In this document: in pieces, positions 1 to 64,000 of the stretch
How positions within the stretch are numbered: the stretch's first letter is position 1
Layout of the letters: the number at the start of each line of letters is the position of its first letter
IMG/VR virus record: IMGVR_UViG_3300046171_000225
Coordinates: 32,001 to 96,000 of that record
Length of the DNA: 64,000 nt
Direction: 5' to 3' (one strand)
Source of the DNA: a virus
The notes under the pieces: generated by a model
Databases searched by the model: none
What the model saw: the letters and a program-made list of their open reading frames with translations, nothing else
What the model was told of the DNA's origin: nothing
Position numbers and translations under genes: made by a program

Positions 1-2
1 AC

Positions 3-599
3 TTCAGCAGAAGATGGATCTCCGAGAATATCTTTGGTATGTCTGAGGAACAGTTCCTTAGAAACAAGAGAGAGATGTACACTGATCGCAAGTACGAGGC
101 TGAGCTCAATGCTGTTGGCGAGGTTGCCGCAGAAGTTGCAGCTGCCACAGCTGGAGGGGCGCTTGGACTACCACCGGGGGACGAGCTGCCTACTGGTATC
201 GAAACAGACTTTGGACTACCTCCTGCAGAAACAGGTCTACCACCAGAGCCTGCGCCTGAGGCAGAAACTGGAGCAGAAGCTGGTGCAGAGGCACCAGCAG
301 ATGATGTTCTCTTGGCAACGCCCGGAAATAGGGACAATAACAAAGACGGCAGAAAGACTGCAGGAAGGTCAAAAAATATAAGAAGTGCAGCTCTCCCGGA
401 GGTCGGCACTGCTAGATCAACTTTCCCTGGATTTAAGGGTCATGACAGTTTAGATACGTTAAGTCGTTTAGTTACAGAAAAAGAAACTAATTATGATACT
501 GAAGAGATTTTTCAAGAGCAAAGAATTTTTGCCATTGATCATCAGACTAGAAAACTAATTGAAAATTTAGAAAAACTGGAGAGCAATGATGAAACATAA
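3..599 (+). CDS. Portal protein (T4 gp20-like), C-terminal part, 5' truncated by window
   Basis: Frame is open from base 3 (FSRRWISENIFGMSEEQ), resembling the gp20 C-terminal 'FSxxWIxxNIxxMSxEE' segment. An acidic Pro/Ala-rich tail follows, and the gene lies upstream of the protease, scaffold and capsid genes. Confidence 0.7.
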   Translation, partial: FSRRWISENIFGMSEEQFLRNKREMYTDRKYEAELNAVGEVAAEVAAATAGGALGLPPGDELPTGIETDFGLPPAETGLPPEPAPEAETGAEAGAEAPADDVLLATPGNRDNNKDGRKTAGRSKNIRSAALPEVGTARSTFPGFKGHDSLDTLSRLVTEKETNYDTEEIFQEQRIFAIDHQTRKLIENLEKLESNDET

Positions 600-1395
600 T
601 AAAAAAAGAAATACAGCTTTTCTGTTTGAGTGCTTGGTTAAGGAGTTAACTAAAGCAACTTTGCGATCCGACACTAAAACAAAGCACGCTATCGTATCTA
701 TCCTAAGAGAACACTTTCACACAAATTCGGTGCTACAGAAAGAGCTAACACTCTACAAAACACTTTGTGAGATCTCAGAAGTCGAGAAGATTGTTGCAGA
801 AAAGATTCTTGTAGAGGTAAAGAGAGTGTACCACACTCTCGGAGAGCAGGACATTTTTGATGAGCAGACAGAAGTAGTTAAGAAAATAAACACCGATCTA
901 TCAAAGAGCGTTTTTAAGAACTTCGTATCCAACTATAAAACACTTGCTTCTATATCACAGTTGTTTAATCCGAAGACACCTATCCCTAATAGAGTCTTGT
1001 TAGAGCAAAATATAATCGATTCGATGTGTGCCTCTAGAGAAAAGACTGATGTACTCAAGCCAATCGATAACTTAACTTACAACGTATTCGTTAAAAAGTT
1101 CAACGAGAAGTATGGCACTACTCTAAACGAGTCCCAGAAAGATCTGATCAGTAGGTACGTTGTCCTATCTCCAGAGAGTGCAACTGAGTTTAAGATGTAC
1201 GTTAGTGAAGAGATAGGTAGATTAAAAGAGAAGCTTAGTGCCTTTCATCTTACCGAAGAAGCAAAGAAAGATGGCTCCTTGGTTCACAAGAATCTAGAAA
1301 TCCTTGAAATACTATCAGACTTCAGTAGCCAACAGATCAACGATAATATGATTAAAAAGATTTTAAAGATACAAGGTCTTGTATCGGAGATTTGA
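586..1395 (+). CDS. Hypothetical head-module protein
   Basis: 269-aa ORF overlapping the portal stop; ACTAATTA motif at 486-493. Confidence 0.6.
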   Translation: MMKHNKKRNTAFLFECLVKELTKATLRSDTKTKHAIVSILREHFHTNSVLQKELTLYKTLCEISEVEKIVAEKILVEVKRVYHTLGEQDIFDEQTEVVKKINTDLSKSVFKNFVSNYKTLASISQLFNPKTPIPNRVLLEQNIIDSMCASREKTDVLKPIDNLTYNVFVKKFNEKYGTTLNESQKDLISRYVVLSPESATEFKMYVSEEIGRLKEKLSAFHLTEEAKKDGSLVHKNLEILEILSDFSSQQINDNMIKKILKIQGLVSEI

Positions 1396-1396
1396 T

Positions 1397-1972
1397 ATGC
1401 CTAAACTAAATATAAAATTTCTCCCATCTCAAAAGAAACTAAAGGTCAAAGTCTATGACGAAGATCAGGTTCTAAAAACTTTTTCTCTCAAAGCAAAGAA
1501 GAGTTTGGATGGAAATATTATAGTTTATGATCATCATGATATCGATATTGTGGTTAGGCCAGAACTAAAGAAGATCACAACCTTCAAAAAAGAAGAGACC
1601 ACTGGGAATATTGCTTATGGTGCTTCTGACAGACTCTTTAATTACTTGGCCGACAAAGGCGTGATCAGCCTTGAGTCTGTCCAAGGTGGTAATGTGGCAG
1701 ACTCATATGAGGCAACTATATTAAAAACAAACGTCAAGATTCCTATTAAGATAGCTCTTCTATGTATATCGCGATGGATAGAGACTGAAAGGCCATACTT
1801 CGAATACGCTGAAGAATACGAAGATATGCAAGATGAGCGCCTGACAAGTCCAGACGCTGAAGAGTCAACAGAGCTTGGTGAAGTGCCCCAAGGTACCCAG
1901 AAGGGTTCTATCGTTCCGGGCTATTACAGAAGCCCCTACTGGATGAGCTATATTTTAGAAAATCAGGAGTGA
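1397..1972 (+). CDS. Hypothetical protein
   Basis: ATG at 1397 after GGAG; tiles between neighbours. Confidence 0.6.
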   Translation: MPKLNIKFLPSQKKLKVKVYDEDQVLKTFSLKAKKSLDGNIIVYDHHDIDIVVRPELKKITTFKKEETTGNIAYGASDRLFNYLADKGVISLESVQGGNVADSYEATILKTNVKIPIKIALLCISRWIETERPYFEYAEEYEDMQDERLTSPDAEESTELGEVPQGTQKGSIVPGYYRSPYWMSYILENQE

Positions 1973-2298
1973 TTATGGACTTACTTTGGTTTGTATTAGC
2001 CTGTTACGGGCTGACTTATCTTGTTGTATATGCTAGTATTTTTAACAGAATTAGACCCTCAAAAGAATGGCTCTGGGGGTTTGGTAAACTTTTCCACTGC
2101 ACTTTGTGCTTTGGATTTCATGCAGGATGGTTTTTGTTTGTCATAAACAGGTGGACAGAACTATTTACTTTTGACTACACTCTTGCGAATTTTTTAATTT
2201 GTGGGTGTGTAGGTTCAGGGACTTCTTATATGTTGAGCCAAATAATACAAGATGAGGGGGTGAGATATGCCACAATTGTGCAACACTCGCGGTCGTAA
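1969..2298 (+). CDS. Small membrane protein, DUF1360-like
   Basis: Three hydrophobic segments and a CxxCxGF motif (LFHCTLCFGFHAGW). Confidence 0.55.
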   Translation: MIMDLLWFVLACYGLTYLVVYASIFNRIRPSKEWLWGFGKLFHCTLCFGFHAGWFLFVINRWTELFTFDYTLANFLICGCVGSGTSYMLSQIIQDEGVRYATIVQHSRS

Positions 2299-2341
2299 TT
2301 GGTACTTACGACCTGTCGCACGCTGCTGTTCCGGTTCGTAA
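2267..2341 (+). CDS. Putative 24-aa Cys/Arg-rich peptide MPQLCNTRGRNWYLRPVARCCSGS
   Basis: ATG preceded by GAGGGGG RBS and followed by a GCGGG/CCCGC hairpin; below the ORF-track cutoff. Confidence 0.35.
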   Translation: MPQLCNTRGRNWYLRPVARCCSGS

Positions 2342-2386
2342 CTCAAGCGGGTAGCGCCCGCATTTAACAAGTAAAGGTTTTTCATT

Positions 2387-3016
2387 ATGTCTAAACAACT
2401 ACTAACAGAATATTTTGCTCTTTGCGACGGTGGAGTTTGTCCCGACTATCTGACTGAGGGTGAAAAAAGAAGAATGTCCGAAGGAGTATCCTTCTATATG
2501 ACCGGCAAGATCCAGGAAGCTGACGCTCTTAATGGTAATGGAAGAGTTTACCCAAAACATGTTCTTGCTAGAGAAATGGAAAACTACCAAAAGCTCATAG
2601 ACACACGTCGTGCCTTGGGCGAACTTGACCATCCAGATTCCTCTGTAGTCGAATTGAAGAATTGTTCTCATTTGATTACAGAGGTCTGGTGGGAAGGTAA
2701 CAACGTGATGGGCAAGATTGAAGTGCTCAACACACCATCCGGTAGAACACTTAGAGCTCTTGCAGAGTCTGCGTGTGGTATCGGTATTTCCTCTAGAGGG
2801 TTAGGGTCAGTGAAGCAACGTGGCAAACACGTTGTCGTAGAAGACGATTTTAACCTAATTTGCTTTGACGTAGTATCTGACCCTTCTGCTCCGGGTGCCT
2901 TTATCAAACCAATGGACGGGATTTCACTACAGAGCAAGCCAGCTATAGGTATTAGCTTGGGAGAAAACAAAACTCGAAACCTGCACTCTTTGATGAATGA
3001 GATTCTAAGGAAGTAA
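2387..3016 (+). CDS. Prohead maturation protease (T4 gp21-like)
   Basis: NGNGRVYP, ALGELDHP, GISSRGLGS and FDVVSDPS motifs. Confidence 0.92.
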   Translation: MSKQLLTEYFALCDGGVCPDYLTEGEKRRMSEGVSFYMTGKIQEADALNGNGRVYPKHVLAREMENYQKLIDTRRALGELDHPDSSVVELKNCSHLITEVWWEGNNVMGKIEVLNTPSGRTLRALAESACGIGISSRGLGSVKQRGKHVVVEDDFNLICFDVVSDPSAPGAFIKPMDGISLQSKPAIGISLGENKTRNLHSLMNEILRK

Positions 3017-3017
3017 G

Positions 3018-3437
3018 ATGAAGAAGTCAGAATTAAAAAAGATACTTAAGCCTCTAGTAAAAGAGTGTATTAAAGAAAGCATTCTAGAAGAAGGAATTTT
3101 ATCTGGGATCATTTCTGAGGTGACTAAGGGACTTAGTTCAAAGATTGTTGTAGAGCAGAAGGCTGCACAGACGCCTGCTCCTGTAGAGGCACAAGTCCAA
3201 GCACCTTCGGTCAATGAGAGGATTGCAGAACACAGAAAGAAGCTGATGTCTGCAATTGGAGGAGATGCATATAATGGCATCGACCTTTTCGAGGGAACAA
3301 TTCCTGCACCAGCAGCAAGATCACCTGAAGCACAAGCCGGTAGCCCTCTGGGTGGTATGGACCCTAATGACTCTGGAATTGACATCGCAGGTATCATGGC
3401 TGTAGGCGGCAATAAATGGAAGGATCTAATTAAATGA
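3018..3437 (+). CDS. Hypothetical (possible internal head protein)
   Basis: 139-aa ORF immediately after the protease; N-terminal LKKILKPLVKECIKE helix. Confidence 0.55.
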   Translation: MKKSELKKILKPLVKECIKESILEEGILSGIISEVTKGLSSKIVVEQKAAQTPAPVEAQVQAPSVNERIAEHRKKLMSAIGGDAYNGIDLFEGTIPAPAARSPEAQAGSPLGGMDPNDSGIDIAGIMAVGGNKWKDLIK

Positions 3438-3688
3438 CAAGAACCTTCAGAGCAACGTTTACTTGGACTGACAGTCATGTAGATATCATTAGATATATCT
3501 ACGCTCCTGAGCACACTAAGGAGATTTCTGCCGATGATTTCAAGGTTCTGAACGCTGCTCTGGTTGGAACAAAGATTAGCACTTGGTCACAAGCAGAGAA
3601 AGACAGATTTGAAGAGCCACTAACAGACAGTGCTTATATAGCTTCCCACGGTGGCGACGCAACCTTTACCTCATTTGTGGAAGAATAA
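3434..3688 (+). CDS. Hypothetical protein
   Basis: ATGA overlap with the upstream gene. Confidence 0.55.
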   Translation: MTRTFRATFTWTDSHVDIIRYIYAPEHTKEISADDFKVLNAALVGTKISTWSQAEKDRFEEPLTDSAYIASHGGDATFTSFVEE

Positions 3689-4419
3689 TGCCGAACATTA
3701 ATGCCGCTGCTACAGATACAACTTTGATCGCGACTGAGCATTCCACTTGGTCTGCTGCTCGTGGTGCCTCGTCGGCAAATACGGCAGTCCCAGATGCTGC
3801 CCCCTTCTTTGGCTCTGACCGAGCAAACATTGCTGTCCGTGTTGGATTCGACGGGTCGGAGTACACTATTAACCGAACGATGATGGCTTTTGATGTAAGC
3901 GGCATCAGTCAAGTTCCAGCATCTGCGACCCTAAAGATTTACGGCTTCCAGTTAGCAAGTTCAGATGTTGTTATTATAAAAGTTGATGATAGTGCGACAG
4001 GAAATACTTCTTCAAACTTTGTTGTAGGAGATTATAGTAAAGTTACAACAACTAAGTATTCAGCAGAAAACCTTAGTTGGCAAGTAGGCCAGTATAACGA
4101 GATTCCCCTAAACCTTGCTTGTCGCGCCGCGATACAAACTCAAAGTACGTTGAAGATAGCCATTGTGAACTCTACATACGATTTTAGCAACTCAGACCCC
4201 GGCACAACCATAAATCACAGGGCCGGTATGTATTTTGCTGGCTTTTCGGACGCCAACTTTCGACCTTTTATTTCTTATACCACTGGTGTATCTAAACTAC
4301 AGAAGAGAAACAGAAGAAGAAAAAGAAGAACAAAGGGCGCAAGATCAAGAGGCTTTTCTGCCAAAAGCATTGTATCGACCACAGGCGGAAAAACAGTTGC
4401 TAATGGTTTTGAGGATTAA
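3688..4419 (+). CDS. Virion beta-sandwich protein (DNRLRE-like) with basic C-terminal tail
   Basis: RTMMAFDVSGI...SATLKIY pattern; KRNRRRKRR tail. Confidence 0.5.
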   Translation: MPNINAAATDTTLIATEHSTWSAARGASSANTAVPDAAPFFGSDRANIAVRVGFDGSEYTINRTMMAFDVSGISQVPASATLKIYGFQLASSDVVIIKVDDSATGNTSSNFVVGDYSKVTTTKYSAENLSWQVGQYNEIPLNLACRAAIQTQSTLKIAIVNSTYDFSNSDPGTTINHRAGMYFAGFSDANFRPFISYTTGVSKLQKRNRRRKRRTKGARSRGFSAKSIVSTTGGKTVANGFED

Positions 4420-4462
4420 AGTAAATTTGGAACTATTTAAAGTAGTTAATTGGAGATGTTAA

Positions 4463-4912
4463 ATGGCCAGTAATACAGACAGCAAAACAGGACAGCCTAT
4501 ATTTGGCTACCATGAGCCAGGATTTAATCATGTCGGCAGTTACCAAGTAAGTTGCAGACCTTTTGCAACCGCGTCTGTGGAAGTGCCAGCCTCAGCTTCA
4601 GCCGGAGGCCTAGCTTTTGATTTTCCGGGAGCTACAAAGTTTATTGTGGTTAGAAACGAAGAGCATGACACAATCGCTGATTCAAAAGTTCGTTTAGCTT
4701 TCGCATCAGGCGGTATGAATAATTACAACTACATTTTGATCAACCCAAGTTCATCCTTCAGTGCAGACTATAGGATCTCAAAGCTTTATGTAATGAGTGA
4801 TACGTCTACACAACCAAAAGTTTCAGTGATTGCTGGTATCACTAACATTAAAGCAGCAAGAGTTCCTTCAGGTTCTTGGGAGAACACTGTCGGCGTAGAT
4901 AAGACAAGCTAG
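4463..4912 (+). CDS. Hypothetical virion protein
   Basis: Beta-rich 149-aa ORF with GGAG RBS and ACTATTTA at 4432. Confidence 0.55.
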   Translation: MASNTDSKTGQPIFGYHEPGFNHVGSYQVSCRPFATASVEVPASASAGGLAFDFPGATKFIVVRNEEHDTIADSKVRLAFASGGMNNYNYILINPSSSFSADYRISKLYVMSDTSTQPKVSVIAGITNIKAARVPSGSWENTVGVDKTS

Positions 4913-4920
4913 AGGAATTA

Positions 4921-5190
4921 ATGGCATACCGAAATAATAGATCTCGGGAAAGAAATAGTAACAGACATCAAATTTCTTCCAAGAGACCAAGCAACGTCAC
5001 AACTCTTCCAAAAGAGGGAGAGCATGTGGACCGAACAATAAAAAGATTTTTACGAAAAGTTAAAAAGTCGGGTATCGGGGACATTTTGAAGAAAAGAAGA
5101 TTCTTTGAAAAGCCTTCTGTAAAGAGACGAAAGAAGAGGAAACAAAGAGATGCGACTATGAGAAAGTTGCGTGCAAAGACTCAATCTTAA
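4921..5190 (+). CDS. rpsU: Ribosomal protein bS21 homolog
   Basis: EGEHVDRTIKRFLRKVKKSGI...RRFFEKPSVKRRKK matches the bS21 signature. Confidence 0.88.
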   Translation: MAYRNNRSRERNSNRHQISSKRPSNVTTLPKEGEHVDRTIKRFLRKVKKSGIGDILKKRRFFEKPSVKRRKKRKQRDATMRKLRAKTQS

Positions 5191-5265
5191 TACAGTAATG
5201 TAAAATAGGAATTTACTCTTTTATTGTACTATTTACTGATGAACGACTATTGTGAGGATTTTTTT

Positions 5266-6528
5266 ATGTCATCTTTACTTGATGAGGCTATCGTAGACGC
5301 TAAAGCTCTTAGAGAAGCAGTTCTTAAGAGTGCTGAAGCTTCTCTACTAGAGGCTTATGCGCCTAAAATACAAGAAGCAGTTGAGCAAATGCTAGAGCAG
5401 GACGAGATGGATCCTCTCGCTGCTATGGGAGAGCCAGCACCAGAGGGCGCTGAGGAAGAGACAGGTGATGTCTTCTCTGACCAAAAGGAAGAAGATCTCC
5501 CCGAGGAACTAGTTCAGGCAGCTATGATGGACGATGAGGATCAGGAAATTGATTTCGATCTTAGTGCTGGTGAGCTTCGCTCTATGATGGAGTCGGTACT
5601 TAAAGAGGTTGAGTCTGAGGACGAGACCTCTGAGGTCATCGAAGAGGGTATTGAGATTGATGAAGAAATTATTGCTCTTTTTGAGTCTGAGGAAGTAACC
5701 GAGACTACCGAAGAAGTCATCGAGGAAGCGAAAGAAGACGCTGACCCAGATGAGCTCTCCGACGAGGATGTCCTTGACACCACAGAGCCAAAGCATGATG
5801 ACGAAGGCAGCGCAATGCAGAAGCTGCTTAACAGATTGATGATGAGAGCTAAGGTTGATGGCATGGAGCCAGAGGTTGCCGCACAAGAGCTTGGATTGGA
5901 AGATGATCCTGAAGTTCTTGATCTTATCCGTGATATTCAAGATGATCAATTGCTAGACAATCCTAACATGGGCGATCTAGATGGCCTTCTTGAGAGGCTT
6001 GTCGTAGACATTATGCCACAGAAAAGCGGTTGGGCAGGCACACCAGAGTCTGTCATGAAGCACAATGAGAAGCTTGCAGCTGCAATGGCACAGTCTGACG
6101 AGTACAAAGAAGAAAGAGATGAACTTTTAAAAGTTGGTAGAGAGCTAGCTGAGTCCAACGAGAAGTTCCAGAATGCTAATACTAAGCTAATGGAAACCGT
6201 TGAGACTCTTGAGCAGAAGCTCAATGAGACTAACCTCTCCAACGCTAAACTACTTTATACGAACCGTATTTTGAGAAAGTCCTCCCTGAATGAGCGACAA
6301 AAGGAGACGATTGTCGAAGCTCTCTCTAATGCAGGTTCGGTAAACGAGGCGAAGGTAATTTTTGAGACCCTTCAAAGCACGGTGGGTTCGACTCGCAAGA
6401 GCGCACCACAATCACTAAGCGAAGCAGTATCTAGACCTTCATCTACTATACCGAGAAGAACAGTCCAAAGTGATTTCAATCCGTTTTCGGAAAGAATGAG
6501 ACTCTTGGCAGGTATCAATAAAAAATAA
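5266..6528 (+). CDS. Prohead scaffold/core protein (gp22-like)
   Basis: Acidic coiled-coil protein directly upstream of the capsid gene, ending ERMRLLAGI; ATG 5266 follows GAGGA. Confidence 0.75.
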   Translation: MSSLLDEAIVDAKALREAVLKSAEASLLEAYAPKIQEAVEQMLEQDEMDPLAAMGEPAPEGAEEETGDVFSDQKEEDLPEELVQAAMMDDEDQEIDFDLSAGELRSMMESVLKEVESEDETSEVIEEGIEIDEEIIALFESEEVTETTEEVIEEAKEDADPDELSDEDVLDTTEPKHDDEGSAMQKLLNRLMMRAKVDGMEPEVAAQELGLEDDPEVLDLIRDIQDDQLLDNPNMGDLDGLLERLVVDIMPQKSGWAGTPESVMKHNEKLAAAMAQSDEYKEERDELLKVGRELAESNEKFQNANTKLMETVETLEQKLNETNLSNAKLLYTNRILRKSSLNERQKETIVEALSNAGSVNEAKVIFETLQSTVGSTRKSAPQSLSEAVSRPSSTIPRRTVQSDFNPFSERMRLLAGINKK

Positions 6529-6547
6529 CTATTAGGAGGATTTTAAC

Positions 6548-8377
6548 ATGTCTATTTTGAATAAATTGACTGAAGGCATTGTTAGCCGCGACCTCGCAAA
6601 AGAGGGAGCTGCACTTCAGTCCAAGTGGGAGAAGACTGGCCTACTAGAGGGCCTCACAGATGATCGTGAGCGCGCTTCTATGTCACGTCTTCTCGAGAAC
6701 CAAGCAAAGGAGCTTCTACGTGAGGTCTCCACCATGGCAGCTGGCGACGTCGAGGGTTTCGCTGCTGTTGCTTTCCCAATCGTTCGTCGCGTTTTCGGTG
6801 GCCTTCTCGCCAACGATCTCGTTAGCGTTCAGCCAATGAGCCTTCCATCAGGTCTCATTTTCTTCCTCGACTTTACATACAACACTGCACGCGGTGGCCT
6901 TGCTGCTGATGGCTCGTTGTATGGTGGTGGCGTTGTTGCTAGTCAGTTGACTGGTGGTGTGACGGACGTCACAGAAGCAGGTGGTGGTTTCTACAACCTT
7001 GCTAACGCTTATTCGCAAGGTACCGGATCACTCTCTATCGATGCTGATACATCAGCGGCTGGCTTCGCCAACATCACGGCTGATGATTACAGTACTGTTG
7101 CAACCGCGATTAGTGCATTCAACGGCTCAGAAGTTCAGATTGATGCTCTTTCGGAAGCTCAAAAGACTGCTCTTCGTTACGATCCTGATCTGCTTGCAGG
7201 CGGCCCGAATAAATTGACGACTGATGATGTTGTTGAGTTAATCGTTCGCGTGTCTAAGGCTGAAGCTGATAAGATGGATTTCAGAAACATGGGCGCATTT
7301 GACCTTGGTACGCTCCCTAACAGTGCTACCTTGTTACGCCGTCTCACGCACCTTGGAACCAAGGGAACTGATGGTGTCACTTTGTCGAATGCCAATCCTG
7401 AGTCTGCTCACGTTGCTATCACATTCTACATGGTAGGAACGGGTATCACGGCTGCTGGTCAGGATGCTACAACCCCCTTGACCTTGAGCTTCCCATTCAA
7501 GGATAGCTTTGCTACTGCTGACGCGATTGGCGGTGTAAAGGGTTCCCAGTTCCCACTTGAGCTTGCAACTGATACAGCTGCTGAGGCTGGAGCGCTAATT
7601 GATGTCATCCCTGAGATTGACATTAAGGTAGACAGCATCGCTGTCACAGCGGTTACCAAAAAGCTCAAGGCTAAGTGGTCACCTGAGCTTGGGCAGGATC
7701 TAAATGCGTACCACAACCTTGATGCTGAGGTTGAGCTTACGTCGATCCTTTCTGAGCAGATTGCTCTTGAGATTGACCGCGAGATCGTAGCTGATCTTAT
7801 TCAGGGTGCTACTGCTGGTACATTCTACTGGTCACGCTCCCCAGGTCTCTTCGTGAACCGCGTTACCGGTGCTGAGCTTGGCGCAACTTCGGCTGCTCCA
7901 GACTTCACTGGTACGGTTAGCGAGTGGTACGAGACTCTGATCGAGACCATCAACGATGTGTCGGCTCAGATCCACAGAAAGACACTACGTGGCGGTGCAA
8001 ACTTCCTCGTTACGTCTCCTGAGGTTGCCAACATCCTTGAGTTCACTGCCGGTTTCCGTGCTAATGTGACTCACGACTCTGATCGTGGCACTGTTGGTGC
8101 TGTTAACGTTGGTTCACTCTCCAAGAAGTTCGACGTGTACGTCGATCCATACTTCCCACGGAACGTTGTTCTTGTTGGCCGTAAGGGTGGTAGCTTCCTT
8201 GAGAGCGGCTACGTCTACGCTCCATACGTCCCACTACAGGTCACACCTACAATCTTCGGTGTCGAGGACTTCGTACCTCGCAAGGGCGTGATGACACGCT
8301 ACGCTAAGAAGATGGTACGTCCTGATATGTACGGACTTGTTGTATGTCGCGGCCTCCTCGGTGAGGAAGGTAGCTGA
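6548..8377 (+). CDS. Major capsid protein (T4 gp23-like)
   Basis: VSVQPMSLPSG, KLKAKWSPELGQDLNAYH, LEIDREI, YAPYVPL and GVMTRYA motifs; strong AGGAGG RBS. Confidence 0.96.
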   Translation: MSILNKLTEGIVSRDLAKEGAALQSKWEKTGLLEGLTDDRERASMSRLLENQAKELLREVSTMAAGDVEGFAAVAFPIVRRVFGGLLANDLVSVQPMSLPSGLIFFLDFTYNTARGGLAADGSLYGGGVVASQLTGGVTDVTEAGGGFYNLANAYSQGTGSLSIDADTSAAGFANITADDYSTVATAISAFNGSEVQIDALSEAQKTALRYDPDLLAGGPNKLTTDDVVELIVRVSKAEADKMDFRNMGAFDLGTLPNSATLLRRLTHLGTKGTDGVTLSNANPESAHVAITFYMVGTGITAAGQDATTPLTLSFPFKDSFATADAIGGVKGSQFPLELATDTAAEAGALIDVIPEIDIKVDSIAVTAVTKKLKAKWSPELGQDLNAYHNLDAEVELTSILSEQIALEIDREIVADLIQGATAGTFYWSRSPGLFVNRVTGAELGATSAAPDFTGTVSEWYETLIETINDVSAQIHRKTLRGGANFLVTSPEVANILEFTAGFRANVTHDSDRGTVGAVNVGSLSKKFDVYVDPYFPRNVVLVGRKGGSFLESGYVYAPYVPLQVTPTIFGVEDFVPRKGVMTRYAKKMVRPDMYGLVVCRGLLGEEGS

Positions 8378-8402
8378 TCTAAAAACTAGTCTATAAAGAC
8401 TG

Positions 8403-8434
8403 GCCCTGCCCCTAAAAAGGCAGGGCTTTTTTTT
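8403..8434 (+). terminator. Intrinsic terminator after capsid gene
   Basis: GCCCTGCC/GGCAGGGC stem followed by T8. Confidence 0.85.
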
Positions 8435-8515
8435 CTTTTAGAATATGAAGACACTATTTATAAGTGTGAACAGGGTATAAACCCGGTTAGAGTATATAAC
8501 AGGAGATTATTAAAT

Positions 8516-9022
8516 ATGTCTAAAGTAGCAAGAGCGGCCAGAGAGGGCGCAAGAAAAAACATTCTAGAGTTGACCGCCGATAAGACGCTTGCGTTTACCG
8601 ACACTGGTAAGACAATTCTTCTTAATTCTACCTCGGCCTTGGCTGTTACCCTTCCTGATGTAGCCACTGCCCCAGTGGGTACGTTCTATCGCTTTGTAGT
8701 TATAACTGCCAACAACAACGCTTACACGATTACCACTGCTGACACGACTGACAGTACTGGCGACATGTTTATTGGTGGCGTGACATACGGCGACAACGCT
8801 GCTGCTGGCGATGGCGACGGTACCGATAATATTTCTTTGATCGTACCAGGTGCGGACGACAACAAAATCACCTTAGACGCCAACTTAACCGATGGAGGCG
8901 GCCAGCCTGGAACACGCATAGAGTGCTTAAGAGTCTCCGCAACTCAATGGCTAGTGAGTGGTGTCGTGATCACCTCCGACGCTGACGGAACTGGCGCTGC
9001 AATATTCTCCGATGTTGACTAA
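8516..9022 (+). CDS. Putative head decoration/virion protein
   Basis: Thr/Gly/Asp-rich beta protein with its own ACTATTTA motif (8453) and terminator. Confidence 0.55.
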   Translation: MSKVARAAREGARKNILELTADKTLAFTDTGKTILLNSTSALAVTLPDVATAPVGTFYRFVVITANNNAYTITTADTTDSTGDMFIGGVTYGDNAAAGDGDGTDNISLIVPGADDNKITLDANLTDGGGQPGTRIECLRVSATQWLVSGVVITSDADGTGAAIFSDVD

Positions 9023-9045
9023 AGCTCGTTAGTCACCATCTTAAC

Positions 9046-9076
9046 AAACCCCCAACCATCCGGTTGGGGGTTTTTT
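9046..9076 (+). terminator. Intrinsic terminator
   Basis: AAACCCCCAACC/GGTTGGGGGTTT stem followed by a T run. Confidence 0.85.
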
Positions 9077-9114
9077 ATTTATAGAACTAATTATTATGTC
9101 CAAAAGGAGTTATT

Positions 9115-9486
9115 ATGGGCAAGAGAAAAAAGCGCCTAACCATGGCGAGATATGCTAAAAAGTATGCTAAGGTAAGAAGCTTAATTGCTGCTAAGCTGGA
9201 AAAGACTAAAGAAGATGCAATGGCAGATGGCATTGTAACCGAGCAAGAGGCAGCTGAAATAAATAAATTAGAGGTTGAAGTAGAGCGACTGCGTGTCTTG
9301 GAAGAAGCCCCAGAGGCAGAACAAGAAGCAGCAATGGAAGAAAAGGAAGTTGTTCTTGAGTCTGATGAAAAAGAACCTATTCCTCCTAAGCCAGAGCCAG
9401 CGGTTAAGCGAAAGCCACGAGCAAAGAAAGCCCCAACAGCTAAGCGTAAGCCTAGAAAAACAAGAGCCCCCAAGAAGACTGAGTAG
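9115..9486 (+). CDS. Hypothetical protein with basic termini and acidic middle
   Basis: 123 aa; histone-H1-like K/P/A tail; ACTAATTA at 9086. Confidence 0.55.
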   Translation: MGKRKKRLTMARYAKKYAKVRSLIAAKLEKTKEDAMADGIVTEQEAAEINKLEVEVERLRVLEEAPEAEQEAAMEEKEVVLESDEKEPIPPKPEPAVKRKPRAKKAPTAKRKPRKTRAPKKTE

Positions 9487-9557
9487 GCAGAATAATAGTA
9501 GCCATAGGGGGTTTTAACATAATCAAACTAATTACTATGTATTAGGAGAAACCCCCA

Positions 9558-10880
9558 ATGGCTCTTCCAACCTTCACCCCTAAAAGCAACTCAAGCAAGG
9601 TAATACTTCCTTCCACAGGAAGTACGATTGTTACGGCAGATGGTGCCGGTAATGCTTCTAATTATCCTCTTGGCATTTATACTACCGGAGGTGATCTCTT
9701 TGACGAAAACTTTGTTTCTGGAGCTGCGGACCAAGTTGCTTTCGTATTTAAAAAGCTTGGTGGTGATGTTCTTGATATTGAAATAACACCAGCGAATGTT
9801 TACTCTGCCTACGAAGAAGCAGTTTTAGAATATTCTTATCAGATCAATTTACATCAGTCAAAGAACGCGCTTCCTAATGTACTAGGCCAAGCAACAGCTT
9901 CGTTTGACCATGACGGACAGATGACTGGTGGAGATGCCAGCGCAAGCTATGGTTCTAAAGTTAATCTTAAATACCCAAGGTTCCGTTTTGACTATGCTAG
10001 AAAAGTTGGAGATGGTGTTTCGGAGTACGCTGGATTTGGAGGTAGTCTTACCGAGTATTCTGCTTCGTTCAATACTACAGCCAGTCTTTCAACTTATGAT
10101 TTACAAACGATTATATCGGGGGCGTCAGCTACTGGTCTTGATCAAGGGACGGGCGACCCTGTAGATTTCAGTGGTCTAGTGGGAAATAATAAAGTTCGTA
10201 TTACTAGAGTTTATTACAAGACACCTTTGGCCATGTGGAGATTTTTTGGCTACTACGGCGGTATTAATGTTATTGGAAACATGATGACTTATGGTCAATT
10301 TGCCGATGACTCTACGTTTGAGATCATCCCAGCTTGGCAAAACAAGATGCAGGCTATGGCATACGAAGATCATATTTACACTAGAGTGTCGCATTACTCA
10401 TATGAGGTCATCAACAATAAGCTTACCCTTTATCCTCCACCTAGCAACACTAGTCCGGATAGATTCTTTGTCAAGTTCACTGTTGAGAGAAATGCGTGGG
10501 AAGAGGATGGCGATATTGATTCTGGCATTGCTGGCATTAATAATATCAACTCTTTGCCTTTTGATAATATTGCTTATTCGAGCATCAACGCCATTGGCAA
10601 ACATTGGATCAGAAGATATGCTTTAGCTCTGTGCAAAGAAATGCTAGGACAGATCAGAGGTAAGTTTGGAGGAGCAGTCCCTATTCCTGGTGACAATGTT
10701 ACTCTTAATGCTGGTGCTCTTCTATCGCAAGCAGCCGCAGAGAAAACTTCTTTGATTGATGAAATTAAGAAGATTCTAGATGAAACAACTTATCTGCAGT
10801 TGGCGAAGAACGACGCAGAGATCATGGAAGCAGCCAGTAACGTCAATAAGAAAGTTCCTTCACCCATATTTGTAGGATAA
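9558..10880 (+). CDS. Neck/head-tail connector protein (gp13-like)
   Basis: KKLGGDVLDIEI, WIRRYALALCKEMLGQIRGKF and C-terminal IFVG; position in module. Confidence 0.75.
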   Translation: MALPTFTPKSNSSKVILPSTGSTIVTADGAGNASNYPLGIYTTGGDLFDENFVSGAADQVAFVFKKLGGDVLDIEITPANVYSAYEEAVLEYSYQINLHQSKNALPNVLGQATASFDHDGQMTGGDASASYGSKVNLKYPRFRFDYARKVGDGVSEYAGFGGSLTEYSASFNTTASLSTYDLQTIISGASATGLDQGTGDPVDFSGLVGNNKVRITRVYYKTPLAMWRFFGYYGGINVIGNMMTYGQFADDSTFEIIPAWQNKMQAMAYEDHIYTRVSHYSYEVINNKLTLYPPPSNTSPDRFFVKFTVERNAWEEDGDIDSGIAGINNINSLPFDNIAYSSINAIGKHWIRRYALALCKEMLGQIRGKFGGAVPIPGDNVTLNAGALLSQAAAEKTSLIDEIKKILDETTYLQLAKNDAEIMEAASNVNKKVPSPIFVG

Positions 10881-10884
10881 CTAA

Positions 10885-11373
10885 ATGGCTAAAAAGTGGA
10901 CACAACCTGATGCCCCTCCTCCTCCTCTCTTCACAGGAGCCAAGGAGCGTGACCTTGTCAAACAAATAAATGACGAAATCATTGAGAGAGTTGTAGGACA
11001 AACAATTGGGTACTATCCGATTGATTTAGAGGCAACTAAGTTTCATGATTTATATGGTGAAGCAATACAAAAAACTTTCTTACCACCTGTAGCAGTCAAA
11101 GCTTTGGTTGAGTTTGGCGGGCTAACAACAGAATATTCTAAGAACATTGGTTTGGACAAGACACAGAGCATTACTGTTCACTTCCATAAAAGAAGACTGA
11201 CAGAAGATCAAAATCTTTTTGTTCGAGAAGGAGACTTTGTTTTGTACGGTGATTCTTTTTATGAGATCGTTACGCTGTCTGAGCCGAAGCTGCTCTACGG
11301 ACAGATCGATCATAAGTTAGAAATTTCAGCTAAATGCATAAGAGCAAGAGAGGGACTATTCGATGGCACCTGA
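10885..11373 (+). CDS. Neck/head-closure protein (gp14-like)
   Basis: DLYGEA and EGDFVLY...YEI motifs; synteny. Confidence 0.7.
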   Translation: MAKKWTQPDAPPPPLFTGAKERDLVKQINDEIIERVVGQTIGYYPIDLEATKFHDLYGEAIQKTFLPPVAVKALVEFGGLTTEYSKNIGLDKTQSITVHFHKRRLTEDQNLFVREGDFVLYGDSFYEIVTLSEPKLLYGQIDHKLEISAKCIRAREGLFDGT

Positions 11374-12274
11374 TAGGAAGTACACCAGAATACCAAACGC
11401 TGATAGCCTGCTGAAAGACGTCTCTTTTATGCCATCCACCGTAGAGACGATTGATAGGGCTATGTTTAGGTTTGTTGATGAAGATCTAAATCTTTTTACC
11501 ACAACAAACAAAGGGTCAGAAAAGGTGCCAGTTCTATGGGTCTCAGCTGAGAGGTCTTTTCAGATCAAGAGGGATAAGGGACTAAGAGACTCTAACGGAG
11601 TTCTGAAGCTCCCCATTATAACTGTCGAAAGAAAGAGTATGGAGAAAGATCCTAATTTCAAGGGAGTTGCGTGGTCACATATTCCAGAATTTAACGATGA
11701 AAAAGGCGGTGCTCTTGTTGTTGCGAGAAGAATAAACCAAGAGAAAACATCAAATTTTATAAATGCAGACTCCGCAAAACTAAGAGGATCAATGACGGAT
11801 CCAAATGTAGGTACAGGCCAACAAAACTTTCCATCTTCAGCAACAGCCAAAGTTGTTTACGAAACAATCTCTATCCCTGTACCGACATATGTTGCGGTAA
11901 ACTACGACATAACTATTAGAACCGAGTATCAGCAGCAGATAAATGATCTTATTACACCCTTCATCACTAGAACAGGTCAAGTAAGAGCAATTGACCTAAA
12001 ACACGAAGGCCATAAGTACGAAGCCTTTATTGGTGGCAATTTTACTCAAGCAAGTAACGTAGCGCAGATGAATGATCAAGAAAGAATGTATGAAACTTCT
12101 GTCTCCGTTAAAGTACTGGGCTACTTAATAGGCGAGGGTCCGAATAGGGAGCGTCCAAAGTTAACAGTCAGAGAGAACGCTGTCGAAGTAAAAATCCCTA
12201 GAGAAAGAGTAATTGTTGGCGACATACCGGACTTTGACGCGACAATGTCTATTCCATTGTTTTATAAAGAGTAA
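11363..12274 (+). CDS. Tail terminator/sheath stabilizer (gp15-like)
   Basis: KVPVLW, LKLPIITV and YDITIRT motifs; located between neck and sheath genes. Confidence 0.65.
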   Translation: MAPDRKYTRIPNADSLLKDVSFMPSTVETIDRAMFRFVDEDLNLFTTTNKGSEKVPVLWVSAERSFQIKRDKGLRDSNGVLKLPIITVERKSMEKDPNFKGVAWSHIPEFNDEKGGALVVARRINQEKTSNFINADSAKLRGSMTDPNVGTGQQNFPSSATAKVVYETISIPVPTYVAVNYDITIRTEYQQQINDLITPFITRTGQVRAIDLKHEGHKYEAFIGGNFTQASNVAQMNDQERMYETSVSVKVLGYLIGEGPNRERPKLTVRENAVEVKIPRERVIVGDIPDFDATMSIPLFYKE

Positions 12275-12341
12275 TTTAGGGCTTTGGGCTTTTAAAATAC
12301 TATTTATTACGTGAATATATCTATTTAGGAGATCATACCCT

Positions 12342-15266
12342 ATGGCTGAAAAAAAGTTTAGATTTGTGTCACCAGGAATTTTTATTAACGAGGTTGATAA
12401 CTCACAACTTCCAAACGATTTACCTGATGTTGGACCTATCATCATCGGACGAGCAGAGTACGGCCCTGCGATGCGTCCAATCAGAATTAACTCACCTTCA
12501 GAGTTCGTTGAATTCTACGGTAACCCAATTGCCGGTGGTCGTGGCGATGACGTTTGGAGAGATGGAAACTATGTAGGCCCTACATACGGTGCTTACGCAG
12601 CTATGGCTTACCTCAGAGCAGGTGTTGGTCCTGTAAACTACGTTAGACTATTGGGTGCTGATACTGCAACTGCAACTGGCAACGGACAAGCAGGTTGGGG
12701 CACTGGTGGCGGAGCCTCTAATGAGATGGCTACTAATAAAACAGCACTAGGGCTCTTCTTATTCAACTCTTCCTCAGCTACCATGTACGATAATGATATT
12801 GGCACTGGTAATCTGGCTGCTGTATTTTACACTAATGGAGCTACTGTTGGCCTTGTTGGAAAGAATGGAGGTACCGCTTCCGACGAAGGCGTATTAGGTC
12901 TCATCGAATCTTCCGGTGATGGCCTAGAATTCACCGCAGCTGTGTCAGGGAGTGACAATACCCAATATAAGACGTCATTTAACTTTGATAGAAACTCTTC
13001 CAAGTACATTAGAAAAGTTTTTAATACCAATCCGCAATTGGTGCAAAGTGGGAGAGGAGCAACTCACACAAAAGCTTCTGACATTAGAAACTTAGCTGAT
13101 AAGTATTTCCTTGGAGAAACTTTTGAGAGATTTGCAACTTTAAGCACTACCGAAGGCGGTAATATCGCCAACACTAGTGCTGGTAAAGTGTATGGAATAA
13201 TCGTTCCTCTCGGCAAGACAACTTCTGAGGCTGATAACTTCGGATACAAGAGAAGAGGATTTGAAGACGGTCAAACAGGATTTGTTTTTTCACAAGATAC
13301 CTCAACTACTTCCACTGGGTTTGACGCAGTGAGTAGAACTCAACCCCTCTTCAAGATAAAAGCGCTTAATCATGCTGAGTGGGCCTCAAAGAATCTTAAG
13401 GTGTCTATCTCTGACATTAGAGCTGCTAGGAATGATATTGATGGATACGGCACCTTCACTGTTGAAGTTAGAATGGCAGGCGATAGCGATAATGTCCCAG
13501 AGATAATCGAACAATTCACCGGTTGTAACTTGAACCCTGCGTCAGAAGACTACATTGCTAAGAAAATTGGTGATAAGTACCTAGAGTGGAGAGAGTCAGA
13601 GCGTAGGCTAGTTCAGAGAGGCGAGTTTAATAACCAGTCTAAATACGTTTATATAGAAATGAATCAGCTAGTTGCTGATGGTTTGGCACCTCAGTCCTTG
13701 GTACCATTTGGCTTCTTCGGCCCAGTTAAGCCTAAGAACTTCTCTGTCTTCTCTGGAAGTGTTCACACATTCTTGAGTGGTGCTGGAGTTAACACGACAA
13801 GTACAAAAATAACGACTTTTGCGACCGGCACTTTTGCAGTGACAGGCGGATATGGAGTTTCTTCACCAGCAGTTGGTGGTGCGTTCATGCAGCAGATCGC
13901 AGACGGGTCAGGAAATGAGTTTACTGCTTCATTTGCATTCCCAAGTCTTTCTCTTCGCGAAAAGGCTTCTGATGGTGGAATGTCAGATCCAACAAGAGCA
14001 TATTTTGGTATTCAGACAACAATTACAAAAGACTCAATTAGATTTGACCCTGGATACGCTGATTATGTAAGAGGTGCTCCTGGCTCCGCTGGCGTCTTCA
14101 CTACTGGCTCTTCCTTCGAGTACTCATTCGTGTTTACTCTTGATGATGTTAAGAGCGGCGGTGAGTATGTCTCAGGCTCCAGATTGGCAGGAACTTCTAT
14201 CTCAGCCGTTAATAGCTCCCATAAGAACACTCTTGATAGCGGCTACAACAGATTCACAATGCCACTATGGGGTGGTCACGATGGTGTTGATATCAGTGAG
14301 CAGGAGCCATTTAACAATGTGGCTATCGGTAGCACTGCTAATCAAGATACAAGCTATGCTTACAACACTGTTAAGAGAGCAATTGATACCGTTGCAGACC
14401 CAGAGTTTGTAGAGGCTAACATTCTTTCTGTTCCAGGCGTAACACAGCCTATTGTTACAGATCATGTTCTTTCAGTTGCTGAAGGTCGAGCAGACTGTCT
14501 AGCAGTTATCGACATTCAGAATGTTTACGACCCTTCAACAGAGTCTACAAATACTTTTGCAGATAGAGTTGGATCAGTTTCAAGTGCCGTCTCCTCTCTA
14601 GAGCAGAGAAGAATTAACTCAAGCTACGGCTGTACATTCTACCCATGGGTTAGAATTAGAGACGACATTTCTAATGCTTCACTTTGGGTACCTCCTTCAG
14701 TCATCGCGATTGGTACATTTGCTTCCTCCGAGGCAAGAGCAGAGCTATGGTTTGCTCCAGCTGGATTCACAAGAGGTGGCTTGAGCACTGGAGCGGGTGG
14801 CTTCCCTGTACTCTCCACAACAGAGAGATTGAGAAGAGAAGACAGAGATGATCTATACGAAGTCAATGTCAACCCAATTGCTACATTCCCATCAGAGGGT
14901 ATCGTGGTCTTTGGCCAGAAGACACTTCAGGTAACTCCTTCTGCTCTTGACAGAATCAATGTTCGTAGACTTCTCATCTTCCTCAAGAAGAGAATTTCAA
15001 GAATCGCTGCATCGATCTTGTTCGACCAGAATGTTAGAACAACTTGGACTAGATTCAAGGCTGAGGCTGACAAGTTCCTCGGCTCTGTCCAAGCAAGACT
15101 CGGCCTTTCAGAGTTCAGAGTTCTTCTTGACGAGACAACTACAACACCAGATTTAGTAGATAGAAACATTTTGTACGCTAAGATTTTCCTCAAGCCTGCA
15201 AGATCTATTGAGTTCATCGCAATTGACTTTGTCATCACAAGGTCTGGTGCTTCTTTTGACGACTAA
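12342..15266 (+). CDS. Contractile tail sheath protein (gp18-like)
   Basis: N-terminal SPGIFINEVD; C-terminal WFAPAGFTRG, NVNPIATFP, FGQKTLQ and LDRINVRRL. Confidence 0.95.
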   Translation: MAEKKFRFVSPGIFINEVDNSQLPNDLPDVGPIIIGRAEYGPAMRPIRINSPSEFVEFYGNPIAGGRGDDVWRDGNYVGPTYGAYAAMAYLRAGVGPVNYVRLLGADTATATGNGQAGWGTGGGASNEMATNKTALGLFLFNSSSATMYDNDIGTGNLAAVFYTNGATVGLVGKNGGTASDEGVLGLIESSGDGLEFTAAVSGSDNTQYKTSFNFDRNSSKYIRKVFNTNPQLVQSGRGATHTKASDIRNLADKYFLGETFERFATLSTTEGGNIANTSAGKVYGIIVPLGKTTSEADNFGYKRRGFEDGQTGFVFSQDTSTTSTGFDAVSRTQPLFKIKALNHAEWASKNLKVSISDIRAARNDIDGYGTFTVEVRMAGDSDNVPEIIEQFTGCNLNPASEDYIAKKIGDKYLEWRESERRLVQRGEFNNQSKYVYIEMNQLVADGLAPQSLVPFGFFGPVKPKNFSVFSGSVHTFLSGAGVNTTSTKITTFATGTFAVTGGYGVSSPAVGGAFMQQIADGSGNEFTASFAFPSLSLREKASDGGMSDPTRAYFGIQTTITKDSIRFDPGYADYVRGAPGSAGVFTTGSSFEYSFVFTLDDVKSGGEYVSGSRLAGTSISAVNSSHKNTLDSGYNRFTMPLWGGHDGVDISEQEPFNNVAIGSTANQDTSYAYNTVKRAIDTVADPEFVEANILSVPGVTQPIVTDHVLSVAEGRADCLAVIDIQNVYDPSTESTNTFADRVGSVSSAVSSLEQRRINSSYGCTFYPWVRIRDDISNASLWVPPSVIAIGTFASSEARAELWFAPAGFTRGGLSTGAGGFPVLSTTERLRREDRDDLYEVNVNPIATFPSEGIVVFGQKTLQVTPSALDRINVRRLLIFLKKRISRIAASILFDQNVRTTWTRFKAEADKFLGSVQARLGLSEFRVLLDETTTTPDLVDRNILYAKIFLKPARSIEFIAIDFVITRSGASFDD

Positions 15267-15312
15267 AAATAAATTTTAAACTAATTACATTAGATAAGGG
15301 AGACAACAACTC

Positions 15313-15899
15313 ATGGCATCAGGTTTCTGGACATCCACAGATGTTTCACCAAAAAGAAAGTTTAGGTTTTTGCTTACCATTGGTAACATGCCTAATGGAG
15401 CTACGTGGTACACGAAAAGTGTTAACAAGCCAAAAGTGAGCATTAACTCTGTCGATCACAAGTTTTTGAACCACACTTTCAAATACCCTGGAAGTGTGAC
15501 TTGGAACGACATTACAGTTACTCTTGTCGACCCAGTTAGCCCTGATGCTGCTGCAAACCTCTCTAGAATTATACGAGAGTCGGGTTACCGCCCTCCTGTG
15601 GACGTTAACGATACTACTACAATATCTAAAAAGAACGCTGTAGAGGCTCTTGGTGCTGTTGTTATCACCCAGATTGACTCTGAGGGTGAGCCAGTCGAGA
15701 CATGGACACTTAACAATGCTTTCATTCTAGATGTCAACTATGGAGGCGATCTTGGCATACGGCTCAGATGATCTGACTGACGTCACAATCATATTCAAAT
15801 ACGATTGGGCTTCTATTGAGACAGCTAATCGCATCTGAGGCTGGCCCACTCCTTGGTGAGGCTTCCAGCAGATACTGGATGCCTGGACAGTCAAGCTAA
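15313..15899 (+). CDS. Tail tube protein (gp19-like), apparently frameshifted near 15754 and possibly near 15830
   Basis: PKRKFRF, KYPGSVTWNDITVTLVDP and ETWTL motifs. The expected C-terminus (AYGSDDLTDVTIIFKYDWA) lies in the +1 frame from 15755. Confidence 0.8.
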
Positions 15900-15915
15900 T
15901 TAGAAGAGGTGTTTT

Positions 15916-16740
15916 TTGACTAGAAGAAATAACCGGGCTAGGACAAGCTCTCCTGCCCCATTCGTGGCCGATGCTGGCCCGAAGCCACAGATAGACATGG
16001 CAAATCCCACAGAGTTTGTGGCTTTGCCTACCGGTGGCAAACTATATCCTCCTGGCCATCCTTTCTATCTGAGAGAGGAAGTAGAAATAAGATTCATGAC
16101 AGCAAAGCATGAAGACATTCTTTCTTCACAGGCACTCATTACAAGAGGAGTGGTACTTGACAGGCTCTTAGAGGCCCTTCTGGTCGATGATGTCGATGTC
16201 GATACCCTCTTGACTGGGGACAGAAATGCCATCTTCCTAGCGGCTAGAATCACGGCCTATGGCTCTGAATATCCTACTATCATAACATGCCCCTCATGTG
16301 GTGCAAAGAATGAATCTGAAGTAGATTTAAATACTTTTACACTTAGAGAGATACCAGAAGATATCCGACTCACAGAGAACGGAACATTCCTTGTAAAGCT
16401 ACCAAGATCTGGTAGAGAGCTAGAGATCAAGTGTTTGAGTATGAGAGAGCAAGAATACTTAACTAAGAATGCAGAAGCAAGAAGAAAGAATAATTTACCA
16501 GAAACTGCTAGAACTGACTTTTTGAAAATGGTTGTTGTTTCTATTGATGGAGAAACAAGTAAAACTATGATCAACTCTTTTATTAATGGACTACCAGCCG
16601 GTGACTCCTTACATCTAAGAAAAGTATACTCCTCCGTATCTCCTGACATAGACACAAAGCAAGATTACGAATGCCCCTCTTGCGGCACTACAACGGCTCT
16701 TGAGGTGCCGTTGGGTCTTAGCTTTTTTTGGCCTGTCTAA
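15916..16740 (+). CDS. Baseplate hub assembly/tail chaperone (gp26-like)
   Basis: LPTGGKLY, MTAKHEDIL, ARITAYG, two CPSCG motifs, ends FFWPV. Confidence 0.7.
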   Translation: MTRRNNRARTSSPAPFVADAGPKPQIDMANPTEFVALPTGGKLYPPGHPFYLREEVEIRFMTAKHEDILSSQALITRGVVLDRLLEALLVDDVDVDTLLTGDRNAIFLAARITAYGSEYPTIITCPSCGAKNESEVDLNTFTLREIPEDIRLTENGTFLVKLPRSGRELEIKCLSMREQEYLTKNAEARRKNNLPETARTDFLKMVVVSIDGETSKTMINSFINGLPAGDSLHLRKVYSSVSPDIDTKQDYECPSCGTTTALEVPLGLSFFWPV

Positions 16741-16906
16741 TAATTACATAGAGCAAGTCTATGAGCAGTTTTTCTTCCTGTCTTACCATGGAGGATGGTC
16801 TTTCATGGAAGCCTATAATCTCCCTATCCCGATCCGAGATTGGTTTGTTAAGCGACTTATAAAGCAAAAGAAGCAAGAAATGCCCCAGGATAAACAAGAA
16901 GCATAA
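16721..16906 (+). CDS. gp51-like small tail assembly ORF, probably reached by frameshift from the upstream gene
   Basis: YEQFFFLSYHGGWSFMEAYNLPIPIRDWFV; no credible start of its own; overlaps the upstream gene across a T7 run. Confidence 0.55.
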   Translation, partial: AFFGLSNNYIEQVYEQFFFLSYHGGWSFMEAYNLPIPIRDWFVKRLIKQKKQEMPQDKQEA

Positions 16907-16948
16907 TATTGTATTCTATACTATTTATAGTGATGGGGGCGTCTTAAT

Positions 16949-18481
16949 ATGATAGAACAAGTTCTGATAGATCAAGTTAAAGAGGCAATAAAAGACGGCT
17001 TCGCAGAGGTTGCAAGGTCTAACCCTGATGCCGTCCGAAAAGTCGTGGGAGGAGTGCAAGATGCTCAAGACCTAATTGATAATCTTAAACCTGAACTGTT
17101 AGAGCAAAACTTAAACCTTTTTAAGGGTCTGGGTACAGGTGCAGTCGAACTAACTGAAGGTATGTTGGGGTTATCGGTTGCCAGTAAAGCGCTGAGTACG
17201 GATCTTAATGCTTTGTCAGATCCATTTTTTGCAGTGGGGCAACAAGCAAAGGAAGCAGCAATACAATTTAATGCTGCTACTGGTTTTGGTGGTGAGTTTG
17301 ATGATGCTATTTTTTCTTTGAGAGAAAGCTTAAAAGGGTTTCCAGTCGATGCTCAGGATGTAAGTCAAGCAACCCAGCAACTATCTAAAGGGTTTACTGA
17401 CTTTACTCTTGGGGGGATTGGCCCAGCAGAAGAACGTATAGCAAAAACTGTAACTATACTTGGAAAGTTGGGCGCATCCATAGAAGACCAAACTACAATT
17501 GTTCAAGGCCTTAGAAAAGGTTTTTCTCAATCAGATGCTCAAATAGATATGTCTTTGAGAGAATTTGAAGCTCTGGCGGATACAATAAATGTAGATGTTG
17601 GGACAGTTATGTCCAACTTCGCAGCTCAAATTCCATTATTTGGAGCGTTTGGAGATAATGCAGTTAGTGCATTTAGAAGGCTGCAAATACAATCAAAAGG
17701 CACAGGATTGGAACTTAATAAGCTAGTTGGGATCAGTGAGAAGTTCACAACCTTTGAAGGGGCTACAGGTACAATTGGACAACTTAATCAATTACTTGGA
17801 GATATTGGGCTTTTGCCGACCGATCTTGTTGCAGCAGCAATGGAAGATCCTGCAGAAGCTGTGGCTCTGCTACAAGAAGCTCTTGGTGGCTTTGACGTAG
17901 AAAACCTTGGCGGAGGTATGAAGAGAGTTTTGGCAGACATCCTTGGTTTTGGAAATGATATCACAGGGTTTATCTCTTTTGCCAGAGGCAGCACTGATGC
18001 TCTTGAAGAACTGGGAATGCAAGCTGCTAAAACAGACACTGAGCTTCTTGACAGTATTAGGAAGGGCACTGATCCTGGGGCTATGGCGACAGCTATGGGA
18101 AGACTAGGGCTTTCTGTGGACGGCGTGGCAGAGCAAATATCAATACTTGAAGATGTAACTTTCGATAAAGCTATCACAGGAGCAGCGACACTCAGAGAAA
18201 CGATGGGAGCGATAAGTTTAGAGGCTGTAAAAACAAATGAAGCTGTACAAAAAATCTTACAGAAGGCAGGAAAAAATCCAATCACGACTCTGACAGACAA
18301 AGTAGATAGTCTTACGGGTGTTGATGTAAACGCACAGCTTACTCGAATCATAGAAGCAGAAAGAGAAGAGATGAAAAAAGCTCTTGTAGACTCTATTTCT
18401 AATATACAGGTCCATGTTTATCTAGACAGAAGCCAGTTGGCACAACAGATAGCCGCAGAATTTAGCACTGGAGGTATGTAG
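16949..18481 (+). CDS. Tape measure protein (putative)
   Basis: Ala/Gly/Leu-rich helical 510 aa after the chaperone genes; ACTATTTA at 16920. Confidence 0.65.
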   Translation: MIEQVLIDQVKEAIKDGFAEVARSNPDAVRKVVGGVQDAQDLIDNLKPELLEQNLNLFKGLGTGAVELTEGMLGLSVASKALSTDLNALSDPFFAVGQQAKEAAIQFNAATGFGGEFDDAIFSLRESLKGFPVDAQDVSQATQQLSKGFTDFTLGGIGPAEERIAKTVTILGKLGASIEDQTTIVQGLRKGFSQSDAQIDMSLREFEALADTINVDVGTVMSNFAAQIPLFGAFGDNAVSAFRRLQIQSKGTGLELNKLVGISEKFTTFEGATGTIGQLNQLLGDIGLLPTDLVAAAMEDPAEAVALLQEALGGFDVENLGGGMKRVLADILGFGNDITGFISFARGSTDALEELGMQAAKTDTELLDSIRKGTDPGAMATAMGRLGLSVDGVAEQISILEDVTFDKAITGAATLRETMGAISLEAVKTNEAVQKILQKAGKNPITTLTDKVDSLTGVDVNAQLTRIIEAEREEMKKALVDSISNIQVHVYLDRSQLAQQIAAEFSTGGM

Positions 18482-18483
18482 TA

Positions 18484-19290
18484 ATGGTTGCATTTAGCAC
18501 AGATCCATCTGATGTCCTAGAATCAAAAGGTCAAGTTTTAGAATTTTATCAAACTTTTTCTGGTGCTAATGTTGCTTTTAAGGCTTTTCTAAAGAATTAT
18601 TCTGAGACCTTTAACAGTGCTTGGACCCAGTCCCAAACACTTGGTCGTCCTGATCCCATTCAGACATTTCGTGGAACCAGCAGGTCGATACAACTTGGGT
18701 GGGTAGTCCCGGCCTTTGATCTACAAGACGCAGAAGCAAACTTAGTTAAAACTTCTACATTAGCTAGAATGTTATATCCCGAGTATTCTAAAATTGACAA
18801 CGCCTCAACTATGTCAAAAGGTCCATTAATAAAGATTAAATTTGCTAACTTAATCTTTGATGCCTCCAGAGGCCCAGCTGGAGATGTACGAACATCTGGT
18901 CTATTGGGAGTGATAACTTCTTATGCTTGGAACCCTATTATAGACGAGGGATTCTTTGACCCTGGAAAAAATCTTTTCCCCAAAGCTATTACACTTTCTA
19001 TAAACTTTAATGTCCTACATCAACATACTCTTGGTTGGGAAAAGGCAGAAGCCGTCCAGCTTTCGGAAAGAAGGAGAAACGGTAAGGAAAGAAAACGAGA
19101 TGTAAACAAAGTCAACGAAAGAAGAGAAGCGAATGCTTCAAACGCAGCGCCCGAATGGGGCTCAGATGCTGCTCTTTTCCCGTGGTCAGCAGGGTTGCAG
19201 AGAGCAAATACTATAATTGGCACAAACACTGTTGGCGATAACCCTACAATAGAACAAGCAAATGATGAAGTTTTAGGGGGAAATGACTAA
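18484..19290 (+). CDS. Baseplate/tube initiator protein
   Basis: FKAFL..YSETF..W....LGRPDPIQTF..TSRSI pattern; synteny. Confidence 0.6.
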   Translation: MVAFSTDPSDVLESKGQVLEFYQTFSGANVAFKAFLKNYSETFNSAWTQSQTLGRPDPIQTFRGTSRSIQLGWVVPAFDLQDAEANLVKTSTLARMLYPEYSKIDNASTMSKGPLIKIKFANLIFDASRGPAGDVRTSGLLGVITSYAWNPIIDEGFFDPGKNLFPKAITLSINFNVLHQHTLGWEKAEAVQLSERRRNGKERKRDVNKVNERREANASNAAPEWGSDAALFPWSAGLQRANTIIGTNTVGDNPTIEQANDEVLGGND

Positions 19291-19625
19291 TGTCTAGATA
19301 TTTTGGTAGAACTAAATTTTTTAACAACAAAAGAATGTATGAAGATACGTTCCAAGAACGTGGAGTAGAAGGCATTCAGCAGTATACAACACCAAACTTG
19401 AAGCACATAACAAAAGATCAAATTGCTTCTCTGACTGTCATAAGCCATGTTTGGAAAACAGGAGATAGGTTTTTTAAGCTTGCTCACGATCACTATGGCG
19501 ATTCTACTAAGTGGTGGGTGATAGCTTGGTACAACAGAACTCCAACTGAAAGTCACGTAAAATACGGTGATATAATCTATATACCACACCCTCTAGAACA
19601 AGTGTTAATATATCTAGGAGTTTAG
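19290..19625 (+). CDS. LysM-like baseplate wedge protein (gp53-like)
   Basis: GDRFFKLAHDHYGDSTKWWVIAWYN...IYIP. Confidence 0.75.
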   Translation: MSRYFGRTKFFNNKRMYEDTFQERGVEGIQQYTTPNLKHITKDQIASLTVISHVWKTGDRFFKLAHDHYGDSTKWWVIAWYNRTPTESHVKYGDIIYIPHPLEQVLIYLGV

Positions 19626-19626
19626 G

Positions 19627-22600
19627 ATGTCAGACAGAGAATCGGTAGACCCAAGACAGCAGGTGCCGAACGAACAACAATCTGAAGTTACGCAAGTCCC
19701 ACAGGGGCTTGATCTTAGTCTATATGATATTGACGTCTCTGAGCCTTTTGGGTTTGGTACAGGACGTGACGACCCCCAACATCCTTCGATCATTTACGAT
19801 AAAGAAACAGGGTTTGCTATAAACAATAACCCAGTAGATGGCGAGTTTGGAGATCCGAGAGTCAGAGATCTTCAAATCTTAATGATTAACGAGCTAGATT
19901 CTAAAGGTAGAACGAATCAGCCAAGTGATGTACTCCCAGACTTTGGTGTTGATGGCATTTGGCGCTGCGAGACCCAGGCTGCGTTCAACAGGCTCTTAGA
20001 TGAAAAAGGTGTACAAAATAAAACAGTTGGTAATTCTGAAAGCTACGACTGTCCCGGATTGGAGCAGTTTGTTTTAGATGAGAAAACTCTTGAACAGCTA
20101 AAAGGAAAAAAGGGCGAGGAAGAAAGTTCAACCTCAAAAGATGGAGGTGCAACTGATAAAGACGCAGAAGCAGCAAATGAAGTAGTAGATCTGAACGATC
20201 AATGTATCGTTATATCAAACTTAAGGCAGATTCTTAAAGAAAGCAGTGCTCCAAAAGGAGATAAATATCCATCTTTCTTTATGGGATCGGCAGACGAGTC
20301 ATTGAGTAGGGATCAGATAAGGTACAACAGGATACACAAAATAACTACAACAGACCCTGCCACAATGATGAACAGATTGCGGATGACCAGGGGTGCCCTA
20401 GAGTTCTTGGGCATTAGGCATTGGCAACTTTCTCAGCTTGTTCCCACTATTAGAATCTATAAGCAATACCCGCAAGGTAAAAATAAACCACCGAGAGAGG
20501 TGGAAATCAAATTTAATTCTTTTGTAGATCCAATAACTGATTTACAAGACATGCTTAATAGTAGAGAACAAAGAGGTGTAGGAGTTGGAATTGAGTATCT
20601 TCAATATAGTCTAATAGGTCCTAACCCAGACGTAGCAAAAAAGCAGGTAATTGGAAAATTAGCTATTTATGCTCAAAACTTTAACGAACTTTTTAAAACA
20701 AGGAGAGGCTTTGATCAAGACGGCGTAGAATTTGAGGGAGGATATAGAATCATAGACCTTCTCCTGCAATCTTTAGGAACTGCGGGTAGAATAAACGATC
20801 CAAATAATTATTCCTTAAAAATAGTTGTTGGATGGGGCGCTAGTGGAGGCGGAGGTATTTTAGAACCAGCGTTAGTAAGTGCGATAAAAGAAATGCAACT
20901 CACAACGATTGTTTCTGTAGGAGACTATGATATTGACATTCAAGATGATCAAGGCGGCTCTGTCAGGGTGGTACTAGATTTTTATCCAAGATTAGAAGCA
21001 GTCACTCTTGCTCGGGGCTCAGATGTTCTTGCCGATGAAGCAACAAGAAAAAAAAGAAAACAAAGAAAAAACATCTTTGATAAATTAGTAAGAAGTGAAA
21101 AACTTGTAGACCCTGAAAAGCCTGATGGAGGCAGTGAAAGGTGTCTTTCTGCGGAACAGACAAGAGAACTGAAAGCTTCTTATGACAAGGATGTCCGCAG
21201 AGATATACAAAATTCTCAATCCACACTCTTAAGAAAATTACAAGAATCTAATCTTATTTACTCGCTAATATTACGCACACCAACAGACGAAGAGGTCAAA
21301 GAGCAGATTAATGCTATAGCTACACAAACAGCCAGCTCGCTAACAGGGGAGCTTGCAGGCAGTTTAGATTTAGCGAGGCTCATGCTTGAGTTTAAAAAGA
21401 ATCAAGTAGTAGAAGTTTTAAATGATCCCTTTAATGATGAAAGACTGAAAAATGACAGAGACTTGCTATTAAACCCAGAGACACGCATGGTTCAGTATTT
21501 CTTCTTAGGAGATTTGCTTGCTGTAGCTTTGGATAATGTTTTTGAAGGCGAAGACAAAGATATTTATCTTGGAAATGTTAAATATATTATGGGACCGGTT
21601 ACTTTCCGGGATAATAATGGGCAAGACATAACAATAAATATAGCGGATATTCCCATATCGGTTGACCTGTTTGTAGATTTCATGGCTAAAAAAATGCCAA
21701 CAGGGATAGAATCAGGAACAGCTTATCCTCTCTATCTGTTTACAAGAGACGTTGTAAAAGACTTAGCGTTTGAAGCGTTTGGGCCTGAATGTAATTTTGG
21801 ATTAGACAGAAAAAATGTTGTCTTAGCAACTGATATTATGGGAGTTGATTCTGGGAGTGGAGGGACAGATCAACTAGATTCAAAATACAACGTAAAGGGG
21901 TCTGTTGATGGTCGTAAAAAAGATAGAAAATCAAAAGATTCTTCCCAAAACGTAGAGATGAATTCAAAAAATGGTTCGGGATTGTTAGACATTGACCAAT
22001 TTAAGATCGATTTTGACAACCCAGATAATAGTACATTCATTTTTGATACAAGAAACCAAAAGAGCCTAAGAGATAGATATACTTACCTTGTAATCTATGC
22101 CAATACTGAAGACCCAGATTTGGGACCGCCGAGCGAAGGTGAGACTAGGTTCCGTAGAGATGCTGCACAAGGAGTTTACCATGTAACTAGTGGCTTAGAT
22201 CGTGGACTGTTGAAAAGTGTGTCATTTAGTAAGGCTAGTAATACCTCTAAATATTTGAGAGCTACTCGTGTACAACAAAACAGAGAGTTACCGGACCTTC
22301 AACTAGCAAATTATTTCGAAATTACTGCCGAGATGTATGGGAATGCTTTATTTTGGCCAGGAAGCTATATCTACCTGAACACAAGAGGTCTAGGGTCAGA
22401 CCTCTTGGGAGACCCCTCTGATAATCAGACTCCGTCTCCATCGAACATTCTTGGAATTGGTGGTTACCACCAGATCAAAAGAATTGATAATACAATAAAC
22501 ACCTCCGGATTTAACACTAAAGTGTCTGCTCTATTTTTTAAAAGTGGAGATGGCCGACCTAAAAATCTGGTTAAGAGCCCGACTCCACCAGAGCTTGTTA

Positions 22601-22683
22601 ACAAGTCCTGCGAAGATAATTTCTTTGCAAAAGCGAAAGAACAATTAAATGATGCATTACTTAATACTGGGGAGGACAAGTAA
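19627..22683 (+). CDS. Large baseplate hub-like protein with N-terminal peptidoglycan-binding-like motif
   Basis: FGVDGIWRCETQAA near the N-terminus; C-terminal MYGNALFWPG...GGYHQIKRIDNTI hub-like segment. Confidence 0.5.
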   Translation: MSDRESVDPRQQVPNEQQSEVTQVPQGLDLSLYDIDVSEPFGFGTGRDDPQHPSIIYDKETGFAINNNPVDGEFGDPRVRDLQILMINELDSKGRTNQPSDVLPDFGVDGIWRCETQAAFNRLLDEKGVQNKTVGNSESYDCPGLEQFVLDEKTLEQLKGKKGEEESSTSKDGGATDKDAEAANEVVDLNDQCIVISNLRQILKESSAPKGDKYPSFFMGSADESLSRDQIRYNRIHKITTTDPATMMNRLRMTRGALEFLGIRHWQLSQLVPTIRIYKQYPQGKNKPPREVEIKFNSFVDPITDLQDMLNSREQRGVGVGIEYLQYSLIGPNPDVAKKQVIGKLAIYAQNFNELFKTRRGFDQDGVEFEGGYRIIDLLLQSLGTAGRINDPNNYSLKIVVGWGASGGGGILEPALVSAIKEMQLTTIVSVGDYDIDIQDDQGGSVRVVLDFYPRLEAVTLARGSDVLADEATRKKRKQRKNIFDKLVRSEKLVDPEKPDGGSERCLSAEQTRELKASYDKDVRRDIQNSQSTLLRKLQESNLIYSLILRTPTDEEVKEQINAIATQTASSLTGELAGSLDLARLMLEFKKNQVVEVLNDPFNDERLKNDRDLLLNPETRMVQYFFLGDLLAVALDNVFEGEDKDIYLGNVKYIMGPVTFRDNNGQDITINIADIPISVDLFVDFMAKKMPTGIESGTAYPLYLFTRDVVKDLAFEAFGPECNFGLDRKNVVLATDIMGVDSGSGGTDQLDSKYNVKGSVDGRKKDRKSKDSSQNVEMNSKNGSGLLDIDQFKIDFDNPDNSTFIFDTRNQKSLRDRYTYLVIYANTEDPDLGPPSEGETRFRRDAAQGVYHVTSGLDRGLLKSVSFSKASNTSKYLRATRVQQNRELPDLQLANYFEITAEMYGNALFWPGSYIYLNTRGLGSDLLGDPSDNQTPSPSNILGIGGYHQIKRIDNTINTSGFNTKVSALFFKSGDGRPKNLVKSPTPPELVNKSCEDNFFAKAKEQLNDALLNTGEDK

Positions 22684-23963
22684 TGTCTATAAGAAAGTTC
22701 ATAGGCAGCAATAGTTTGAGCAATTCTAGAATTTTGTTTAATGAAAGAGCAAAATATAGAAACGAAGCAATCAGTAAAAGACTTCAAGCAGAGTATCCAG
22801 GAGTTTTTAGGGACTTTTGGTTTATTGAAAATATGTATTACGGTAAAATAAACAGATTGCACGAGTTTATGATTCCAAAAGAGTCTAAAATAAAAACTGT
22901 TCAACTAGATGGTGGTGAAAGTTTATTTGTTCTTGACTTTGTTGCTGACGCTATAAATGGTTTCCTCAAAAGCTATGACCAAGCCTTGAGCAACGGGAAG
23001 ATATCTAGACAAGATCAGATTTTATCTTCTTTGGTACCTGTAAAAGGTTATACAAATGTTTTATTCGACTATGAAAAGAATGTGAGATTATTAAGAGATA
23101 CTATCCATCCTATTTTAATTCAAAAAGAAAAACAAATTCATGATTTTGAATCTTTTGTTGATCTGTTTATGGAGATGCTCTTTGAAAATTATACTAATAA
23201 TCCATTTACTCTTACTGGATTTGTTTCTAGTAAACTTTCTCCCCTATCCATGACTGGCTTATTCGTTGAGATGTCTAATCTAGACTACGGAAAGGATCAA
23301 GAAAAAATAACAGAACTTATTGATAAACCAAGTTATACTTTCTTTATAAAGAATTGTGCTAAGCATGGATTTTTAATTGATGTTAACGTCCCATGGAGAG
23401 TCTGTGCTAACATCGGCTCACTAGAAATGGAAAGCTACATGGCGAAGTACGATTCTAACAAAGACAAAGTCTTCAACGATTACTATGATGTATCGTACAA
23501 TAGAGATATAGAATATATGATGAATTATCTATTATCTTTTTATAATAGATTTGTTACATTTAGACCTTTTATTCAGAATGAAAAAGTAGATGGCTTTAAT
23601 ATACATAGATATGTCACTCGAAGAAAGAAGTTGACTAAAGAAGAACTAGACTTTAAGTATGATAATAAATTTAGATTAAATTTATATATTGATTTAAGAA
23701 ATAGAGAGACCAATAGTCGGTATAAAAAAGCCTTAATAAATAAAATAAAGAACAATGCTATGGGATATCTTGACTCTCTAGGAATGCAGTCAGCGATGTC
23801 GTACATAGATCAGCAGTTCAAAGGGTTTTTAAACGACAGAGGGGCGTACAACAGTCTCAATATTGCCTCAGAGTTGGAGCTAGAAAACGCACAAGCTTCT
23901 GGACAGGACTTGCAGGAAGTGCTAGACCGTTCGGTAGCAGAGTCTAGAAAGACGATTTACTAG
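22683..23963 (+). CDS. Hypothetical protein
   Basis: 426-aa ORF, TAATG-coupled to the upstream gene. Confidence 0.6.
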   Translation: MSIRKFIGSNSLSNSRILFNERAKYRNEAISKRLQAEYPGVFRDFWFIENMYYGKINRLHEFMIPKESKIKTVQLDGGESLFVLDFVADAINGFLKSYDQALSNGKISRQDQILSSLVPVKGYTNVLFDYEKNVRLLRDTIHPILIQKEKQIHDFESFVDLFMEMLFENYTNNPFTLTGFVSSKLSPLSMTGLFVEMSNLDYGKDQEKITELIDKPSYTFFIKNCAKHGFLIDVNVPWRVCANIGSLEMESYMAKYDSNKDKVFNDYYDVSYNRDIEYMMNYLLSFYNRFVTFRPFIQNEKVDGFNIHRYVTRRKKLTKEELDFKYDNKFRLNLYIDLRNRETNSRYKKALINKIKNNAMGYLDSLGMQSAMSYIDQQFKGFLNDRGAYNSLNIASELELENAQASGQDLQEVLDRSVAESRKTIY

Positions 23964-23973
23964 CGGAGTTAGT

Positions 23974-25155
23974 GTGCTGTTCCAAACGTTAGACGATAAA
24001 AACGAGTGTGTTGCGTTCTACGAAGATGGTGAGTTTGTCGAGTCTTACCGTGATTCTATGACACACAGCTGGACTGCACCTGCTTATTTGCAGGGATACG
24101 ATATCGAGTACGCTTACCTTTACGCGAAGTCAAGCTTGAAGGATGTTTGTCCTGAGCACCTGACCAAGGAGCTGACCGAATGTTTAGACTTGCTGCGTGC
24201 CTACACACTCTCGATGATGGAAGCACAGCTAGACCTGAATCAGCACTGCTTCTACGATTTGGTGCCCGAGAGTTTTCTGAAGAGATTTTGTGAAATCAAA
24301 AACAAGGTTGCAGCACATGTATTTGAGAACTTCAAGAAGCCAAAAGAGTATAAGTTTTTAAAGCAACTGCACGAACTAACACAAGAGATTTCTAATAGGA
24401 AACTAAATTTAGACTTCGAAGATAGCATTAGATTAGCGGATCTCTCTAAGCCATCTCGTAGTAAGCTTCGTAGTGTCAAGAGGTCGGCACCCTACGTCAG
24501 GTATAATATCTTTGGCTCTAGGACAGGGAGGCTCACTACTAGGCCAAACAGTTTTCCGATCCTGAACATCAATAAGGAGTTTCGGAGTGCTATCCGGCCT
24601 ACTAATGATTTCTTCGTAGAGCTTGACTACAATGCTTTTGAACTAAGAGTTCTACTCTATCTTATGGATAAAGAGCAGCCCAACATCGATATCCATGAGT
24701 GGAATATTCAAAATGTTTATCGAGGGGCTGGCAGCAGAGACGAAGCTAAAACAAGAATCTTTTCTTGGCTTTACAACTTAGAGTCTGACGATCATTTATC
24801 CGAGCGTGCATATAACAGGCAGGAAATCATTGACAGGTACTGGGATGGCCAAAGAATTATCAATCCTTTCGGAAGATCGATAGAGGCTGATAAGTTCCAT
24901 GCCTTGTCGTACCTAATCCAGAGCACTGCCGCTGATATAGTCTTGAGGCAGATGGTAAAGCTGCACAAAATGTTAACTGAGGTTAAGTCACACATTGCCT
25001 TTACAATTCACGATTCTGTAGTGATCGACATGTCATACGACGATGCACATCTATTGCCGGAACTTAAGAAACAGTTCTCTACTTATAGGGGCACAGAGTT
25101 CTTGACCAATATGTCAGTCGGGGCTAACTTTGGAAACATGGAGACCAGAAAATGA
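23974..25155 (+). CDS. Minimal family-A DNA polymerase-like protein
   Basis: TGRL, motif A ELDYNAFELR, motif B RDEAKTRIFSWLY, IQSTAAD, motif C TIHDS. Confidence 0.8.
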   Translation: MLFQTLDDKNECVAFYEDGEFVESYRDSMTHSWTAPAYLQGYDIEYAYLYAKSSLKDVCPEHLTKELTECLDLLRAYTLSMMEAQLDLNQHCFYDLVPESFLKRFCEIKNKVAAHVFENFKKPKEYKFLKQLHELTQEISNRKLNLDFEDSIRLADLSKPSRSKLRSVKRSAPYVRYNIFGSRTGRLTTRPNSFPILNINKEFRSAIRPTNDFFVELDYNAFELRVLLYLMDKEQPNIDIHEWNIQNVYRGAGSRDEAKTRIFSWLYNLESDDHLSERAYNRQEIIDRYWDGQRIINPFGRSIEADKFHALSYLIQSTAADIVLRQMVKLHKMLTEVKSHIAFTIHDSVVIDMSYDDAHLLPELKKQFSTYRGTEFLTNMSVGANFGNMETRK

Positions 25156-25412
25156 AGCCAACACCAGAAGAGATTGCATCTATCAACGAGGAAGCACTAA
25201 TAGCAGATGGGCTAGGTGATGCTATAATTGGCTACGGGAATCAGTATCCAAAGAACCCTGTAGTTATCTACGACTACGATAAGTGCGTGGATATACTCAT
25301 AACGCAGGGAATGTCTTACCATGACGCAGTAGAGTGGATGGAATTCAATGTTGTTTGCTCATACATGGGAGAGGGCACACCAATTTTTATGAGGAATTTC
25401 GAATGGATGTAG
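25152..25412 (+). CDS. Conserved-type phage hypothetical protein
   Basis: ADGLGDAIIG...EWMEFNV..YMGEGTPIF. Confidence 0.6.
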   Translation: MKPTPEEIASINEEALIADGLGDAIIGYGNQYPKNPVVIYDYDKCVDILITQGMSYHDAVEWMEFNVVCSYMGEGTPIFMRNFEWM

Positions 25413-26233
25413 TAGGACTTGGCACAGCAGCATGTAATATTGCGGATCATTTTTCGAGATACCCACAGTACACAGTCCATAAGATTGATGTGGGTATTGA
25501 AGGAGATCGCTGTTTTTCTGTAGGTCAGCAAAGAAATGCTGAGGATTACGAATCTAATGTTCCGGTTATGAACGATTTCTTTTCTGGTTTTGGTGACGAG
25601 GTACTGTTCATCATAGCAGGATCAGGCAATATCTCCGGGATGGCTCTCAGAGTCCTAGAGCAAATAAAGAACAAGAGAATAACAATTCTGTATATTAGCC
25701 CAAACAAGAAGACCTTAACAGGGAAGAAAAAGCTTCTAGAAAGAGCAACCTTTGGTATTCTTCAAGAGTATGCTAGATCCGGGCTTCTGGAAGAAGTTGT
25801 TATTGTTAGCAATGAAAAAGTTGCGGAGATCGTAGGGGACTTACCAGTAATCGGATACTACAGGAAGATTAACGAGCTCATAGTATCTACTCTACACTTC
25901 ATAAATATTTTCAACAGAACAGAACATGTTTACGGCGTCTTAGAAGACAAAGATGATGTGTGTGCAATAACAACAATCGGTATACTGAATCCGGAGACAT
26001 CTAAAGAACAAATGCTCTTTGATCTTGACCTTATTCGCGAAAAGGACTACCAGTACGCTCTTAGAAACAGTGTGCTCATGAGTGAATCAAAGGTTATACC
26101 TACCATTGAAGGCCATATGGAAGAAAAAACAGAAACCTGGTTGACAAAAATATCGTATAGGATATACTCCACCGAGTACGAGACAGACTATGGGTATGTG
26201 ATGTACAGAACATCTAAGGTACAGGGGGAGTAG
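25403..26233 (+). CDS. Divergent tubulin/FtsZ-like protein
   Basis: N-terminal VVGLGTAACNIA, degenerate signature AGSGNISG, IVSNE and YRKINELI; ATG 25403 follows GAGG. Confidence 0.6.
   Translation: MDVVGLGTAACNIADHFSRYPQYTVHKIDVGIEGDRCFSVGQQRNAEDYESNVPVMNDFFSGFGDEVLFIIAGSGNISGMALRVLEQIKNKRITILYISPNKKTLTGKKKLLERATFGILQEYARSGLLEEVVIVSNEKVAEIVGDLPVIGYYRKINELIVSTLHFINIFNRTEHVYGVLEDKDDVCAITTIGILNPETSKEQMLFDLDLIREKDYQYALRNSVLMSESKVIPTIEGHMEEKTETWLTKISYRIYSTEYETDYGYVMYRTSKVQGE
26141..26168 (+). promoter_or_regulatory. Candidate sigma70-type promoter upstream of the 26234 and SSB genes
   Basis: TTGACA-16 nt-TATACT. Confidence 0.45.
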
Positions 26234-26482
26234 GTGAAAGCGTATATGGTTTCTTTTCGTAAGTCTGATGGTTCAATCAGGCAAATGATCTTTTCGAAAA
26301 TAAAAGACTTGCCATCTTCTTTCGTTAATGGTAAACTAACCGGCACCGGAAAGCAAAAGACTCTGTCTGAGGGTCGAGAGCTTGTCTGGGATTTGGAAAA
26401 GAACGCATTTAGAGTTGTAAATTATAATACACTTGTTGGCAATATTGTCGAAGTGAATTATGATGAAGGAAAGTTAATTTAA
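26234..26482 (+). CDS. SH3/WYL-like beta-barrel protein
   Basis: VSFRKSDGSIRQM...VWDLEKNAFR. Confidence 0.55.
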   Translation: MKAYMVSFRKSDGSIRQMIFSKIKDLPSSFVNGKLTGTGKQKTLSEGRELVWDLEKNAFRVVNYNTLVGNIVEVNYDEGKLI

Positions 26483-26553
26483 ATAGTTAGTGCGTAAGAA
26501 TACCTCTTGCGTAACTATAGGGTAACCACCCACATAACAATAGGAGTACCAAA

Positions 26554-27327
26554 ATGGGTATCAATCTAGATAAGATGAGAGCAAAGTTGGATCGACTTGA
26601 GGGCAAGAACGCTCGCAAGGAGAGCATTTTTTGGAAGCCTACCGATGGCGAGCAGACCATCCGTATTCTTCCGGTAGCGGACGGCGACCCCTTCAAGGAG
26701 TTCTGGTTCCACTACAACCTTGGCAACAATCGTGGATTCCTTTCGCCAAAGCGTAACTACGGCGAGGCAGACCCACTCGATGATTTTGTCCGTAAGCTTT
26801 TTAACGAAGGCACTGATGACTCTGTCAAGATGGCCAAGAACCTCATGGCACGCCAGCGATTCTTCTCCGCAGTTATTGTTCGCGGTGAGGAAGAGAAGGG
26901 TGTTCGTCTCTGGGGCTATGGCAAGACAGCATACAAGGATCTTCTCGACCTTGTCATGAACGAGGACTATGGGGACATTACAGACCCTGAGACAGGCACT
27001 GACCTCGTTCTCAAGTACGGCAAGCCTCCTGGAGCTTCCTACCCACAGACAAGCCTTACACCGCGTCGTCGTCCGTCTCCCTTGAGCAGTAACGAAGATC
27101 AGATGGCTGATTGGGTTCATACTGTACCAGACTTCGACAAGGCATTCGCAGAGTCTCGCAAGACCCCAGACGAGGTTGGCCAAATGCTAGACGAGTGGCT
27201 TGCAAGCGAGTCTGATGGTGGAGAGACAGAGCGTTATGGCGATAATTCTGCTAAAAAAGAGTCCAATTCCTTCAATAGTGTGGACGATAAGCTAAACGAA
27301 CTACTAAATAGTAGCGCAACCATTTGA
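26554..27327 (+). CDS. Single-stranded DNA-binding protein (gp32-like)
   Basis: FWKP, IRILP, LWGYGK, DITDPETGTD and acidic tail. Confidence 0.8.
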   Translation: MGINLDKMRAKLDRLEGKNARKESIFWKPTDGEQTIRILPVADGDPFKEFWFHYNLGNNRGFLSPKRNYGEADPLDDFVRKLFNEGTDDSVKMAKNLMARQRFFSAVIVRGEEEKGVRLWGYGKTAYKDLLDLVMNEDYGDITDPETGTDLVLKYGKPPGASYPQTSLTPRRRPSPLSSNEDQMADWVHTVPDFDKAFAESRKTPDEVGQMLDEWLASESDGGETERYGDNSAKKESNSFNSVDDKLNELLNSSATI

Positions 27328-27343
27328 TTCCCCCCGCCGCAGG

Positions 27344-27398
27344 TAGGCACGGGCTGAGAAGCGATCCCAAGCTTCTTTAACAGGTGCCTAATTTTTTT
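27344..27398 (+). terminator. Structured RNA/terminator after SSB
   Basis: Outer stem TAGGCAC/GTGCCTA, inner stem AGAAGC/GCTTCT, then T7. Confidence 0.5.
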
Positions 27399-27415
27399 GA
27401 TAAAGGAAAAATAAA

Positions 27416-27643
27416 ATGATAAACATTAACATCATGTCGGCTCTACAAGATCGTAGAGTCCAGGTTGGTCTAGCAGCTGTAGGGCTTTTCTTCATTGCCC
27501 TTATCCTTGCTGACTGCGATACATCGAGAGCAGATGTAGCTGCAACAACTCATGCACCAACCACCGTGCCAACAGTAAGTGTTACCCCTCCTACCCAGGA
27601 TGAAGACACACTAGAGATTGTCTCAGAAAACACTGAAAACTGA
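27416..27643 (+). CDS. Small membrane-anchored protein, possible lipoprotein
   Basis: Hydrophobic helix ending LADC, then a Thr/Pro-rich linker. Confidence 0.5.
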   Translation: MININIMSALQDRRVQVGLAAVGLFFIALILADCDTSRADVAATTHAPTTVPTVSVTPPTQDEDTLEIVSENTEN

Positions 27644-27690
27644 TTGACACACGGCAGGGCATCTAATATAGGTGTCCTGTCTTTTTATTT
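27644..27690 (+). promoter_or_regulatory. Overlapping sigma70-type promoter and terminator hairpin upstream of recA
   Basis: TTGACA-17 nt-TATAGG; 12-bp stem 27653-27664/27670-27681 with G-U pairs, followed by a T-rich run. Confidence 0.5.
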
Positions 27691-27702
27691 TATGGAGGTA
27701 AC

Positions 27703-28833
27703 GTGGCGAAGAAGCAAAAGACTGGTTCCGTATCCGTAGGCGATATGATGAAGAGAATGAATAAGCGATACGGAATGCAGGTAGCCCATGATCTGACACA
27801 AGAGAACCCAACAGAGGTTAAGGGATGGATCCCAACTGGTTCACGATGGCTAGATTCGATCATTTGCAAAGGCAAGAAAGCAGGAATCCCTATGGGCAAG
27901 ATTACTGAGATTGCTGGACTTTCCGCAACTGGCAAGAGTTACATGGCCGCTTGCATTGCAGCAAACGCTCAGAAGATGGGCCAGTATGTTGTTTACTTCG
28001 ACTCAGAGAGTGCGATTGATCCTTCGTTCCTATCCAAAGCTGGTATAGATACTAGTCCTGAATACTTTATGTATGTTCAAGCTATTACTGTAGAGCAAGT
28101 TTTGGAGATGGTCGAAGAGTTTATTGGGATGGATCAGCCTATGGTTTTCATCTGGGACTCGATTGCAAACACCCCAACGGACTCTGATAAAGAGGGTAGC
28201 TTCAATCCAAATGCCTCGGTTGGCAAAAAAGCAAGAACTCTTTCTTTGGCATTTCAAAAGCTTACTATTCCTCTTGCGAATGCAAAATGTACATTGCTTT
28301 GTCTAAACCAGTTAAAGCAAAAGATTGCTTCCACCCACGCCGAAAGAATGGAAGCCATGTCTGAGCCTCTGACCACGCCGGGAGGTAAGTCTGTTGTTTA
28401 TGCGTCTTCTCTCCGTATTTGGTTAACTAAGCGTAAGTCTAAGGCTTCTTTTGTTCTTGACGACAATGGATTTACGATTGGTTCGGAAGTTAAGGCTACT
28501 CTTAAGAAGTCTCGGTTCGGCACTGAACGCCGCCAGTGCACTTTCCAGATTACTTGGGGAGATGATGAAGTTAGAATCATGGACGAGGAATCTTGGTTTG
28601 AGGCTATCAAAGGATCAGAATACATTAAGCAAAGCGGAGCTTGGTACACTCTTGTTTACGACAATGGCGACGAACAGAGATTCCAAGCTACAAAGTGGAT
28701 GAAACTTCTAGAAGATCCAAAATTCCGAAGCAGAGTTGAGGAGTTGATGGATCTTGAAGTTATTGGAAAGTATAAGGATAGAAAGGGCGATATCACAGCA
28801 TTTGAAGATGTTGACGCTCATCTTCCTGACTAA
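27703..28833 (+). CDS. recA: RecA/UvsX recombinase
   Basis: IPTGSRWLD, Walker A GLSATGKS, YFDSE, WDS, LNQ, TPGGK and GAWY motifs. Confidence 0.92.
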   Translation: MAKKQKTGSVSVGDMMKRMNKRYGMQVAHDLTQENPTEVKGWIPTGSRWLDSIICKGKKAGIPMGKITEIAGLSATGKSYMAACIAANAQKMGQYVVYFDSESAIDPSFLSKAGIDTSPEYFMYVQAITVEQVLEMVEEFIGMDQPMVFIWDSIANTPTDSDKEGSFNPNASVGKKARTLSLAFQKLTIPLANAKCTLLCLNQLKQKIASTHAERMEAMSEPLTTPGGKSVVYASSLRIWLTKRKSKASFVLDDNGFTIGSEVKATLKKSRFGTERRQCTFQITWGDDEVRIMDEESWFEAIKGSEYIKQSGAWYTLVYDNGDEQRFQATKWMKLLEDPKFRSRVEELMDLEVIGKYKDRKGDITAFEDVDAHLPD

Positions 28834-28841
28834 TAGTATTA

Positions 28842-28928
28842 GGTGAGGTGTCCGAGTGGCTTAAGGATCCGGTCTTGAAAACCGGTGAGGGTTAACGCCC
28901 TCCGTGGGTTCGAATCCCACCCTCACCG
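28842..28928 (+). tRNA. tRNA-Ser (anticodon UGA), CCA not encoded
   Basis: GGTGAGG/CCTCACC acceptor stem, CCGGT-CTTGAAA-ACCGG anticodon arm, long variable arm, GGTTCGAATCC T-loop, G discriminator. Confidence 0.93.
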
Positions 28929-28945
28929 TTTTTTCTGGGGGAAAA

Positions 28946-29908
28946 ATGAAAAGGGCAATGATAATAGACTGCATGAATATATATCTGCGGTCATATATAG
29001 TAGACCCAAGTCTCTCTACAAATGGCCACCCAATTGGTGGCTTTAAAGGTTTTCTGAAAACACTCCAGAAACTTTGTAGAGAGATAAAGCCTGATAAGGT
29101 TATAATTGCTTGGGACTGTGGCGGAGGGTCAAGAAAGCGAAAGACTCTTAACAAGAACTATAAAGCTGGTAGGTCCCCTGTTCGACTCAACAGAGAAGTA
29201 AGGAACATGACTCTGAGGGAAGAACAAGACAACAAGATATGGCAACAGATCAGGCTTTCTGAGTATCTAAATCAACTTGCTGTAATTCAGTATTGTATCG
29301 AAGACGTAGAAGCTGACGATATTATTTCATATCTGGTGCAAAACAAAAGACTGGCAGACTGGCAAAAGATTATCATCTCTAGTGACAAAGACTTTTACCA
29401 ATTGTGCGACGATAAGACGGTCATTTATAGGCCAACTCAAAAAGAAGTCTTAAACAAGTACTCGATTATTGAACAACACGGCATTCATCCTGTAAACTTT
29501 GCTCTTGCCAGAGCCATTGCCGGTGACCCTTCAGACAACTTAAAGGGTGTTAAAGGCGCTGGGCTGAAAACGATATCTAAAAGATTTCCTTTCATGATAG
29601 AAAACGAAGACTACTTAATAGAAGATATCGTAAAGGCATGCAAAGAAGAAGAGAAGAAGTTAGTAGTACATAATAGAATTCTGGAAAACGTCAGTTTGAT
29701 ACAGAACAACTATAGGTTGATGCAACTCTATAGTCCATCGTTATCTCCTACTGTTAAATCAAAGATCAACTACATACTAGAAAATGCAGACATAGAATTT
29801 AATTTAACTGAGCTTAGGAAAATGATGCTAGAAGATGGGTTTGGCGAGTGGGATAACACGGACCTCACAATCGCCATGAGAAAGATAGTTGCCAACGAAA
29901 AACAGTAG
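28946..29908 (+). CDS. 5'-3' exonuclease / RNase H (T4 rnh, FEN family)
   Basis: IIDCMN, YKAGR, EADD, SSDKDFYQL and GDPSDNLKGV motifs. Confidence 0.9.
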   Translation: MKRAMIIDCMNIYLRSYIVDPSLSTNGHPIGGFKGFLKTLQKLCREIKPDKVIIAWDCGGGSRKRKTLNKNYKAGRSPVRLNREVRNMTLREEQDNKIWQQIRLSEYLNQLAVIQYCIEDVEADDIISYLVQNKRLADWQKIIISSDKDFYQLCDDKTVIYRPTQKEVLNKYSIIEQHGIHPVNFALARAIAGDPSDNLKGVKGAGLKTISKRFPFMIENEDYLIEDIVKACKEEEKKLVVHNRILENVSLIQNNYRLMQLYSPSLSPTVKSKINYILENADIEFNLTELRKMMLEDGFGEWDNTDLTIAMRKIVANEKQ

Positions 29909-29931
29909 GTTAATAGTAGAGAGGGGGAATC

Positions 29932-31293
29932 ATGGAAAAAACAAACTTTAGTCATTTTGGTAAGAACTTCCAAGAGGTACTTTGTTACCTCATTCTTGAA
30001 GACAGGCCGTTCGCAGATCAGATATTTGAAGTATTTGACATTACCTTTCTAGAGCTATCATATCTTCGTCTCTTCGTGAGCAAGATCATGGACTACAGAG
30101 AGAAGTACAGCGTTCATCCAACCACCAAGATCATGATGACTATTCTCAAGTCTGACTTGGAGAAAGAAAATGACATGCTTCAGAAACAAGTCAGAGATTA
30201 CTTTGCAAGAATTCAGATCATGGACTCTGTGCGAGAGACAGACTTTGTAAAAGATAAGTCTCTTGATTTCTGCCGGAAGCAGAAGCTTAAGGGTGCGATG
30301 CTAAAGTCAGTAGACCTACTTCAATCATCTTCCTTTGATGAGATTTCTAAGATCATTAATGACGCTCTTATTTTGGGAAGTGATTCTAATTTTGGCTACG
30401 ATTACTTAAAAGACTTTGAGAAGAGGTTTGAGCTGAAGGCCCGCAGTCCTGTATCTACAGGATGGTCTGAGATGGACGCTATCTGTCAAAGTGGTCTTGG
30501 TGTTGGTGAGCTAGGTGTCGTGATTGCTCCGACCGGTGCTGGAAAGTCTATGCACCTTACTCACTTGGGCTCTCAAGCTTTGATTAACGGCGTTAACGTT
30601 GTTCACTATACGCTTGAGCTTAGTGACACCACGATTGCATCAAGATACGATTCTTGCATCACAGGGGTGCCACTGAACGACTTGAGATCGTTCAAAGAAC
30701 TGATTTATGAAAGAGTAGAGAAGGTAAAGGGCACACTTATTGTAAAAGAGTACCCAACCAAGTCCGCTTCAACCAGAACCATTAGAAACCATTTGGAAAA
30801 GCTTTCTAACCGTGGTATAGATCCCGGCCTTATCATCGTAGACTACGGGGACCTCTTGAGGCCTGTTGTAAACAGAAAAGAGAAAAGAACTGAGTTAGAG
30901 TCAATCTACGAAGAACTTCGCGGTATCGCTCAGGATTACAACTGCCCAGTTTGGACTGCATCTCAGACAAACCGTTCTGGTTTGAATGCAGAGGTCATTA
31001 CCATGGAATCAATTTCAGAAGCATTTAGTAAGTGTTTCGTCGCAGATTTTATTTACACGGTATCTAGAACTGCTGACGACAAGACTTCTAATTCTGGTAG
31101 AGTTTATGTCGCTAAAAATAGAAATGGGCCTGACGGTCTCGTCTATCCCATCTTTATGGATACTAGCAATGTAAAAATTAGAGTTCTTCCGCCAAGCGAT
31201 GAAGAGGCAGAAGAAGTTAGTGTTAAGAGTCAGGCAGATGTCCTGAAAGAGAAATACAAGAAATTTAGACAGCAGCAAAGGGAGAATGCATAA
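29932..31293 (+). CDS. Replicative DnaB-like helicase (gp41-like)
   Basis: APTGAGKS, TLEL, IVDYGD, TASQTNR and KNRNG motifs. Confidence 0.92.
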   Translation: MEKTNFSHFGKNFQEVLCYLILEDRPFADQIFEVFDITFLELSYLRLFVSKIMDYREKYSVHPTTKIMMTILKSDLEKENDMLQKQVRDYFARIQIMDSVRETDFVKDKSLDFCRKQKLKGAMLKSVDLLQSSSFDEISKIINDALILGSDSNFGYDYLKDFEKRFELKARSPVSTGWSEMDAICQSGLGVGELGVVIAPTGAGKSMHLTHLGSQALINGVNVVHYTLELSDTTIASRYDSCITGVPLNDLRSFKELIYERVEKVKGTLIVKEYPTKSASTRTIRNHLEKLSNRGIDPGLIIVDYGDLLRPVVNRKEKRTELESIYEELRGIAQDYNCPVWTASQTNRSGLNAEVITMESISEAFSKCFVADFIYTVSRTADDKTSNSGRVYVAKNRNGPDGLVYPIFMDTSNVKIRVLPPSDEEAEEVSVKSQADVLKEKYKKFRQQQRENA

Positions 31294-33151
31294 AATGGAA
31301 ATTTCATCACAGATACTATCAGATATCACTGTTCACATGAAGTACGCAAAGTACCGAGAAGACCTTCTTCGTCGCGAGACGTTTAAAGAAATCGTAGACA
31401 GAAACAAGGCGATGCACATCAAGAAGTTCCCTGTTTGGGAAGACCAGATTGAGCACGCATACAGTTTTGTTTATGACAAGATGGTTCTACCCTCTATGCG
31501 TTCAATGCAGTTTGGTGGAAAGCCAATTGAAGTGGCTCCTAACCGAGTTTTCAACTGTGCTTACATGCCGATTGATGACCCTCGCGCCTTCTCTGAGGCT
31601 ATGTTTTTGCTGCTTGGCGGTACTGGAGTCGGGTTCTCGGTGCAGTCGCATCACGTCGATAAGCTTCCAGAGATTAGTCGTCCAAATCCTAAGCGAACTC
31701 GTCGTTACCTCATTGGGGATTCTATCGAAGGTTGGGCAGATGCTGTAAAGGTACTTATTCTTTCTTACTTTAACGGTACTTCAAAGCTGCGTTTCGATTT
31801 CTCGGACATCAGGCCCAAAGGTGCGCGACTTGTAACATCAGGTGGAAAGGCACCCGGCCCACAGCCTCTTAAGGAATGCTTAGTCAAGGTTGAGGGTATC
31901 CTCGACCGAAAAGAGAATGGCGAGAAGCTAACTCCTATTGAAGTCCATGATATTGTCTGTCACATTGCCGATGCAGTTCTAGCAGGCGGTATCCGCCGTG
32001 CTGCTCTTATCTCTTTGTTCTCTGCTGACGACGATGAGATGATTGCTGCCAAATCTGGCAACTGGTGGGAGACCAACCCACAGCGTGGTCGTGCAAACAA
32101 CTCTGTTGTCCTCATGCGTCACAAGGTCACAAAGGAATTCTTTATGGATCTTTGGGATCGTGTTAAGGCATCTGGCGCTGGCGAGCCAGGTTTCTACTTC
32201 ACATACGACAAGGATTGGGGAACCAACCCATGCTGCGAGATTGCTCTCCGACCTTACCAATTTTGTAATTTGACAGAGGTGAATGTTTCTAATGTCAAGG
32301 ATCAGGCGGATTTAGAGGAGCGTGTACGAGCAGCAGCGTTCATTGGAACACTTCAGGCAAGCTACACTGACTTCCATTACCTACGTCCTGTTTGGCAGCG
32401 AAATACTGAGAAGGATGCTCTTATTGGAGTCTCCATGACTGGTATCGCTTCCGGAGCTGTTCTTGGGCTTGATATGAAGGCCGCTGCTGAAGTTGTCAAT
32501 CAGGAGAACGCAAGGGTAGCAGCCATGTTAGGGATTAGACCAGCTGCTCGCACAACTTGCGTCAAACCAGCAGGCACAACTTCTCTAACGCTTGGAACGT
32601 CCTCAGGCATTCACGCTTGGCACAACGACTACTATATTCGTCGTGTACGAGTTGGAAAGAACGAGGCCATCTATGGCTACCTCTCGGAGTACCACCCGGA
32701 ATTAATCGAGGATGAGTTCTTCCGTCCACATGACACTGCTGTCATCTCTGCACCGCAGAAGGCTCCAGAAGGTGCCATCACACGCTCTGAGACGGCTCTA
32801 GAGATGCTTGAGCGAGTCAAGAGGGTTAGCGTGGAGTGGATTCGGACAGGGCACCGTAAGGGCCAAAATACTCACAATGTGAGTGCCACTGTTACCATCC
32901 GAGAAGAAGAGTGGGCTCTAGTAGGCGAATGGATGTGGGAAAACCGTGACCATTACAACGGACTTTCTGTGTTGCCTCATTCTGAACACAGCTATAAGCA
33001 AGCTCCATTTGAGGATTGTGACGAAGAAACCTATAATATGCTGATGAAGAGTCTAGCTGGGGTTGATCTGAGAAACATTATTGAGACTCAGGACGATACC
33101 GACCTCTCTGGTGAATTGGCGTGCGCAGGCGGAGCTTGCGAGCTTACTTAA
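31286..33151 (+). CDS. nrdJ: Class II (B12-dependent) ribonucleotide reductase
   Basis: PSMR, FNCAY, GTNPCCEI, FCNL, VKPAGT and C-terminal CAGGAC motifs; no small subunit adjacent. Confidence 0.88.
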   Translation: MHKMEISSQILSDITVHMKYAKYREDLLRRETFKEIVDRNKAMHIKKFPVWEDQIEHAYSFVYDKMVLPSMRSMQFGGKPIEVAPNRVFNCAYMPIDDPRAFSEAMFLLLGGTGVGFSVQSHHVDKLPEISRPNPKRTRRYLIGDSIEGWADAVKVLILSYFNGTSKLRFDFSDIRPKGARLVTSGGKAPGPQPLKECLVKVEGILDRKENGEKLTPIEVHDIVCHIADAVLAGGIRRAALISLFSADDDEMIAAKSGNWWETNPQRGRANNSVVLMRHKVTKEFFMDLWDRVKASGAGEPGFYFTYDKDWGTNPCCEIALRPYQFCNLTEVNVSNVKDQADLEERVRAAAFIGTLQASYTDFHYLRPVWQRNTEKDALIGVSMTGIASGAVLGLDMKAAAEVVNQENARVAAMLGIRPAARTTCVKPAGTTSLTLGTSSGIHAWHNDYYIRRVRVGKNEAIYGYLSEYHPELIEDEFFRPHDTAVISAPQKAPEGAITRSETALEMLERVKRVSVEWIRTGHRKGQNTHNVSATVTIREEEWALVGEWMWENRDHYNGLSVLPHSEHSYKQAPFEDCDEETYNMLMKSLAGVDLRNIIETQDDTDLSGELACAGGACELT

Positions 33152-33157
33152 ACTAGC

Positions 33158-33207
33158 TTGACATCTCCTCACTTCTAGATTATATTTTTTCTGGAGGTGA
33201 GGAGATG
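33158..33207 (+). promoter_or_regulatory. Sigma70-type promoter inside an 18-bp hairpin that covers the next RBS and ATG
   Basis: TTGACA-17 nt-TATATT; arms 33162-33179 and 33190-33207. Confidence 0.7.
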
Positions 33208-33420
33208 AATTTTAATCATTTATTGCCAAAACACGAGCTTTTAACCAAATGTGTAGGTGAAAAGCAGCACTCTTATATGCCCACTAGTCACATTGAGGCG
33301 ACTATTGGGCATGTCGCAATCCGGTTCAGATGTAAAAACTGTAATAAGTTGACAACAGTGTTCCTGAGCGATAGGGAATACAGAACACATGAAAAAGTTT
33401 TAGATAGGTTTGGAGTTTAA
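33205..33420 (+). CDS. Small Cys/His protein, possible Zn ribbon
   Basis: C..H near the N-terminus and CKNC. Confidence 0.55.
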   Translation: MNFNHLLPKHELLTKCVGEKQHSYMPTSHIEATIGHVAIRFRCKNCNKLTTVFLSDREYRTHEKVLDRFGV

Positions 33421-33421
33421 G

Positions 33422-33679
33422 ATGAATGTTGTACCTGTAAATGGATTTGTCCATGTATCTATGGAAGTAAAAGAAGAAAGTGATTCTTTCGTTCTTCTGC
33501 CTGATGATTATAAGGCTGCTGAGAACCCTTATAAGGTTGTGACCGTATTGACAGATACAGAAAAGTTTACCAAAGGTAGTAAACTTGTTGTTCCAACCCA
33601 TGTTATTAGGCAGATTGTGACAGATGAGGGTGATTTCTACTTGATTGAGTCCAGCCACGTAATGGCAGAGCTAAGATAA
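33422..33679 (+). CDS. GroES-like co-chaperonin (divergent)
   Basis: VVPVNGFVHV, mobile-loop-like FVLLP, KGSKLVV and FYLIESSHVMA; 85 aa. Confidence 0.6.
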   Translation: MNVVPVNGFVHVSMEVKEESDSFVLLPDDYKAAENPYKVVTVLTDTEKFTKGSKLVVPTHVIRQIVTDEGDFYLIESSHVMAELR

Positions 33680-33699
33680 ACATAGCTATTGGGGGGATA

Positions 33700-34179
33700 G
33701 TGAACGCGCCTAAGATTTCTTTTGACTACGATAACACACTTATTAGATATGAGTACTTATACAATGAAGCTGGGTACGCTGTAGACGCAGTTTACACTGA
33801 GCCTCATCATGAAAATATTAAAATCATGAGGGACTTGTATGATCAGGGCTGTGAAATTTATATCACTACAGCCAGGATAAGAGGTGTCAGACTACCCGAA
33901 CATGATAACTCTCCTGCACCAGAAGAGTTAGTGTTTCAATTGAAACTACCAGTAAGAAAAGTGTTCTATACTTCAAATAGAAGTAAAGTTGGCACATTAG
34001 AGAAAAATAAAATACATATTCACTTTGACGATTGTGTTCATCAATGCAAAGAACTAGCTAAAAAGTGGACGGAAGAAGGAATAGGTGCTATACCTGTTTT
34101 AGTTGATGCCCCTGAGGGTATCAATGAATTTTTAAAAGAGAAGTTTAAGAAGCTTCTAGATGACTACGCATCTGCATAA
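33700..34179 (+). CDS. HAD-superfamily hydrolase
   Basis: FDYDNTL, ITTAR, K and HFDD motifs. Confidence 0.7.
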   Translation: MNAPKISFDYDNTLIRYEYLYNEAGYAVDAVYTEPHHENIKIMRDLYDQGCEIYITTARIRGVRLPEHDNSPAPEELVFQLKLPVRKVFYTSNRSKVGTLEKNKIHIHFDDCVHQCKELAKKWTEEGIGAIPVLVDAPEGINEFLKEKFKKLLDDYASA

Positions 34180-34189
34180 GGAGGTAAAT

Positions 34190-34582
34190 ATGTCAGATAT
34201 GGTTGGAGTTGGGAGACTAATCCGCTCAGAGGATGGCGGTTTTGATATTATGTTGACCCGAGATTTCTATGAGGCTTTTGTAGGCTCGGAAGACCACCAA
34301 GAGGACGGAGCAATCACGGCATCTATGTTGGCTCCTTTTCTTTCTGCGGCGCTTGAGGAGATTGGTTTGGGCGGTGATCAAGCACTTCTAGATCTGTTTG
34401 TTGGAATTTGTCTCGAAGACGAGCAGCTACATGCAGAGATGGCCCCTAGCCGGTTTGAAGAGATCCTTACATATTCTCTTCAGTCTGTTAGAGGCGACCC
34501 GACGCTTACTGTTCCGGAAGGCTCAGGAGGATCAATTGTTGATTGTTTAGCTTATCAAGGATTCTTTAAATTGATTGGCTAA
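34190..34582 (+). CDS. Hypothetical protein
   Basis: ATG after AGGAGGT; acidic. Confidence 0.55.
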   Translation: MSDMVGVGRLIRSEDGGFDIMLTRDFYEAFVGSEDHQEDGAITASMLAPFLSAALEEIGLGGDQALLDLFVGICLEDEQLHAEMAPSRFEEILTYSLQSVRGDPTLTVPEGSGGSIVDCLAYQGFFKLIG

Positions 34583-34588
34583 CGAACG

Positions 34589-34613
34589 AAGCCCCGGTTC
34601 TGCCGGGGCTTTT
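34589..34613 (+). terminator. Intrinsic terminator
   Basis: AAGCCCCGG/CCGGGGCTT stem followed by a T run. Confidence 0.8.
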
Positions 34614-34629
34614 AACTTTTGAGGATATA

Positions 34630-34875
34630 ATGACACACAAACATGTAGATATTTATGACATGCCAAAAGAGGCTGTTGACCATCCTGACCATTATGGCGG
34701 GAGAGAAAATACATATGAAGCTATCAAAATTATTGAAGCATATGACCTAAATTTTTCTCTTGGAAATGTAATTAAGTATGTCTTGCGAGCAGGTAAGAAG
34801 AGCTTTAATACCACTGAAGATCTGAAAAAAGCAAAGTGGTATATTGAGAGACATATAAACAACTTGGAGAAATAA
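34630..34875 (+). CDS. DUF3310-family protein
   Basis: VDHPDHY, GNVIKYVLRAGKK and EDLKKAKWY. Confidence 0.85.
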   Translation: MTHKHVDIYDMPKEAVDHPDHYGGRENTYEAIKIIEAYDLNFSLGNVIKYVLRAGKKSFNTTEDLKKAKWYIERHINNLEK

Positions 34876-34876
34876 A

Positions 34877-35539
34877 ATGAAATTTGACAGAGTTATATTG
34901 GATTATGGCCATGGTGGTATGATCGATGGCAAATACCAGACTGCAGGTAAGCAGTATCACTTCACTGAGCCAGAAGAATTTTCTTTCTACGAGGGTGTTT
35001 TTAATAGAGGAGTAGCAAGCAAGCTTATGACTATGCTCCTGAAGCAGGGTATCGAAGTCTATGATCCAGTTGAAGGCTGCTATATTACCGAGGACCGTAC
35101 TTGGGAAGAGCTAGAACAATCCGATGTTCCTCTGTCTACTAGAGTGTCACGAGCAAATAAAGAAAATAAGAGAGGCAAAACTTTGTTCCTCTCTGTTCAT
35201 GCAAATGCTATTGGTCGTTCTAACACCGGACCTTCTCAGAAAGCTCGTGGAGCATCAGTTTTTGTCTACCGCAACAGTGGTGACGTTGGTACAATTGCTT
35301 CTAACCTTATGACTCAGTATAAGGCTACTGAGTTGCGCCCACGCAAGATTGTGGAGAACCAATCTTTTTATGTTCTTCGAAAAACTTCTATGCCTTCATT
35401 GTTGACAGAGAACGGCTTTTACGTTAATATCGATGACGCCAAGTACCTCGCTACTGAAGAAGGGCAGTGGGAGGTTGCAAGGGCTCACTTTAATAGTATT
35501 TATGAATTCCTCGATATTGGGGAGCCGAACCTAGCATAA
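34877..35539 (+). CDS. N-acetylmuramoyl-L-alanine amidase (Amidase_3), candidate endolysin
   Basis: LDYGHGG, E, SVHANA, YVLR and LTENGF motifs. Confidence 0.88.
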   Translation: MKFDRVILDYGHGGMIDGKYQTAGKQYHFTEPEEFSFYEGVFNRGVASKLMTMLLKQGIEVYDPVEGCYITEDRTWEELEQSDVPLSTRVSRANKENKRGKTLFLSVHANAIGRSNTGPSQKARGASVFVYRNSGDVGTIASNLMTQYKATELRPRKIVENQSFYVLRKTSMPSLLTENGFYVNIDDAKYLATEEGQWEVARAHFNSIYEFLDIGEPNLA

Positions 35540-35553
35540 CAGAAGAGGATAAG

Positions 35554-36276
35554 ATGAACAGGAGCATTGAGCTTTATGGAGATGGAATTGGTAGAGTTGA
35601 TCTGGTGGAGTGGATGGGCAACGATCTTACTATCGTTAACAGTGCTCGCGTCAGTTTTGGAAAGCATAAGGAAGAACTAGATGCAAAAGATAAAAGACTT
35701 ATCAACTATCTGGTCAAGCATAGGCACACTTCTACGTTTGAGCATAATGTTGCTACCTTTCGGTTTGTTGTCCCCCTCTACGTTCGTTCTCAGCATCATC
35801 GTCATCGTACTTGGTCTTATAACGAAATCTCTCGTCGCTATACTGACGTAAACATCAAGTTCTACGAGCCACAAGGGTTCAGAACGCAGCACGAGTCTAA
35901 CCGACAAGCCAGCAACGCTGACGAGTTGATCGACCCAGAAATCATTAGTGGACAAGACCCCTACAACCATGGTGCTCCTTACTTTCACCCTGTCAGTAAA
36001 GTTATCAGAATGCATCACGCAGATTCTCTTGGGCTCTTCAACAGACTTATCGAAGCAGGCGTTTGCCGAGAGCAAGCCCGTGGTGTCCTGCCGCAGAACC
36101 TTTATACAGAGTATTACGGAACTGTAAACCTTTCTAACCTTATGAAGTTCATTGACCTTCGCACACACGAAGGGGCACAATGGGAGATAGTAAAAGTTGC
36201 TGAAGCCTGCCTAGAAATCGCTGAGGGGCTGTGGCCTGTTGCGGTTGGTGCTTATCGGAGAGCGAAGAATGATTGA
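35554..36276 (+). CDS. thyX: Flavin-dependent thymidylate synthase
   Basis: HTSTFEH, RHRTWSYNEISRRY, EQARGVLP and AQWEI motifs. Confidence 0.93.
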   Translation: MNRSIELYGDGIGRVDLVEWMGNDLTIVNSARVSFGKHKEELDAKDKRLINYLVKHRHTSTFEHNVATFRFVVPLYVRSQHHRHRTWSYNEISRRYTDVNIKFYEPQGFRTQHESNRQASNADELIDPEIISGQDPYNHGAPYFHPVSKVIRMHHADSLGLFNRLIEAGVCREQARGVLPQNLYTEYYGTVNLSNLMKFIDLRTHEGAQWEIVKVAEACLEIAEGLWPVAVGAYRRAKND

Positions 36277-36370
36277 GGTAGTTGTTACATCCTTTAGTTT
36301 TGGGTTTTTTGCTGGCTGGTATTTTTTTCGGGACGCCAAGTGCTGCCTGCATAGGGAGAGCGAAGAATGA
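36269..36370 (+). CDS. 33-aa hydrophobic cassette peptide (MIEVVVTSFSFGFFAGWYFFRDAKCCLHRESEE)
   Basis: Starts in repeat 1 and stops in repeat 2; missed by the ORF track. Confidence 0.6.
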   Translation: MIEVVVTSFSFGFFAGWYFFRDAKCCLHRESEE

Positions 36371-36591
36371 TTGAGTGGAAAGAAACTAATGGTGACTTTA
36401 CTGCTGTGTGCTCTTATGATACACTCACAGAATCTTACACTGTTGAAGTCACACATACAGACGGCAGGCAAGATAGTGTAACTTGGGTTCGGATGGGCTA
36501 TGAGCCCAGATTTGGAATGGATGATCAGGACGCTCAAAGATCAATCCGTGAATCTGAAAGGATTTGTGTTAGAATGGAGAGCGAAGAATGA
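36367..36591 (+). CDS. Cassette hypothetical protein
   Basis: Bounded by repeats; ends ESEE. Confidence 0.7.
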   Translation: MIEWKETNGDFTAVCSYDTLTESYTVEVTHTDGRQDSVTWVRMGYEPRFGMDDQDAQRSIRESERICVRMESEE

Positions 36592-36785
36592 AATTGCTTC
36601 GTAAGATTTTAATTCGTTCGGGAATCTGGGGCTACTTCTACCCGCCATATGATTTCGTTGGCGTCAAGGTTCATAGAGACTGGCCTTGGAAGAAAAAGCC
36701 TCTAACAGCCGATGAGATCGTGTCAGTACAGCCTATGACAGCGCCGTCAGCATTTGTCTTTTATTACGAGGAGAGCGAAGAATGA
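36588..36785 (+). CDS. Cassette protein carrying a capsid-like VSVQPM motif
   Basis: ADEIVSVQPMTAPSAFVFY versus capsid ANDLVSVQPMSLPSGLIFF; ends ESEE. Confidence 0.7.
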   Translation: MKLLRKILIRSGIWGYFYPPYDFVGVKVHRDWPWKKKPLTADEIVSVQPMTAPSAFVFYYEESEE

Positions 36786-37147
36786 AAATTGAAGGACCGA
36801 TTTGGATCGAATCCAGACCAAATGAAGGCTCCCTTGTTGGAACTACACTTTACAATCAGTTTATTTCTTTTAATAACAAAGAGATGGACTATGAATGCCC
36901 GCATCACATGGCAGAAGTTATGAATGCCTTGCTAACACCCCAAGATGTAGATATGATAGGAGACAGAGATCCAAGTTCTCTTTTCGCCACCATCGGCTAT
37001 ATTCCGTGGAGTTCGATGCCTGATTATCTACAAGAACCCTTAGCAAATTTAAATGTGTCTGGACAAGACACAATTGTTGCTAGGCGACATTGGGTTCTTA
37101 AAGGTGACGAACTTTTCCCTGTTGTTGTGGGGGAGAACGAAGAATGA
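36782..37147 (+). CDS. Cassette hypothetical protein
   Basis: Bounded by repeats; ends ENEE. Confidence 0.7.
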   Translation: MKIEGPIWIESRPNEGSLVGTTLYNQFISFNNKEMDYECPHHMAEVMNALLTPQDVDMIGDRDPSSLFATIGYIPWSSMPDYLQEPLANLNVSGQDTIVARRHWVLKGDELFPVVVGENEE

Positions 37148-37419
37148 AGATGACAACACAGATCGCAGAAAAGATTATTCAAGATGTGCGGACAGACGTT
37201 GAGACAATTTCTGATTTCTGTCACTACAACAAGATGGATGAAGAGATTACATTCATGGAGAACGCCACAGTGATTTTCAAAAAGCACGTCGATCTTACCG
37301 AAGAAGAAGAGATGGCAATCCGAGTGGCTATATCCATCGGCTATACTAAACTTTCGGATGACATTTCCATTTTGCAAGAACAGCTTAATGATCTAGAAGC
37401 CCAGATGCCTTGCTATTAA
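37144..37419 (+). CDS. Cassette hypothetical protein
   Basis: Starts in repeat 5 and stops 3 nt before repeat 6. Confidence 0.7.
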   Translation: MKMTTQIAEKIIQDVRTDVETISDFCHYNKMDEEITFMENATVIFKKHVDLTEEEEMAIRVAISIGYTKLSDDISILQEQLNDLEAQMPCY

Positions 37420-37434
37420 AAAGGAGAGCGAAGA

Positions 37435-37848
37435 ATGAGTAAATTTAAAGTTCACGATCTAGTCTATCTTAACCTTCCTGCGGCTGATCAAGGAGATCAC
37501 GTTGATGGTTTTATTGCTGATGTTATAGAACCGGGAAAATATTTGGTCTGGTGGTTTGGAAAATGTAAATACTGGGTGGAAACTGATCAATTTCTTGAAC
37601 CAAAAGAGCCTAATCGTAAATTCAAAAAGGGCGATTATCTTACACGAGGCGGGCCTCTGACACAACGCCCCGATGGCACATGGCCTGAGCTTGGGCAAGT
37701 TGTGTATGCTTATCCACAGGGATGGTACTTGGTTCGTATTATTACAGTAAACGAGGGCAAATACCTTTGGTGGTATAGGCACGCAAGACCTGACTCGGGA
37801 AGATACTGGACATTACACGAAAAAAAGAAAGAGGAGAGCGAAGAATGA
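37435..37848 (+). CDS. Cassette protein with two KOW/SH3-like units
   Basis: KFKVHDLV... and KFKKGDYL...; ends ESEE. Confidence 0.65.
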   Translation: MSKFKVHDLVYLNLPAADQGDHVDGFIADVIEPGKYLVWWFGKCKYWVETDQFLEPKEPNRKFKKGDYLTRGGPLTQRPDGTWPELGQVVYAYPQGWYLVRIITVNEGKYLWWYRHARPDSGRYWTLHEKKKEESEE

Positions 37849-38015
37849 AAATCGGTGATAAGGTGCAGTATACTGAATATGGTATAGAGGGGGCGAAAGG
37901 CGTGATTGTCAGGAAGGCTTTCTATGTTCGTTATGAACTGCCCACTGGTAGGATCGTAGAAAGTTTTGCTCTCCCAGAGCATTTAAAACCTTTAGATAAG
38001 GAAACTAAAGAATGA
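37845..38015 (+). CDS. 56-aa KOW/SH3-like cassette protein (MKIGDKVQY...ETKE)
   Basis: Starts in repeat 7 and stops in degenerate repeat 8; missed by the ORF track. Confidence 0.65.
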   Translation: MKIGDKVQYTEYGIEGAKGVIVRKAFYVRYELPTGRIVESFALPEHLKPLDKETKE

Positions 38016-38239
38016 AAGTCGGTGATAGGGTTCGTGACTGCCTTTTCCATCTTGATGATGAATTTCATAGAGGGATAGGAACTGTCACTGAAGTCCATCC
38101 GATTGATAGAGCACCTAAAGGGTTCTATTATGTTGTCATAAGATGGGACGATAAGATCCCAGATGGTAACCCATTTGCCGTAACGGAATATACAAGCGAA
38201 GATTATTTTGATGATGTTGAACTTGTGGAGAATGAATAA
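38012..38239 (+). CDS. KOW/SH3-like small protein
   Basis: MKVGDRV...GIGTVTEV...VIRWD. Confidence 0.6.
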   Translation: MKVGDRVRDCLFHLDDEFHRGIGTVTEVHPIDRAPKGFYYVVIRWDDKIPDGNPFAVTEYTSEDYFDDVELVENE

Positions 38240-38442
38240 TGTGGGAACTTTGGCAGTGGGACGGCCACTATATCAAGGGCAAGAAAATAAAGAGATTTAA
38301 ATCAAAGCAAGCAGTCTTTGAGTACGCAGAAAAGAACATTGAGTATGACAAGATTGCAGAGGGCCGCCCCAGAGAATGGTATCTTGAAAACAAGATTGGC
38401 CTCGCAGTTGGAATGATTATTGATAATAGGAAGGACAAATGA
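38239..38442 (+). CDS. Hypothetical protein
   Basis: TAATG-coupled ORF. Confidence 0.55.
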   Translation: MWELWQWDGHYIKGKKIKRFKSKQAVFEYAEKNIEYDKIAEGRPREWYLENKIGLAVGMIIDNRKDK

Positions 38443-38645
38443 GAAACAAAATGTTGAAAGCAGTTATTATGGAGCTGGAAGCAAAGGAAGCTAAGGCACA
38501 AGCAACAATTGAACTTTATCTTGATAAGGCTGTTGCTATTGCTGACCACAGCGAGATTCTTGACGAGATTGCTAAGTGGGCTAACTATGGTGCGGAAGCC
38601 CGAGACGCAAAAGAGTATTTGTTGTCGGAGTTTTCAGACAAATGA
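38439..38645 (+). CDS. Small helical phage protein
   Basis: IELYLDKAVAIADHSEILDEI. Confidence 0.55.
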   Translation: MRNKMLKAVIMELEAKEAKAQATIELYLDKAVAIADHSEILDEIAKWANYGAEARDAKEYLLSEFSDK

Positions 38646-38666
38646 GATAAATAAACTATTTACTGT

Positions 38667-39917
38667 ATGCTAAACGGCATCAGTATACAATCACAGATAA
38701 GTCTTTTTATTTCTGCCCTCATTATGGCTCTCTTCTTTACGATGGAAGTGTTGGTTGTATTTGAGATCATCGCTGCAACTTATCACATCTCAGTGCTTGG
38801 TCTCTTTTGCCTTATGGCTTTTATGCCTCCGTGTGCTGTTGTTATTTCAGAGTTCCTTGAAAACATGCGACGAAAAGAGGAACTGGTCAACTCGCAGCTC
38901 GAAGGTATCAATAGTTCAAACTTAGTTGTGACCTTGACTATGGACGGCCATATACTAAAGGCCAACCCTAACTTTTGTGAACTTATGGGCTGTGACGAAG
39001 GCTATGTTATTATGCAGCCTCACAGAAAGATGGTCACTCCTGAATACTCTGAGAGTGACGAGTATGCTCACTTCTGGGCAAACTTACGAAAAGGCCGCAG
39101 CATCACAGGCAAGTTTGAAAGGGTTGCGAAGGATGGCTCGAAGCGATGGCTCTACGGCAACTATACTCCGATTAAGAATAAGTTTGGTACTTACGATAGG
39201 GTCTTGAAGATCGCAACTGACGTAACAACCGCACATTTAGTGGAGGAGATAGTTAGCCAAAAGACAGCGTATTTGGAACACGCTGCGAAGATCCTGCGTC
39301 ACGACATGCACTCTGGTATTAATACCTACCTTCCACGGGGCATCTCGTCTCTGAAACGCCGTCTGGACGACGAAACAATAAAAGAAAAGCGTCTTCAAAT
39401 GCCTATGAAACTTATTGAAGACGGACTTGTCCACACTCAGAAAGTTTATAAGGGCGTCTATGAGTTTACTAACTTGGTAAGGGAAGATACCACTCTTAGT
39501 AAAGAGGAACACAACATCAGAGAGATACTGGATGAGTATCTTCAATCTACTTCCTATGCAGACCAAGTTATCCTGTGCCCTGATCTTCCAACACTTCTTG
39601 TAAATGAAGCTCTGTTCTGTACTGCCGTAGATAATATGATTAGAAACGGCCTGAAATACAACGACTCTAAAACCAAGTATGTAAAAGTAATGATGGTTGA
39701 TGACGACACACTGGGCATCATAGACAACGGACGAGGGATGTCTCAGGAAGAATACCAGAGACTAAGCAAGCCTTACTTCCGGAGAGAGGGACAAAAAGAA
39801 GAAGGCACTGGCTTGGGTCTGAACATTACAGTTGCGATTTGTAAAGAACACGGCTTTGAACTCTCTGCTGAGAAGCGAGAAGAAGGCGGAACCATAATGA
39901 GGATAAAAGTAAAATGA
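38667..39917 (+). CDS. Membrane PAS-domain sensor histidine kinase
   Basis: Two TM helices, PAS (ILKANPNF...FWANLRKG...KDGSKRWLYGNYTPI), H-box LRHD, N-box DNMIRNGLKY, DNGRG and GTGLGL. Confidence 0.92.
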   Translation: MLNGISIQSQISLFISALIMALFFTMEVLVVFEIIAATYHISVLGLFCLMAFMPPCAVVISEFLENMRRKEELVNSQLEGINSSNLVVTLTMDGHILKANPNFCELMGCDEGYVIMQPHRKMVTPEYSESDEYAHFWANLRKGRSITGKFERVAKDGSKRWLYGNYTPIKNKFGTYDRVLKIATDVTTAHLVEEIVSQKTAYLEHAAKILRHDMHSGINTYLPRGISSLKRRLDDETIKEKRLQMPMKLIEDGLVHTQKVYKGVYEFTNLVREDTTLSKEEHNIREILDEYLQSTSYADQVILCPDLPTLLVNEALFCTAVDNMIRNGLKYNDSKTKYVKVMMVDDDTLGIIDNGRGMSQEEYQRLSKPYFRREGQKEEGTGLGLNITVAICKEHGFELSAEKREEGGTIMRIKVK

Positions 39918-41539
39918 AACTCCTACTTGAAAGATGGCGTCAATATGTAAACGAAGAACTTTTGAACGAACTCTCTCTCGAAGATGTTGAGAAAAGATTT
40001 GATTCAAAGAAGTTTTCAAAGGCTGTTAAGCGTTACGAAGTTTCCCCTGACTATGCAAAAGAACAGCTACTTGCTCGTATACCTAAAGACATTACCGAAA
40101 AAGATAAGGCTGGGGCACTTAACTGGCTGATCAGCCTTTTTGTAAAAGATCCTAAACAAGTGTTTGTTGATCCGGAAGGAAGGCCCATATCTCGCTCAAA
40201 AGTAACTGGTGATCTTGAACTTTTCTTCCAAATTAAGAAGCAAAATCTAGCTAGATTTCTTGACAAAAGAAGTTTGTCTAGAATGGAGTCTGTTTCCGAG
40301 TTAGGTAAAGTCGTAGATGCTGCTAGAGAGCCTTATAAAAAGCATATGGAAAAAAAGGATTACTTAGACGCTGAACAAGGCAAACTAAAAATCTTTGAAA
40401 ATGACGAATATAAAGTTTTCATTCCAACCAATAAAGGGGCAGCTTGCGAACTAGGTAAAGGGACGGAATGGTGTACTGCTGCGCCGGGACTGCATTATTA
40501 TGAACATTATCACAAAGAAGACGATCCTTTAATTATTTTTAAAAGCAAGACTGATTCTAAAAAAGATGTACAAGTGCATTTTGGAAGTCATCAATTCATG
40601 GATGTAAACGATGAAGATATCGGACAAGAACGCGCTGTTCGTCTTGCTAGTTTGTTGAAGGGTAATAAATACTTACCAAAAAAGGTCTTAAATATCATAG
40701 ATGAGATAGAATATATCTCTCTGGGTGATGGTAAGGAAATAATTGTTGATTTTACGGGCCATAAGCTCTGGTATCTAAACGGCAAATTTCACCGTGAAGA
40801 CGGTCCTGCTCTTGAGTCGCCTGAAGGTTATAAAGAATGGTACCTAAACGGCAAACAACACCGTGTGGGGGGTCCTGCCGTTGAAGACCCCGATGGCGCT
40901 GAAGCATGGTATCTAAACGGCAAACTCCACCGTGAAGATGGTCCTGCCAAAACAACCCGAGTCGGCATACAGGAATGGTGGCTGAGGGGCCAACGCCACC
41001 GTGTAGACGGCCCTGCTATTGTCGTACCAGGGGTTTCAGAAGCGTGGTACCTAAACGGCCTTCTTCATCGTGAAGACGGCCCTGCTCTGTCCAATGCCAC
41101 AGAAAAAAAGTGGTACTTAAAAAACTTTCTTCACCGTGTAGACGGCCCTGCCATTGAGAGAGCCGATGGCAGAAAGGAATGGCACCTGAGGGGCAAACTT
41201 TACCATAGGGAGCAGGCTGACGGCACAAAGAAGTGGTATCAGGACAGAGCTCTTCATCGCGAAGACGGCCCCGCTATTATATATCCAGATGGCTCAAAGG
41301 AATGGCATTTAAACGGCCAACAACACCGTGAAGATGGTCCTGCCATTGAGATGGCCAACGGCACAAAGATCTGGTACCTAAACGGCCTTCTTCATCGTGA
41401 AGACGGCCCTGCCATTGAGAGGCCCGACGGCGTCGGACCTATGGCAGACGGCTCAAAGGAATGGTTCCTAGATGGCAAACGCTATACCAAAGAACAGTAC
41501 GAAGAAGAAATGAAATCTAGAAAAGGAGAAGAAGGATGA
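39914..41539 (+). CDS. PcfJ-like domain plus about 10 'WYLNGxxHREDGPA' repeats
   Basis: AACELGKGTEWCT motif; tandem units of about 23 aa; ATGA-coupled on both sides. Confidence 0.7.
   Translation: MKLLLERWRQYVNEELLNELSLEDVEKRFDSKKFSKAVKRYEVSPDYAKEQLLARIPKDITEKDKAGALNWLISLFVKDPKQVFVDPEGRPISRSKVTGDLELFFQIKKQNLARFLDKRSLSRMESVSELGKVVDAAREPYKKHMEKKDYLDAEQGKLKIFENDEYKVFIPTNKGAACELGKGTEWCTAAPGLHYYEHYHKEDDPLIIFKSKTDSKKDVQVHFGSHQFMDVNDEDIGQERAVRLASLLKGNKYLPKKVLNIIDEIEYISLGDGKEIIVDFTGHKLWYLNGKFHREDGPALESPEGYKEWYLNGKQHRVGGPAVEDPDGAEAWYLNGKLHREDGPAKTTRVGIQEWWLRGQRHRVDGPAIVVPGVSEAWYLNGLLHREDGPALSNATEKKWYLKNFLHRVDGPAIERADGRKEWHLRGKLYHREQADGTKKWYQDRALHREDGPAIIYPDGSKEWHLNGQQHREDGPAIEMANGTKIWYLNGLLHREDGPAIERPDGVGPMADGSKEWFLDGKRYTKEQYEEEMKSRKGEEG
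40769..41480 (+). repeat. Tandem coding repeats of about 69 bp
   Basis: Recurring TGGTAYCTAAACGGC...CAYCGTGAAGAYGGYCCTGC. Confidence 0.9.
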
Positions 41540-41967
41540 TAAACTCTATTTTATTAGTTGATGATGAAAACCTATTTCATCTTGTATTTGAGGACGCTTG
41601 TTCTCTGTTAGACATTACCCTGAACTTGGAAAGCATTTCTTCTTCTGACGAGGCAGCAAGGTTATTCAAGGAATGGCAAACCCAGCCAGACAAAAAGCCT
41701 GAATGTGTTTTTGTTGATCTCAACATTGTTGGTTCTTCCTTTGACGGTATTGAACTAACCAGAAAGATCAACTTTGAATACGGCAACGGTGTTGTTATTG
41801 GTATTATTTCTTCGTCTGCGGACGATACTGAAATCGCCAAAGCAGTCCAAGCAGGGGCACAGTTCTGGATTGTAAAGTCAGATGACATTGAGCCAAGGCT
41901 TGAAGCATTCCACAAGGATTACCCTGCTTACAAAGACAGAACAGCACAGTTCAAGGTTTATAGATAA
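41536..41967 (+). CDS. Single-domain response regulator (receiver)
   Basis: LLVDD, phosphoacceptor VFVDL, DGIEL, ISSS and GAQFWIVK. Confidence 0.9.
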   Translation: MINSILLVDDENLFHLVFEDACSLLDITLNLESISSSDEAARLFKEWQTQPDKKPECVFVDLNIVGSSFDGIELTRKINFEYGNGVVIGIISSSADDTEIAKAVQAGAQFWIVKSDDIEPRLEAFHKDYPAYKDRTAQFKVYR

Positions 41968-41969
41968 CA

Positions 41970-42536
41970 ATGATTGTAATGACTGAAAGGGTCAAGGATG
42001 ACCTTATAAAGCTTGCGAAAGAAAGAAACATTTACCTTGAAGGCAACATTCTCAAAGTCATAGATACTGACGGCGATGCCGAGTTTGAGGCTTATGTCCA
42101 AGACGCCCTTCAGCAAGACAAGGTTACCCGTCGCAAGCGTCTGGAGATGACCAAACAAGTCCAACAGCAGAATAAAGAGTTGCTGGAGACACAAGAAGAA
42201 AAAGATGTTCTTATGGAAGAACTTCGCGAAGCCCTTCAGCAAGCAGAGGACGCCAAGGTAGAAGCTGAGAATGACCTTGATGTTCTTCAAAAGAAAACAC
42301 AGTTTGAACTTATCGGTCAGATCGTAACGGTTGCCCTTTGGATCATTATGGGCGTCGGCCTTACAACAACCGGTCTTTTCGTAGTGTCTATGTATACTGG
42401 TGTCGATACAACACTTATTGGAAATACTTGGTCAAATCTATTTGGAATCTTGCTAACAAACTCATTTAGTATTATAGGTACTATCATGGGTGTCAAATAT
42501 TCGTCTGAGAGTTCGCCTAGAAGTAGCAAAGAGTAA
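41970..42536 (+). CDS. Coiled-coil protein with two C-terminal TM helices
   Basis: Heptad Q/E/L region followed by two hydrophobic segments; follows the receiver gene. Confidence 0.7.
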   Translation: MIVMTERVKDDLIKLAKERNIYLEGNILKVIDTDGDAEFEAYVQDALQQDKVTRRKRLEMTKQVQQQNKELLETQEEKDVLMEELREALQQAEDAKVEAENDLDVLQKKTQFELIGQIVTVALWIIMGVGLTTTGLFVVSMYTGVDTTLIGNTWSNLFGILLTNSFSIIGTIMGVKYSSESSPRSSKE

Positions 42537-42557
42537 AGACACTTTTATGGAGTAACA

Positions 42558-42872
42558 ATGCTAGAACCACAATTTAAAATGTATGCAAAGCCGACTTGCC
42601 CCTTTTGCGAGAAGGCAAAAGATCTTATTTTAAATAATCTTAAGCTTTCTGTGTCAATTGAAGACGTTACTGACAGACCAACCTTAAGAAACGAGCTTAT
42701 TGGTGAAACGGGAATCAAGACTGTTCCAATCATTTACCTTGGCGATAAGTTGATTGGAGGATGTACGGATCTAGAAGAATCAATCTTAAATGGAAGAATG
42801 GAGGTTTTTCTACTAAAAGAAGAGATTCGTCTCTTGAAGCAAGAAATTACCTCTTTGCGTACAAGCATTTAA
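42558..42872 (+). CDS. Glutaredoxin
   Basis: CPFC, TVP and IGGCTDL motifs. Confidence 0.9.
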   Translation: MLEPQFKMYAKPTCPFCEKAKDLILNNLKLSVSIEDVTDRPTLRNELIGETGIKTVPIIYLGDKLIGGCTDLEESILNGRMEVFLLKEEIRLLKQEITSLRTSI

Positions 42873-42875
42873 AGA

Positions 42876-43748
42876 TTGAATTTTAGTCGTATAGTTATTG
42901 GTTCGTCCGTTGAAGCATTGTTGTATGCTTTCAAGACAGATAGCTACATCTTGATGCTGAATCATGAAATCCCGTTTGAGTTCGACTATAGTGAAGAAAA
43001 TCAGACTTTTGATTTCCTGAAGATTAGCGATACAGATCAGCTAAATACTAGTGGTGACACAATACGGGTTGGAGCACAAAAGCAAAAGATATGGCAAAAG
43101 CTACTGTTTGTTCTCCATCTTAGCGGAAAAGTTTTATTCGGTAACCAATCCCGTTCTGCCACGGTAGATTCAAACTCGTTAAGCGTGGGATGTGAGGGAG
43201 CAAAGAGAAGAGATCTCTCTTTTGACAAGCTTACCGTGTTTGATGATCACAATGTTTACGGTCTCCCTCCAGCGATCAATCAAATTAAAAAGAAGAACGT
43301 TGTTTATGATTGGTTTAACGTAAACTCTTGCGAGCAGCATGAATACGACTTTTTGCAGTTTGATGCAGACTTTGTAAAGAATGTGTTCTTCTACAAAACA
43401 AAGAGAAGCAAGTCACAAATTAAAGATTTCGTGACTGTTTCTTATTTGGAGGATGAAGAAATTTATGATTTCTCAAACTCTGAAACATACGTCAAGTTCA
43501 AGATGCTTAGCGTTTATGAGGAGCTGGGTATTAGGGGTACTCGAAACGGAAGAGACCCAAAGAGGACTGGACATTATAAGCACTATGCGCTTGATATAGA
43601 GTCTGCTAGTCGAGTAGTGACACCTAGAGTCCAGAATATCTATCCAAAGATAAGTAATATAGATTTTAATTATATGTCGTTTGACGATATATACATGCTG
43701 GAGGATAATAGCTCCGGGTATACTAAGAAGGTGGCGGAGATGTTGTGA
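42876..43748 (+). CDS. Hypothetical protein with degenerate Rossmann start
   Basis: IVIGSSVEALLYA. Confidence 0.5.
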   Translation: MNFSRIVIGSSVEALLYAFKTDSYILMLNHEIPFEFDYSEENQTFDFLKISDTDQLNTSGDTIRVGAQKQKIWQKLLFVLHLSGKVLFGNQSRSATVDSNSLSVGCEGAKRRDLSFDKLTVFDDHNVYGLPPAINQIKKKNVVYDWFNVNSCEQHEYDFLQFDADFVKNVFFYKTKRSKSQIKDFVTVSYLEDEEIYDFSNSETYVKFKMLSVYEELGIRGTRNGRDPKRTGHYKHYALDIESASRVVTPRVQNIYPKISNIDFNYMSFDDIYMLEDNSSGYTKKVAEML

Positions 43749-44629
43749 GTAAATTTCATTTAGCAGGCATAATCCCAGTGCAGAAGAACGACCTCTCTTT
43801 TAATTTTGAGTGGCCTGACTCTCTTATGCCGATTGGGGAAAACCTAACAGCCGTCGAGCGAGCAGTGATGGAATGTGCTTGGGCTGGGTGCGAGACTATC
43901 TGGATCATTTGCAACGATGATATATCCCCGGTGATTAAGCACCGAGTAGGAGAGTTGGTTCAAGATCCTGTGTGGCTTCGAGCTTTGGATCCGTACCCTT
44001 CAGAGTCAAGAAAACCGATCCCAATTTTTTACGTCCCAACCCATGCAAAGCATAGAGATAAGATAGACTCGCTTGGTTGGAGTATCATATATGGGTCCTT
44101 GTCGGTGTTTAAGATAGCCATTAAGATGAGTAGATGGCTAGTTCCAAGCAGATATTACGTTGCTTTTCCTTACTCAGTCTACGATCCTCAGATTTTAAGG
44201 AAACACAGAGCCGAGATCTCTAATAAAAAAGGTTTTTGTCTTTCATATGAAGGCAAAACAATTAAAGATGGTGAAAAACTAGGCTTTACGTTCAACAAAG
44301 ACGATTTTATTAGGTACAGACGGGTGGTCAGGCAAGAGGGCGTGGGTCTATACAAGTCTCCGGAAGAGGGCCAGATGCCGAGGGAGAAGTATCCCAAAGA
44401 AGAAAGATATTCCGCCCAGTTTTTTTCGTTAGAGAAGATATTTAGGTCTACGGACGTGGAAAACAGCACTGTCGTAGACCTTCCTTGGCACTATCCTATT
44501 GACACATGGGACGAGTGGGCTAACTATATAGGGTCAACACATCAAGGCTTGATTAAAAGGCCAAGTAAACTTTTTCTCTCGTACAGAGAGTGGAACAGAA
44601 TAGGGGTGGATAACGATGAAGACGAGTAG
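43745..44629 (+). CDS. Degenerate sugar-nucleotidyltransferase-like protein
   Basis: LAGIIP...LMPIGE...AGCETIWII; C-terminal IDTWDE. Confidence 0.5.
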   Translation: MSKFHLAGIIPVQKNDLSFNFEWPDSLMPIGENLTAVERAVMECAWAGCETIWIICNDDISPVIKHRVGELVQDPVWLRALDPYPSESRKPIPIFYVPTHAKHRDKIDSLGWSIIYGSLSVFKIAIKMSRWLVPSRYYVAFPYSVYDPQILRKHRAEISNKKGFCLSYEGKTIKDGEKLGFTFNKDDFIRYRRVVRQEGVGLYKSPEEGQMPREKYPKEERYSAQFFSLEKIFRSTDVENSTVVDLPWHYPIDTWDEWANYIGSTHQGLIKRPSKLFLSYREWNRIGVDNDEDE

Positions 44630-47600
44630 AATTGATTTTGTTAACTTGCATGGACACTCGGTAGCCGGGTCAATCTTTGATGGCCTTGGTTTTCCACAAG
44701 ATCACATGAACTTCGCCTACGAGAATGGTTGCAAGGCGCTCGCTCTCACGGACCACGGAAATATGAATGGGCTTTCGCATCAAGTCCTTCACGGTAAGAA
44801 GATGAAGAAGGAGGGCAAGGACTTTAAGCCTATTTACGGTGTGGAAGCCTACTTTGTGCCATCTATCGCGGAGTGGCGTGAGGAATACGAGGCAAACCTC
44901 AAAGATAAGAAGAAAGCCCGTGCGATTAAGAAGGGAGACACGAGTGGAGCTACCGTTGAGGATGAATCCGAGTCCAAGAAGAGTTCCAAAAACATTCTTA
45001 ACCGTCGTCGCCACCTTGTTCTACTTGCCCAAAACCAAAAGGGCCTCAACAACCTCTTCAAGTTGGTTTCCGAGTCTTACCGACCAGAAAACTTCTACCG
45101 CTACCCCCGGATCGACTTCGACCTTCTAGAGAAGTACTCAGAGGGCATTGTGGCAGCTTCCGCTTGCTTGGGTGGTGTCTATGCCGGGTGCATGTGGGAG
45201 CACCGTGAGGAGGGCGAGGAGGCTGTCCTAAAGGCTATGCGTGGCATCACCGAGCGCTTTATTTCCATCTTTGGTGATCGTTGGTATGGCGAACTTCAAT
45301 GGAACAATGTACCCGAGCAACATGACCTCAATAGGTACATTATCCAAATGCACAAGGAATATGGGATTAAACTCATTTCTACGGCGGATTCTCACTATCC
45401 CGACCCAAATGCTTGGAAAGACCGAGAGCTCTACAAGCGATTGGGTTGGCTAGGCAAGGGACGACCTTCTTGGGCAGAAGATGGAGATCTACCCATCTCT
45501 GTTGATGAAATCGGATACGAACTATACCCCAAGAATGGTGACCAAATGTGGGCATCATACAAAAAGTATTCCGAAGAGTGTGGAACAACCTACGATGATA
45601 GGCTTGTGCTGCGTTCTATCTTGGAGACATGCGATATTGCGTACAACAGGATTGAAGACTTTTTCCCTGACAATACCGTCCGACTACCCGATTTTGTTAT
45701 TCCGCCCGGAGAAACAGCGGATACGGCATTGGAAAAATTTTGTCTAGAAGGACTAAGAACTAAGGGTCTCCACACAAGAGAAGATTATATCAATCGACTT
45801 AAGCATGAGCTTGAAGTCATCAGAGACCGTGGCTTCTCGAAATACTTCCTTACAATGAAGGAGGTAACCGATATTGCTAACGAAGAGATGCTTACGGGTC
45901 CGGGCCGAGGGTCGGCTGCTGGAGCTCTAGTTGCTTACGCTCTAGACATCACACAGGTTGATCCTATTGAGTACGGCCTGCTCTTCTCCCGTTTCCTACG
46001 CTCAGACGCCACAGACTATCCGGACATTGACTACGATGTGGCAGAGCCGATGGAGCTTAAAGATATTCTTATTGATCGTTGGGGCGACAACGTTGTCGCT
46101 CCAATCTCGAACTGGAATACTCTACAACTTAAGTCCCTTGTAAAAGACATTTCTAAGCTCTATGAGATTCCATTTACCGAGGTGAACAACGTTACCGGTA
46201 AGATGATGGTAGAAGCCACAGGCCCAGCGAAGGAAAAGCACGGTATTAAGTCTGGAGTTTACAACCCTACCTTTGAGGAGGTGCTTGAGTTCTCTCCCAC
46301 ACTTCAGAAGTTCTTGCTTACTTATCCTCATGTTGCCGAGCATATTAATGCTCTCTACGGACAGGTGCGCTCCTGTTCACGTCATGCAGGTGGTGTTGTG
46401 ATTGCAGAGGACTTGGACTACCACATGCCTCTCATCTCCTCGAAGAACGTCAGGCAGACTCCATGGTCAGAGGGCCAGAACGTCCGTCACTTGGAACCAA
46501 TGGGCTTTATTAAGTTTGACCTTCTTGGTCTTTCTACCTTGAGAATGATTGAGGGCGCAGTCCGACATATCTTGAAGAGGCATTACAATATCGAGAACCC
46601 TACGTTCAAGGATGTGAAGGATTACTACGATAAGAATCTACACCCCGACACAATGGATTTGGCAGACCAAGAAGTATACAAAAATATCTTCCATACTGGC
46701 AAATGGGCGGGTGTCTTTCAGTTCACAGAGTCAGGTGCTCAGAACTTCTGTGTCCAGGTCAAGCCAACAAGCATCATTGATATTGCTGCTATCACGTCTA
46801 TTTATCGTCCCGGACCTCTCGCAGCAGATGTCGATAAGGAATACTTGAAGGCCAAGGAGCAACCGCAGTTCGTTAACTACTTTAACGATATGCACAAGGA
46901 CATTACGCAAGAGACTTATGGCTTCCTTATTTTCCAAGAGCAGATTGCTCTCCTTGCCCACAAGCTTGGAAAAGACCTTACTCTTGACGAAGGAAATAAG
47001 CTTCGTAAGGTCTTGACCAAGAAGGGAACTGGTAAAGAAGCGGAAGTAAAGAACAAGCTACATAAAAAGTTTGTAGACGGTTGTGTTGAGAAAGGGATTA
47101 CCGCCAAGGCTGCTAACCGTATGTGGGAGACGTTTGAGTACTTCTCTGGGTATGGCTTCAACAAGTCTCACGCTGTGTCTTACTCGATCCTATCGTACCA
47201 GTGTGCTTGGCTTCTGAACTACTACCCGTCTGAATGGATGGCAGCCTTCTTGGATAAGGAGCCAGAGACGAGAAAAGAACAAGCACTTAGCACTGCCAAG
47301 TCTTTTGGCTTTGATATTGAGCCTATCAATATCAATACTTCGGGAGACGTATGGGGAATCTCTCCAAATGGCAAAACTCTTATCCAGCCGCTTAGTGCTA
47401 TCAAGGGATTGGGGGCTGCCGCTATTCAGCAGATCCTGGCCAACAGACCCTTCAGTGATATTGAGGACTTCTTGTTTAATGAAAACATTGTATACTCAAA
47501 GCTTAACAAGAAGTGTTTGGATGCTCTCGTTAGGGCAGAGGCACTAGATCTGTTTATGGATGAGCGCTTCACTGGCCGTAAGCATTTCTGGTCTGCAGTC

Positions 47601-48053
47601 GCTGTTGACCGGCCACGAAACAGGAAGAAGTTCAATATCAATATTGAGACTTATGCTCCGGAAAAAGATTTTACTCTAGAGCAAGAGATCCAGAACATTG
47701 TTACTTTGACGGGAAGATTCCCTTTTGAAAGGATTATGTCTGAGGATGTTCTTGAGAGCCTGAAGAGAAACTGTATTCCTCCGATCTCCGAGTACGACCC
47801 TGAGATCATGGTAGTATGGCTTGTTCCTCGTTCAGTGAAGAAGAAGACAACCAGAAAGGGTAAGGATTATTTTGAGATTGAGGCTACGGATAGCAACTCT
47901 GTTATCACCAAAGTTCGATGTTGGGGCATCGACGTTAGCAAGGGTGATAAGATTGTTGTGAACGCTCCCTACATAGTAAAGCCCAGCCACAGTCCAGAAT
48001 GGGGATTCTCTACCCGAGGTAAGGTTGCCGTGAATTGGAAGATGCTTGCCTAA
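44616..48053 (+). CDS. dnaE: DNA polymerase III alpha subunit (family C)
   Basis: PHP (LHGHS, LTDHG), GRGSAAG, PDIDYD, HAGGVVI, KFDLLGL and YGFNKSH motifs. Confidence 0.96.
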   Translation: MKTSRIDFVNLHGHSVAGSIFDGLGFPQDHMNFAYENGCKALALTDHGNMNGLSHQVLHGKKMKKEGKDFKPIYGVEAYFVPSIAEWREEYEANLKDKKKARAIKKGDTSGATVEDESESKKSSKNILNRRRHLVLLAQNQKGLNNLFKLVSESYRPENFYRYPRIDFDLLEKYSEGIVAASACLGGVYAGCMWEHREEGEEAVLKAMRGITERFISIFGDRWYGELQWNNVPEQHDLNRYIIQMHKEYGIKLISTADSHYPDPNAWKDRELYKRLGWLGKGRPSWAEDGDLPISVDEIGYELYPKNGDQMWASYKKYSEECGTTYDDRLVLRSILETCDIAYNRIEDFFPDNTVRLPDFVIPPGETADTALEKFCLEGLRTKGLHTREDYINRLKHELEVIRDRGFSKYFLTMKEVTDIANEEMLTGPGRGSAAGALVAYALDITQVDPIEYGLLFSRFLRSDATDYPDIDYDVAEPMELKDILIDRWGDNVVAPISNWNTLQLKSLVKDISKLYEIPFTEVNNVTGKMMVEATGPAKEKHGIKSGVYNPTFEEVLEFSPTLQKFLLTYPHVAEHINALYGQVRSCSRHAGGVVIAEDLDYHMPLISSKNVRQTPWSEGQNVRHLEPMGFIKFDLLGLSTLRMIEGAVRHILKRHYNIENPTFKDVKDYYDKNLHPDTMDLADQEVYKNIFHTGKWAGVFQFTESGAQNFCVQVKPTSIIDIAAITSIYRPGPLAADVDKEYLKAKEQPQFVNYFNDMHKDITQETYGFLIFQEQIALLAHKLGKDLTLDEGNKLRKVLTKKGTGKEAEVKNKLHKKFVDGCVEKGITAKAANRMWETFEYFSGYGFNKSHAVSYSILSYQCAWLLNYYPSEWMAAFLDKEPETRKEQALSTAKSFGFDIEPININTSGDVWGISPNGKTLIQPLSAIKGLGAAAIQQILANRPFSDIEDFLFNENIVYSKLNKKCLDALVRAEALDLFMDERFTGRKHFWSAVAVDRPRNRKKFNINIETYAPEKDFTLEQEIQNIVTLTGRFPFERIMSEDVLESLKRNCIPPISEYDPEIMVVWLVPRSVKKKTTRKGKDYFEIEATDSNSVITKVRCWGIDVSKGDKIVVNAPYIVKPSHSPEWGFSTRGKVAVNWKMLA

Positions 48054-48090
48054 TCAAAAGACCTCAGTTAGCTTGTAGGCAGGAGGTCAT

Positions 48091-49035
48091 ATGCTGCCAA
48101 GAAGAATCGGTTACGCTTGTATCAACATGCAACTCTCCAACCCTAAAGAGTATGGTGGTGCTCCACGCGGCACCAAAAAGATTACTACAAATAGATCTAT
48201 GATCAAGAGAACCTTTTTGGCTGAGGGCACTAGTTATGCCTCTGAGTTGGGATTGCAAAATGTTAAAGACTTGTACAAGATTCTACAGTGGAACGAAGAA
48301 AATGGTTTTAACTTCTTTAGATTATCTTCTAACCTTTTTCCTTGGGCCTCGGAATATAACTGGGATCAATTACCAAACATTGAGTCTATTTGCGAATGGC
48401 TTGGCAGATCGGGAGATTTTGCCAAGAAGCACGGACACAGGATCACAGCACACCCAGGACCGTTCAACAAACTGACCAGTGGCGATGAGAGGATCATCGG
48501 CAACACAATTAAGGATCTTAGCATCCATGGCTGGACATTTGACCAGATGGGGCTACCAAGAACTCCTTGGGCTAAGATAAATATTCATGTTGGTGCTAGT
48601 TATGGTGACAAGCAAAAAGCTTGCGATAACTTTTGTCGCAACTTTGAGAGACTCCCAGACTCAGTAAAAAGCAGACTAACAGTTGAAAATGATGATAAAG
48701 CCTCCCTCTACTCGACCAAAGAATTGTATGAGCTTATTTTTTCGAGAATTGGTATACCCATTGTTCACGATATTCATCACCATGGTTTTTGTGATGGAGG
48801 ACTTTCTCAAGAAGAGGCCATATCCCTAGCAGCATCCACATGGGGAGACGTGGTTCCTGTTATCCACTACTCAGAAAGTAGGCCAAAAGAGCAGGGAGAC
48901 CCAAAGATTAAACCACAAGCACATTCAGATTATGTGTACGATTACATAGAAACTTATGGACATGAAATAGATTGTATGATAGAAGCAAAGCACAAAGAAC
49001 TTGCAGTCATTAAATGGCTGGAATTACACCGATGA
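48091..49035 (+). CDS. uvsE: UV damage endonuclease
   Basis: IGYACIN, FFRLSS, HPGPF, LTVENDD, HYSES, AHSD and MIEAK motifs. Confidence 0.92.
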   Translation: MLPRRIGYACINMQLSNPKEYGGAPRGTKKITTNRSMIKRTFLAEGTSYASELGLQNVKDLYKILQWNEENGFNFFRLSSNLFPWASEYNWDQLPNIESICEWLGRSGDFAKKHGHRITAHPGPFNKLTSGDERIIGNTIKDLSIHGWTFDQMGLPRTPWAKINIHVGASYGDKQKACDNFCRNFERLPDSVKSRLTVENDDKASLYSTKELYELIFSRIGIPIVHDIHHHGFCDGGLSQEEAISLAASTWGDVVPVIHYSESRPKEQGDPKIKPQAHSDYVYDYIETYGHEIDCMIEAKHKELAVIKWLELHR

Positions 49036-49044
49036 GGAGGAAAA

Positions 49045-49329
49045 ATGTTTAGCGTTTACGAATACAACAACGAAGAGAAGGAAGATACTGTCATGGATGA
49101 AAAGACTGAGAAGATGATCGAGTACATTCGTAGCCTCAAGGCAATTGAGGATGCTATGGAGCCTTACAAAGAGCAGAAGCGTGAACTCCGTAAGGACTTC
49201 AAGGAGCAGGGCTGGCTTACTGGTGACGAGATTAGTCTCACAGTTAAGGCCTACCGTATGATGAAGTCTGAGGTTGATATCGATGAGCTCGTCAAGATCT
49301 ACGATTCTCTTCGCGGAGGCAATAAATGA
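49045..49329 (+). CDS. Small dsDNA-binding protein (T4 DsbA/GapR-like, tentative)
   Basis: Helical pattern IEDAMEPYKEQKRELRKDFKEQG. Confidence 0.45.
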   Translation: MFSVYEYNNEEKEDTVMDEKTEKMIEYIRSLKAIEDAMEPYKEQKRELRKDFKEQGWLTGDEISLTVKAYRMMKSEVDIDELVKIYDSLRGGNK

Positions 49330-49781
49330 TTTTAGAGTACGTTGCACTCTCACATTGCAAGCATTCTCCTACAAGAGCAAATCCATCAGATGCTGGTCTT
49401 GACCTTTGTTTCAACCCAAAGGACGGAGCACAAACTGTTCTCCGACCCGGAGAATCTGTGGTTCTTGCAACTGGTTTAAAGTTTGGCATCCCACACGGGT
49501 ACATGCTCCAGATCATGAACCGTAGCGGCAACGCAGCTAAGCGCTCACTCATGGTTGGTGCTTGCGTCGTAGACGCTGGTTATGATGGTGAGGTATTTGT
49601 AAACCTTCATAACATGGGTACTATGAAGCAGATCATCAATCCCGGTGATAAGATTGCACAGGGTGTCGTTATCCCAGTAGTGCCTGTTCGGTTTATGGAA
49701 ACATCAATCGATGATCCTTATTGGTACCCAATTGCCATCTCTGAACGTGGTGATGGTGCTCTAGGGAGCACTGGCCAATGA
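49326..49781 (+). CDS. dut: Trimeric dUTPase
   Basis: DAGLDL, RSG, VVDAGYDGE, IAQ and RGDGALGSTG motifs. Confidence 0.93.
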   Translation: MILEYVALSHCKHSPTRANPSDAGLDLCFNPKDGAQTVLRPGESVVLATGLKFGIPHGYMLQIMNRSGNAAKRSLMVGACVVDAGYDGEVFVNLHNMGTMKQIINPGDKIAQGVVIPVVPVRFMETSIDDPYWYPIAISERGDGALGSTGQ

Positions 49782-49999
49782 ACCGCAAACAAAGAAGAGC
49801 AGCAAAGAAGCAGAAGTCTTCTGAAGCAATTGATACAAAGATGGCCCTGTTTGGCAAGTTGCCTGACAGTTGTGTGGCTTGTGGGAAACCTTTTGATAAA
49901 AAGGACAAAGACATGGCTATGACTTGGAGCGTTGCTGTGAGAGAAAAAGAAGAAATTGTAGACTTGTTTTGCCCTTCTTGTTGGTCCAAGCATGGCTGA
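49778..49999 (+). CDS. Small Zn-finger protein
   Basis: MNRKQRR start; CVAC...CPSC. Confidence 0.6.
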   Translation: MNRKQRRAAKKQKSSEAIDTKMALFGKLPDSCVACGKPFDKKDKDMAMTWSVAVREKEEIVDLFCPSCWSKHG

Positions 50000-50321
50000 C
50001 TATGGTTTTAACGAAAAAAACATAGTTTTTACTGACACAGACAAAAGACATGCGGACCTTAAGATCAGACTGCAGAGCGACGACCTCGGCCAGTCTGATT
50101 TTTTCCGTGCCATGATCACCGGCTATATAAACAAAGATCAACGGATTATATCTTTCCTGTATGATTGGAGAGAGAAAGAGAAGAAATACTCTAAGCGAAA
50201 AAGAAAGATCCAAGAGTCTTCTTTGAAAAAGGGAGATAAAATGATTTCTAAATTTGGAATCAACGAAGAAGAACTAGAAAACATATTCGATATGCTAGAA
50301 CAAGAACATCCAGACCTCTAG
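49992..50321 (+). CDS. Hypothetical protein
   Basis: Overlap-coupled ORF. Confidence 0.55.
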   Translation: MADYGFNEKNIVFTDTDKRHADLKIRLQSDDLGQSDFFRAMITGYINKDQRIISFLYDWREKEKKYSKRKRKIQESSLKKGDKMISKFGINEEELENIFDMLEQEHPDL

Positions 50322-50391
50322 CATAAAAAATGGTTTTTTAAAATTAAAACTACTATTTATACATGTAATCTGTTTACAGGAGATTTTTACT

Positions 50392-51072
50392 ATGAGCAAG
50401 GACAAGCTTCTTAATGAGTCAACCATCCGTCGTTTCATGAAACTAGCAGACATGCAGGCAATGTCTAACGAGTTTTTGACCGAGATGGGCAAAGGTATGT
50501 ACGGTATGAAAGACGACATGGACGAAGGCATGTACGGCATGAAAGATGACATGGACGAAGACATGCACGGTATGAAAGACGACATGGATGAAGCCATGCA
50601 TGGCATGGAAGACGACATGAAAGACAAGGACATGAAAGACATGGACATGGAAGACGAGGATGAGGATCCTGTTGTCGATATGGATGCTGAGCCTGAGCTT
50701 GACATGGAAGAGGAAGAGATGGACGAGGTCGAGATCACTGAAGACGACCGCGCTGCTCTAGCAGCCGCTATCCCTGTTCTTGAGAAGATTGCTAGTGCTG
50801 CTAAGGCGATGGACATGGACATGGACATGCCTGCTAAGATGGACGCCGAAGAAGAGCCAATGATGGAGGGCGAGATCGAAGAGGCCATGCACGCCATGAA
50901 AGACGACATGGAAGAGGCGATGCACGCCATGAAAGATGACATGGAAGAAGGCATGCACGGCATGAAAGACGAGCTTGACGAGGTTGAGCTTATTGATGAG
51001 GACGAGCTAGTTCAGGAAGTCACTCGCAGAGTTGCTGATAGACTTCGTTCCATTCTTGCTTCAAAGAAGTGA
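50392..51072 (+). CDS. Met/Asp/Glu-rich repeat protein, possible scaffold or internal head protein
   Basis: 11-aa repeats (GMYGMKDDMDE / AMHAMKDDMEE); own ACTATTTA at 50352 and own terminator. Confidence 0.7.
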   Translation: MSKDKLLNESTIRRFMKLADMQAMSNEFLTEMGKGMYGMKDDMDEGMYGMKDDMDEDMHGMKDDMDEAMHGMEDDMKDKDMKDMDMEDEDEDPVVDMDAEPELDMEEEEMDEVEITEDDRAALAAAIPVLEKIASAAKAMDMDMDMPAKMDAEEEPMMEGEIEEAMHAMKDDMEEAMHAMKDDMEEGMHGMKDELDEVELIDEDELVQEVTRRVADRLRSILASKK

Positions 51073-51091
51073 ACAGTAGATTACAAGTTTT

Positions 51092-51123
51092 AAAAAGCTG
51101 TGCTTAGGCACAGCTTTTTTTTT
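51092..51123 (+). terminator. Intrinsic terminator
   Basis: AAAAAGCTGTGC/GCACAGCTTTTT stem followed by a T run. Confidence 0.85.
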
Positions 51124-51173
51124 CTTGACATAAAGTTAAAAAGTGTTTAATTATAAATAGACTTGGAGTTTAA

Positions 51174-51812
51174 ATGTCTGAAGAAGTTGATCTGCCACAG
51201 GAGGTTACGGAATCCTTGGTTTTGGCAGATCCTGGTGCTTTGAATACTATAGGCCTTATTGGCGATGTTACCGAAGAGACGTCGAACGAGCTTATCTTTT
51301 CTCTACTCATGATGAAAGAGAAACAAGAGTTGGACTACTACACCGCCCTTGCAGTTTCGCAAGCGGAAGAAGATGTTGAAGAGCCAGAGAAGCCAGATAT
51401 TAATTTTTATATTTCTACAAACGGTGGCTCGGCAGACGAGATGTTTGCTATCTATGATGTCATGCGTCTTATCAAAAGTAGAGACGTGACCTCGGTTTGT
51501 ACTTATGGACTTGGAAAAGTTATGTCTGCAGGGGTTTTACTTCTTGCAGCAGGGACCAAGGGAAAGAGAAGAGTTGGCAAACATTGCAGAGTCATGATAC
51601 ATTCTGTTATCGGAGGGTCCACAGGGCCTATGCATCAGCTAGAGAATGAGTTTTCAGAGGTCAAGAAGATCCAGGATAACTACATAAGTGCTCTAGTTTC
51701 CGAGACTAATATGACAGAAGAATATCTAAGAGACCTATTGAAGAAGAAGATAAATGTTTACCTGTCTGCTGAAGAAGCAGTCGAACTTGGAATCGCAGAC
51801 GAAGTGTGCTAG
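51174..51812 (+). CDS. clpP: ClpP-like protease subunit
   Basis: FYISTNGG, VMSAG (catalytic Ser), MIHS and YLSAEEAVELGIADEV. Confidence 0.88.
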   Translation: MSEEVDLPQEVTESLVLADPGALNTIGLIGDVTEETSNELIFSLLMMKEKQELDYYTALAVSQAEEDVEEPEKPDINFYISTNGGSADEMFAIYDVMRLIKSRDVTSVCTYGLGKVMSAGVLLLAAGTKGKRRVGKHCRVMIHSVIGGSTGPMHQLENEFSEVKKIQDNYISALVSETNMTEEYLRDLLKKKINVYLSAEEAVELGIADEVC

Positions 51813-51820
51813 GAGGTACA

Positions 51821-53368
51821 GTGTCTAAGAAATATTGCTCTAATCAAGAACTAGAAAGTAGAATCGCCAGCGGGATCAATAAGTTGGCAGATAATGTGGC
51901 CTCTACCCTTGGCCCAAGAGGAAGGAACGTTATCCTTCAGAAAAAGGATTCTAATCCAATCGTAACAAAAGACGGAGTCACAGTAGCCGAGTTTGTAGAG
52001 CTTGAAGATCCGTTTGAGAATCTAGGTGCTCAAGTCATCAAGCAGGCTTCGAGAGTTACTAACGCAGAAGCTGGCGATGGCACTACTACAGCCACGGTCT
52101 TGGCTAGGGCGATGTACCGGAACGCCAGAAAGTATATTTCTTCTGGTCATGCTCCTATTCAGATCAAGCGCGAGATGGATAAGACTGTTTCTGAAGTTGT
52201 AGAGAGTCTTTCGGAGCTTGCAAGTCCTATTTCTTCTATTGAAGACATCCGTCATATTGCTACTATCTCAGCCAACAATGATCCTGAGATAGGTGAACTA
52301 ATTGCAAAAGCAGTTGAAAGTGTTGGCAAGGATGGCTCTATCACTGTCGAAGAAGCACGCTCTCTTCAGACTAGCCTAGACTTGGTAGAGGGCTTTAGGC
52401 TTGGCTCTGGCTATGCTTCTAGTTCCTTTATCACTGATGAGCGTCGTGGGGCTGTCGTATACGAAGATGTATTTGTTTTAGTTGCTGATGCTAAGATTGA
52501 TAAGGTAGACGACATTCTACCTGTCTTGGAAGTTATAGCGAGGGAGGGACGACCTTTGGTGATCGTCGCTTCAGATATTGAAGGGCAGGCACTAGCTGCT
52601 TTGATTATGAATAGTATGCGTGGAACAATGAAGGTAGCTGCTGTTAAGGCTCCCGGCTATGGCGAAGAGAGAAGAGGTATCTTGAACGACCTTTGTTTGA
52701 CCACTGGTGCTACTTATGTCACTAGATCTAGTGGCCTCAAGCTAAAAGAGGTAACTCTAGAGCATCTAGGTATGGCTAAGAAAATTGATATAACAAAGGC
52801 AGTTACTACAATTGTGGGAGGCAAAGGAGACTACGCCGAGGTCGATAGAAAAATCGAAGCCCTCAAGATCGAAGCTGCACAGACCGATTCGATGAATGAA
52901 GCTGAAAGAATTCAGCAGAGAATCACTAGACTTGCTGCTGGTATTGCTATCATCCGAGTAGGCGCTGCCACTGAAGTCGAGATGATAGAAAAGAAACATC
53001 GTATTGAAGATGCCTTAGAAGCAGTCAAGGCTGCTAGAGATGAAGGCATTGTTCCCGGTGGCGGTGTTGCTCTTGTCCGTACCGTCCCTAAGGGCAAACT
53101 CACTGGTGCTCAGGCTGTTGTTTACGATGCTATATGCGAGCCGATTAGGCAGATGGCCTTCAATGCTGGTGAAAGCCCAGACGTAGTCCTAGACAGAGTC
53201 AAGAAACTTAAAGGCTCTAAAGGGTGGGACTTTAACGATAGTAAGGTTGTAGATATGCTTGAACAAGGCGTTATTGATCCTGTGAAGGTTACTAGAACAG
53301 CATTGCAGAATGCTTGCTCAGCAGTTGGGGCTCTCATAACTAGTGGCTATGCCATTGTGGAGGACTGA
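51821..53368 (+). CDS. groEL: Chaperonin GroEL
   Basis: TLGPRGRNV, TKDGVTVA, GDGTTTA, KAPGYG, GIVPGGG and IDPVKV; GTG after AGGAGG; no GGM tail. Confidence 0.95.
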   Translation: MSKKYCSNQELESRIASGINKLADNVASTLGPRGRNVILQKKDSNPIVTKDGVTVAEFVELEDPFENLGAQVIKQASRVTNAEAGDGTTTATVLARAMYRNARKYISSGHAPIQIKREMDKTVSEVVESLSELASPISSIEDIRHIATISANNDPEIGELIAKAVESVGKDGSITVEEARSLQTSLDLVEGFRLGSGYASSSFITDERRGAVVYEDVFVLVADAKIDKVDDILPVLEVIAREGRPLVIVASDIEGQALAALIMNSMRGTMKVAAVKAPGYGEERRGILNDLCLTTGATYVTRSSGLKLKEVTLEHLGMAKKIDITKAVTTIVGGKGDYAEVDRKIEALKIEAAQTDSMNEAERIQQRITRLAAGIAIIRVGAATEVEMIEKKHRIEDALEAVKAARDEGIVPGGGVALVRTVPKGKLTGAQAVVYDAICEPIRQMAFNAGESPDVVLDRVKKLKGSKGWDFNDSKVVDMLEQGVIDPVKVTRTALQNACSAVGALITSGYAIVED

Positions 53369-53655
53369 TGCGAGCAAACATTAGTTTTTCTGTTGATTTT
53401 GAGAAAGTACCAGCAGAGCTTTCTAGACTTGTTGATCATCAAGGTCAGGAGGTTATGTCAAAGTGTGCAGATATTATTAGATGCTTGTCGGATGGAAACT
53501 TCATTAAAGCAAGAGAGTCCATCTTTGAGGCTCGCAGAGCTTTAGGTAATGCTGAAGTCCGGCTGGCAGAGATTGATAGAATACTAGCTGGGTATGTTTC
53601 TTTGCAGAACGGCGAAGTTGAGGACGAACAGGAACCCGCCAATGAAGATGGGTGA
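53368..53655 (+). CDS. Hypothetical protein
   Basis: TGATG-coupled ORF. Confidence 0.55.
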   Translation: MRANISFSVDFEKVPAELSRLVDHQGQEVMSKCADIIRCLSDGNFIKARESIFEARRALGNAEVRLAEIDRILAGYVSLQNGEVEDEQEPANEDG

Positions 53656-53857
53656 TGTTGTACATGTCCCAGCGAACGTCAACCTGAGAAAAACTATCCC
53701 AGGTCAAGGCCTTTTACTTTACCAAACAACCGTTCCAAAAAAAGCTTTATACATTCAGGACTTGATTAACTCTCGTCCTGAGTGTTGTGAGATTGAATAT
53801 GGCGGTGACGTTTGGATAGCTAAAAAAAGAGATATAAAACTTTTGGAGATCAAATGA
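53642..53857 (+). CDS. Small SH3-like hypothetical protein
   Basis: MKMGDVVHV start. Confidence 0.5.
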   Translation: MKMGDVVHVPANVNLRKTIPGQGLLLYQTTVPKKALYIQDLINSRPECCEIEYGGDVWIAKKRDIKLLEIK

Positions 53858-54132
53858 TTGTGGAATTGACTAGAGTGCAATATGGCACTGGAACACATGG
53901 AGCAGGAAGCCTCGAAAGAGTTCTTATTAACACCGACTATATTGTATACATTAAGCCTACGGCTCCTCCTGAATTAGTTGAGAATGTTCGGAGCACACTT
54001 CACAAGGATGTGCAGTTTTCAAGGCTAGTATTAGATCATTCTAGTCATATGAGCGACATCACCGTTGTTGGATCTCCAGAATCTCTTGCGTCTAAGATTA
54101 GTATGGCAAGAACACAACTACTAAAAGGCTAG
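53854..54132 (+). CDS. Hypothetical protein
   Basis: VLINTDYIVYI; ends LLKG. Confidence 0.55.
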   Translation: MIVELTRVQYGTGTHGAGSLERVLINTDYIVYIKPTAPPELVENVRSTLHKDVQFSRLVLDHSSHMSDITVVGSPESLASKISMARTQLLKG

Positions 54133-54172
54133 AAGCTTGTTGGCCACCTATTTATAAATGGGGGGCATTCTT

Positions 54173-54316
54173 ATGTTTAAAGTTAACAAATGTATAAAAC
54201 TTGAAGATAGAGACATAGATCTATTTCTTCTTAAATTGTTAACAATTTATGAGAATTACGATTTTTGCGAAGCACTTTTATTATTGGTATTAACTTCAGA
54301 TATGGGTGAGGCATGA
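54173..54316 (+). CDS. 47-aa hypothetical protein
   Basis: GGGGG RBS, CCTATTTA upstream, ATGA overlap with the cupin gene. Confidence 0.45.
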   Translation: MFKVNKCIKLEDRDIDLFLLKLLTIYENYDFCEALLLLVLTSDMGEA

Positions 54317-54660
54317 GCGGAAAAAGAATTGATAAGCCATGGGGATACGAAGAGATTTGGGCACATACCGACAAGTACGTTGGAAAAGTTCTTCATATCT
54401 TCAAAGGTCGTCGTTTATCTGAGCAATTTCATAGAGTAAAAGACGAAACTATTTATGTTTTGAGTGGCGACCTACAGCTTGAGATCAATGGCGGAGAGCA
54501 GATCCTAATTCTGTCTCCGGGTGAGAGCTATCGTATTGAAACTGGAGTTATCCACCGTTTTGTAGCGTCTGAGCATGGCACAGACGTCAGACTTATGGAA
54601 GTGAGTACACCAGAGCTAGGTGATGTAGTCAGGACAGAGGATGACTACGGTCGAGAGTGA
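54313..54660 (+). CDS. Cupin (mannose-6-phosphate isomerase type II C-terminal-like)
   Basis: KPWG, LSEQFH..KDETIYVLSG, HRF and DVVRTEDDYGR. Confidence 0.8.
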   Translation: MSGKRIDKPWGYEEIWAHTDKYVGKVLHIFKGRRLSEQFHRVKDETIYVLSGDLQLEINGGEQILILSPGESYRIETGVIHRFVASEHGTDVRLMEVSTPELGDVVRTEDDYGRE

Positions 54661-54680
54661 CAAAAACAATGTTACCATTT

Positions 54681-54720
54681 AAGGCTTCCCGCACTATTTA
54701 GTACAGTGCGGAGAAGCTTT
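54681..54720 (+). promoter_or_regulatory. ACTATTTA motif inside a 15-bp RBS-occluding hairpin
   Basis: AAGGCTTCCCGCACT pairs with AGTGCGG(A)GAAGCTTT; ATG at 54722. Confidence 0.65.
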
Positions 54721-54721
54721 T

Positions 54722-55096
54722 ATGTCTATTAGGGTTAAAATTAAAAAACCATTAGAGCAGTTGCTTGAGAAAAGAGAAAAAGAAGCTTATCACAGAATTA
54801 ACTTGCAAGTAAAAGTTAAGAAAAAAGCAGACACAGATATTACTGACGTGTTCAACCAGATTCGAGGAATCAACGGAGTTACAACTCTCCGACAGGAAAA
54901 AGCTGTTGCTGATATGGGTACTTTTTACTTATGCGACATCGTTGTAAAGTTTCTCACTAAAGGCGTTCCTCTCAAGCAGTACGTTTATAATGTGCTTGTT
55001 AACCAGATAAACAGCGAAATGGAAGTAAGAGGTGTTCCGGGAGCAACAGTCAAAATGATTAACTGGAACTCTTTGGATCGTGCGCCTAAAAATTAG
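54722..55096 (+). CDS. Hypothetical protein
   Basis: DVFNQIRGINGVT. Confidence 0.55.
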   Translation: MSIRVKIKKPLEQLLEKREKEAYHRINLQVKVKKKADTDITDVFNQIRGINGVTTLRQEKAVADMGTFYLCDIVVKFLTKGVPLKQYVYNVLVNQINSEMEVRGVPGATVKMINWNSLDRAPKN

Positions 55097-55143
55097 TTGA
55101 CGGCTACATCCAACGGTCTTAAGTATGTATAGCCGGGGGATGA

Positions 55144-55932
55144 ATGAGCGACGTCATCAAGACGGATGAATTCCTAGAATATGTTCAAGCCAACTCTGAC
55201 AGGATCTGGATCTTTCTAGACACTGAGACGTTAGGGTTCAATCCCGACAAGCACCAGATGACCGAGGTAGCCGCGAAGGCTGTCCGGTTTACAGACAAGG
55301 GTATCGAAGAAGTAGGCCTATATCATGAAAAGGCCAAGCTCTTGTCCTTGACTAGGTTGCGTATGATGAGGCCATACAGGGGGAAAGGTCTATCTTACCA
55401 AGACCTCCTCAAGATGACTAACTACGGAGAACCCTTAAACAACCGAACCTACATCGATGAGAAAGACATGCTCAGCGGGGTTCTTGATTTTATTGATGGG
55501 TATGATGATCCTATACTAGTGGCACACAACTCTTCTTTTGATATGAGATACCTAAACGGAAGGCACAACTGCTACTGCAGAAATAAGAATCCTTATGACG
55601 ACTATGAAGTTCTTGATACCCTGAAAGTTATGAAGACTTACTTCACAGCTTATGTTGCGACTGAATCTAAAAGGTTTAAGCATCGGTGGCTGGCAGAAGA
55701 TGAAAAGAACCACATAGTCGAGATGAGAAGGGTCAGGAAAGCCCTTCAGAAAAAGAAAAAGAGGATGTCTCTTAAGCTGGGTAATGTGGCTGCAGCTTTG
55801 AAGATAAACTCTGACGGCTGGCACTCTGCTAAATTTGATGTAGAGATATTAATATCGACCGTGCAACAAATGCTTGTACTATTTAATAATGGTAAAGGTA
55901 AAGAGTTCTATCCGGAGAAAACATTTCTATGA
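55144..55932 (+). CDS. DEDDh 3'-5' exonuclease (DnaQ-like)
   Basis: LDTETLG, AHNSSFD, DTL and HSAKFD motifs. Confidence 0.88.
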   Translation: MSDVIKTDEFLEYVQANSDRIWIFLDTETLGFNPDKHQMTEVAAKAVRFTDKGIEEVGLYHEKAKLLSLTRLRMMRPYRGKGLSYQDLLKMTNYGEPLNNRTYIDEKDMLSGVLDFIDGYDDPILVAHNSSFDMRYLNGRHNCYCRNKNPYDDYEVLDTLKVMKTYFTAYVATESKRFKHRWLAEDEKNHIVEMRRVRKALQKKKKRMSLKLGNVAAALKINSDGWHSAKFDVEILISTVQQMLVLFNNGKGKEFYPEKTFL

Positions 55933-56330
55933 TTATAAAGATAAAAAAACATATAGTTTCTAAAGTCTTATTCATCAGAGAAGGGGAAGTTCTCATCTTA
56001 AAGAGAGCGCAGGTCCCCTCTTTGAGATCCCCATGGACTTGGGATCTGCCGGGTGGCCATATGGAACCTGGCGAAACCCCTGAAGAAGGGGCTTATAGAG
56101 AGGTAATGGAAGAGATCAGTATCACTCCAGGGTCACTCTCCAAGATCCATGAAGAGTCTAATGCTGGGAAGCACACTCATTTTTATATTTGTGAATCTTG
56201 GGAGGGTGATGTGACTCTGTCGCACGAGCACAAGAGCTACAAGTGGGTTTCGCCACAGGAAATGGAAGAATACAAGCTCCGAATTGGCAAAATGTACTAT
56301 GAAGTTATCATGAGAGCCATGAAAACATAA
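55929..56330 (+). CDS. NUDIX hydrolase
   Basis: PGGHMEPGETPEEGAYREVMEE. Confidence 0.9.
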   Translation: MIIKIKKHIVSKVLFIREGEVLILKRAQVPSLRSPWTWDLPGGHMEPGETPEEGAYREVMEEISITPGSLSKIHEESNAGKHTHFYICESWEGDVTLSHEHKSYKWVSPQEMEEYKLRIGKMYYEVIMRAMKT

Positions 56331-56374
56331 AAATGGTTTATTAGCTCCTATTTACTCTTAGGGGGTATTAAACT

Positions 56375-57064
56375 ATGGAAACAATCGTAAGAATAATATT
56401 AGCATTTATCTTTCTAGCTTCTTGTGGAAACACCGAGACGCTAATTAATACCGACGATACGGAAGGGGTGGGTTATCTTTCTGTCTTGTCTACTAATGTT
56501 ATAGCGAAGAGCAGGAACTCGACAGTTCAGATTTTTTCATACGATGATATGGGAAGACAGATTTCGGGCTCTGGTGCTTATGTAGTACACAAGAACAGCC
56601 ACTTTATCTTGACCGCGACTCATGTTGTAAAGTATTCTAGTAAGGCCCTAATCATTTCTGGCAAAGAAAAGATTCTTGCTGAGGTTATCTACGCTGAGGA
56701 AGCCTCGGATGTGGCAGTGCTAAGAGTCGCAGGCATGGTCACTAGGAAGCCACTGGTCTGGAAAACTACTCTGCCAAGAATAGGTGACAAAGTTTTCTAC
56801 ACTGGTTTCCCGAACAGCTACGAATACCTAACAATCAATGGGGTGGTTAGTGGGCAGACAGCTGGACGCATAGTTTTGCATTCCTACGCTTGGGGTGGCT
56901 CTTCCGGTTCGGTCGTGTTAGATTCGCGAGGGAGGTTAGTTGGAGTAGTCTCTGCTATTGACATTGGCGTAGGCTATTTAGGACAACCCCAGCTAGTGCA
57001 AAATATAGTTCTCGTATCTCCGATTAGAGAGCTAGATATAGACAGTATATTAAGCTCTATGTAG
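56375..57064 (+). CDS. Trypsin-like serine protease, predicted lipoprotein
   Basis: Signal peptide with LASC lipobox; TATH, DVAVL and GSSGS triad. Confidence 0.85.
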   Translation: METIVRIILAFIFLASCGNTETLINTDDTEGVGYLSVLSTNVIAKSRNSTVQIFSYDDMGRQISGSGAYVVHKNSHFILTATHVVKYSSKALIISGKEKILAEVIYAEEASDVAVLRVAGMVTRKPLVWKTTLPRIGDKVFYTGFPNSYEYLTINGVVSGQTAGRIVLHSYAWGGSSGSVVLDSRGRLVGVVSAIDIGVGYLGQPQLVQNIVLVSPIRELDIDSILSSM

Positions 57065-57079
57065 AGAGAAGGAGAAGAC

Positions 57080-57313
57080 ATGAAAGAAGAAACAAAGTCG
57101 TTGATTAATGAAAATGTAGAGTCTTTGATCAAAGAAAACGACATGCTAAAGAAAAAAGTTTTAGAACTAGAAGAAGAGAACACATACTTATGGCAGATGC
57201 TAGAGGAGAAAAGCAATTCTGAGAAAGCTGTTGGACAGGCAATTGAAGCTATGCTACAAGAAGCCATTGAAGAACAGTATCTTAAGAGCTTGAAACCAAT
57301 TGGAGACGCTTAA
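57080..57313 (+). CDS. Coiled-coil hypothetical protein
   Basis: Heptad-rich 77 aa. Confidence 0.55.
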   Translation: MKEETKSLINENVESLIKENDMLKKKVLELEEENTYLWQMLEEKSNSEKAVGQAIEAMLQEAIEEQYLKSLKPIGDA

Positions 57314-58347
57314 TGAGAGTTTACTTATTCGACATTGACGGGACGCTAACACCGCCTCGTCAACCTATGTCTGAAGGTTTCGCTAAGTTCTTTCTAGACT
57401 TTTGTGAAGAGAACACTGTTTATCTTTCGACAGGTTCTGACTGGAGCAAAGTTGTAGAGCAGGTGCCTGAGAACATACTGCACTCTTGTGCGGGCGTATT
57501 CACCTGTTCTGGGAACTCTTACTGGTCTCTCGACGTAGATGATGTGTTTGTTGAAGACGCGTCCTACAGGGCTGATTTTGAGCCCTCTGAGGCATTGCTT
57601 AGTGACCTTGGCCTTTTCCTTGAGAGCTCTGACTGTCCAAAGAAGACTGGCGAGCATATTGAGCATAGAACAGGTATGATAAACTTCAGTACAATTGGCC
57701 GCGCTTGCAGCCAAGAAGAGAGAGAAGAATATTCCATGTGGGACAAAGAAAACAAAGAAAGAGAAAAGATTGTCTCTGTTCTCCGCAAAAGGTACAACGA
57801 TCTGAGTTTCAACATTGGCGGACAGATCAGTATTGACATCAGCCCTACTGGCTATGACAAGTCACGCTCCGTCTCTTATCTTAGAGAATGGCACCCAGAC
57901 TGTTCTATTCACTTCTTTGGAGATAAGATGCAACCGGGCGGCAATGATTATCCAGTTCTGAAAGAGTTAAATGATAATGACACCTACGAAGATGTAGATG
58001 ATTATGAGCACACTCTCAAACTTCTTGTCGGTGAACCTGTAGAAACTCCGAAAACTGATGCTGAAGTGCTTAAGCCAAAACCATCTGCAAAGCTTGCTCC
58101 TCGTGGTATCGAGACATTTACAATCTGTAGGCAAGCAGACGAGTCAGGTGTGTCGGGTACCGGAGTTGTGATCGAGGGCGTTGAGTACGCTACAGGACAA
58201 GTGGTACTCCACTGGCTTACCCCGTTCCCAAAGGGCAGTATCGCTATCTTTGAAAGTCTAGAAGATTTTAAGAGAGTGCATATAAACCCTCATCCGAACA
58301 ATAAAACAATTATTACTTGGTCAGATGGAAGGCAGGAAGAATTCTAG
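57313..58347 (+). CDS. HAD-IIB phosphomannomutase (eukaryote-type PMM) with extra C-terminal domain
   Basis: FDIDGTLT, TGSD, IEHRTGMINFS, GGQISID and FFGDK..GGND; extra domain of about 85 aa containing DESGVSGTGVV. Confidence 0.85.
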   Translation: MRVYLFDIDGTLTPPRQPMSEGFAKFFLDFCEENTVYLSTGSDWSKVVEQVPENILHSCAGVFTCSGNSYWSLDVDDVFVEDASYRADFEPSEALLSDLGLFLESSDCPKKTGEHIEHRTGMINFSTIGRACSQEEREEYSMWDKENKEREKIVSVLRKRYNDLSFNIGGQISIDISPTGYDKSRSVSYLREWHPDCSIHFFGDKMQPGGNDYPVLKELNDNDTYEDVDDYEHTLKLLVGEPVETPKTDAEVLKPKPSAKLAPRGIETFTICRQADESGVSGTGVVIEGVEYATGQVVLHWLTPFPKGSIAIFESLEDFKRVHINPHPNNKTIITWSDGRQEEF

Positions 58348-59213
58348 CCTTCTTGTTCTTGTTCTTGGTCTGACGGGAAGACAAAGCTAAGCTGATCTAC
58401 TGGCTGCTCTGGGGCTCGCCTAGAACCAGGGTACCCAGGGTCAGGCAGATCATCTGTCTCTGCGGCTCTGTAGTAAGATACTGGTAGTCGTAGGAATGAA
58501 TCAACAATATTAAATACTGCTGCTACGTGCTTGCAGATATAATACTCTCTGTTTGGGTCTCTGATGCCTTGGTCCGCAGAGGTGTTCGCGTAGTCACCTG
58601 CCCAGTATCCCGGTGTTCCTGAGGGAGACGTCATGTTCGGGTTCCACCTTGCCTTTCTTGGATTGTAGCCCGGAGGGTTGCTTCTGCCCTGGCCAGCAGG
58701 ATAGAGATAGTTAAGTCTCTCGGCGTTATACTCGGGGCCGTTCCAAATGAAAAAGGGGCAGTTGCATTTTACCATCACATCTAGTTGCTTTAGACGCTCA
58801 GATGCAGGTAGTTCTGCAAGTTGTTCTGCTCTTGGACCGTCTTTGCTAAACTGAACGGTAACCGTGTACGGACCTTCTTTGGAATTCGGCCAGTCGTCGG
58901 AGGGCACCTTGTATATAAATCTTCTAGTTCTAGCTTCGCCTTGTCCCGCACCATAGACCATATCAATCTTGCCTGAGCGTGGTGGGTTCTCGATGTTCTG
59001 TCCGTAACCAGCGCCTCTTACAGCAGTGCCGCCACGGCTGTTAATCACACTATTGTTGCGAGAGACAAGTTGATTGTACTTTATACCATTTACAAATTCA
59101 TGAAGTTGTATAATCTTGCCGGTATTTTCAAGGAGAAAGTTATCGTAATGATGTCCACAAGTACAAGTTTCGTAGTCGTCAGAGTAATCTTTCCAATCTT
59201 TTAAAAACTTCAT
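58344..59213 (-). CDS. SWIM zinc-finger protein
   Basis: YTVTVQF...CNCPFF...ICKHVAAV; the only clear minus-strand gene, filling a gap on the + strand. Confidence 0.75.
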   Translation of the reverse strand: MKFLKDWKDYSDDYETCTCGHHYDNFLLENTGKIIQLHEFVNGIKYNQLVSRNNSVINSRGGTAVRGAGYGQNIENPPRSGKIDMVYGAGQGEARTRRFIYKVPSDDWPNSKEGPYTVTVQFSKDGPRAEQLAELPASERLKQLDVMVKCNCPFFIWNGPEYNAERLNYLYPAGQGRSNPPGYNPRKARWNPNMTSPSGTPGYWAGDYANTSADQGIRDPNREYYICKHVAAVFNIVDSFLRLPVSYYRAAETDDLPDPGYPGSRRAPEQPVDQLSFVFPSDQEQEQEG

Positions 59214-59233
59214 TATGTTCTTCCCATCCTAGT

Positions 59234-59243
59234 ACTAATTAGT
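59234..59243. promoter_or_regulatory. Palindromic ACTAATTAGT, candidate bidirectional late promoter
   Basis: Motif reads on both strands between two divergent genes. Confidence 0.6.
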
Positions 59244-59283
59244 ATATTAGATCGGAATAGATTTATTTTAAAGAGGAATAAAT

Positions 59284-60234
59284 ATGTTTGACGACTGGGC
59301 TTGGAAAAGTTATGTTAATGTGATGACTGAAGCTAAGGAACCTACTCCGTTTAAGAGTAAGGCTCAAAAAAGGTACAAGAAGCTAAGGTATAAAAACGAC
59401 ATTTATACTAGAAATGGTGGTATCAAAAACAAGGCTTCTGGTGCTCCCTACTCTGGTGACTTACAGAGATTTGGCACTAGCAGTTTAAGATTTGAAAGTC
59501 TCACTGAAGAAGTAATAGATGGACTGGACGTTTCCAGTCTCAAGCCTCAGGACACTTTGTCTCCTGTTTTGTGGGACGGTAAAGAAATAGATTCACGCCA
59601 CAAGATGAAGCTCATTAGTATTGCCAATGACTTTGTAGATAGTCTAGGGCTTGATATAGAAATAAAAGATATACTTCTTGTTGGCTCAATGGCAGGGTAT
59701 AATTACTCCGAGCATTCTGACATTGATCTGCATATTGTTCTAGACTTTGGGGAGATAAGCACAGACCCCGAACTCCTTAGAAAGTATTTCTTCCTTGCGA
59801 AGTCAAAGTGGAATAGGAACTACAGGGTTACAATAGGTGGTCATGATGTTGAGGTTTACGCAGAGGACATAGGAGATGACCCTGTTCCATCTCCGACCTA
59901 CTCTCTTATGAGAGATGGGTGGATTTTAGAGCCTAGCAAAGAAGACGTTTCGATTGATTACGAAGGTGTTGTCAAAAAGGTAAAAGAAAAAGTTAAGCAG
60001 ATTGATGAGCTGCAGAACTTGCAGGACAGTGGAAATTATGAAGAAGCATACAATTTATCTTTAGCTATGAAAACAAAACTTCGCAACTTTAGAAAAAGTG
60101 GATTAGATGAAAGCGGAGAATTTTCCATTGAAAATTTAGCTTATAAAATTCTTAGAAGGTCTGGTGAGATAGAAAGAGTGGCAGACATTCTCAAGAAATC
60201 TTATACTAGTATGAGAGAGGATGATGGAATTTAA
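59284..60234 (+). CDS. Pol-beta-superfamily nucleotidyltransferase
   Basis: LVGSMAGYNYSEHSDIDLHI, VEVY and GEFSIENLAYKILRR. Confidence 0.8.
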   Translation: MFDDWAWKSYVNVMTEAKEPTPFKSKAQKRYKKLRYKNDIYTRNGGIKNKASGAPYSGDLQRFGTSSLRFESLTEEVIDGLDVSSLKPQDTLSPVLWDGKEIDSRHKMKLISIANDFVDSLGLDIEIKDILLVGSMAGYNYSEHSDIDLHIVLDFGEISTDPELLRKYFFLAKSKWNRNYRVTIGGHDVEVYAEDIGDDPVPSPTYSLMRDGWILEPSKEDVSIDYEGVVKKVKEKVKQIDELQNLQDSGNYEEAYNLSLAMKTKLRNFRKSGLDESGEFSIENLAYKILRRSGEIERVADILKKSYTSMREDDGI

Positions 60235-60451
60235 CGAACAAGATATAATTAAGATCTTAAACATTCATGCAAGAGCACTTAAAAAATTAGATTTGATGGC
60301 TATGGAACTTATAGAAGAAATTTATAATGAAAAGGTTTTAGTATCAAATATTTATAAACACCTAAAAGAAGAAGTAGCACAAGAGCAAACACCTCAATCG
60401 TCAGACAATAAAGAGCCTGACAATGTTATCAGGTTCCCATTTGAAGAATAA
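60221..60451 (+). CDS. Hypothetical protein
   Basis: Ends NVIRFPF. Confidence 0.5.
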   Translation: MMEFNEQDIIKILNIHARALKKLDLMAMELIEEIYNEKVLVSNIYKHLKEEVAQEQTPQSSDNKEPDNVIRFPFEE

Positions 60452-60490
60452 CATAACCTGACTCTCTAATTATTATAGGGGGAACACAAT

Positions 60491-60886
60491 GTGGAAGATC
60501 TTGAATTTTTAGAATCCTATCTAATGATTGAATATGATGTTGACGTTGTGTTTGGCAAAGATGAAGTAGACGCTTACTACTACGATGCAGACTGTATCGG
60601 GGTCAATACGAACCATGATAAGGAAATACAACTTTTTTGCTTGCTACATGAAGCAGGACACCTTATAATAAGAAAGCGTGAAAACTTTGAACAACTTTAT
60701 CCCCACACTAGCAAAAAAGGGACAACCCAGCTAAGCAAAATTGATATTATTAGAGAAGAAATCAATGCTTGGAACGAGGGAAGATCTCTTGCTTTGATGT
60801 TAGGAATAAAAATTAATGAGAAAAGATGGGAGAGCTACTGGAGACATCAAGTCTACAAGTATGTTAAATGGGCCGCAGATAAGTAA
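60491..60886 (+). CDS. HExxH metallopeptidase-like protein (ImmA/IrrE-like)
   Basis: LLHEAGH...EEINAW. Confidence 0.65.
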   Translation: MEDLEFLESYLMIEYDVDVVFGKDEVDAYYYDADCIGVNTNHDKEIQLFCLLHEAGHLIIRKRENFEQLYPHTSKKGTTQLSKIDIIREEINAWNEGRSLALMLGIKINEKRWESYWRHQVYKYVKWAADK

Positions 60887-61064
60887 AGGTGACCTTGTTA
60901 TCGTCTCCAACAATAAATCACACACGAGTCTTGCGATTGTTCTTGACACTGATGAAGAATGGTCCTATGTGATTTATGTAGCAGGGAAAGGCGCAGAAAT
61001 CAAGCATGATCCATTTTGGATTGCTAATTTAGTATTAACTCCATATGGAGAGGAAGATGAGTGA
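60861..61064 (+). CDS. Small SH3-like hypothetical protein (start uncertain)
   Basis: ISKGDLVIV...LAIVL. Confidence 0.45.
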   Translation: MLNGPQISKGDLVIVSNNKSHTSLAIVLDTDEEWSYVIYVAGKGAEIKHDPFWIANLVLTPYGEEDE

Positions 61065-61641
61065 CGTTCAAGCTAAAATAGAACTAGCTCTGAGCAAAGA
61101 GCTTGACCGGCACCAAAGAGGCTACGTCCTTTCTTTTCAATCATTTTATGATCGAACAGGATTTTTGTCTGGTGCGCAGGAGCGGATGCTTGACAGGTTC
61201 CTTGCAGAGCACAGTGACGAAGCGAAAGCTAAGAGAGCAGCTTGGGCTAAAGAGTTTGAGTCTAAGCGGGAGGAATTCAAGATTATTTTTGAATACTACA
61301 AGGCTCAGAGAAATTACTTTGGCTCTGTCATCATGGGATTTCAGGAGGACGAAAACTATGTGCCGCCTGAAAAAACATACAACAAGATGTGTTTTAACAA
61401 GTACGCCGATAAAGTCCGGCAGGCACACTACAGTGAGCCGAAGTATAAGAACGGCATTCTTGTCTTTCCGAGAAGTACTTGTCCTAGCCGACACGCCTTT
61501 GAAAGAGGTGCTATCGTTCTAGAAGCAGGAGCAGCACCCGTTGTATCCGCTTGCAAAGGGGCGAAAAGATATTTGTTGTTGCCTGTTGGCGCACCGCACG
61601 GTATCTTGGTCGAAGAAAGACACCTGAAAACCAGAAAGTGA
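61057..61641 (+). CDS. Hypothetical protein
   Basis: ATG after GGAGAGG. Confidence 0.6.
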   Translation: MSDVQAKIELALSKELDRHQRGYVLSFQSFYDRTGFLSGAQERMLDRFLAEHSDEAKAKRAAWAKEFESKREEFKIIFEYYKAQRNYFGSVIMGFQEDENYVPPEKTYNKMCFNKYADKVRQAHYSEPKYKNGILVFPRSTCPSRHAFERGAIVLEAGAAPVVSACKGAKRYLLLPVGAPHGILVEERHLKTRK

Positions 61642-61667
61642 TTCCTGAATAGATAGAGGGTAGACAA

Positions 61668-62369
61668 ATGCAAAACCGATGTAGCTTCTGCGGTGTCAGG
61701 GGACATACTAGAATCACTTGTCCCACTAGGATTCAGGCTGTAGCTAAGGCTAGGTCACTACATAGCCATACTCCAGAAGCTTTGTCTATAAGACAGAAAA
61801 GTCTTATTGTAGAAGACAATCAGATCTTACAGAAGAAAAAGAATCCAACGCCAAGAAAATGTTCTTACTGCAGGGGAAGATACGGGCGTTTTGAGTATGG
61901 ACATAATAGAAGAAACTGCCCTCAACTCAAAGAAGATAAAGAAAAGGTTATTCCTAAAAACAAAGTGTGGCGCGAACTAGCCCTAGAGTCAATGGCAAAG
62001 CATGGCTTTGGTGTTGGTACTATTTTTGAGTATGCTGCTTTTAACGAAAAGCACAGATATATTGTAACAGATGTTCTTTGGGACAGGATTGGGATTTATC
62101 TTCCATACTCAGAGTGGGCTGCCCCGAAAGAATGTTTTACAGTGCAAAGGTTTGATGGGGTAAAGCATACATTGAACTTCATCAGAACTCCTCATTATGA
62201 TCATTATACATGCTTCCACATAAAGAAACTTAATATTTTAGTTCCCATGTCTGAAAGGTCCATCAGGTCAAACGCATCAGATGACTGGTTAGAGGGAAAA
62301 GAAGGCTTGGAACTACTATTTAGTAAAAAGTCAGATAAATTAATTGACCACGCAAGTATGTTAAGTTAA
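61668..62369 (+). CDS. Protein with two CCHC zinc knuckles
   Basis: CSFCGVRGHTRITC and CSYC...GHNRRNC. Confidence 0.7.
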   Translation: MQNRCSFCGVRGHTRITCPTRIQAVAKARSLHSHTPEALSIRQKSLIVEDNQILQKKKNPTPRKCSYCRGRYGRFEYGHNRRNCPQLKEDKEKVIPKNKVWRELALESMAKHGFGVGTIFEYAAFNEKHRYIVTDVLWDRIGIYLPYSEWAAPKECFTVQRFDGVKHTLNFIRTPHYDHYTCFHIKKLNILVPMSERSIRSNASDDWLEGKEGLELLFSKKSDKLIDHASMLS

Positions 62370-62372
62370 GGT
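62344..62372 (+). promoter_or_regulatory. Candidate sigma70-type promoter for the MoxR operon
   Basis: TTGACC-17 nt-TAAGGT. Confidence 0.4.
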
Positions 62373-62427
62373 TCCGATGGCTTCGTAGGGAAGCGGACTA
62401 CTCAATCTCAGTTTGCAGAGGTGCAAC

Positions 62428-63555
62428 ATGGATTTCAAGACTCTCAATCTCATTCTTTCCGACCTACTGAAGCAGGGGGACAGTTCTTCTAACTTCCCTA
62501 TCATGATCAGAGGTCGTCATGGCATTGGCAAATCGGAAGTGGTGTACCAGCTTGCCGCCATTCTAGGCATGAAAGTTGTGGAACGTCGCGCCTCGCAGAT
62601 GCAGGAAGGCGATCTTATTGGTATGCCAAGACAAGAGCCAGTTATCACTGATCAAGGAACAGAAGTTGCTACCTTCAATAGTTTTGATTGGTTAGTGGAG
62701 TGCTGCGAGAACCCTCGTGTGCTTTTCTTTGACGAGGTTGACCGTGGAGATCAACAAGTAAGGCAAGGCATCATGGAACTCACCGATAGCCGCAAGTTGT
62801 TTGGCAAGGTGCTTCACCCTGAGACCATCATTATCGCCGCTGTCAACGGCGGCAAGCATGGCTCCGAGTATCAAGTTGGGGAGCTAGACCCTGCGGAGGC
62901 TGACCGTTGGGCTATCTACGATGTTGAGCCAACCGTAGAGGATTGGCTTGATTGGGCAAACGGCAAAGTTAACCCACTCATGTGGGACTTCATTAACCAG
63001 AACCGTGATCACCTAGAGCATAAGGATTCGTTCGAGCCGAATGAAGTTTATCCTTCTCGACGCAGTGTCGTTCGCTTGGATAAGGTTTTGGAGCGTGCTT
63101 CTCTGTACGATAGCTACAAAGAAAATGTCGATCACATGACAAACATTGCGATGGGCTTTCTTGGTATGGGGACGGCCCTTGCCTTTGGCCGGTTTGCAGC
63201 TAACTACGAGTATCAGGTAACTGCTGAAAATATTGTTTACGATGGCCTGTGGGAAAAGACTAAAAGCTTTGGTTTGAACGATCATTTGGCAATGACTGTT
63301 AAGATTTCAAACAGCGGCATCTTGGATAAGAAGCTCAGCCCTGAGCACCTTGAGAATGTAGCAAACTACTTCGTCACACTTCCATCTGAGGTTGGGGCTA
63401 AGTTCTGGGTTCTCTTCTGCGGAAAGGCTCAAGACAACTTCCAGAACCCCAACTTGGTAGAATTCAGCAATACAACCGCTCGTAATGGCCTTCGGGTGTC
63501 AGAGCATTATAGCCAGATGTTGACAGGTAATGTACTAAAGGCTAAAGAAGACTAG
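62428..63555 (+). CDS. MoxR-type AAA+ ATPase
   Basis: GRHGIGKS, LFFDEVDR, AAVN, DPAEADRW and PSRRS motifs. Confidence 0.88.
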   Translation: MDFKTLNLILSDLLKQGDSSSNFPIMIRGRHGIGKSEVVYQLAAILGMKVVERRASQMQEGDLIGMPRQEPVITDQGTEVATFNSFDWLVECCENPRVLFFDEVDRGDQQVRQGIMELTDSRKLFGKVLHPETIIIAAVNGGKHGSEYQVGELDPAEADRWAIYDVEPTVEDWLDWANGKVNPLMWDFINQNRDHLEHKDSFEPNEVYPSRRSVVRLDKVLERASLYDSYKENVDHMTNIAMGFLGMGTALAFGRFAANYEYQVTAENIVYDGLWEKTKSFGLNDHLAMTVKISNSGILDKKLSPEHLENVANYFVTLPSEVGAKFWVLFCGKAQDNFQNPNLVEFSNTTARNGLRVSEHYSQMLTGNVLKAKED

Positions 63556-63566
63556 GGAGGTGCGTT

Positions 63567-64000
63567 GTGTCATTTGACCTCGGTTTCCATATTCATAGGC
63601 TTCTGAGAGCAGAGCCTTTCTTCGCTTCTTTTTCGAGAAGAGTAGAAAAGGTGTCTGACAAGACAATTCCAACAGCCGCCATGTCTTACGACAAGGACAT
63701 CAAAAGATTTTGCTTTCTCTACAATCCGGATTTCTTTGAGAGTCTGTCGGATATTCATAAAGTTGGAGTGATTAAGCATGAGTTTTATCACTTGATCTTT
63801 AAGCATCTAACAGACCGGATTCCTTTTGATCCGGTCAAACAAGCAGAATTGCTTAAGATGTGGAATATCGCCGCAGACTTAGCGATTAACACCCACATTC
63901 AGAAAGAACTACCCAAGATGGCCTGCGTCCCAGGTCGTAAGCCGTTCAAGGATTATATTCCGGGATGTACTGCTGAGGCTTATTTTGAGGTCCTGAAGAA
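63567..64000 (+). CDS. DUF2201-type metallopeptidase(-VWA) partner of MoxR, 3' truncated by window
   Basis: Manual translation from GTG after GGAGG: EPFFA...PTAA...YNPDF...KHEFYH...WNIAADLAIN; open to the window end. Confidence 0.8.
   Translation, partial: MSFDLGFHIHRLLRAEPFFASFSRRVEKVSDKTIPTAAMSYDKDIKRFCFLYNPDFFESLSDIHKVGVIKHEFYHLIFKHLTDRIPFDPVKQAELLKMWNIAADLAINTHIQKELPKMACVPGRKPFKDYIPGCTAEAYFEVLK

Follow-up and report, generated by a model that had tools for sequence, protein, structure and literature searches.

A 16-nucleotide ribosome-site, stop, and start element at the junctions of shuffled small-gene cassettes in uncultured marine phages

The genes that follow thyX in this phage raise a simple question: why should unrelated small open reading frames (ORFs) be joined, one after another, by the same 16 nucleotides? 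The window, by which we mean the whole stretch of DNA analyzed (64,000 nt, positions 32,001 to 96,000 of IMG/VR record IMGVR_UViG_3300046171_000225), belongs to an uncultured marine phage with a 90%-complete genome of 163,026 bp (163 kb), for which blastn against GenBank phages returned no DNA match. Its replication module includes DnaE, DnaB, and RecA and is not T4-type, and the best match of the DnaE protein is to Bacillus phages, at ~32% identity. The thyX gene (35554..36276; this and all features below lie on the + strand) encodes a flavin-dependent thymidylate synthase (Pfam Thy1, E=4.7e-46), and the chain behind it is made of ORFans, cassette proteins to which no Pfam or PHROG family was assigned. 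The junctions of this chain carry the element GGAGAGCGAAGAATGA, which packs into 16 nt a Shine-Dalgarno sequence (GGAG) and, after a purine-rich spacer of 8 nt, the start codon ATG of the next gene, overlapped by the TGA of the previous one.

An earlier note on this DNA, made from the letters alone, had reported six exact copies and one with a single mismatch, and all were recovered, the exact ones at 36257, 36355, 36576, 36770, 37423, and 37833 and the other (G6A, GGAGAACGAAGAATGA) at 37132. At up to three mismatches, seven matches are observed against 1.12 expected, a number that none of 100 shuffles reaches. The note had not seen the 16-mer elsewhere in the window; this now extends to both strands of the entire 163,026-bp genome, where no further copy occurs at three or fewer mismatches, so that seven copies stand within 1.6 kb and none in the rest of the 163 kb. 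The 16-mer is therefore not a genome-wide ribosome-binding context: gene starts in general show loose GGAG..ATG(A) contexts, and ATGA is used at 70 of 160 crude gene starts. As in ordinary ATGA coupling, the Shine-Dalgarno sequence lies inside the upstream ORF and TGA overlaps ATG, but here the 16 nt are identical across unrelated genes and phages. Two sites described as decayed copies (copy 8, 38000..38015, and copy 9, 38227..38242) differ at four positions each, a level that is not significant alone, with 25 such matches on the + strand genome-wide; both are nevertheless in register at gene junctions, and the site homologous to copy 9 in the relative L330 has only one mismatch. A gradient of conservation away from thyX, also proposed, holds only roughly: copies 1 to 4 are exact and copies 8 and 9 decayed, but copy 5 has its mismatch before copies 6 and 7, which are exact again.

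One small ORF occupies each unit, and the reported spacings (98, 221, 194, 362, 291, 410, 167, and 227 bp) and C-terminal tails (ESEE, ESEE, ESEE, ENEE, ESEE, ETKE, and ENE) were reproduced. Copy 1 (36257..36272) falls within the last codons of thyX, in a second reading frame (the protein ends in YRRAKND), and opens cassette 1 (36269..36370), a 33-aa hydrophobic mini-ORF with the tail ESEE and homologs L010_6700 and L085_10446. Between copies 2 (36355..36370) and 3 (36576..36591) runs cassette 2 (36367..36591, 74 aa), followed by cassette 3 (36588..36785, 65 aa), which has 88% nucleotide identity to L073, and copy 4 (36770..36785). Cassette 4 (36782..37147, 121 aa, tail ENEE) has homologs at other array positions, including one directly after thyX in L319, and ends at copy 5 (37132..37147), and cassette 5 (37144..37419, 91 aa) stops with TAA before copy 6 (37423..37438), leaving that copy with non-coding sequence upstream. 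Cassette 6 (37435..37848, 137 aa), copy 7 (37833..37848), and cassette 7 (37845..38015, 56 aa) lead to the two decayed copies, which bracket cassette 8 (38012..38239, 75 aa), whose start resembles that of the L050 cassette following the cassette 2 homolog. The first gene after the array (38239..38442) encodes 67 aa.

Beyond this genome, the exact 16-mer was found in 113 IMG/VR stretches, ~45 of which hold arrays of at least two copies at two or fewer mismatches, and dozens of related marine phage contigs contain small-gene arrays joined in the same way; the loci behind these counts were picked for containing the exact 16-mer, and many are redundant samples of the same phages. The clade that hosts the element consists of uncultured marine myovirus-like phages with a variable region after thyX. 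Bacterial genomes gave single scattered matches only (80 listed of at least 120 stretches), and a literature search for the 16-mer found no paper containing the sequence. A sequence logo of 180 distinct contexts, selected by their match to the motif, carries 1.1-1.9 bits at 16 of 16 positions and less than 0.4 bits at every tabulated position outside. Among 143 distinct copies, the upstream ORF stops at the element's TGA, overlapping the ATG, in the 104 that are read as ESEE followed by a stop; 27 are in the RAKN frame, 11 have no upstream ORF, and one is a fusion. Since the same 16 nt are kept in three reading-frame contexts, the constraint acts at the nucleotide level, as the earlier note had concluded from copies 1 and 6 alone. 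We accordingly rejected the ESEE tail as a selected protein feature: the same letters occur in another frame and in non-coding sequence, and the codon choice is fixed.

Such a constraint would also be expected if the element acted above all on the RNA, as an operator of translation or a processing site common to a regulon of accessory genes; its function would then keep the sequence, and recombination would be a by-product. Comparable sites are the mycobacteriophage start-associated sequences (SAS), the T4 RegA operators, and the RegB GGAG cleavage sites. The Shine-Dalgarno sequence and start codon lie inside the element, an ORF begins at the ATG of seven of seven window copies, and 243 ORFs of at least 15 aa open at the ATG of copies with three or fewer mismatches across loci. 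The sharp 16-nt extent matches the size of a protein-RNA site, and recombination by itself would not have to produce the nucleic-acid constraint that is evident from conservation in three frames. SAS occur in Cluster K mycobacteriophages, where the consensus GGGATAGGAGCCC lies 3-7 bp before the start and excludes the start codon; they are scattered over the right half of the genome, about half of the sites are accompanied by 17-bp inverted repeats (ESAS), and their function is suspected to be translational but unproven, with no recombination role reported (Pope et al. 2011, PMC3203893). Our element resembles SAS as a short, asymmetric, conserved motif with a Shine-Dalgarno core at the starts of unrelated non-structural genes, and the single orientation, the occasional upstream stop inside the motif, and the absence from the host genome are SAS features as well (PMC3203893). 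It differs in sequence, in host group, in including the start codon, and in forming tight, gap-free arrays.

The RNA-control explanation meets difficulties when relatives are compared. The element is absent throughout four array-less relatives of 157-183 kb, near-complete genomes, and cassette homologs in L273 and L262 do without it; thus it does not meet a conserved regulatory need of the group. Nor was a candidate RNA-binding factor identified, and an Rfam scan of 34000-40000 at E<=1 gave no match. We regard this explanation as unlikely, although a translational-operator role as proposed for SAS is not excluded and may coexist with shuffling.

That cassettes are shuffled is apparent from the relatives, in which the array is flanked by thyX on one side and conserved core genes on the other, 0 to ~6 kb apart, with cassette number, content, and order all differing. 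In L060 and L016 the interval from thyX to the core gene is "empty", with a single junction, and in this phage it reaches ~6 kb. Across 65 loci we counted 278 element-started ORFs in 91 families, forming 47 distinct arrays with 101 adjacencies; members of 23 families are followed by at least two different neighbors, and for four pairs of families both possible orders are seen. The best-matching contig is different for each window cassette, and the alignments are bounded by the element. Of the cassette homologs retrieved by protein, 12 of 12 carry the element (at two or fewer mismatches) at one or both ends, a check that the earlier note had called for. Cassette 2, for instance, is 98.3% identical in nucleotides to L036, L050, and L105, where both of its neighbors are different; against L050 this identity spans the cassette from the first base of one flanking copy to the sixteenth of the other, between unrelated flanks. 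Among the core proteins that were compared between the phages, amino acid identity is 59-82%.

Breakpoints concentrate at the element to a degree that is hard to overlook. Among alignments of at least 95% identity, an element edge is at most 2 nt from 27 of 36 starts and from 18 of 27 ends, a distance that holds for 0.26% of positions, and it is within the 16-mer that identity of at least 90% between phages gives way to unrelated sequence. Of 376 discordant pairs of loci, 360 lose identity on the unrelated side 0-2 nt past the element, although the redundancy of the loci means that these pair counts are not independent events. The breakpoints do not all lie there: homology of cassette 5 to L073 and L057 ends at 37347, ~75 nt before copy 6 and thus not at an element, and plasticity in the region is only partly through the element.

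The clearest cases are natural variants that are nearly isogenic with this phage. A Logan contig (X13 record 3) matches 36160-36575 joined to 37423-37843 without a mismatch, and the two sides of the joint share 16 letters; the join lies inside the 16-mer and skips 847 nt, so that copies 3 and 6 are the left and right crossover points and the block of three cassettes (65, 121, and 91 aa; 36592..37422), which includes copies 4 and 5, is missing, as it is from L330 and L331. The joined 33-mer was absent from IMG/VR when searched there, and it is present in two JGI metagenome contigs; in all three contigs the flanking cassettes are those of this phage at 99-100% identity. In L331, identity runs from 83.5% in thyX through an extra cassette to 99.4%, 99.3%, and 82.9%, and in L330 from 99.1% and 99.5% to 84.6%. 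Copy 1 is the left edge of the block shared with both at >99%, and across copy 7 the variants go from 99-100% identity down to 83-86%; cassette 7 is missing from the X6 and X13 variants, L330, and L331. Gain, loss, and reordering of cassettes with breakpoints inside the repeat, and junctions that skip cassettes, are thus as the earlier note had foreseen. Its suggestion that arrays grow from the thyX end finds no support, with indels at the junction nearest thyX in L331 and also within the array, at copies 3 and 6.

All of these comparisons rest on metagenome or virome assemblies, and it could be argued that different phages were simply joined at a repeat during assembly. Common assemblers use k of at least 21, and the Logan index samples contigs in 31-letter words. 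Because a 16-bp repeat is shorter than the assembler k, the junction word must exist in the reads. The same joined form was moreover recovered in one Logan and two JGI contigs, and cassette orders recur across independent samples (e.g., L036, L050, and L105), so we give artifactual shuffling very little credence. The near-isogenic joins and the clustering of breakpoints bear equally on the strong form of the RNA-control explanation, in which breakpoints reflect selection on random recombinants: it leaves unexplained both the joins at which 16 letters are shared and the flanks are otherwise identical, and the switches within 2 nt of the element in 360 of 376 pairs.

We therefore think it probable that the 16-mer is a translational-coupling junction whose copies serve as short-homology crossover points that shuffle cassettes. 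Every junction has the same 16 bp, which is what would let the copies act in this way, and each product restores an intact ribosome site, stop, and start, so that any cassette fits behind any other. Exchange between copies within one genome would delete the genes between them, and exchange between co-infecting relatives would insert, replace, or reorder whole genes. The crossovers may need no dedicated enzyme and depend on general machinery, be it the phage RecA, annealing, or slippage during replication across direct repeats, an inference from comparisons alone; 16 bp is short for RecA-type exchange, given known minimal homology lengths. The element, its 16-nt extent, its conservation in three frames, the shuffled arrays, and the breakpoints within it, near-isogenic indels included, are demonstrated directly, but only products of recombination were observed, not the process or circles. 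A search of IMG/VR for the junction expected of a circle or tandem, in which the element would link the end of cassette 5 to the start of cassette 3, gave no match; assemblies would hardly be expected to include such forms, and this absence is no evidence against circles. Against our reading, selection for working junctions alone could place surviving breakpoints at gene boundaries. In addition, identity over 16 nt across phages whose core proteins are 56-88% identical is not obviously due to recombination alone, and the element may be conserved by a further role, for example in RNA binding or processing.

Exact conservation, sharp edges, a single orientation, and "empty" single sites between thyX and the next core gene could also mark the target of an unrecognized site-specific recombinase or nuclease, of a new homing-like or integron-like family, that captures and excises cassettes. 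Copies within one genome share one allele, and the genome encodes one GIY-YIG and one HNH protein. Neither gene has an assigned role; both lie outside the window, well away from the array, and are of kinds that often occur free-standing in phages. Profile searches bore out the earlier observation of RecA without an integrase: the tyrosine recombinase profile (PF00589, Phage_integrase) had no match in the 163-kb genome, nor did Resolvase (serine recombinase) or RecT in its 90%-complete sequence. The junctions show no local inverted repeats, no attC-like structure, and no conserved flanks, and no gene was found that tracks the arrays, although no systematic comparison was made. On this evidence a dedicated site-specific enzyme seems improbable.

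The same searches separate the array from two known cassette systems. Integron attC sites are imperfect palindromes of ~60-140 bp at each cassette end. As in integrons, promoterless, co-oriented cassettes of variable number and order stand behind a fixed anchor, and "empty" sites exist, but there is no IntI or other tyrosine recombinase and no attC palindrome, the repeat is 16 nt long and coding, and indels are not confined to the anchor-proximal site. The description "integron-like" given earlier thus survives as a functional analogy only. A literature search on linker sequences yielded one relevant body of work, on the promoter-early stem-loop (PeSL) cassettes of T4-type phages (Arbiol et al. 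2010, PMC2839356; Comeau et al. 2014, PMC4122927). A PeSL is a composite transcription element, a sigma-70-like promoter plus a terminator stem-loop, that gives each cassette its own transcription; mini-circles were demonstrated, and the authors draw a comparison with integrons and with the linker sequences of Susskind and Botstein (PMC2839356, PMC4122927). In both systems short conserved repeats flank ORFans in a hyperplastic region between core genes, relatives differ by indels and replacements with crossovers in the repeat, and there is no dedicated integrase. Ours, in contrast, is a 16-nt element that overlaps coding sequence on both sides and forms a translational junction in a chain that we infer to be co-transcribed, in a phage with DnaE, DnaB, and RecA. 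It has no -35/-10 hexamers, and 0 of 26 promoter-like matches (close to the 18.3, sd 4.1, of shuffles) fall in the junction repeat, where terminator-like sites are lacking as well. With no recombinase, attC-like palindrome, promoter, or terminator accompanying the element, membership in either class was rejected. By analogy, its mode of working seems to resemble PeSL linker shuffling, with a translational-coupling junction as the linker.

The element has two natural alleles at position 6. G is found in 8 of 8 copies in L308 (=L073) and 6 of 7 in this phage, and A in 11 of 12 copies in L295, 5 of 5 in L242, and 3 of 3 in L281, so alleles are common to the copies within a genome. In a thyX tree the two alleles are clustered and array-less lineages interspersed, but 24 of 46 inner branches are open, and for this reason the tree was dropped as a means of dating array gains and losses. 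A comparison of cassette identity by allele type was confounded by redundant sampling of the same phages and is a hint only. Under RNA-level control, genome-specific alleles could mean co-evolution with a trans factor. The element also closes thyX in many relatives, and in motif-less relatives the thyX 3' end is a diverged homolog of it; on the crossover-point reading, it would probably have originated at the junction of the thyX 3' end with a downstream gene and spread as cassettes accrued. A bolder version, which we hold to be quite doubtful, is that the 16-mer is a self-propagating recombination adaptor born at the thyX 3' end, copied with each capture, and held identical by a need for matching copies in recombination, with the G and A alleles marking separate exchange groups of phages, and perhaps served by an unrecognized enzyme. 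If true, this would be integrase-independent cassette capture with built-in translational plug-and-play.

It is a long-standing question whether phage mosaicism arises at conserved linkers or through random joining with selection acting afterwards. With a minimal 16-bp linker whose sequence is known, natural junctions in the hundreds, indel variants that are nearly isogenic, and two natural alleles, the system described here makes the linker hypothesis directly testable. It also indicates that an adaptor can be a translational junction and not just a promoter or terminator module, so that a captured gene is expressed without signals of its own; such an adaptor could serve as a model for assembling cassettes seamlessly and ready for expression. 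Marine phages trade small unknown genes in this way, from 91 families or more, and small-gene pools of this kind are the usual home of host-takeover and anti-defense functions.

Downstream of the array, kinase and repeat-protein genes vary without the element.

Exact copies of GGAGAGCGAAGAATGA were located by a pattern scan of the window at 36257, 36355, 36576, 36770, 37423 and 37833 on the plus strand, with a single-mismatch copy at 37132 on the same strand and, at the junctions at 38000 and 38227, four-mismatch versions in an unchanged register. At ≤3 mismatches, seven matches were observed against 1.12 expected, a number not reached by any shuffle, and a search of both strands of the whole virus record (163,026 bp) found no further copy at this threshold in the genome, of which the window covers bases 32001–96000. 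Each interval between copies holds one ORF begun at the ATG of the element (cassettes 1–8; 33, 74, 65, 121, 91, 137, 56 and 75 aa), and most upstream ORFs stop at a TGA overlapping that ATG, with tails ESEE or ENEE. Copy 1 lies inside thyX in a different frame (thyX ends ..RRAKND, then stop), and copy 6 is preceded by a TAA stop. The 16-mer could be taken for a general ribosome-binding context, an explanation we rejected because ordinary starts of this genome have loose Shine-Dalgarno contexts: of 160 crude starts, 54 are preceded by GGAG, almost always with a spacer of 4–11 nt, and 70 have an ATGA overlap. No cassette protein (zero of eight) has a Pfam match above the curated cut-off and PHROGs has no family for the seven scanned, so far as these searches reach making them ORFans. 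Cassettes 7 and 8 (37845–38015 and 38012–38239) have only their first eight residues in common, MK[IV]GD[KR]V[QR], the DNA 3' of their junction copies is 82% alike across 33 nt, and one cassette of the related contig L050 has the same beginning; the two may have diverged within a single family of small proteins.

A scan of IMG/VR for exact matches returned 113 stretches with the 16-mer, about 45 of which carry at least two copies at ≤2 mismatches, 90–800 bp apart, in arrays of up to eight. Matches in bacterial and archaeal genomes are lone and scattered over unrelated taxa (among the 80 listed of at least 120 stretches), as chance predicts. Across 180 distinct contexts, information content is 1.1–1.9 bits at 16 of 16 positions and <0.4 bits at every tabulated position outside, with no conserved flanks and no palindrome at the element; this set was picked by motif match, and its informative part is the sharp edges. 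When 143 distinct copies were read, 104 gave ..ESEE and stop, 27 the RAKN frame, 11 had no upstream ORF and one fused two ORFs, and third-codon positions within the element are fixed as strongly as the others. Given the several reading frames and non-coding contexts, together with the fixed third positions, what is constrained is the nucleic acid and not the tail of a protein. Two alleles, G or A at position 6 (ESEE or ENEE tails), are nearly uniform per genome: G occupies eight of eight copies in L308 (the same contig as L073) and six of seven in the window phage, and A 11 of 12 in L295, 5/5 in L242 and 3/3 in L281. The comparison set L295, L242, L281, L290 and L266 against the window, L073, L012 and L050, and the alleles cluster on the thyX tree, which is weak. 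This uniformity would fit exchange that requires matching copies, and equally co-evolution with a trans-acting factor, with sampling a confounder; the alleles may mark separate gene-exchange groups.

The host of the array is a phage with Pfam matches to tail sheath, RecA, DnaB-type helicase, class II ribonucleotide reductase, Amidase_3 lysin, ThyX, PAS-domain histidine kinase and DnaE-type polymerase, and a major head protein that matches a PHROG major-head family. GenBank phages gave no DNA match to the stretch, the best match of DnaE reaches only about 32% identity, and the stretch occurs in public runs of seawater and marine viral metagenomes. The core order RecA - g28904 - DnaB - RNR - g34630 - (amidase) - thyX - [array] - g42558 - g42876 - g43745 - DnaE holds in 44 loci, and the post-thyX interval, about 6 kb in the window, is hyperplastic among relatives, down to "empty" sites in L060 and L016 where a single copy links thyX straight to the g42558 homologue. 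Some relatives have extra arrays of the same element elsewhere in the replication module, either 5' of RecA or, as in L033/L089/L097, between it and g28904; L015:1-128, L018:170-965 and L108:2678-3206 are among these extra arrays. Cassette family F1 is shared by an array 5' of RecA and by thyX arrays. Of 56 relatives picked by ThyX protein rather than by motif and with sufficient sequence downstream, 25 carry the element (≤3 mismatches); the remaining 31 lack both the element and any other junction with a repeated 12-mer. Four array-less relatives of 157–183 kb lack the element throughout; in a fifth genome, which does bear an array, five of the six copies belong to the thyX array. The 3' end of thyX in array-less relatives is a diverged homologue of the element (e.g., GAAAGGCAAAGAATGA in L254), which suggests that the element arose from the C-terminal codons of thyX plus an ATGA junction. 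In L280, L282 and L283, the match to the ribonucleotide reductase gene is split into two parts separated by about 2 kb (near 1609 and 3821 in L280), a pattern suggestive of an inserted element such as an intein, intron or homing gene.

Between phages, the cassettes are shuffled. The 278 element-started ORFs of 65 loci fall into 91 families, arranged in 47 distinct arrays with 101 different adjacencies; at least two different downstream neighbour families were seen for 23 of 59 families and at least two upstream for 21 of 65, and four family pairs occur in both orders. Each window cassette has its best nucleotide match in a different contig, bounded by the element: 36355–36592 at 98.3% (L036, L050, L105), 36575–36790 at 88% (L073), 36769–37147 at 81–87% (L008, L035, L029, L067), 37131–37347 at 91–93% (L073, L057) and 37832–38003 at 87% (L009, L077), with just 73–78% identity between the window thyX and that of any of these contigs. 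For cassette 2, identity with L050 runs from base 1 of the left copy to base 16 of the right copy, with four differences in 238 nt and unrelated flanks on both sides, in phages whose compared core proteins are 59–82% identical in amino acids. Homologues of three cassettes, retrieved by protein without use of the motif, occupy 12 loci, and all 12 are flanked by the element (≤2 mismatches) on at least one side; two lie directly 3' of thyX, unlike their position in the window. Inter-locus HSPs at ≥95% identity start ≤2 nt from an element edge in 27 of 36 cases and end that close in 18 of 27; only 0.26% of positions lie so near an edge. In 376 inter-locus copy pairs, the adjoining 60 nt are ≥90% identical on one side and unrelated on the opposite side, and in 360 of these pairs identity on the unrelated side ends 0–2 nt past the element; the pairs are not independent events, many loci being repeat samples of the same phages.

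Comparison of window 34500–40500 with Logan contigs from four DNA runs, which belong to different studies, revealed near-isogenic variants. Record 3 of run X13 (1106 nt) joins 36160–36575 to 37423–37843 without a mismatch in either part, skipping 847 nt, with 16 letters at the joint compatible with either side; judged by its sequence, it is the product expected if copies 3 and 6 had recombined. That record and one contig of run X6 pass from 37843 to 38238 in the same register of copy 7 and decayed copy 9, with about 86% identity beyond, and another Logan contig places 37132 after 38241, a different cassette order. Contigs of run X2 are bounded exactly by element edges (36257–36591 and 37423–37847), and loose contig ends at 36257, 36591 and 37421 continue into other sequence, so alternative neighbours exist there. 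The joined 33-mer recurs in two JGI metagenome contigs: L331 runs from thyX (83.5%) through an extra 69-aa cassette missing from the window to 36257–36591 (99.4%), 37416–37847 (99.3%) and then 82.9%, and L330 steps from 99.1% to 99.5% to 84.6%. An element-bounded block is thus common at >99% to backbones about 16% apart. The window is set apart from these variants by three cassettes at one junction within the array, two further ones at a second and a single one at the junction nearest thyX. With 16 bp, the repeat is shorter than both the 31-letter words that index Logan contigs and the k-mers of common assemblers, so chimeric assembly at it is not a tenable explanation.

Because the element provides Shine-Dalgarno, spacer, start and overlapping stop, a crossover at any point within it would restore a working coupled junction, whatever the neighbours. 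Slippage or annealing is known to cause deletions between direct repeats of such length, which also support homologous exchange at low frequency in phages that recombine actively. The phage encodes RecA (by Pfam), and for T4 homology patches under 50 bp are cited by the authors of work on PeSLs, the promoter-early stem-loop cassettes of T4-type phages (PMC2839356, PMC4122927). The acting crossover pathway is inferred, not shown. A dedicated enzyme acting on the element is possible and has no support: the 90%-complete genome has no tyrosine recombinase, serine recombinase or RecT, and its single GIY-YIG gene and single HNH gene are both distant from the window. A role that is purely or mainly translational, like that of mycobacteriophage start-associated sequences or of a RegA/RegB operator, for which the operators of T4 are the model, cannot be excluded and may account for the identity of the 16 nt among copies; its strong form, with breakpoints set by selection only, leaves 16-letter overlap joints between identical flanks unexplained. 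In function, the array corresponds to the linker-mediated modular shuffling known from PeSLs (PMC2839356, PMC4122927), which likewise combine regulation with a role in recombination; the modular theory of phage evolution had anticipated such shuffling. The junctions here have no attC-like inverted repeats, the junction repeats no promoter-like or terminator-like site, and no Rfam family matches; the array therefore lacks the defining features of both integrons and PeSLs. What differs from PeSLs is a linker that is a 16-nt translational-coupling junction within coding sequence, a non-T4 replication background, an element common to a large uncultured marine clade and the availability of near-isogenic natural indel variants; we found no paper with this 16-mer sequence.

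Elsewhere in the stretch, cassette 3 (36588–36785, 65 aa) matches residues 86–108 of the phage's own major head protein (6548–8377) over 23 residues without gaps (48% identity, pairwise E=8e-7), and Pfam gives a weak Gp23 match on the same cassette stretch; cassette 3 could be a capsid segment copied as a free-standing gene. The variable region also encodes a membrane sensor histidine kinase (38667–39917; PAS + HATPase_c) with 92% nucleotide identity to L330 and no response regulator seen nearby. At 39914–41539 lies a 541-aa protein of many near-identical "WYLNGK.HREDGPA" repeats, replaced in L330 (3654–4137) by a 483-nt segment except for the first ~14 and last ~5 codons; this may reflect a change of repeat number or a replacement, and the 16-mer is not involved. 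Within thyX, about 112 nt (35940–36051) are exchanged for 106 other letters in a contig from each of the four runs (joint 35939->36052), and the thyX match of IMG/VR relatives is split at the same place; the gene therefore contains a hypervariable segment.

Follow-up and report, generated by a model that had tools for sequence, protein, structure and literature searches.

The timing of phage lysis is known to depend on holin clocks, joined in T4 and a few other phages by antiholins that sense superinfection. In T4 lysis inhibition (holin T, antiholins RI and RIII), signal-dependent retiming of lysis is encoded by the phage and exerted through membrane proteins, by direct periplasmic and cytoplasmic binding and with no phosphorelay. 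The LytSR-LrgAB/CidAB systems of staphylococci and Bacillus couple a kinase and a regulator to small membrane proteins which affect membrane integrity or lysis, LytR being a DNA-binding transcriptional regulator of the LytTR type. In the CheA/CheY-FliM, DivJ/DivK and Spo0F systems a class I transmitter (H, N, G1 and G2 boxes) is combined with an output-less receiver bearing the DD/D/S/K residue set, and such single-domain receivers (CheY, DivK, Spo0F) often act on varied partners.

The phage cassette described here occupies positions 38667-42536 of the window, i.e. of the whole 64,000-nt stretch of viral DNA analysed, and all its features lie on the plus strand. It is composed of a 2-TM/PAS histidine kinase, a single-domain receiver and a 188-aa protein made of a head, a helix and a 2-TM hairpin. 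Its proposed likeness to T4 lysis inhibition lies in phage-encoded, signal-dependent action through a membrane protein, with no homology between the two (no PHROG matched the 188-aa protein). With LytSR it shares the coupling of kinase and regulator to a small membrane protein; the phage receiver, however, lacks a DNA-binding domain and would exert its control post-translationally. LytTR and LytS 5TM-Lyt domains are absent from the cassette, and no sequence relation to LrgA, LrgB or CidA was found. From the CheY-type systems, whose receiver residues, presumed output by binding and, apparently, transmitter class it shares, the cassette differs in being encoded by a lytic-type myovirus, in an H-box that the Pfam HisKA model does not recognise, in a conserved 25-residue tail of the receiver and in the proposed target, a new head-stalk-hairpin membrane protein. 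We give an even chance to the reading that these three proteins form a working, phage-specific relay in which the hairpin is gated through docking of the receiver on the head, and whose use is most likely to set the time or extent of lysis.

A sensor kinase behind a promoter-like motif

The source genome is that of a myovirus of roughly 163 kb (the record is estimated to be about 90% complete), and its phage origin is borne out by genes for the major head protein, tail sheath, DnaB, RNR and DnaE in the same window. Every feature listed in a preliminary description of the interval 38655-42536 was found in place, and all reading frames of the cassette are intact. This includes the tight coupling of the genes: the receiver and the 188-aa gene are separated by a 2-nt gap, and a 541-aa ORF between kinase and receiver, which had been overlooked, is joined to each of them by a 4-nt ATGA overlap.

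Four nucleotides 5' of the kinase ATG lies the motif ACTATTTA (38655..38662), which we regard as promoter-like on the basis of its enrichment, placement and conservation. Its presence just before the cassette had been noted previously, and the motif proved real and enriched, occurring 14 times in the window where 2.9 copies would be expected, a count reached in none of 100 shuffles. Genome-wide, 23 of its 26 copies lie on the coding strand and 14 are intergenic, intergenic DNA making up 6.5% of the genome (13 of these 14 come from a crude gene call, the other being the copy at 38655, called genic from a spurious 54-aa ORF). Both the motif and its 4-nt spacing to the ATG are kept in the close relatives L100, L101 and L102, in which the upstream DNA differs. 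As ACTATTTA also precedes the sheath and other structural genes, the late expression supposed earlier for the cassette is possible. A scan of the 38-45 kb region for consensus terminators and sigma-70 promoters gave matches at chance level only.

The sensor histidine kinase (416 aa, 38667..39917) was delineated by Pfam, orthologue alignment and hydropathy, and its dN/dS is 0.05. It contains two N-terminal TM segments (about aa 4-64, a hydrophobic stretch whose hydropathy is compatible with two of them), a PAS domain (aa 83-190; PAS_3, 4e-11), a DHp domain with H212 and an ATPase domain (aa 317-415; HATPase_c, 1.2e-14 and 55 bits, the cut-off being 26.4). The H-box ILRHDMHSGINTY, the N box (DN.IRNGL.YND), G1 (DNGRG) and G2 (G.GLGLN) are invariant in all 22 orthologues, while the F box ((K/E)PY.R) is conserved with a single K-to-E change among them. 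Pfam matches and invariant boxes thus agree with the earlier view of an intact kinase. The H-box region YLEHAAKILRHDMHSGINTY (39270..39329), also invariant in 22/22 orthologues, holds the predicted phospho-acceptor His212 (codon 39300-39302) within RHDMHSG, where the acidic Asp213 follows the His; the register of this residue against the HisKA motif SHELRTPL was set by eye. None of the Pfam HisKA, HisKA_2 and HisKA_3 models matched the kinase, and therefore the label of an atypical H-box, invariant among orthologues yet unmatched by HisKA, seems fair.

Redox or energy sensing through the PAS domain had also been put forward. This domain (38913..39236), which we call type B on the basis of structure match and alignment, has the FAD-PAS of MmoS (3EWK, 3e-17) as its closest solved structure, followed by Aer (8DIK), and thus resembles the Aer/MmoS/NifL FAD-PAS group. 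Flavin is contacted by a triad, H53/N85/R115 in Aer and H132/N164/R195 in MmoS, with the His under the flavin ring, the Asn directed to N3/O4 and the Arg near N5 (PMC9668731). The phage PAS retains one of these three contacts, the ring His (His119), whereas the Asn and Arg positions are taken by Arg152 and Ala183, all three residues being invariant. Judged by contact residues, FAD binding of the Aer/MmoS type is not indicated; as two of the three contacts are lost, redox or energy sensing is unsupported for this copy and we rejected the flavin reading of it. Two types of PAS can be told apart in the alignment, and the second, present in the relatives L087 and L090, retains the whole flavin-contact triad.

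The lone receiver and the membrane-hairpin protein

The single-domain response regulator (143 aa, 41536..41967), recognised by Pfam (Response_reg, 39.7 bits against a cut-off of 30.2) and alignment, has Asp61 (codon 41716-41718) as its predicted phospho-acceptor. Among 38 sequences no change was seen at D9, D10, D61, S92-94 or K114. Past the receiver fold there is only a conserved 25-residue C-terminal tail (DIEPRLE.F..DY), and both the full catalytic set and the lack of an output domain described before are confirmed. The dN/dS of the receiver among close relatives is 0.04-0.11.

The 188-aa protein (41970-42536) can be divided into three parts. The head and basic helix (aa 1-70, 41970..42179), conserved in the alignment as EGN.LK ... 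RRKRL.(V/I/M)TKQVQ.QN, constitute the proposed receiver-docking input domain. They are followed by a coiled-coil stalk (aa 71-112, 42180..42305), seen in the alignment and the AF2 model, which in some relatives is longer or shorter than in others by as much as about 46 residues. The third part, the proposed membrane effector, is a TM hairpin (aa 113-180, 42306..42536) defined by alignment, AF2, hydropathy and fusions. Hydrophobic segments span residues 111-141 and 157-175, and in the AF2 model one continuous long helix (37-143) runs into the TM hairpin, which accords with the previous designation of a coiled-coil/2-TM protein. The second TM segment is near-invariant (WSN.(F/V/L)(G/S)ILLTN.FSI.GTIMG(V/I)K), and dN/dS among close relatives is 0.02-0.10. 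A fold search with the model gave no PDB match at E up to 0.001, and BFVD yielded only a homologue. In some relatives a 167-aa gene lies directly after the receiver; it was rejected as a homologue, being unrelated by BLAST, and the true counterpart of the 188-aa gene is the one following it or one further.

The proposed relay and its alternatives

From these features we infer the following path. The membrane-anchored kinase would read a signal through its cytoplasmic PAS domain (with a ligand that is probably not flavin) or through its two TM helices, and would autophosphorylate on His212, from which the phosphate would move to Asp61 of the lone receiver. The phosphorylated receiver would then dock on the 188-aa protein at its small N-terminal head, and the ensuing change would run down the single long helix to the 2-TM hairpin, thereby altering its action in the host inner membrane. 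The most likely use of such a path would be to set the timing or extent of membrane permeabilisation and lysis. It is probably through this cassette that the phage tunes a membrane event, for example lysis, to a sensed signal.

A link to lysis had been suggested previously, and it is favoured by gene context in relatives but not by that in this phage. An endolysin (Amidase_2) and/or a Phage_holin_4_1-like gene is present within about 1.4 kb in 19 of 35 representative loci, usually in the order endolysin-holin-66-aa gene-kinase, and both one-component fusions discussed below have wall hydrolases at a distance of 0.8-1.8 kb. Around the cassette of this phage, by contrast, neither an endolysin nor a holin was found; Phage_holin_4_1, Peptidase_M15_3, Peptidase_M23, Phage_lysozyme and Amidase_2 gave no match in the 163-kb record, where a single PG_binding-like stretch lies some 58 kb from the cassette. 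It could be, then, that the relay is the same and the job of the hairpin is a different one: membrane energetics or ion flow, superinfection exclusion or the re-siting of membrane proteins. This would suit the 16 of 35 representative loci with no lysis gene in the flanks examined, as well as the position of our cassette among ThyX, glutaredoxin and DnaE (nucleotide metabolism and replication), and the rhodopsin and 4-TM protein inserts of some relatives are as compatible with a theme of energy or ions as with lysis. We nevertheless consider a role other than lysis unlikely, as the association with lysis genes (19/35 loci and both fusions) is far above chance for one lysis cassette per 150-300-kb genome.

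As to how the signal might reach the hairpin, domain fusions suggest that the receiver has the head of the 188-aa protein as its target and that the head gates the hairpin. The head domain is fused to HisKA-HATPase in L105, L106 and P0417, and in two of the three such proteins examined the fusion gene lies directly 3' of a 143-aa receiver gene, the L105 receiver being 75% identical to that of the window. The hairpin, in turn, is found joined directly to PAS-PAS, PAS or GAF domains on phage contigs where no kinase or receiver adjoins the gene, and these proteins are one-component versions of the same path. The head-stalk-hairpin protein displays a signalling grammar that can be reused: an input domain, a coiled coil, then a hairpin or a kinase. 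Co-folding of the receiver with residues 1-112 of the 188-aa protein gave an ipSAE of 0.52, which the tool grades as weak support and which falls in a band more often wrong than right unless the prior is strong, against 0.00 for the best control; three runs agreed and partner pLDDT was at least 87. Of 80 solved complexes 58 attained the mark, as did 2 of 110 mismatches, and passes at or below 0.60 comprised 7 solved and 2 mismatched pairs. Thus, the former proposal that the 2-TM protein is the output gains from fusions and gene neighbourhood, and weakly from co-folding.

The 188-aa protein might, on the other hand, be an accessory of the kinase or an independent membrane protein, with the receiver acting on host proteins, for instance by cross-talk with host two-component systems or as a phosphate sink for them, as would be in line with the varied partners of single-domain receivers in general. 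The weakness of the co-fold agrees with this, and so does the higher mean column identity of the receiver alignment (84%) than of the 188-aa protein alignment (58%), which would fit a conserved host target. Moreover, the bacterial locus L088 has kinase and receiver with no hairpin protein, which implies that the receiver can work with another output. Still, a gene for the head domain directly follows the receiver in three architectures (the hairpin protein and the kinase fusions P0417 and P0430/L105), and in the one-component forms the hairpin is wired straight to PAS or GAF sensors, which identifies it as an output and not a kinase accessory; an action of the receiver away from the hairpin protein therefore appears even less likely to us than a non-lytic job of the hairpin. 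The absence of any TM segment from the L090 kinase speaks against a contact between kinase and hairpin that lies wholly within the membrane, and is silent on the receiver route.

That the 188-aa protein is itself the holin of this phage, merely tuned by kinase and receiver, we hold to be very unlikely. Two TM segments, the second polar and near-invariant, and the failure to detect any holin family in the 163-kb record would speak for it. However, the protein matched no holin family in Pfam or PHROGs (and nothing in PHROGs as a whole), the 110 cytoplasmic residues of head and stalk before the TM pair are unlike known holins, no endolysin was found nearby, and in relatives a separate Phage_holin_4_1-like gene adjoins the cassette. 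With a record about 90% complete, a real holin may have been missed or be unrecognisable.

Distribution, rhodopsin-bearing relatives and the inserted gene

A synteny survey confirmed a conserved three-gene module, nearly absent from bacterial genomes. The order kinase-receiver-(optional genes)-hairpin protein is kept without exception in the 76 viral loci whose flanks were long enough, drawn from at least 561 IMG/VR loci with kinase identity of 50-65%; a single-protein scan of IMG/VR was empty, and an alignment-based scan was needed to find them. The sensor end varies among loci (one or two PAS domains, no TM segment, a second periplasmic kinase), whereas the receiver and the hairpin protein are constant. 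The latter belongs to a virus-only membrane-protein family with 255 cluster representatives among 1.84 billion proteins, and the nearest Atlas clusters are all viral. In 50,697 deposited phage records, searched as DNA and protein, nothing was found for the receiver or the 188-aa protein, and the kinase matched only unrelated PAS or ATPase fragments.

Among 185,579 species genomes there were seven loci, four of them with the hairpin protein (L086, L087, L089 and L090). Flanking sequence was read for L087 and L090, and in both it looks phage-like. L088 is a true bacterial chromosome (a Bacteroidetes MAG) with the hairpin protein nowhere in the genome, and the receiver is absent from 200 other genomes of its order. 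Across kinase, receiver and 188-aa protein dN/dS is 0.02-0.11, which indicates purifying selection and genes that are not decaying. Despite the chromosomal homologue in that one MAG, an ordinary bacterial operon, recently acquired, decaying and of no function to the phage, which the preliminary description had named as an outcome that would refute it, is hardly credible and was rejected, given that the nearest homologues are viral, the phage-like flanks, the absence of the receiver from those 200 genomes of the order, the dN/dS values and the intact frames.

A rhodopsin is present only in the relatives L003-L005, L018, L019, L023 and L032. In four related phage lineages the gene for this compact 7-TM protein forms part of the cassette, where it adjoins genes for 2-TM and 4-TM coiled-coil proteins and the kinase-receiver pair; among solved structures OLPVRII is the closest to it (5.5e-21). 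A rhodopsin within the cassette of four related lineages recalls sensory rhodopsin/Htr with CheA/CheY and the viral OLPVRII/OLPVR1. Unlike in sensory rhodopsin/Htr, the coiled coil of the hairpin protein precedes the TM pair and does not follow it, there is no HAMP or MCP domain, and no rhodopsin (PF01036) was found in the 163-kb record of this phage. A literature search, which covered few subscription journals, returned no account of this cassette or of such a phage rhodopsin.

It is possible, and we suggest it only tentatively, that large aquatic phages possess a private phosphorelay which gates a new class of membrane-hairpin effectors by contact, with no transcription, and which is light-dependent in the rhodopsin lineages. 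If so, this would be a signal-dependent viral switch deciding when to permeabilise or burst the host, operated by light where a rhodopsin is present. A complete, virus-owned two-component relay with a new membrane partner would represent a different principle of lysis timing, and its modular sensor (PAS, GAF, a periplasmic domain, perhaps rhodopsin) would let the phage read a signal and act post-translationally on the membrane. Abundant in aquatic viromes, the family is absent from every deposited phage genome searched and has thus escaped experiment; its head-stalk-hairpin grammar yields clear and cheap bench predictions.

Finally, the 541-aa ORF between kinase and receiver (39914..41539) makes up 42% of the interval and encodes an N-terminal domain followed by ten W.L.G..HREDGPA-type repeats. 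The N-terminal domain belongs to a large, virus-rich, often multi-copy family with no assigned function. DUF6745 was below threshold for the whole protein and above the cut-off when the repeat half was scanned alone. PcfJ (PF14284) was not matched even at E up to 10, while the Atlas gave a 0.83 lead to a cluster with PcfJ in 26% of its members. The gene is missing from all 84 other loci compared, and its place is taken by a 160-aa gene in both L100 and L101 and by a 477-aa and a 133-aa gene in L102. We therefore rejected it as a core member of the module and, in view of the hypervariable nature of this slot in the lineage, regard it as a probable passenger.

Gene organisation and expression of the cassette

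The IMG/VR virus record containing the window is 163,026 bp long, and CheckV puts its completeness at about 90%. It comes from a tailed phage whose tail is contractile. The major head protein (6548-8377), the tail sheath (12342-15266) and a full-length GroEL homologue (51806-53368; PHROG 5725, 1.7e-142) are all encoded on the same strand as the cassette, as are a head-tail adaptor, a DnaB helicase, a ribonucleotide reductase, ThyX and a DnaE-type polymerase. A phage-encoded tRNA-Ser (anticodon TGA) lies at 28842-28928, and GGAG-like sites are found upstream of several genes of the window.

The preliminary description placed a kinase, a receiver and a two-TM protein in the interval studied here. 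All three are present, but there are four genes and not three, since a 541-aa ORF had been omitted: the 416-aa kinase (38667-39917) is followed by this ORF (39914-41539), the 143-aa receiver (41536-41967) and the 188-aa membrane protein (41970-42536). The tight coupling claimed for these genes holds, as their junctions are either ATGA overlaps or a 2-nt gap.

The 541-aa gene was found at none of the 84 other loci compared. In phages whose DNA is 92-94% identical to that of the window, the slot between kinase and receiver is filled by a 160-aa gene (L100 and L101; L100:1406-1888) or by a 477-aa homologue and a 133-aa gene (L102:3008-4839). The inserts share the start MKLLLE(N/R)W(R/K) and are otherwise unrelated, and a 572-aa ORF elsewhere in the genome (C1:123693, numbered on the whole record) begins similarly, with MKKILESWRLY. 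This tag could be a recombination handle, or else a targeting or processing tag. The N-terminal domain of the 541-aa protein belongs to a large, virus-rich and often multi-copy family of unassigned function, while its C-terminal half consists of ten HREDGPA-type repeats. We read the gene as a probable passenger in a hypervariable slot, and the ATGA overlaps flanking it would preserve the translational coupling of kinase and receiver.

The motif ACTATTTA (38655-38662), reported to precede the kinase gene, proved to be real: it occurs 26 times genome-wide, with 23 copies on the coding strand, and 14 copies fall within intergenic DNA, which makes up 6.5% of the genome; a crude gene call places 13 of them there, and the copy at 38655 is the fourteenth. 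Within the window, copies start at 4432, 5228, 8453, 12299, 16920, 38655, 50352 and 54693, among others. Besides the kinase gene, the motif precedes the gene for the sheath and further structural genes. The distance from motif to start codon is either 3-5 nt (short class) or 19-55 nt; the kinase belongs to the short class, and its spacing is kept in three relatives despite different upstream DNA. This fits a phage-specific promoter element that would give near-leaderless transcripts in the short class, and we infer that the cassette may be expressed late. For the ORF listed at 5224-6528 with a TTG start, the true start is probably the ATG at position 5239, as a copy of the motif lies 3 nt upstream of it.

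Sensor, receiver and hairpin protein

The kinase matches the Pfam models PAS_3 and HATPase_c, and its hydrophobic N-terminus fits, by hydropathy, two TM segments with a nearly absent external loop. The H-box region YLEHAAKILRHDMHSGINTY and the N, G1 and G2 boxes are invariant in an alignment of 22 kinase orthologues. It is fair to call this H-box atypical, as was done before, because the Pfam HisKA model fails to detect it.

Of the solved structures, the FAD-binding PAS-A of MmoS matches the PAS domain best, with Aer second. Flavin is contacted in Aer by H53, N85 and R115, the MmoS equivalents being H132, N164 and R195 (PMC9668731). The window PAS and all 22 orthologues keep the histidine (H119) and carry an invariant Arg152 at the asparagine position and an invariant Ala183 at the arginine position. 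Redox sensing via PAS had been suggested earlier; its flavin-based form is unsupported for the window copy, because two of the three contact residues are replaced. Alignment revealed two PAS types in the cassette phage family: all three flavin residues are kept in the PAS of L090 and in the first PAS of L087 (both loci from prokaryote species genomes), and the relatives L002 and L003 and the second PAS of L087 have the window type, without the full triad, as do the two PAS domains of a one-component fusion. At L087:3923-7510 two kinases lie upstream of the receiver, one of them 2TM-PAS(FAD-type)-PAS, the other with a signal peptide or periplasmic coiled-coil region and one TM segment, and devoid of PAS.

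The receiver scores above the Pfam cut-off, and the earlier view that it has all catalytic residues was borne out by 38 aligned sequences, which agree throughout at D9, D10, D61, S92-94 and K114. Identity averages 84% per alignment column, and beyond the receiver fold the chain continues into a conserved C-terminal tail. The AF2 model of the 188-aa protein (pLDDT 82.6) consists of a small head, a single helix (residues 37-143) that is continuous with TM1, and a tight turn leading to TM2. Comparison of 37 relatives shows conservation of the head and of the basic stretch RRKRL.(V/I/M)TKQVQ.QN, a near-invariant TM2, WSN.(F/V/L)(G/S)ILLTN.FSI.GTIMG(V/I)K, and a stalk whose length can differ by as much as about 46 residues. 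A PDB fold search with the model returned no match, and no family in Pfam or PHROG scored above threshold for this protein.

The strongest clue to how the cassette may work is domain architecture. Among 1.84 billion cluster representatives, a profile search recovered just 255 relatives of the 188-aa protein, among which its two halves recur in other combinations. On one hand, head and stalk are fused to a HisKA-HATPase kinase (P0417, P0430, P0432, P0433), and the fusion gene lies directly 3' of a 143-aa receiver gene in two of the three cases examined; at L105 this receiver is 75% identical to that of the window and is preceded by a kinase with a 58%-identical transmitter. On the other hand, stalk and hairpin are fused to sensors, namely PAS-PAS (P0335), PAS (P0341) or GAF (P0320), and the two such genes looked up, P0335 and P0320, are on phage-like contigs with no adjacent kinase or receiver. 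From these fusion patterns we propose that the head may be the input domain that follows this receiver, and the hairpin an output that could also be driven directly by a sensor domain, which backs and refines the initial idea of the 2-TM protein as output. The phosphorylated receiver would thus dock on the head of the 188-aa protein, and the long helix would transmit the change from head to hairpin. When the receiver was co-folded with residues 1-112 of the 188-aa protein, the ipSAE was 0.52 against 0.00 for the best control, which the tool rates as weak support. Of 80 solved complexes 58 attain the tool's mark, as do 2 of 110 mismatches, and the band up to 0.60 contains only 7 solved complexes and both mismatches; three runs agreed, with partner pLDDT of at least 87.

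Variant cassettes at L105:179-2523 and L106:118-1505 comprise a PAS-less 2-TM kinase, the receiver, the head-stalk-HisKA-HATPase fusion and an AraC-type regulator; they are probably cellular and form a possible kinase-receiver-kinase cascade. One-component forms occur at L103:4911-6026 (PAS-PAS-stalk-hairpin) and L104:5001-6083 (GAF-stalk-hairpin).

Distribution among phages and bacteria

Orthologues of the kinase number over 100, at about 60% identity, and almost all have its length of 416 aa; an alignment-based scan confirmed at least 561 cassette loci in IMG/VR. The survey of synteny in phages and bacteria, proposed as a check, gave the order kinase, receiver, 188-aa homologue in all 76 loci with enough flank, with a 4-TM protein (about 165 aa) and a rhodopsin as optional genes between the last two. 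Neither the receiver nor the 188-aa protein was found in the 50,697 deposited phage genome records searched.

A motif scan of one genome for each of 185,579 prokaryote species yielded seven loci, four of them with the hairpin protein; L087 and L090, the two hairpin-bearing loci whose flanks were read, look like phage contigs binned into MAGs. The only copy of kinase and receiver that reads as clearly chromosomal is L088:6150-9550, on a 967-kb Bacteroidetes MAG contig, where the kinase is multi-PAS, the receiver shares 67% identity with that of the window, and both have ordinary cellular neighbours (TauE, SoxA-type cytochrome c, TetR, ABC1). The hairpin protein is absent from this genome, searched throughout, and no receiver homologue turned up in 200 further genomes of that order. 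Compared with close relatives, the kinase has a dN/dS of 0.05, the receiver 0.04-0.11 and the 188-aa protein 0.02-0.10. The reading that would have refuted the initial proposal, an ordinary, decaying bacterial operon, is therefore rejected, given the viral distribution, the rarity in prokaryote genomes and the low dN/dS.

As a two-component system the cassette is built of parts of a known kind. Its new aspects, which were not described in the literature searched, are ownership by a lytic-type phage, a hairpin output with a modular grammar, and the lysis setting; the analysis adds fusion evidence linking receiver to head, the distinction of two PAS types, the hypervariable slot, bacterial copies that lack a hairpin, and the variants with a rhodopsin.

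Lysis genes and other neighbours

The neighbourhood was examined in 35 representative loci, de-duplicated at 92% kinase identity. Among 147 ORFs in the 3.5 kb upstream there were 11 Amidase_2, 10 Phage_holin_4_1 and 9 PG_binding_1 matches, and among 150 ORFs in the 3.5 kb downstream 5 holin matches and several wall hydrolases. Direct scans confirmed that the kinase is usually preceded, in this order, by a 293-aa endolysin (PG_binding_1 and Amidase_2), a holin-like gene (about 140 aa) and a gene for a 66-aa membrane protein. By homology, 19 of the 35 loci have an endolysin- or holin-type gene within about 1.4 kb, and the one-component fusions at L103 and L104 are both followed, at a distance of 0.8-1.8 kb, by wall hydrolases of GH19 or glucosaminidase type. 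Given a single lysis cassette in a genome of 150-300 kb, such adjacency is far more frequent than expected by chance. In the window, the neighbours are small unknown ORFs, a glutaredoxin, two unknown proteins and DnaE, and five common lysis families (Phage_holin_4_1, Peptidase_M15_3, Peptidase_M23, Phage_lysozyme, Amidase_2) gave nothing in the whole 163,026-bp record. The earlier suggestion of an effect on lysis timing is thus favoured as a likely role for the cassette family from gene context in relatives, but the context in the window phage lends it no support.

Many relatives have two additional small membrane proteins (L002:11691-12194, L003:11697-12200, L002:9800-10000): one of about 165 aa, 4-TM with a C-terminal coiled coil, 3' of the receiver, and the 66-aa protein immediately 5' of the kinase. 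Both are absent from the genome of the window.

In four related phage lineages a compact 7-TM rhodopsin (192-195 aa) is encoded inside the cassette, between the 4-TM and hairpin proteins (L003:12200-12787, L018:6529-7107, L032:9177-9758; also at L004, L005, L019 and L023). It matches Pfam Bac_rhodopsin (1.8e-13), and its nearest solved structure is the viral rhodopsin OLPVRII (5.5e-21). The counterparts of BR R82, D85, T89, W182, Y185, D212 and the Schiff-base lysine are invariant, that of P186 nearly so, and the proton-donor position is Gln (D-T-Q motif). The clade holds only 46 proteins of 116-250 aa, full-length close relatives having 187-198 aa, and a literature search found no published description of the compact cassette rhodopsin. 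Just 3' of its cassette (L003:13425-18038), a 214-kb relative has genes for a tyrosinase and for a protein of 684 aa that bears a CHU_C sorting domain (type IX secretion), and these two neighbours hint at a Bacteroidota host for the L003 lineage.
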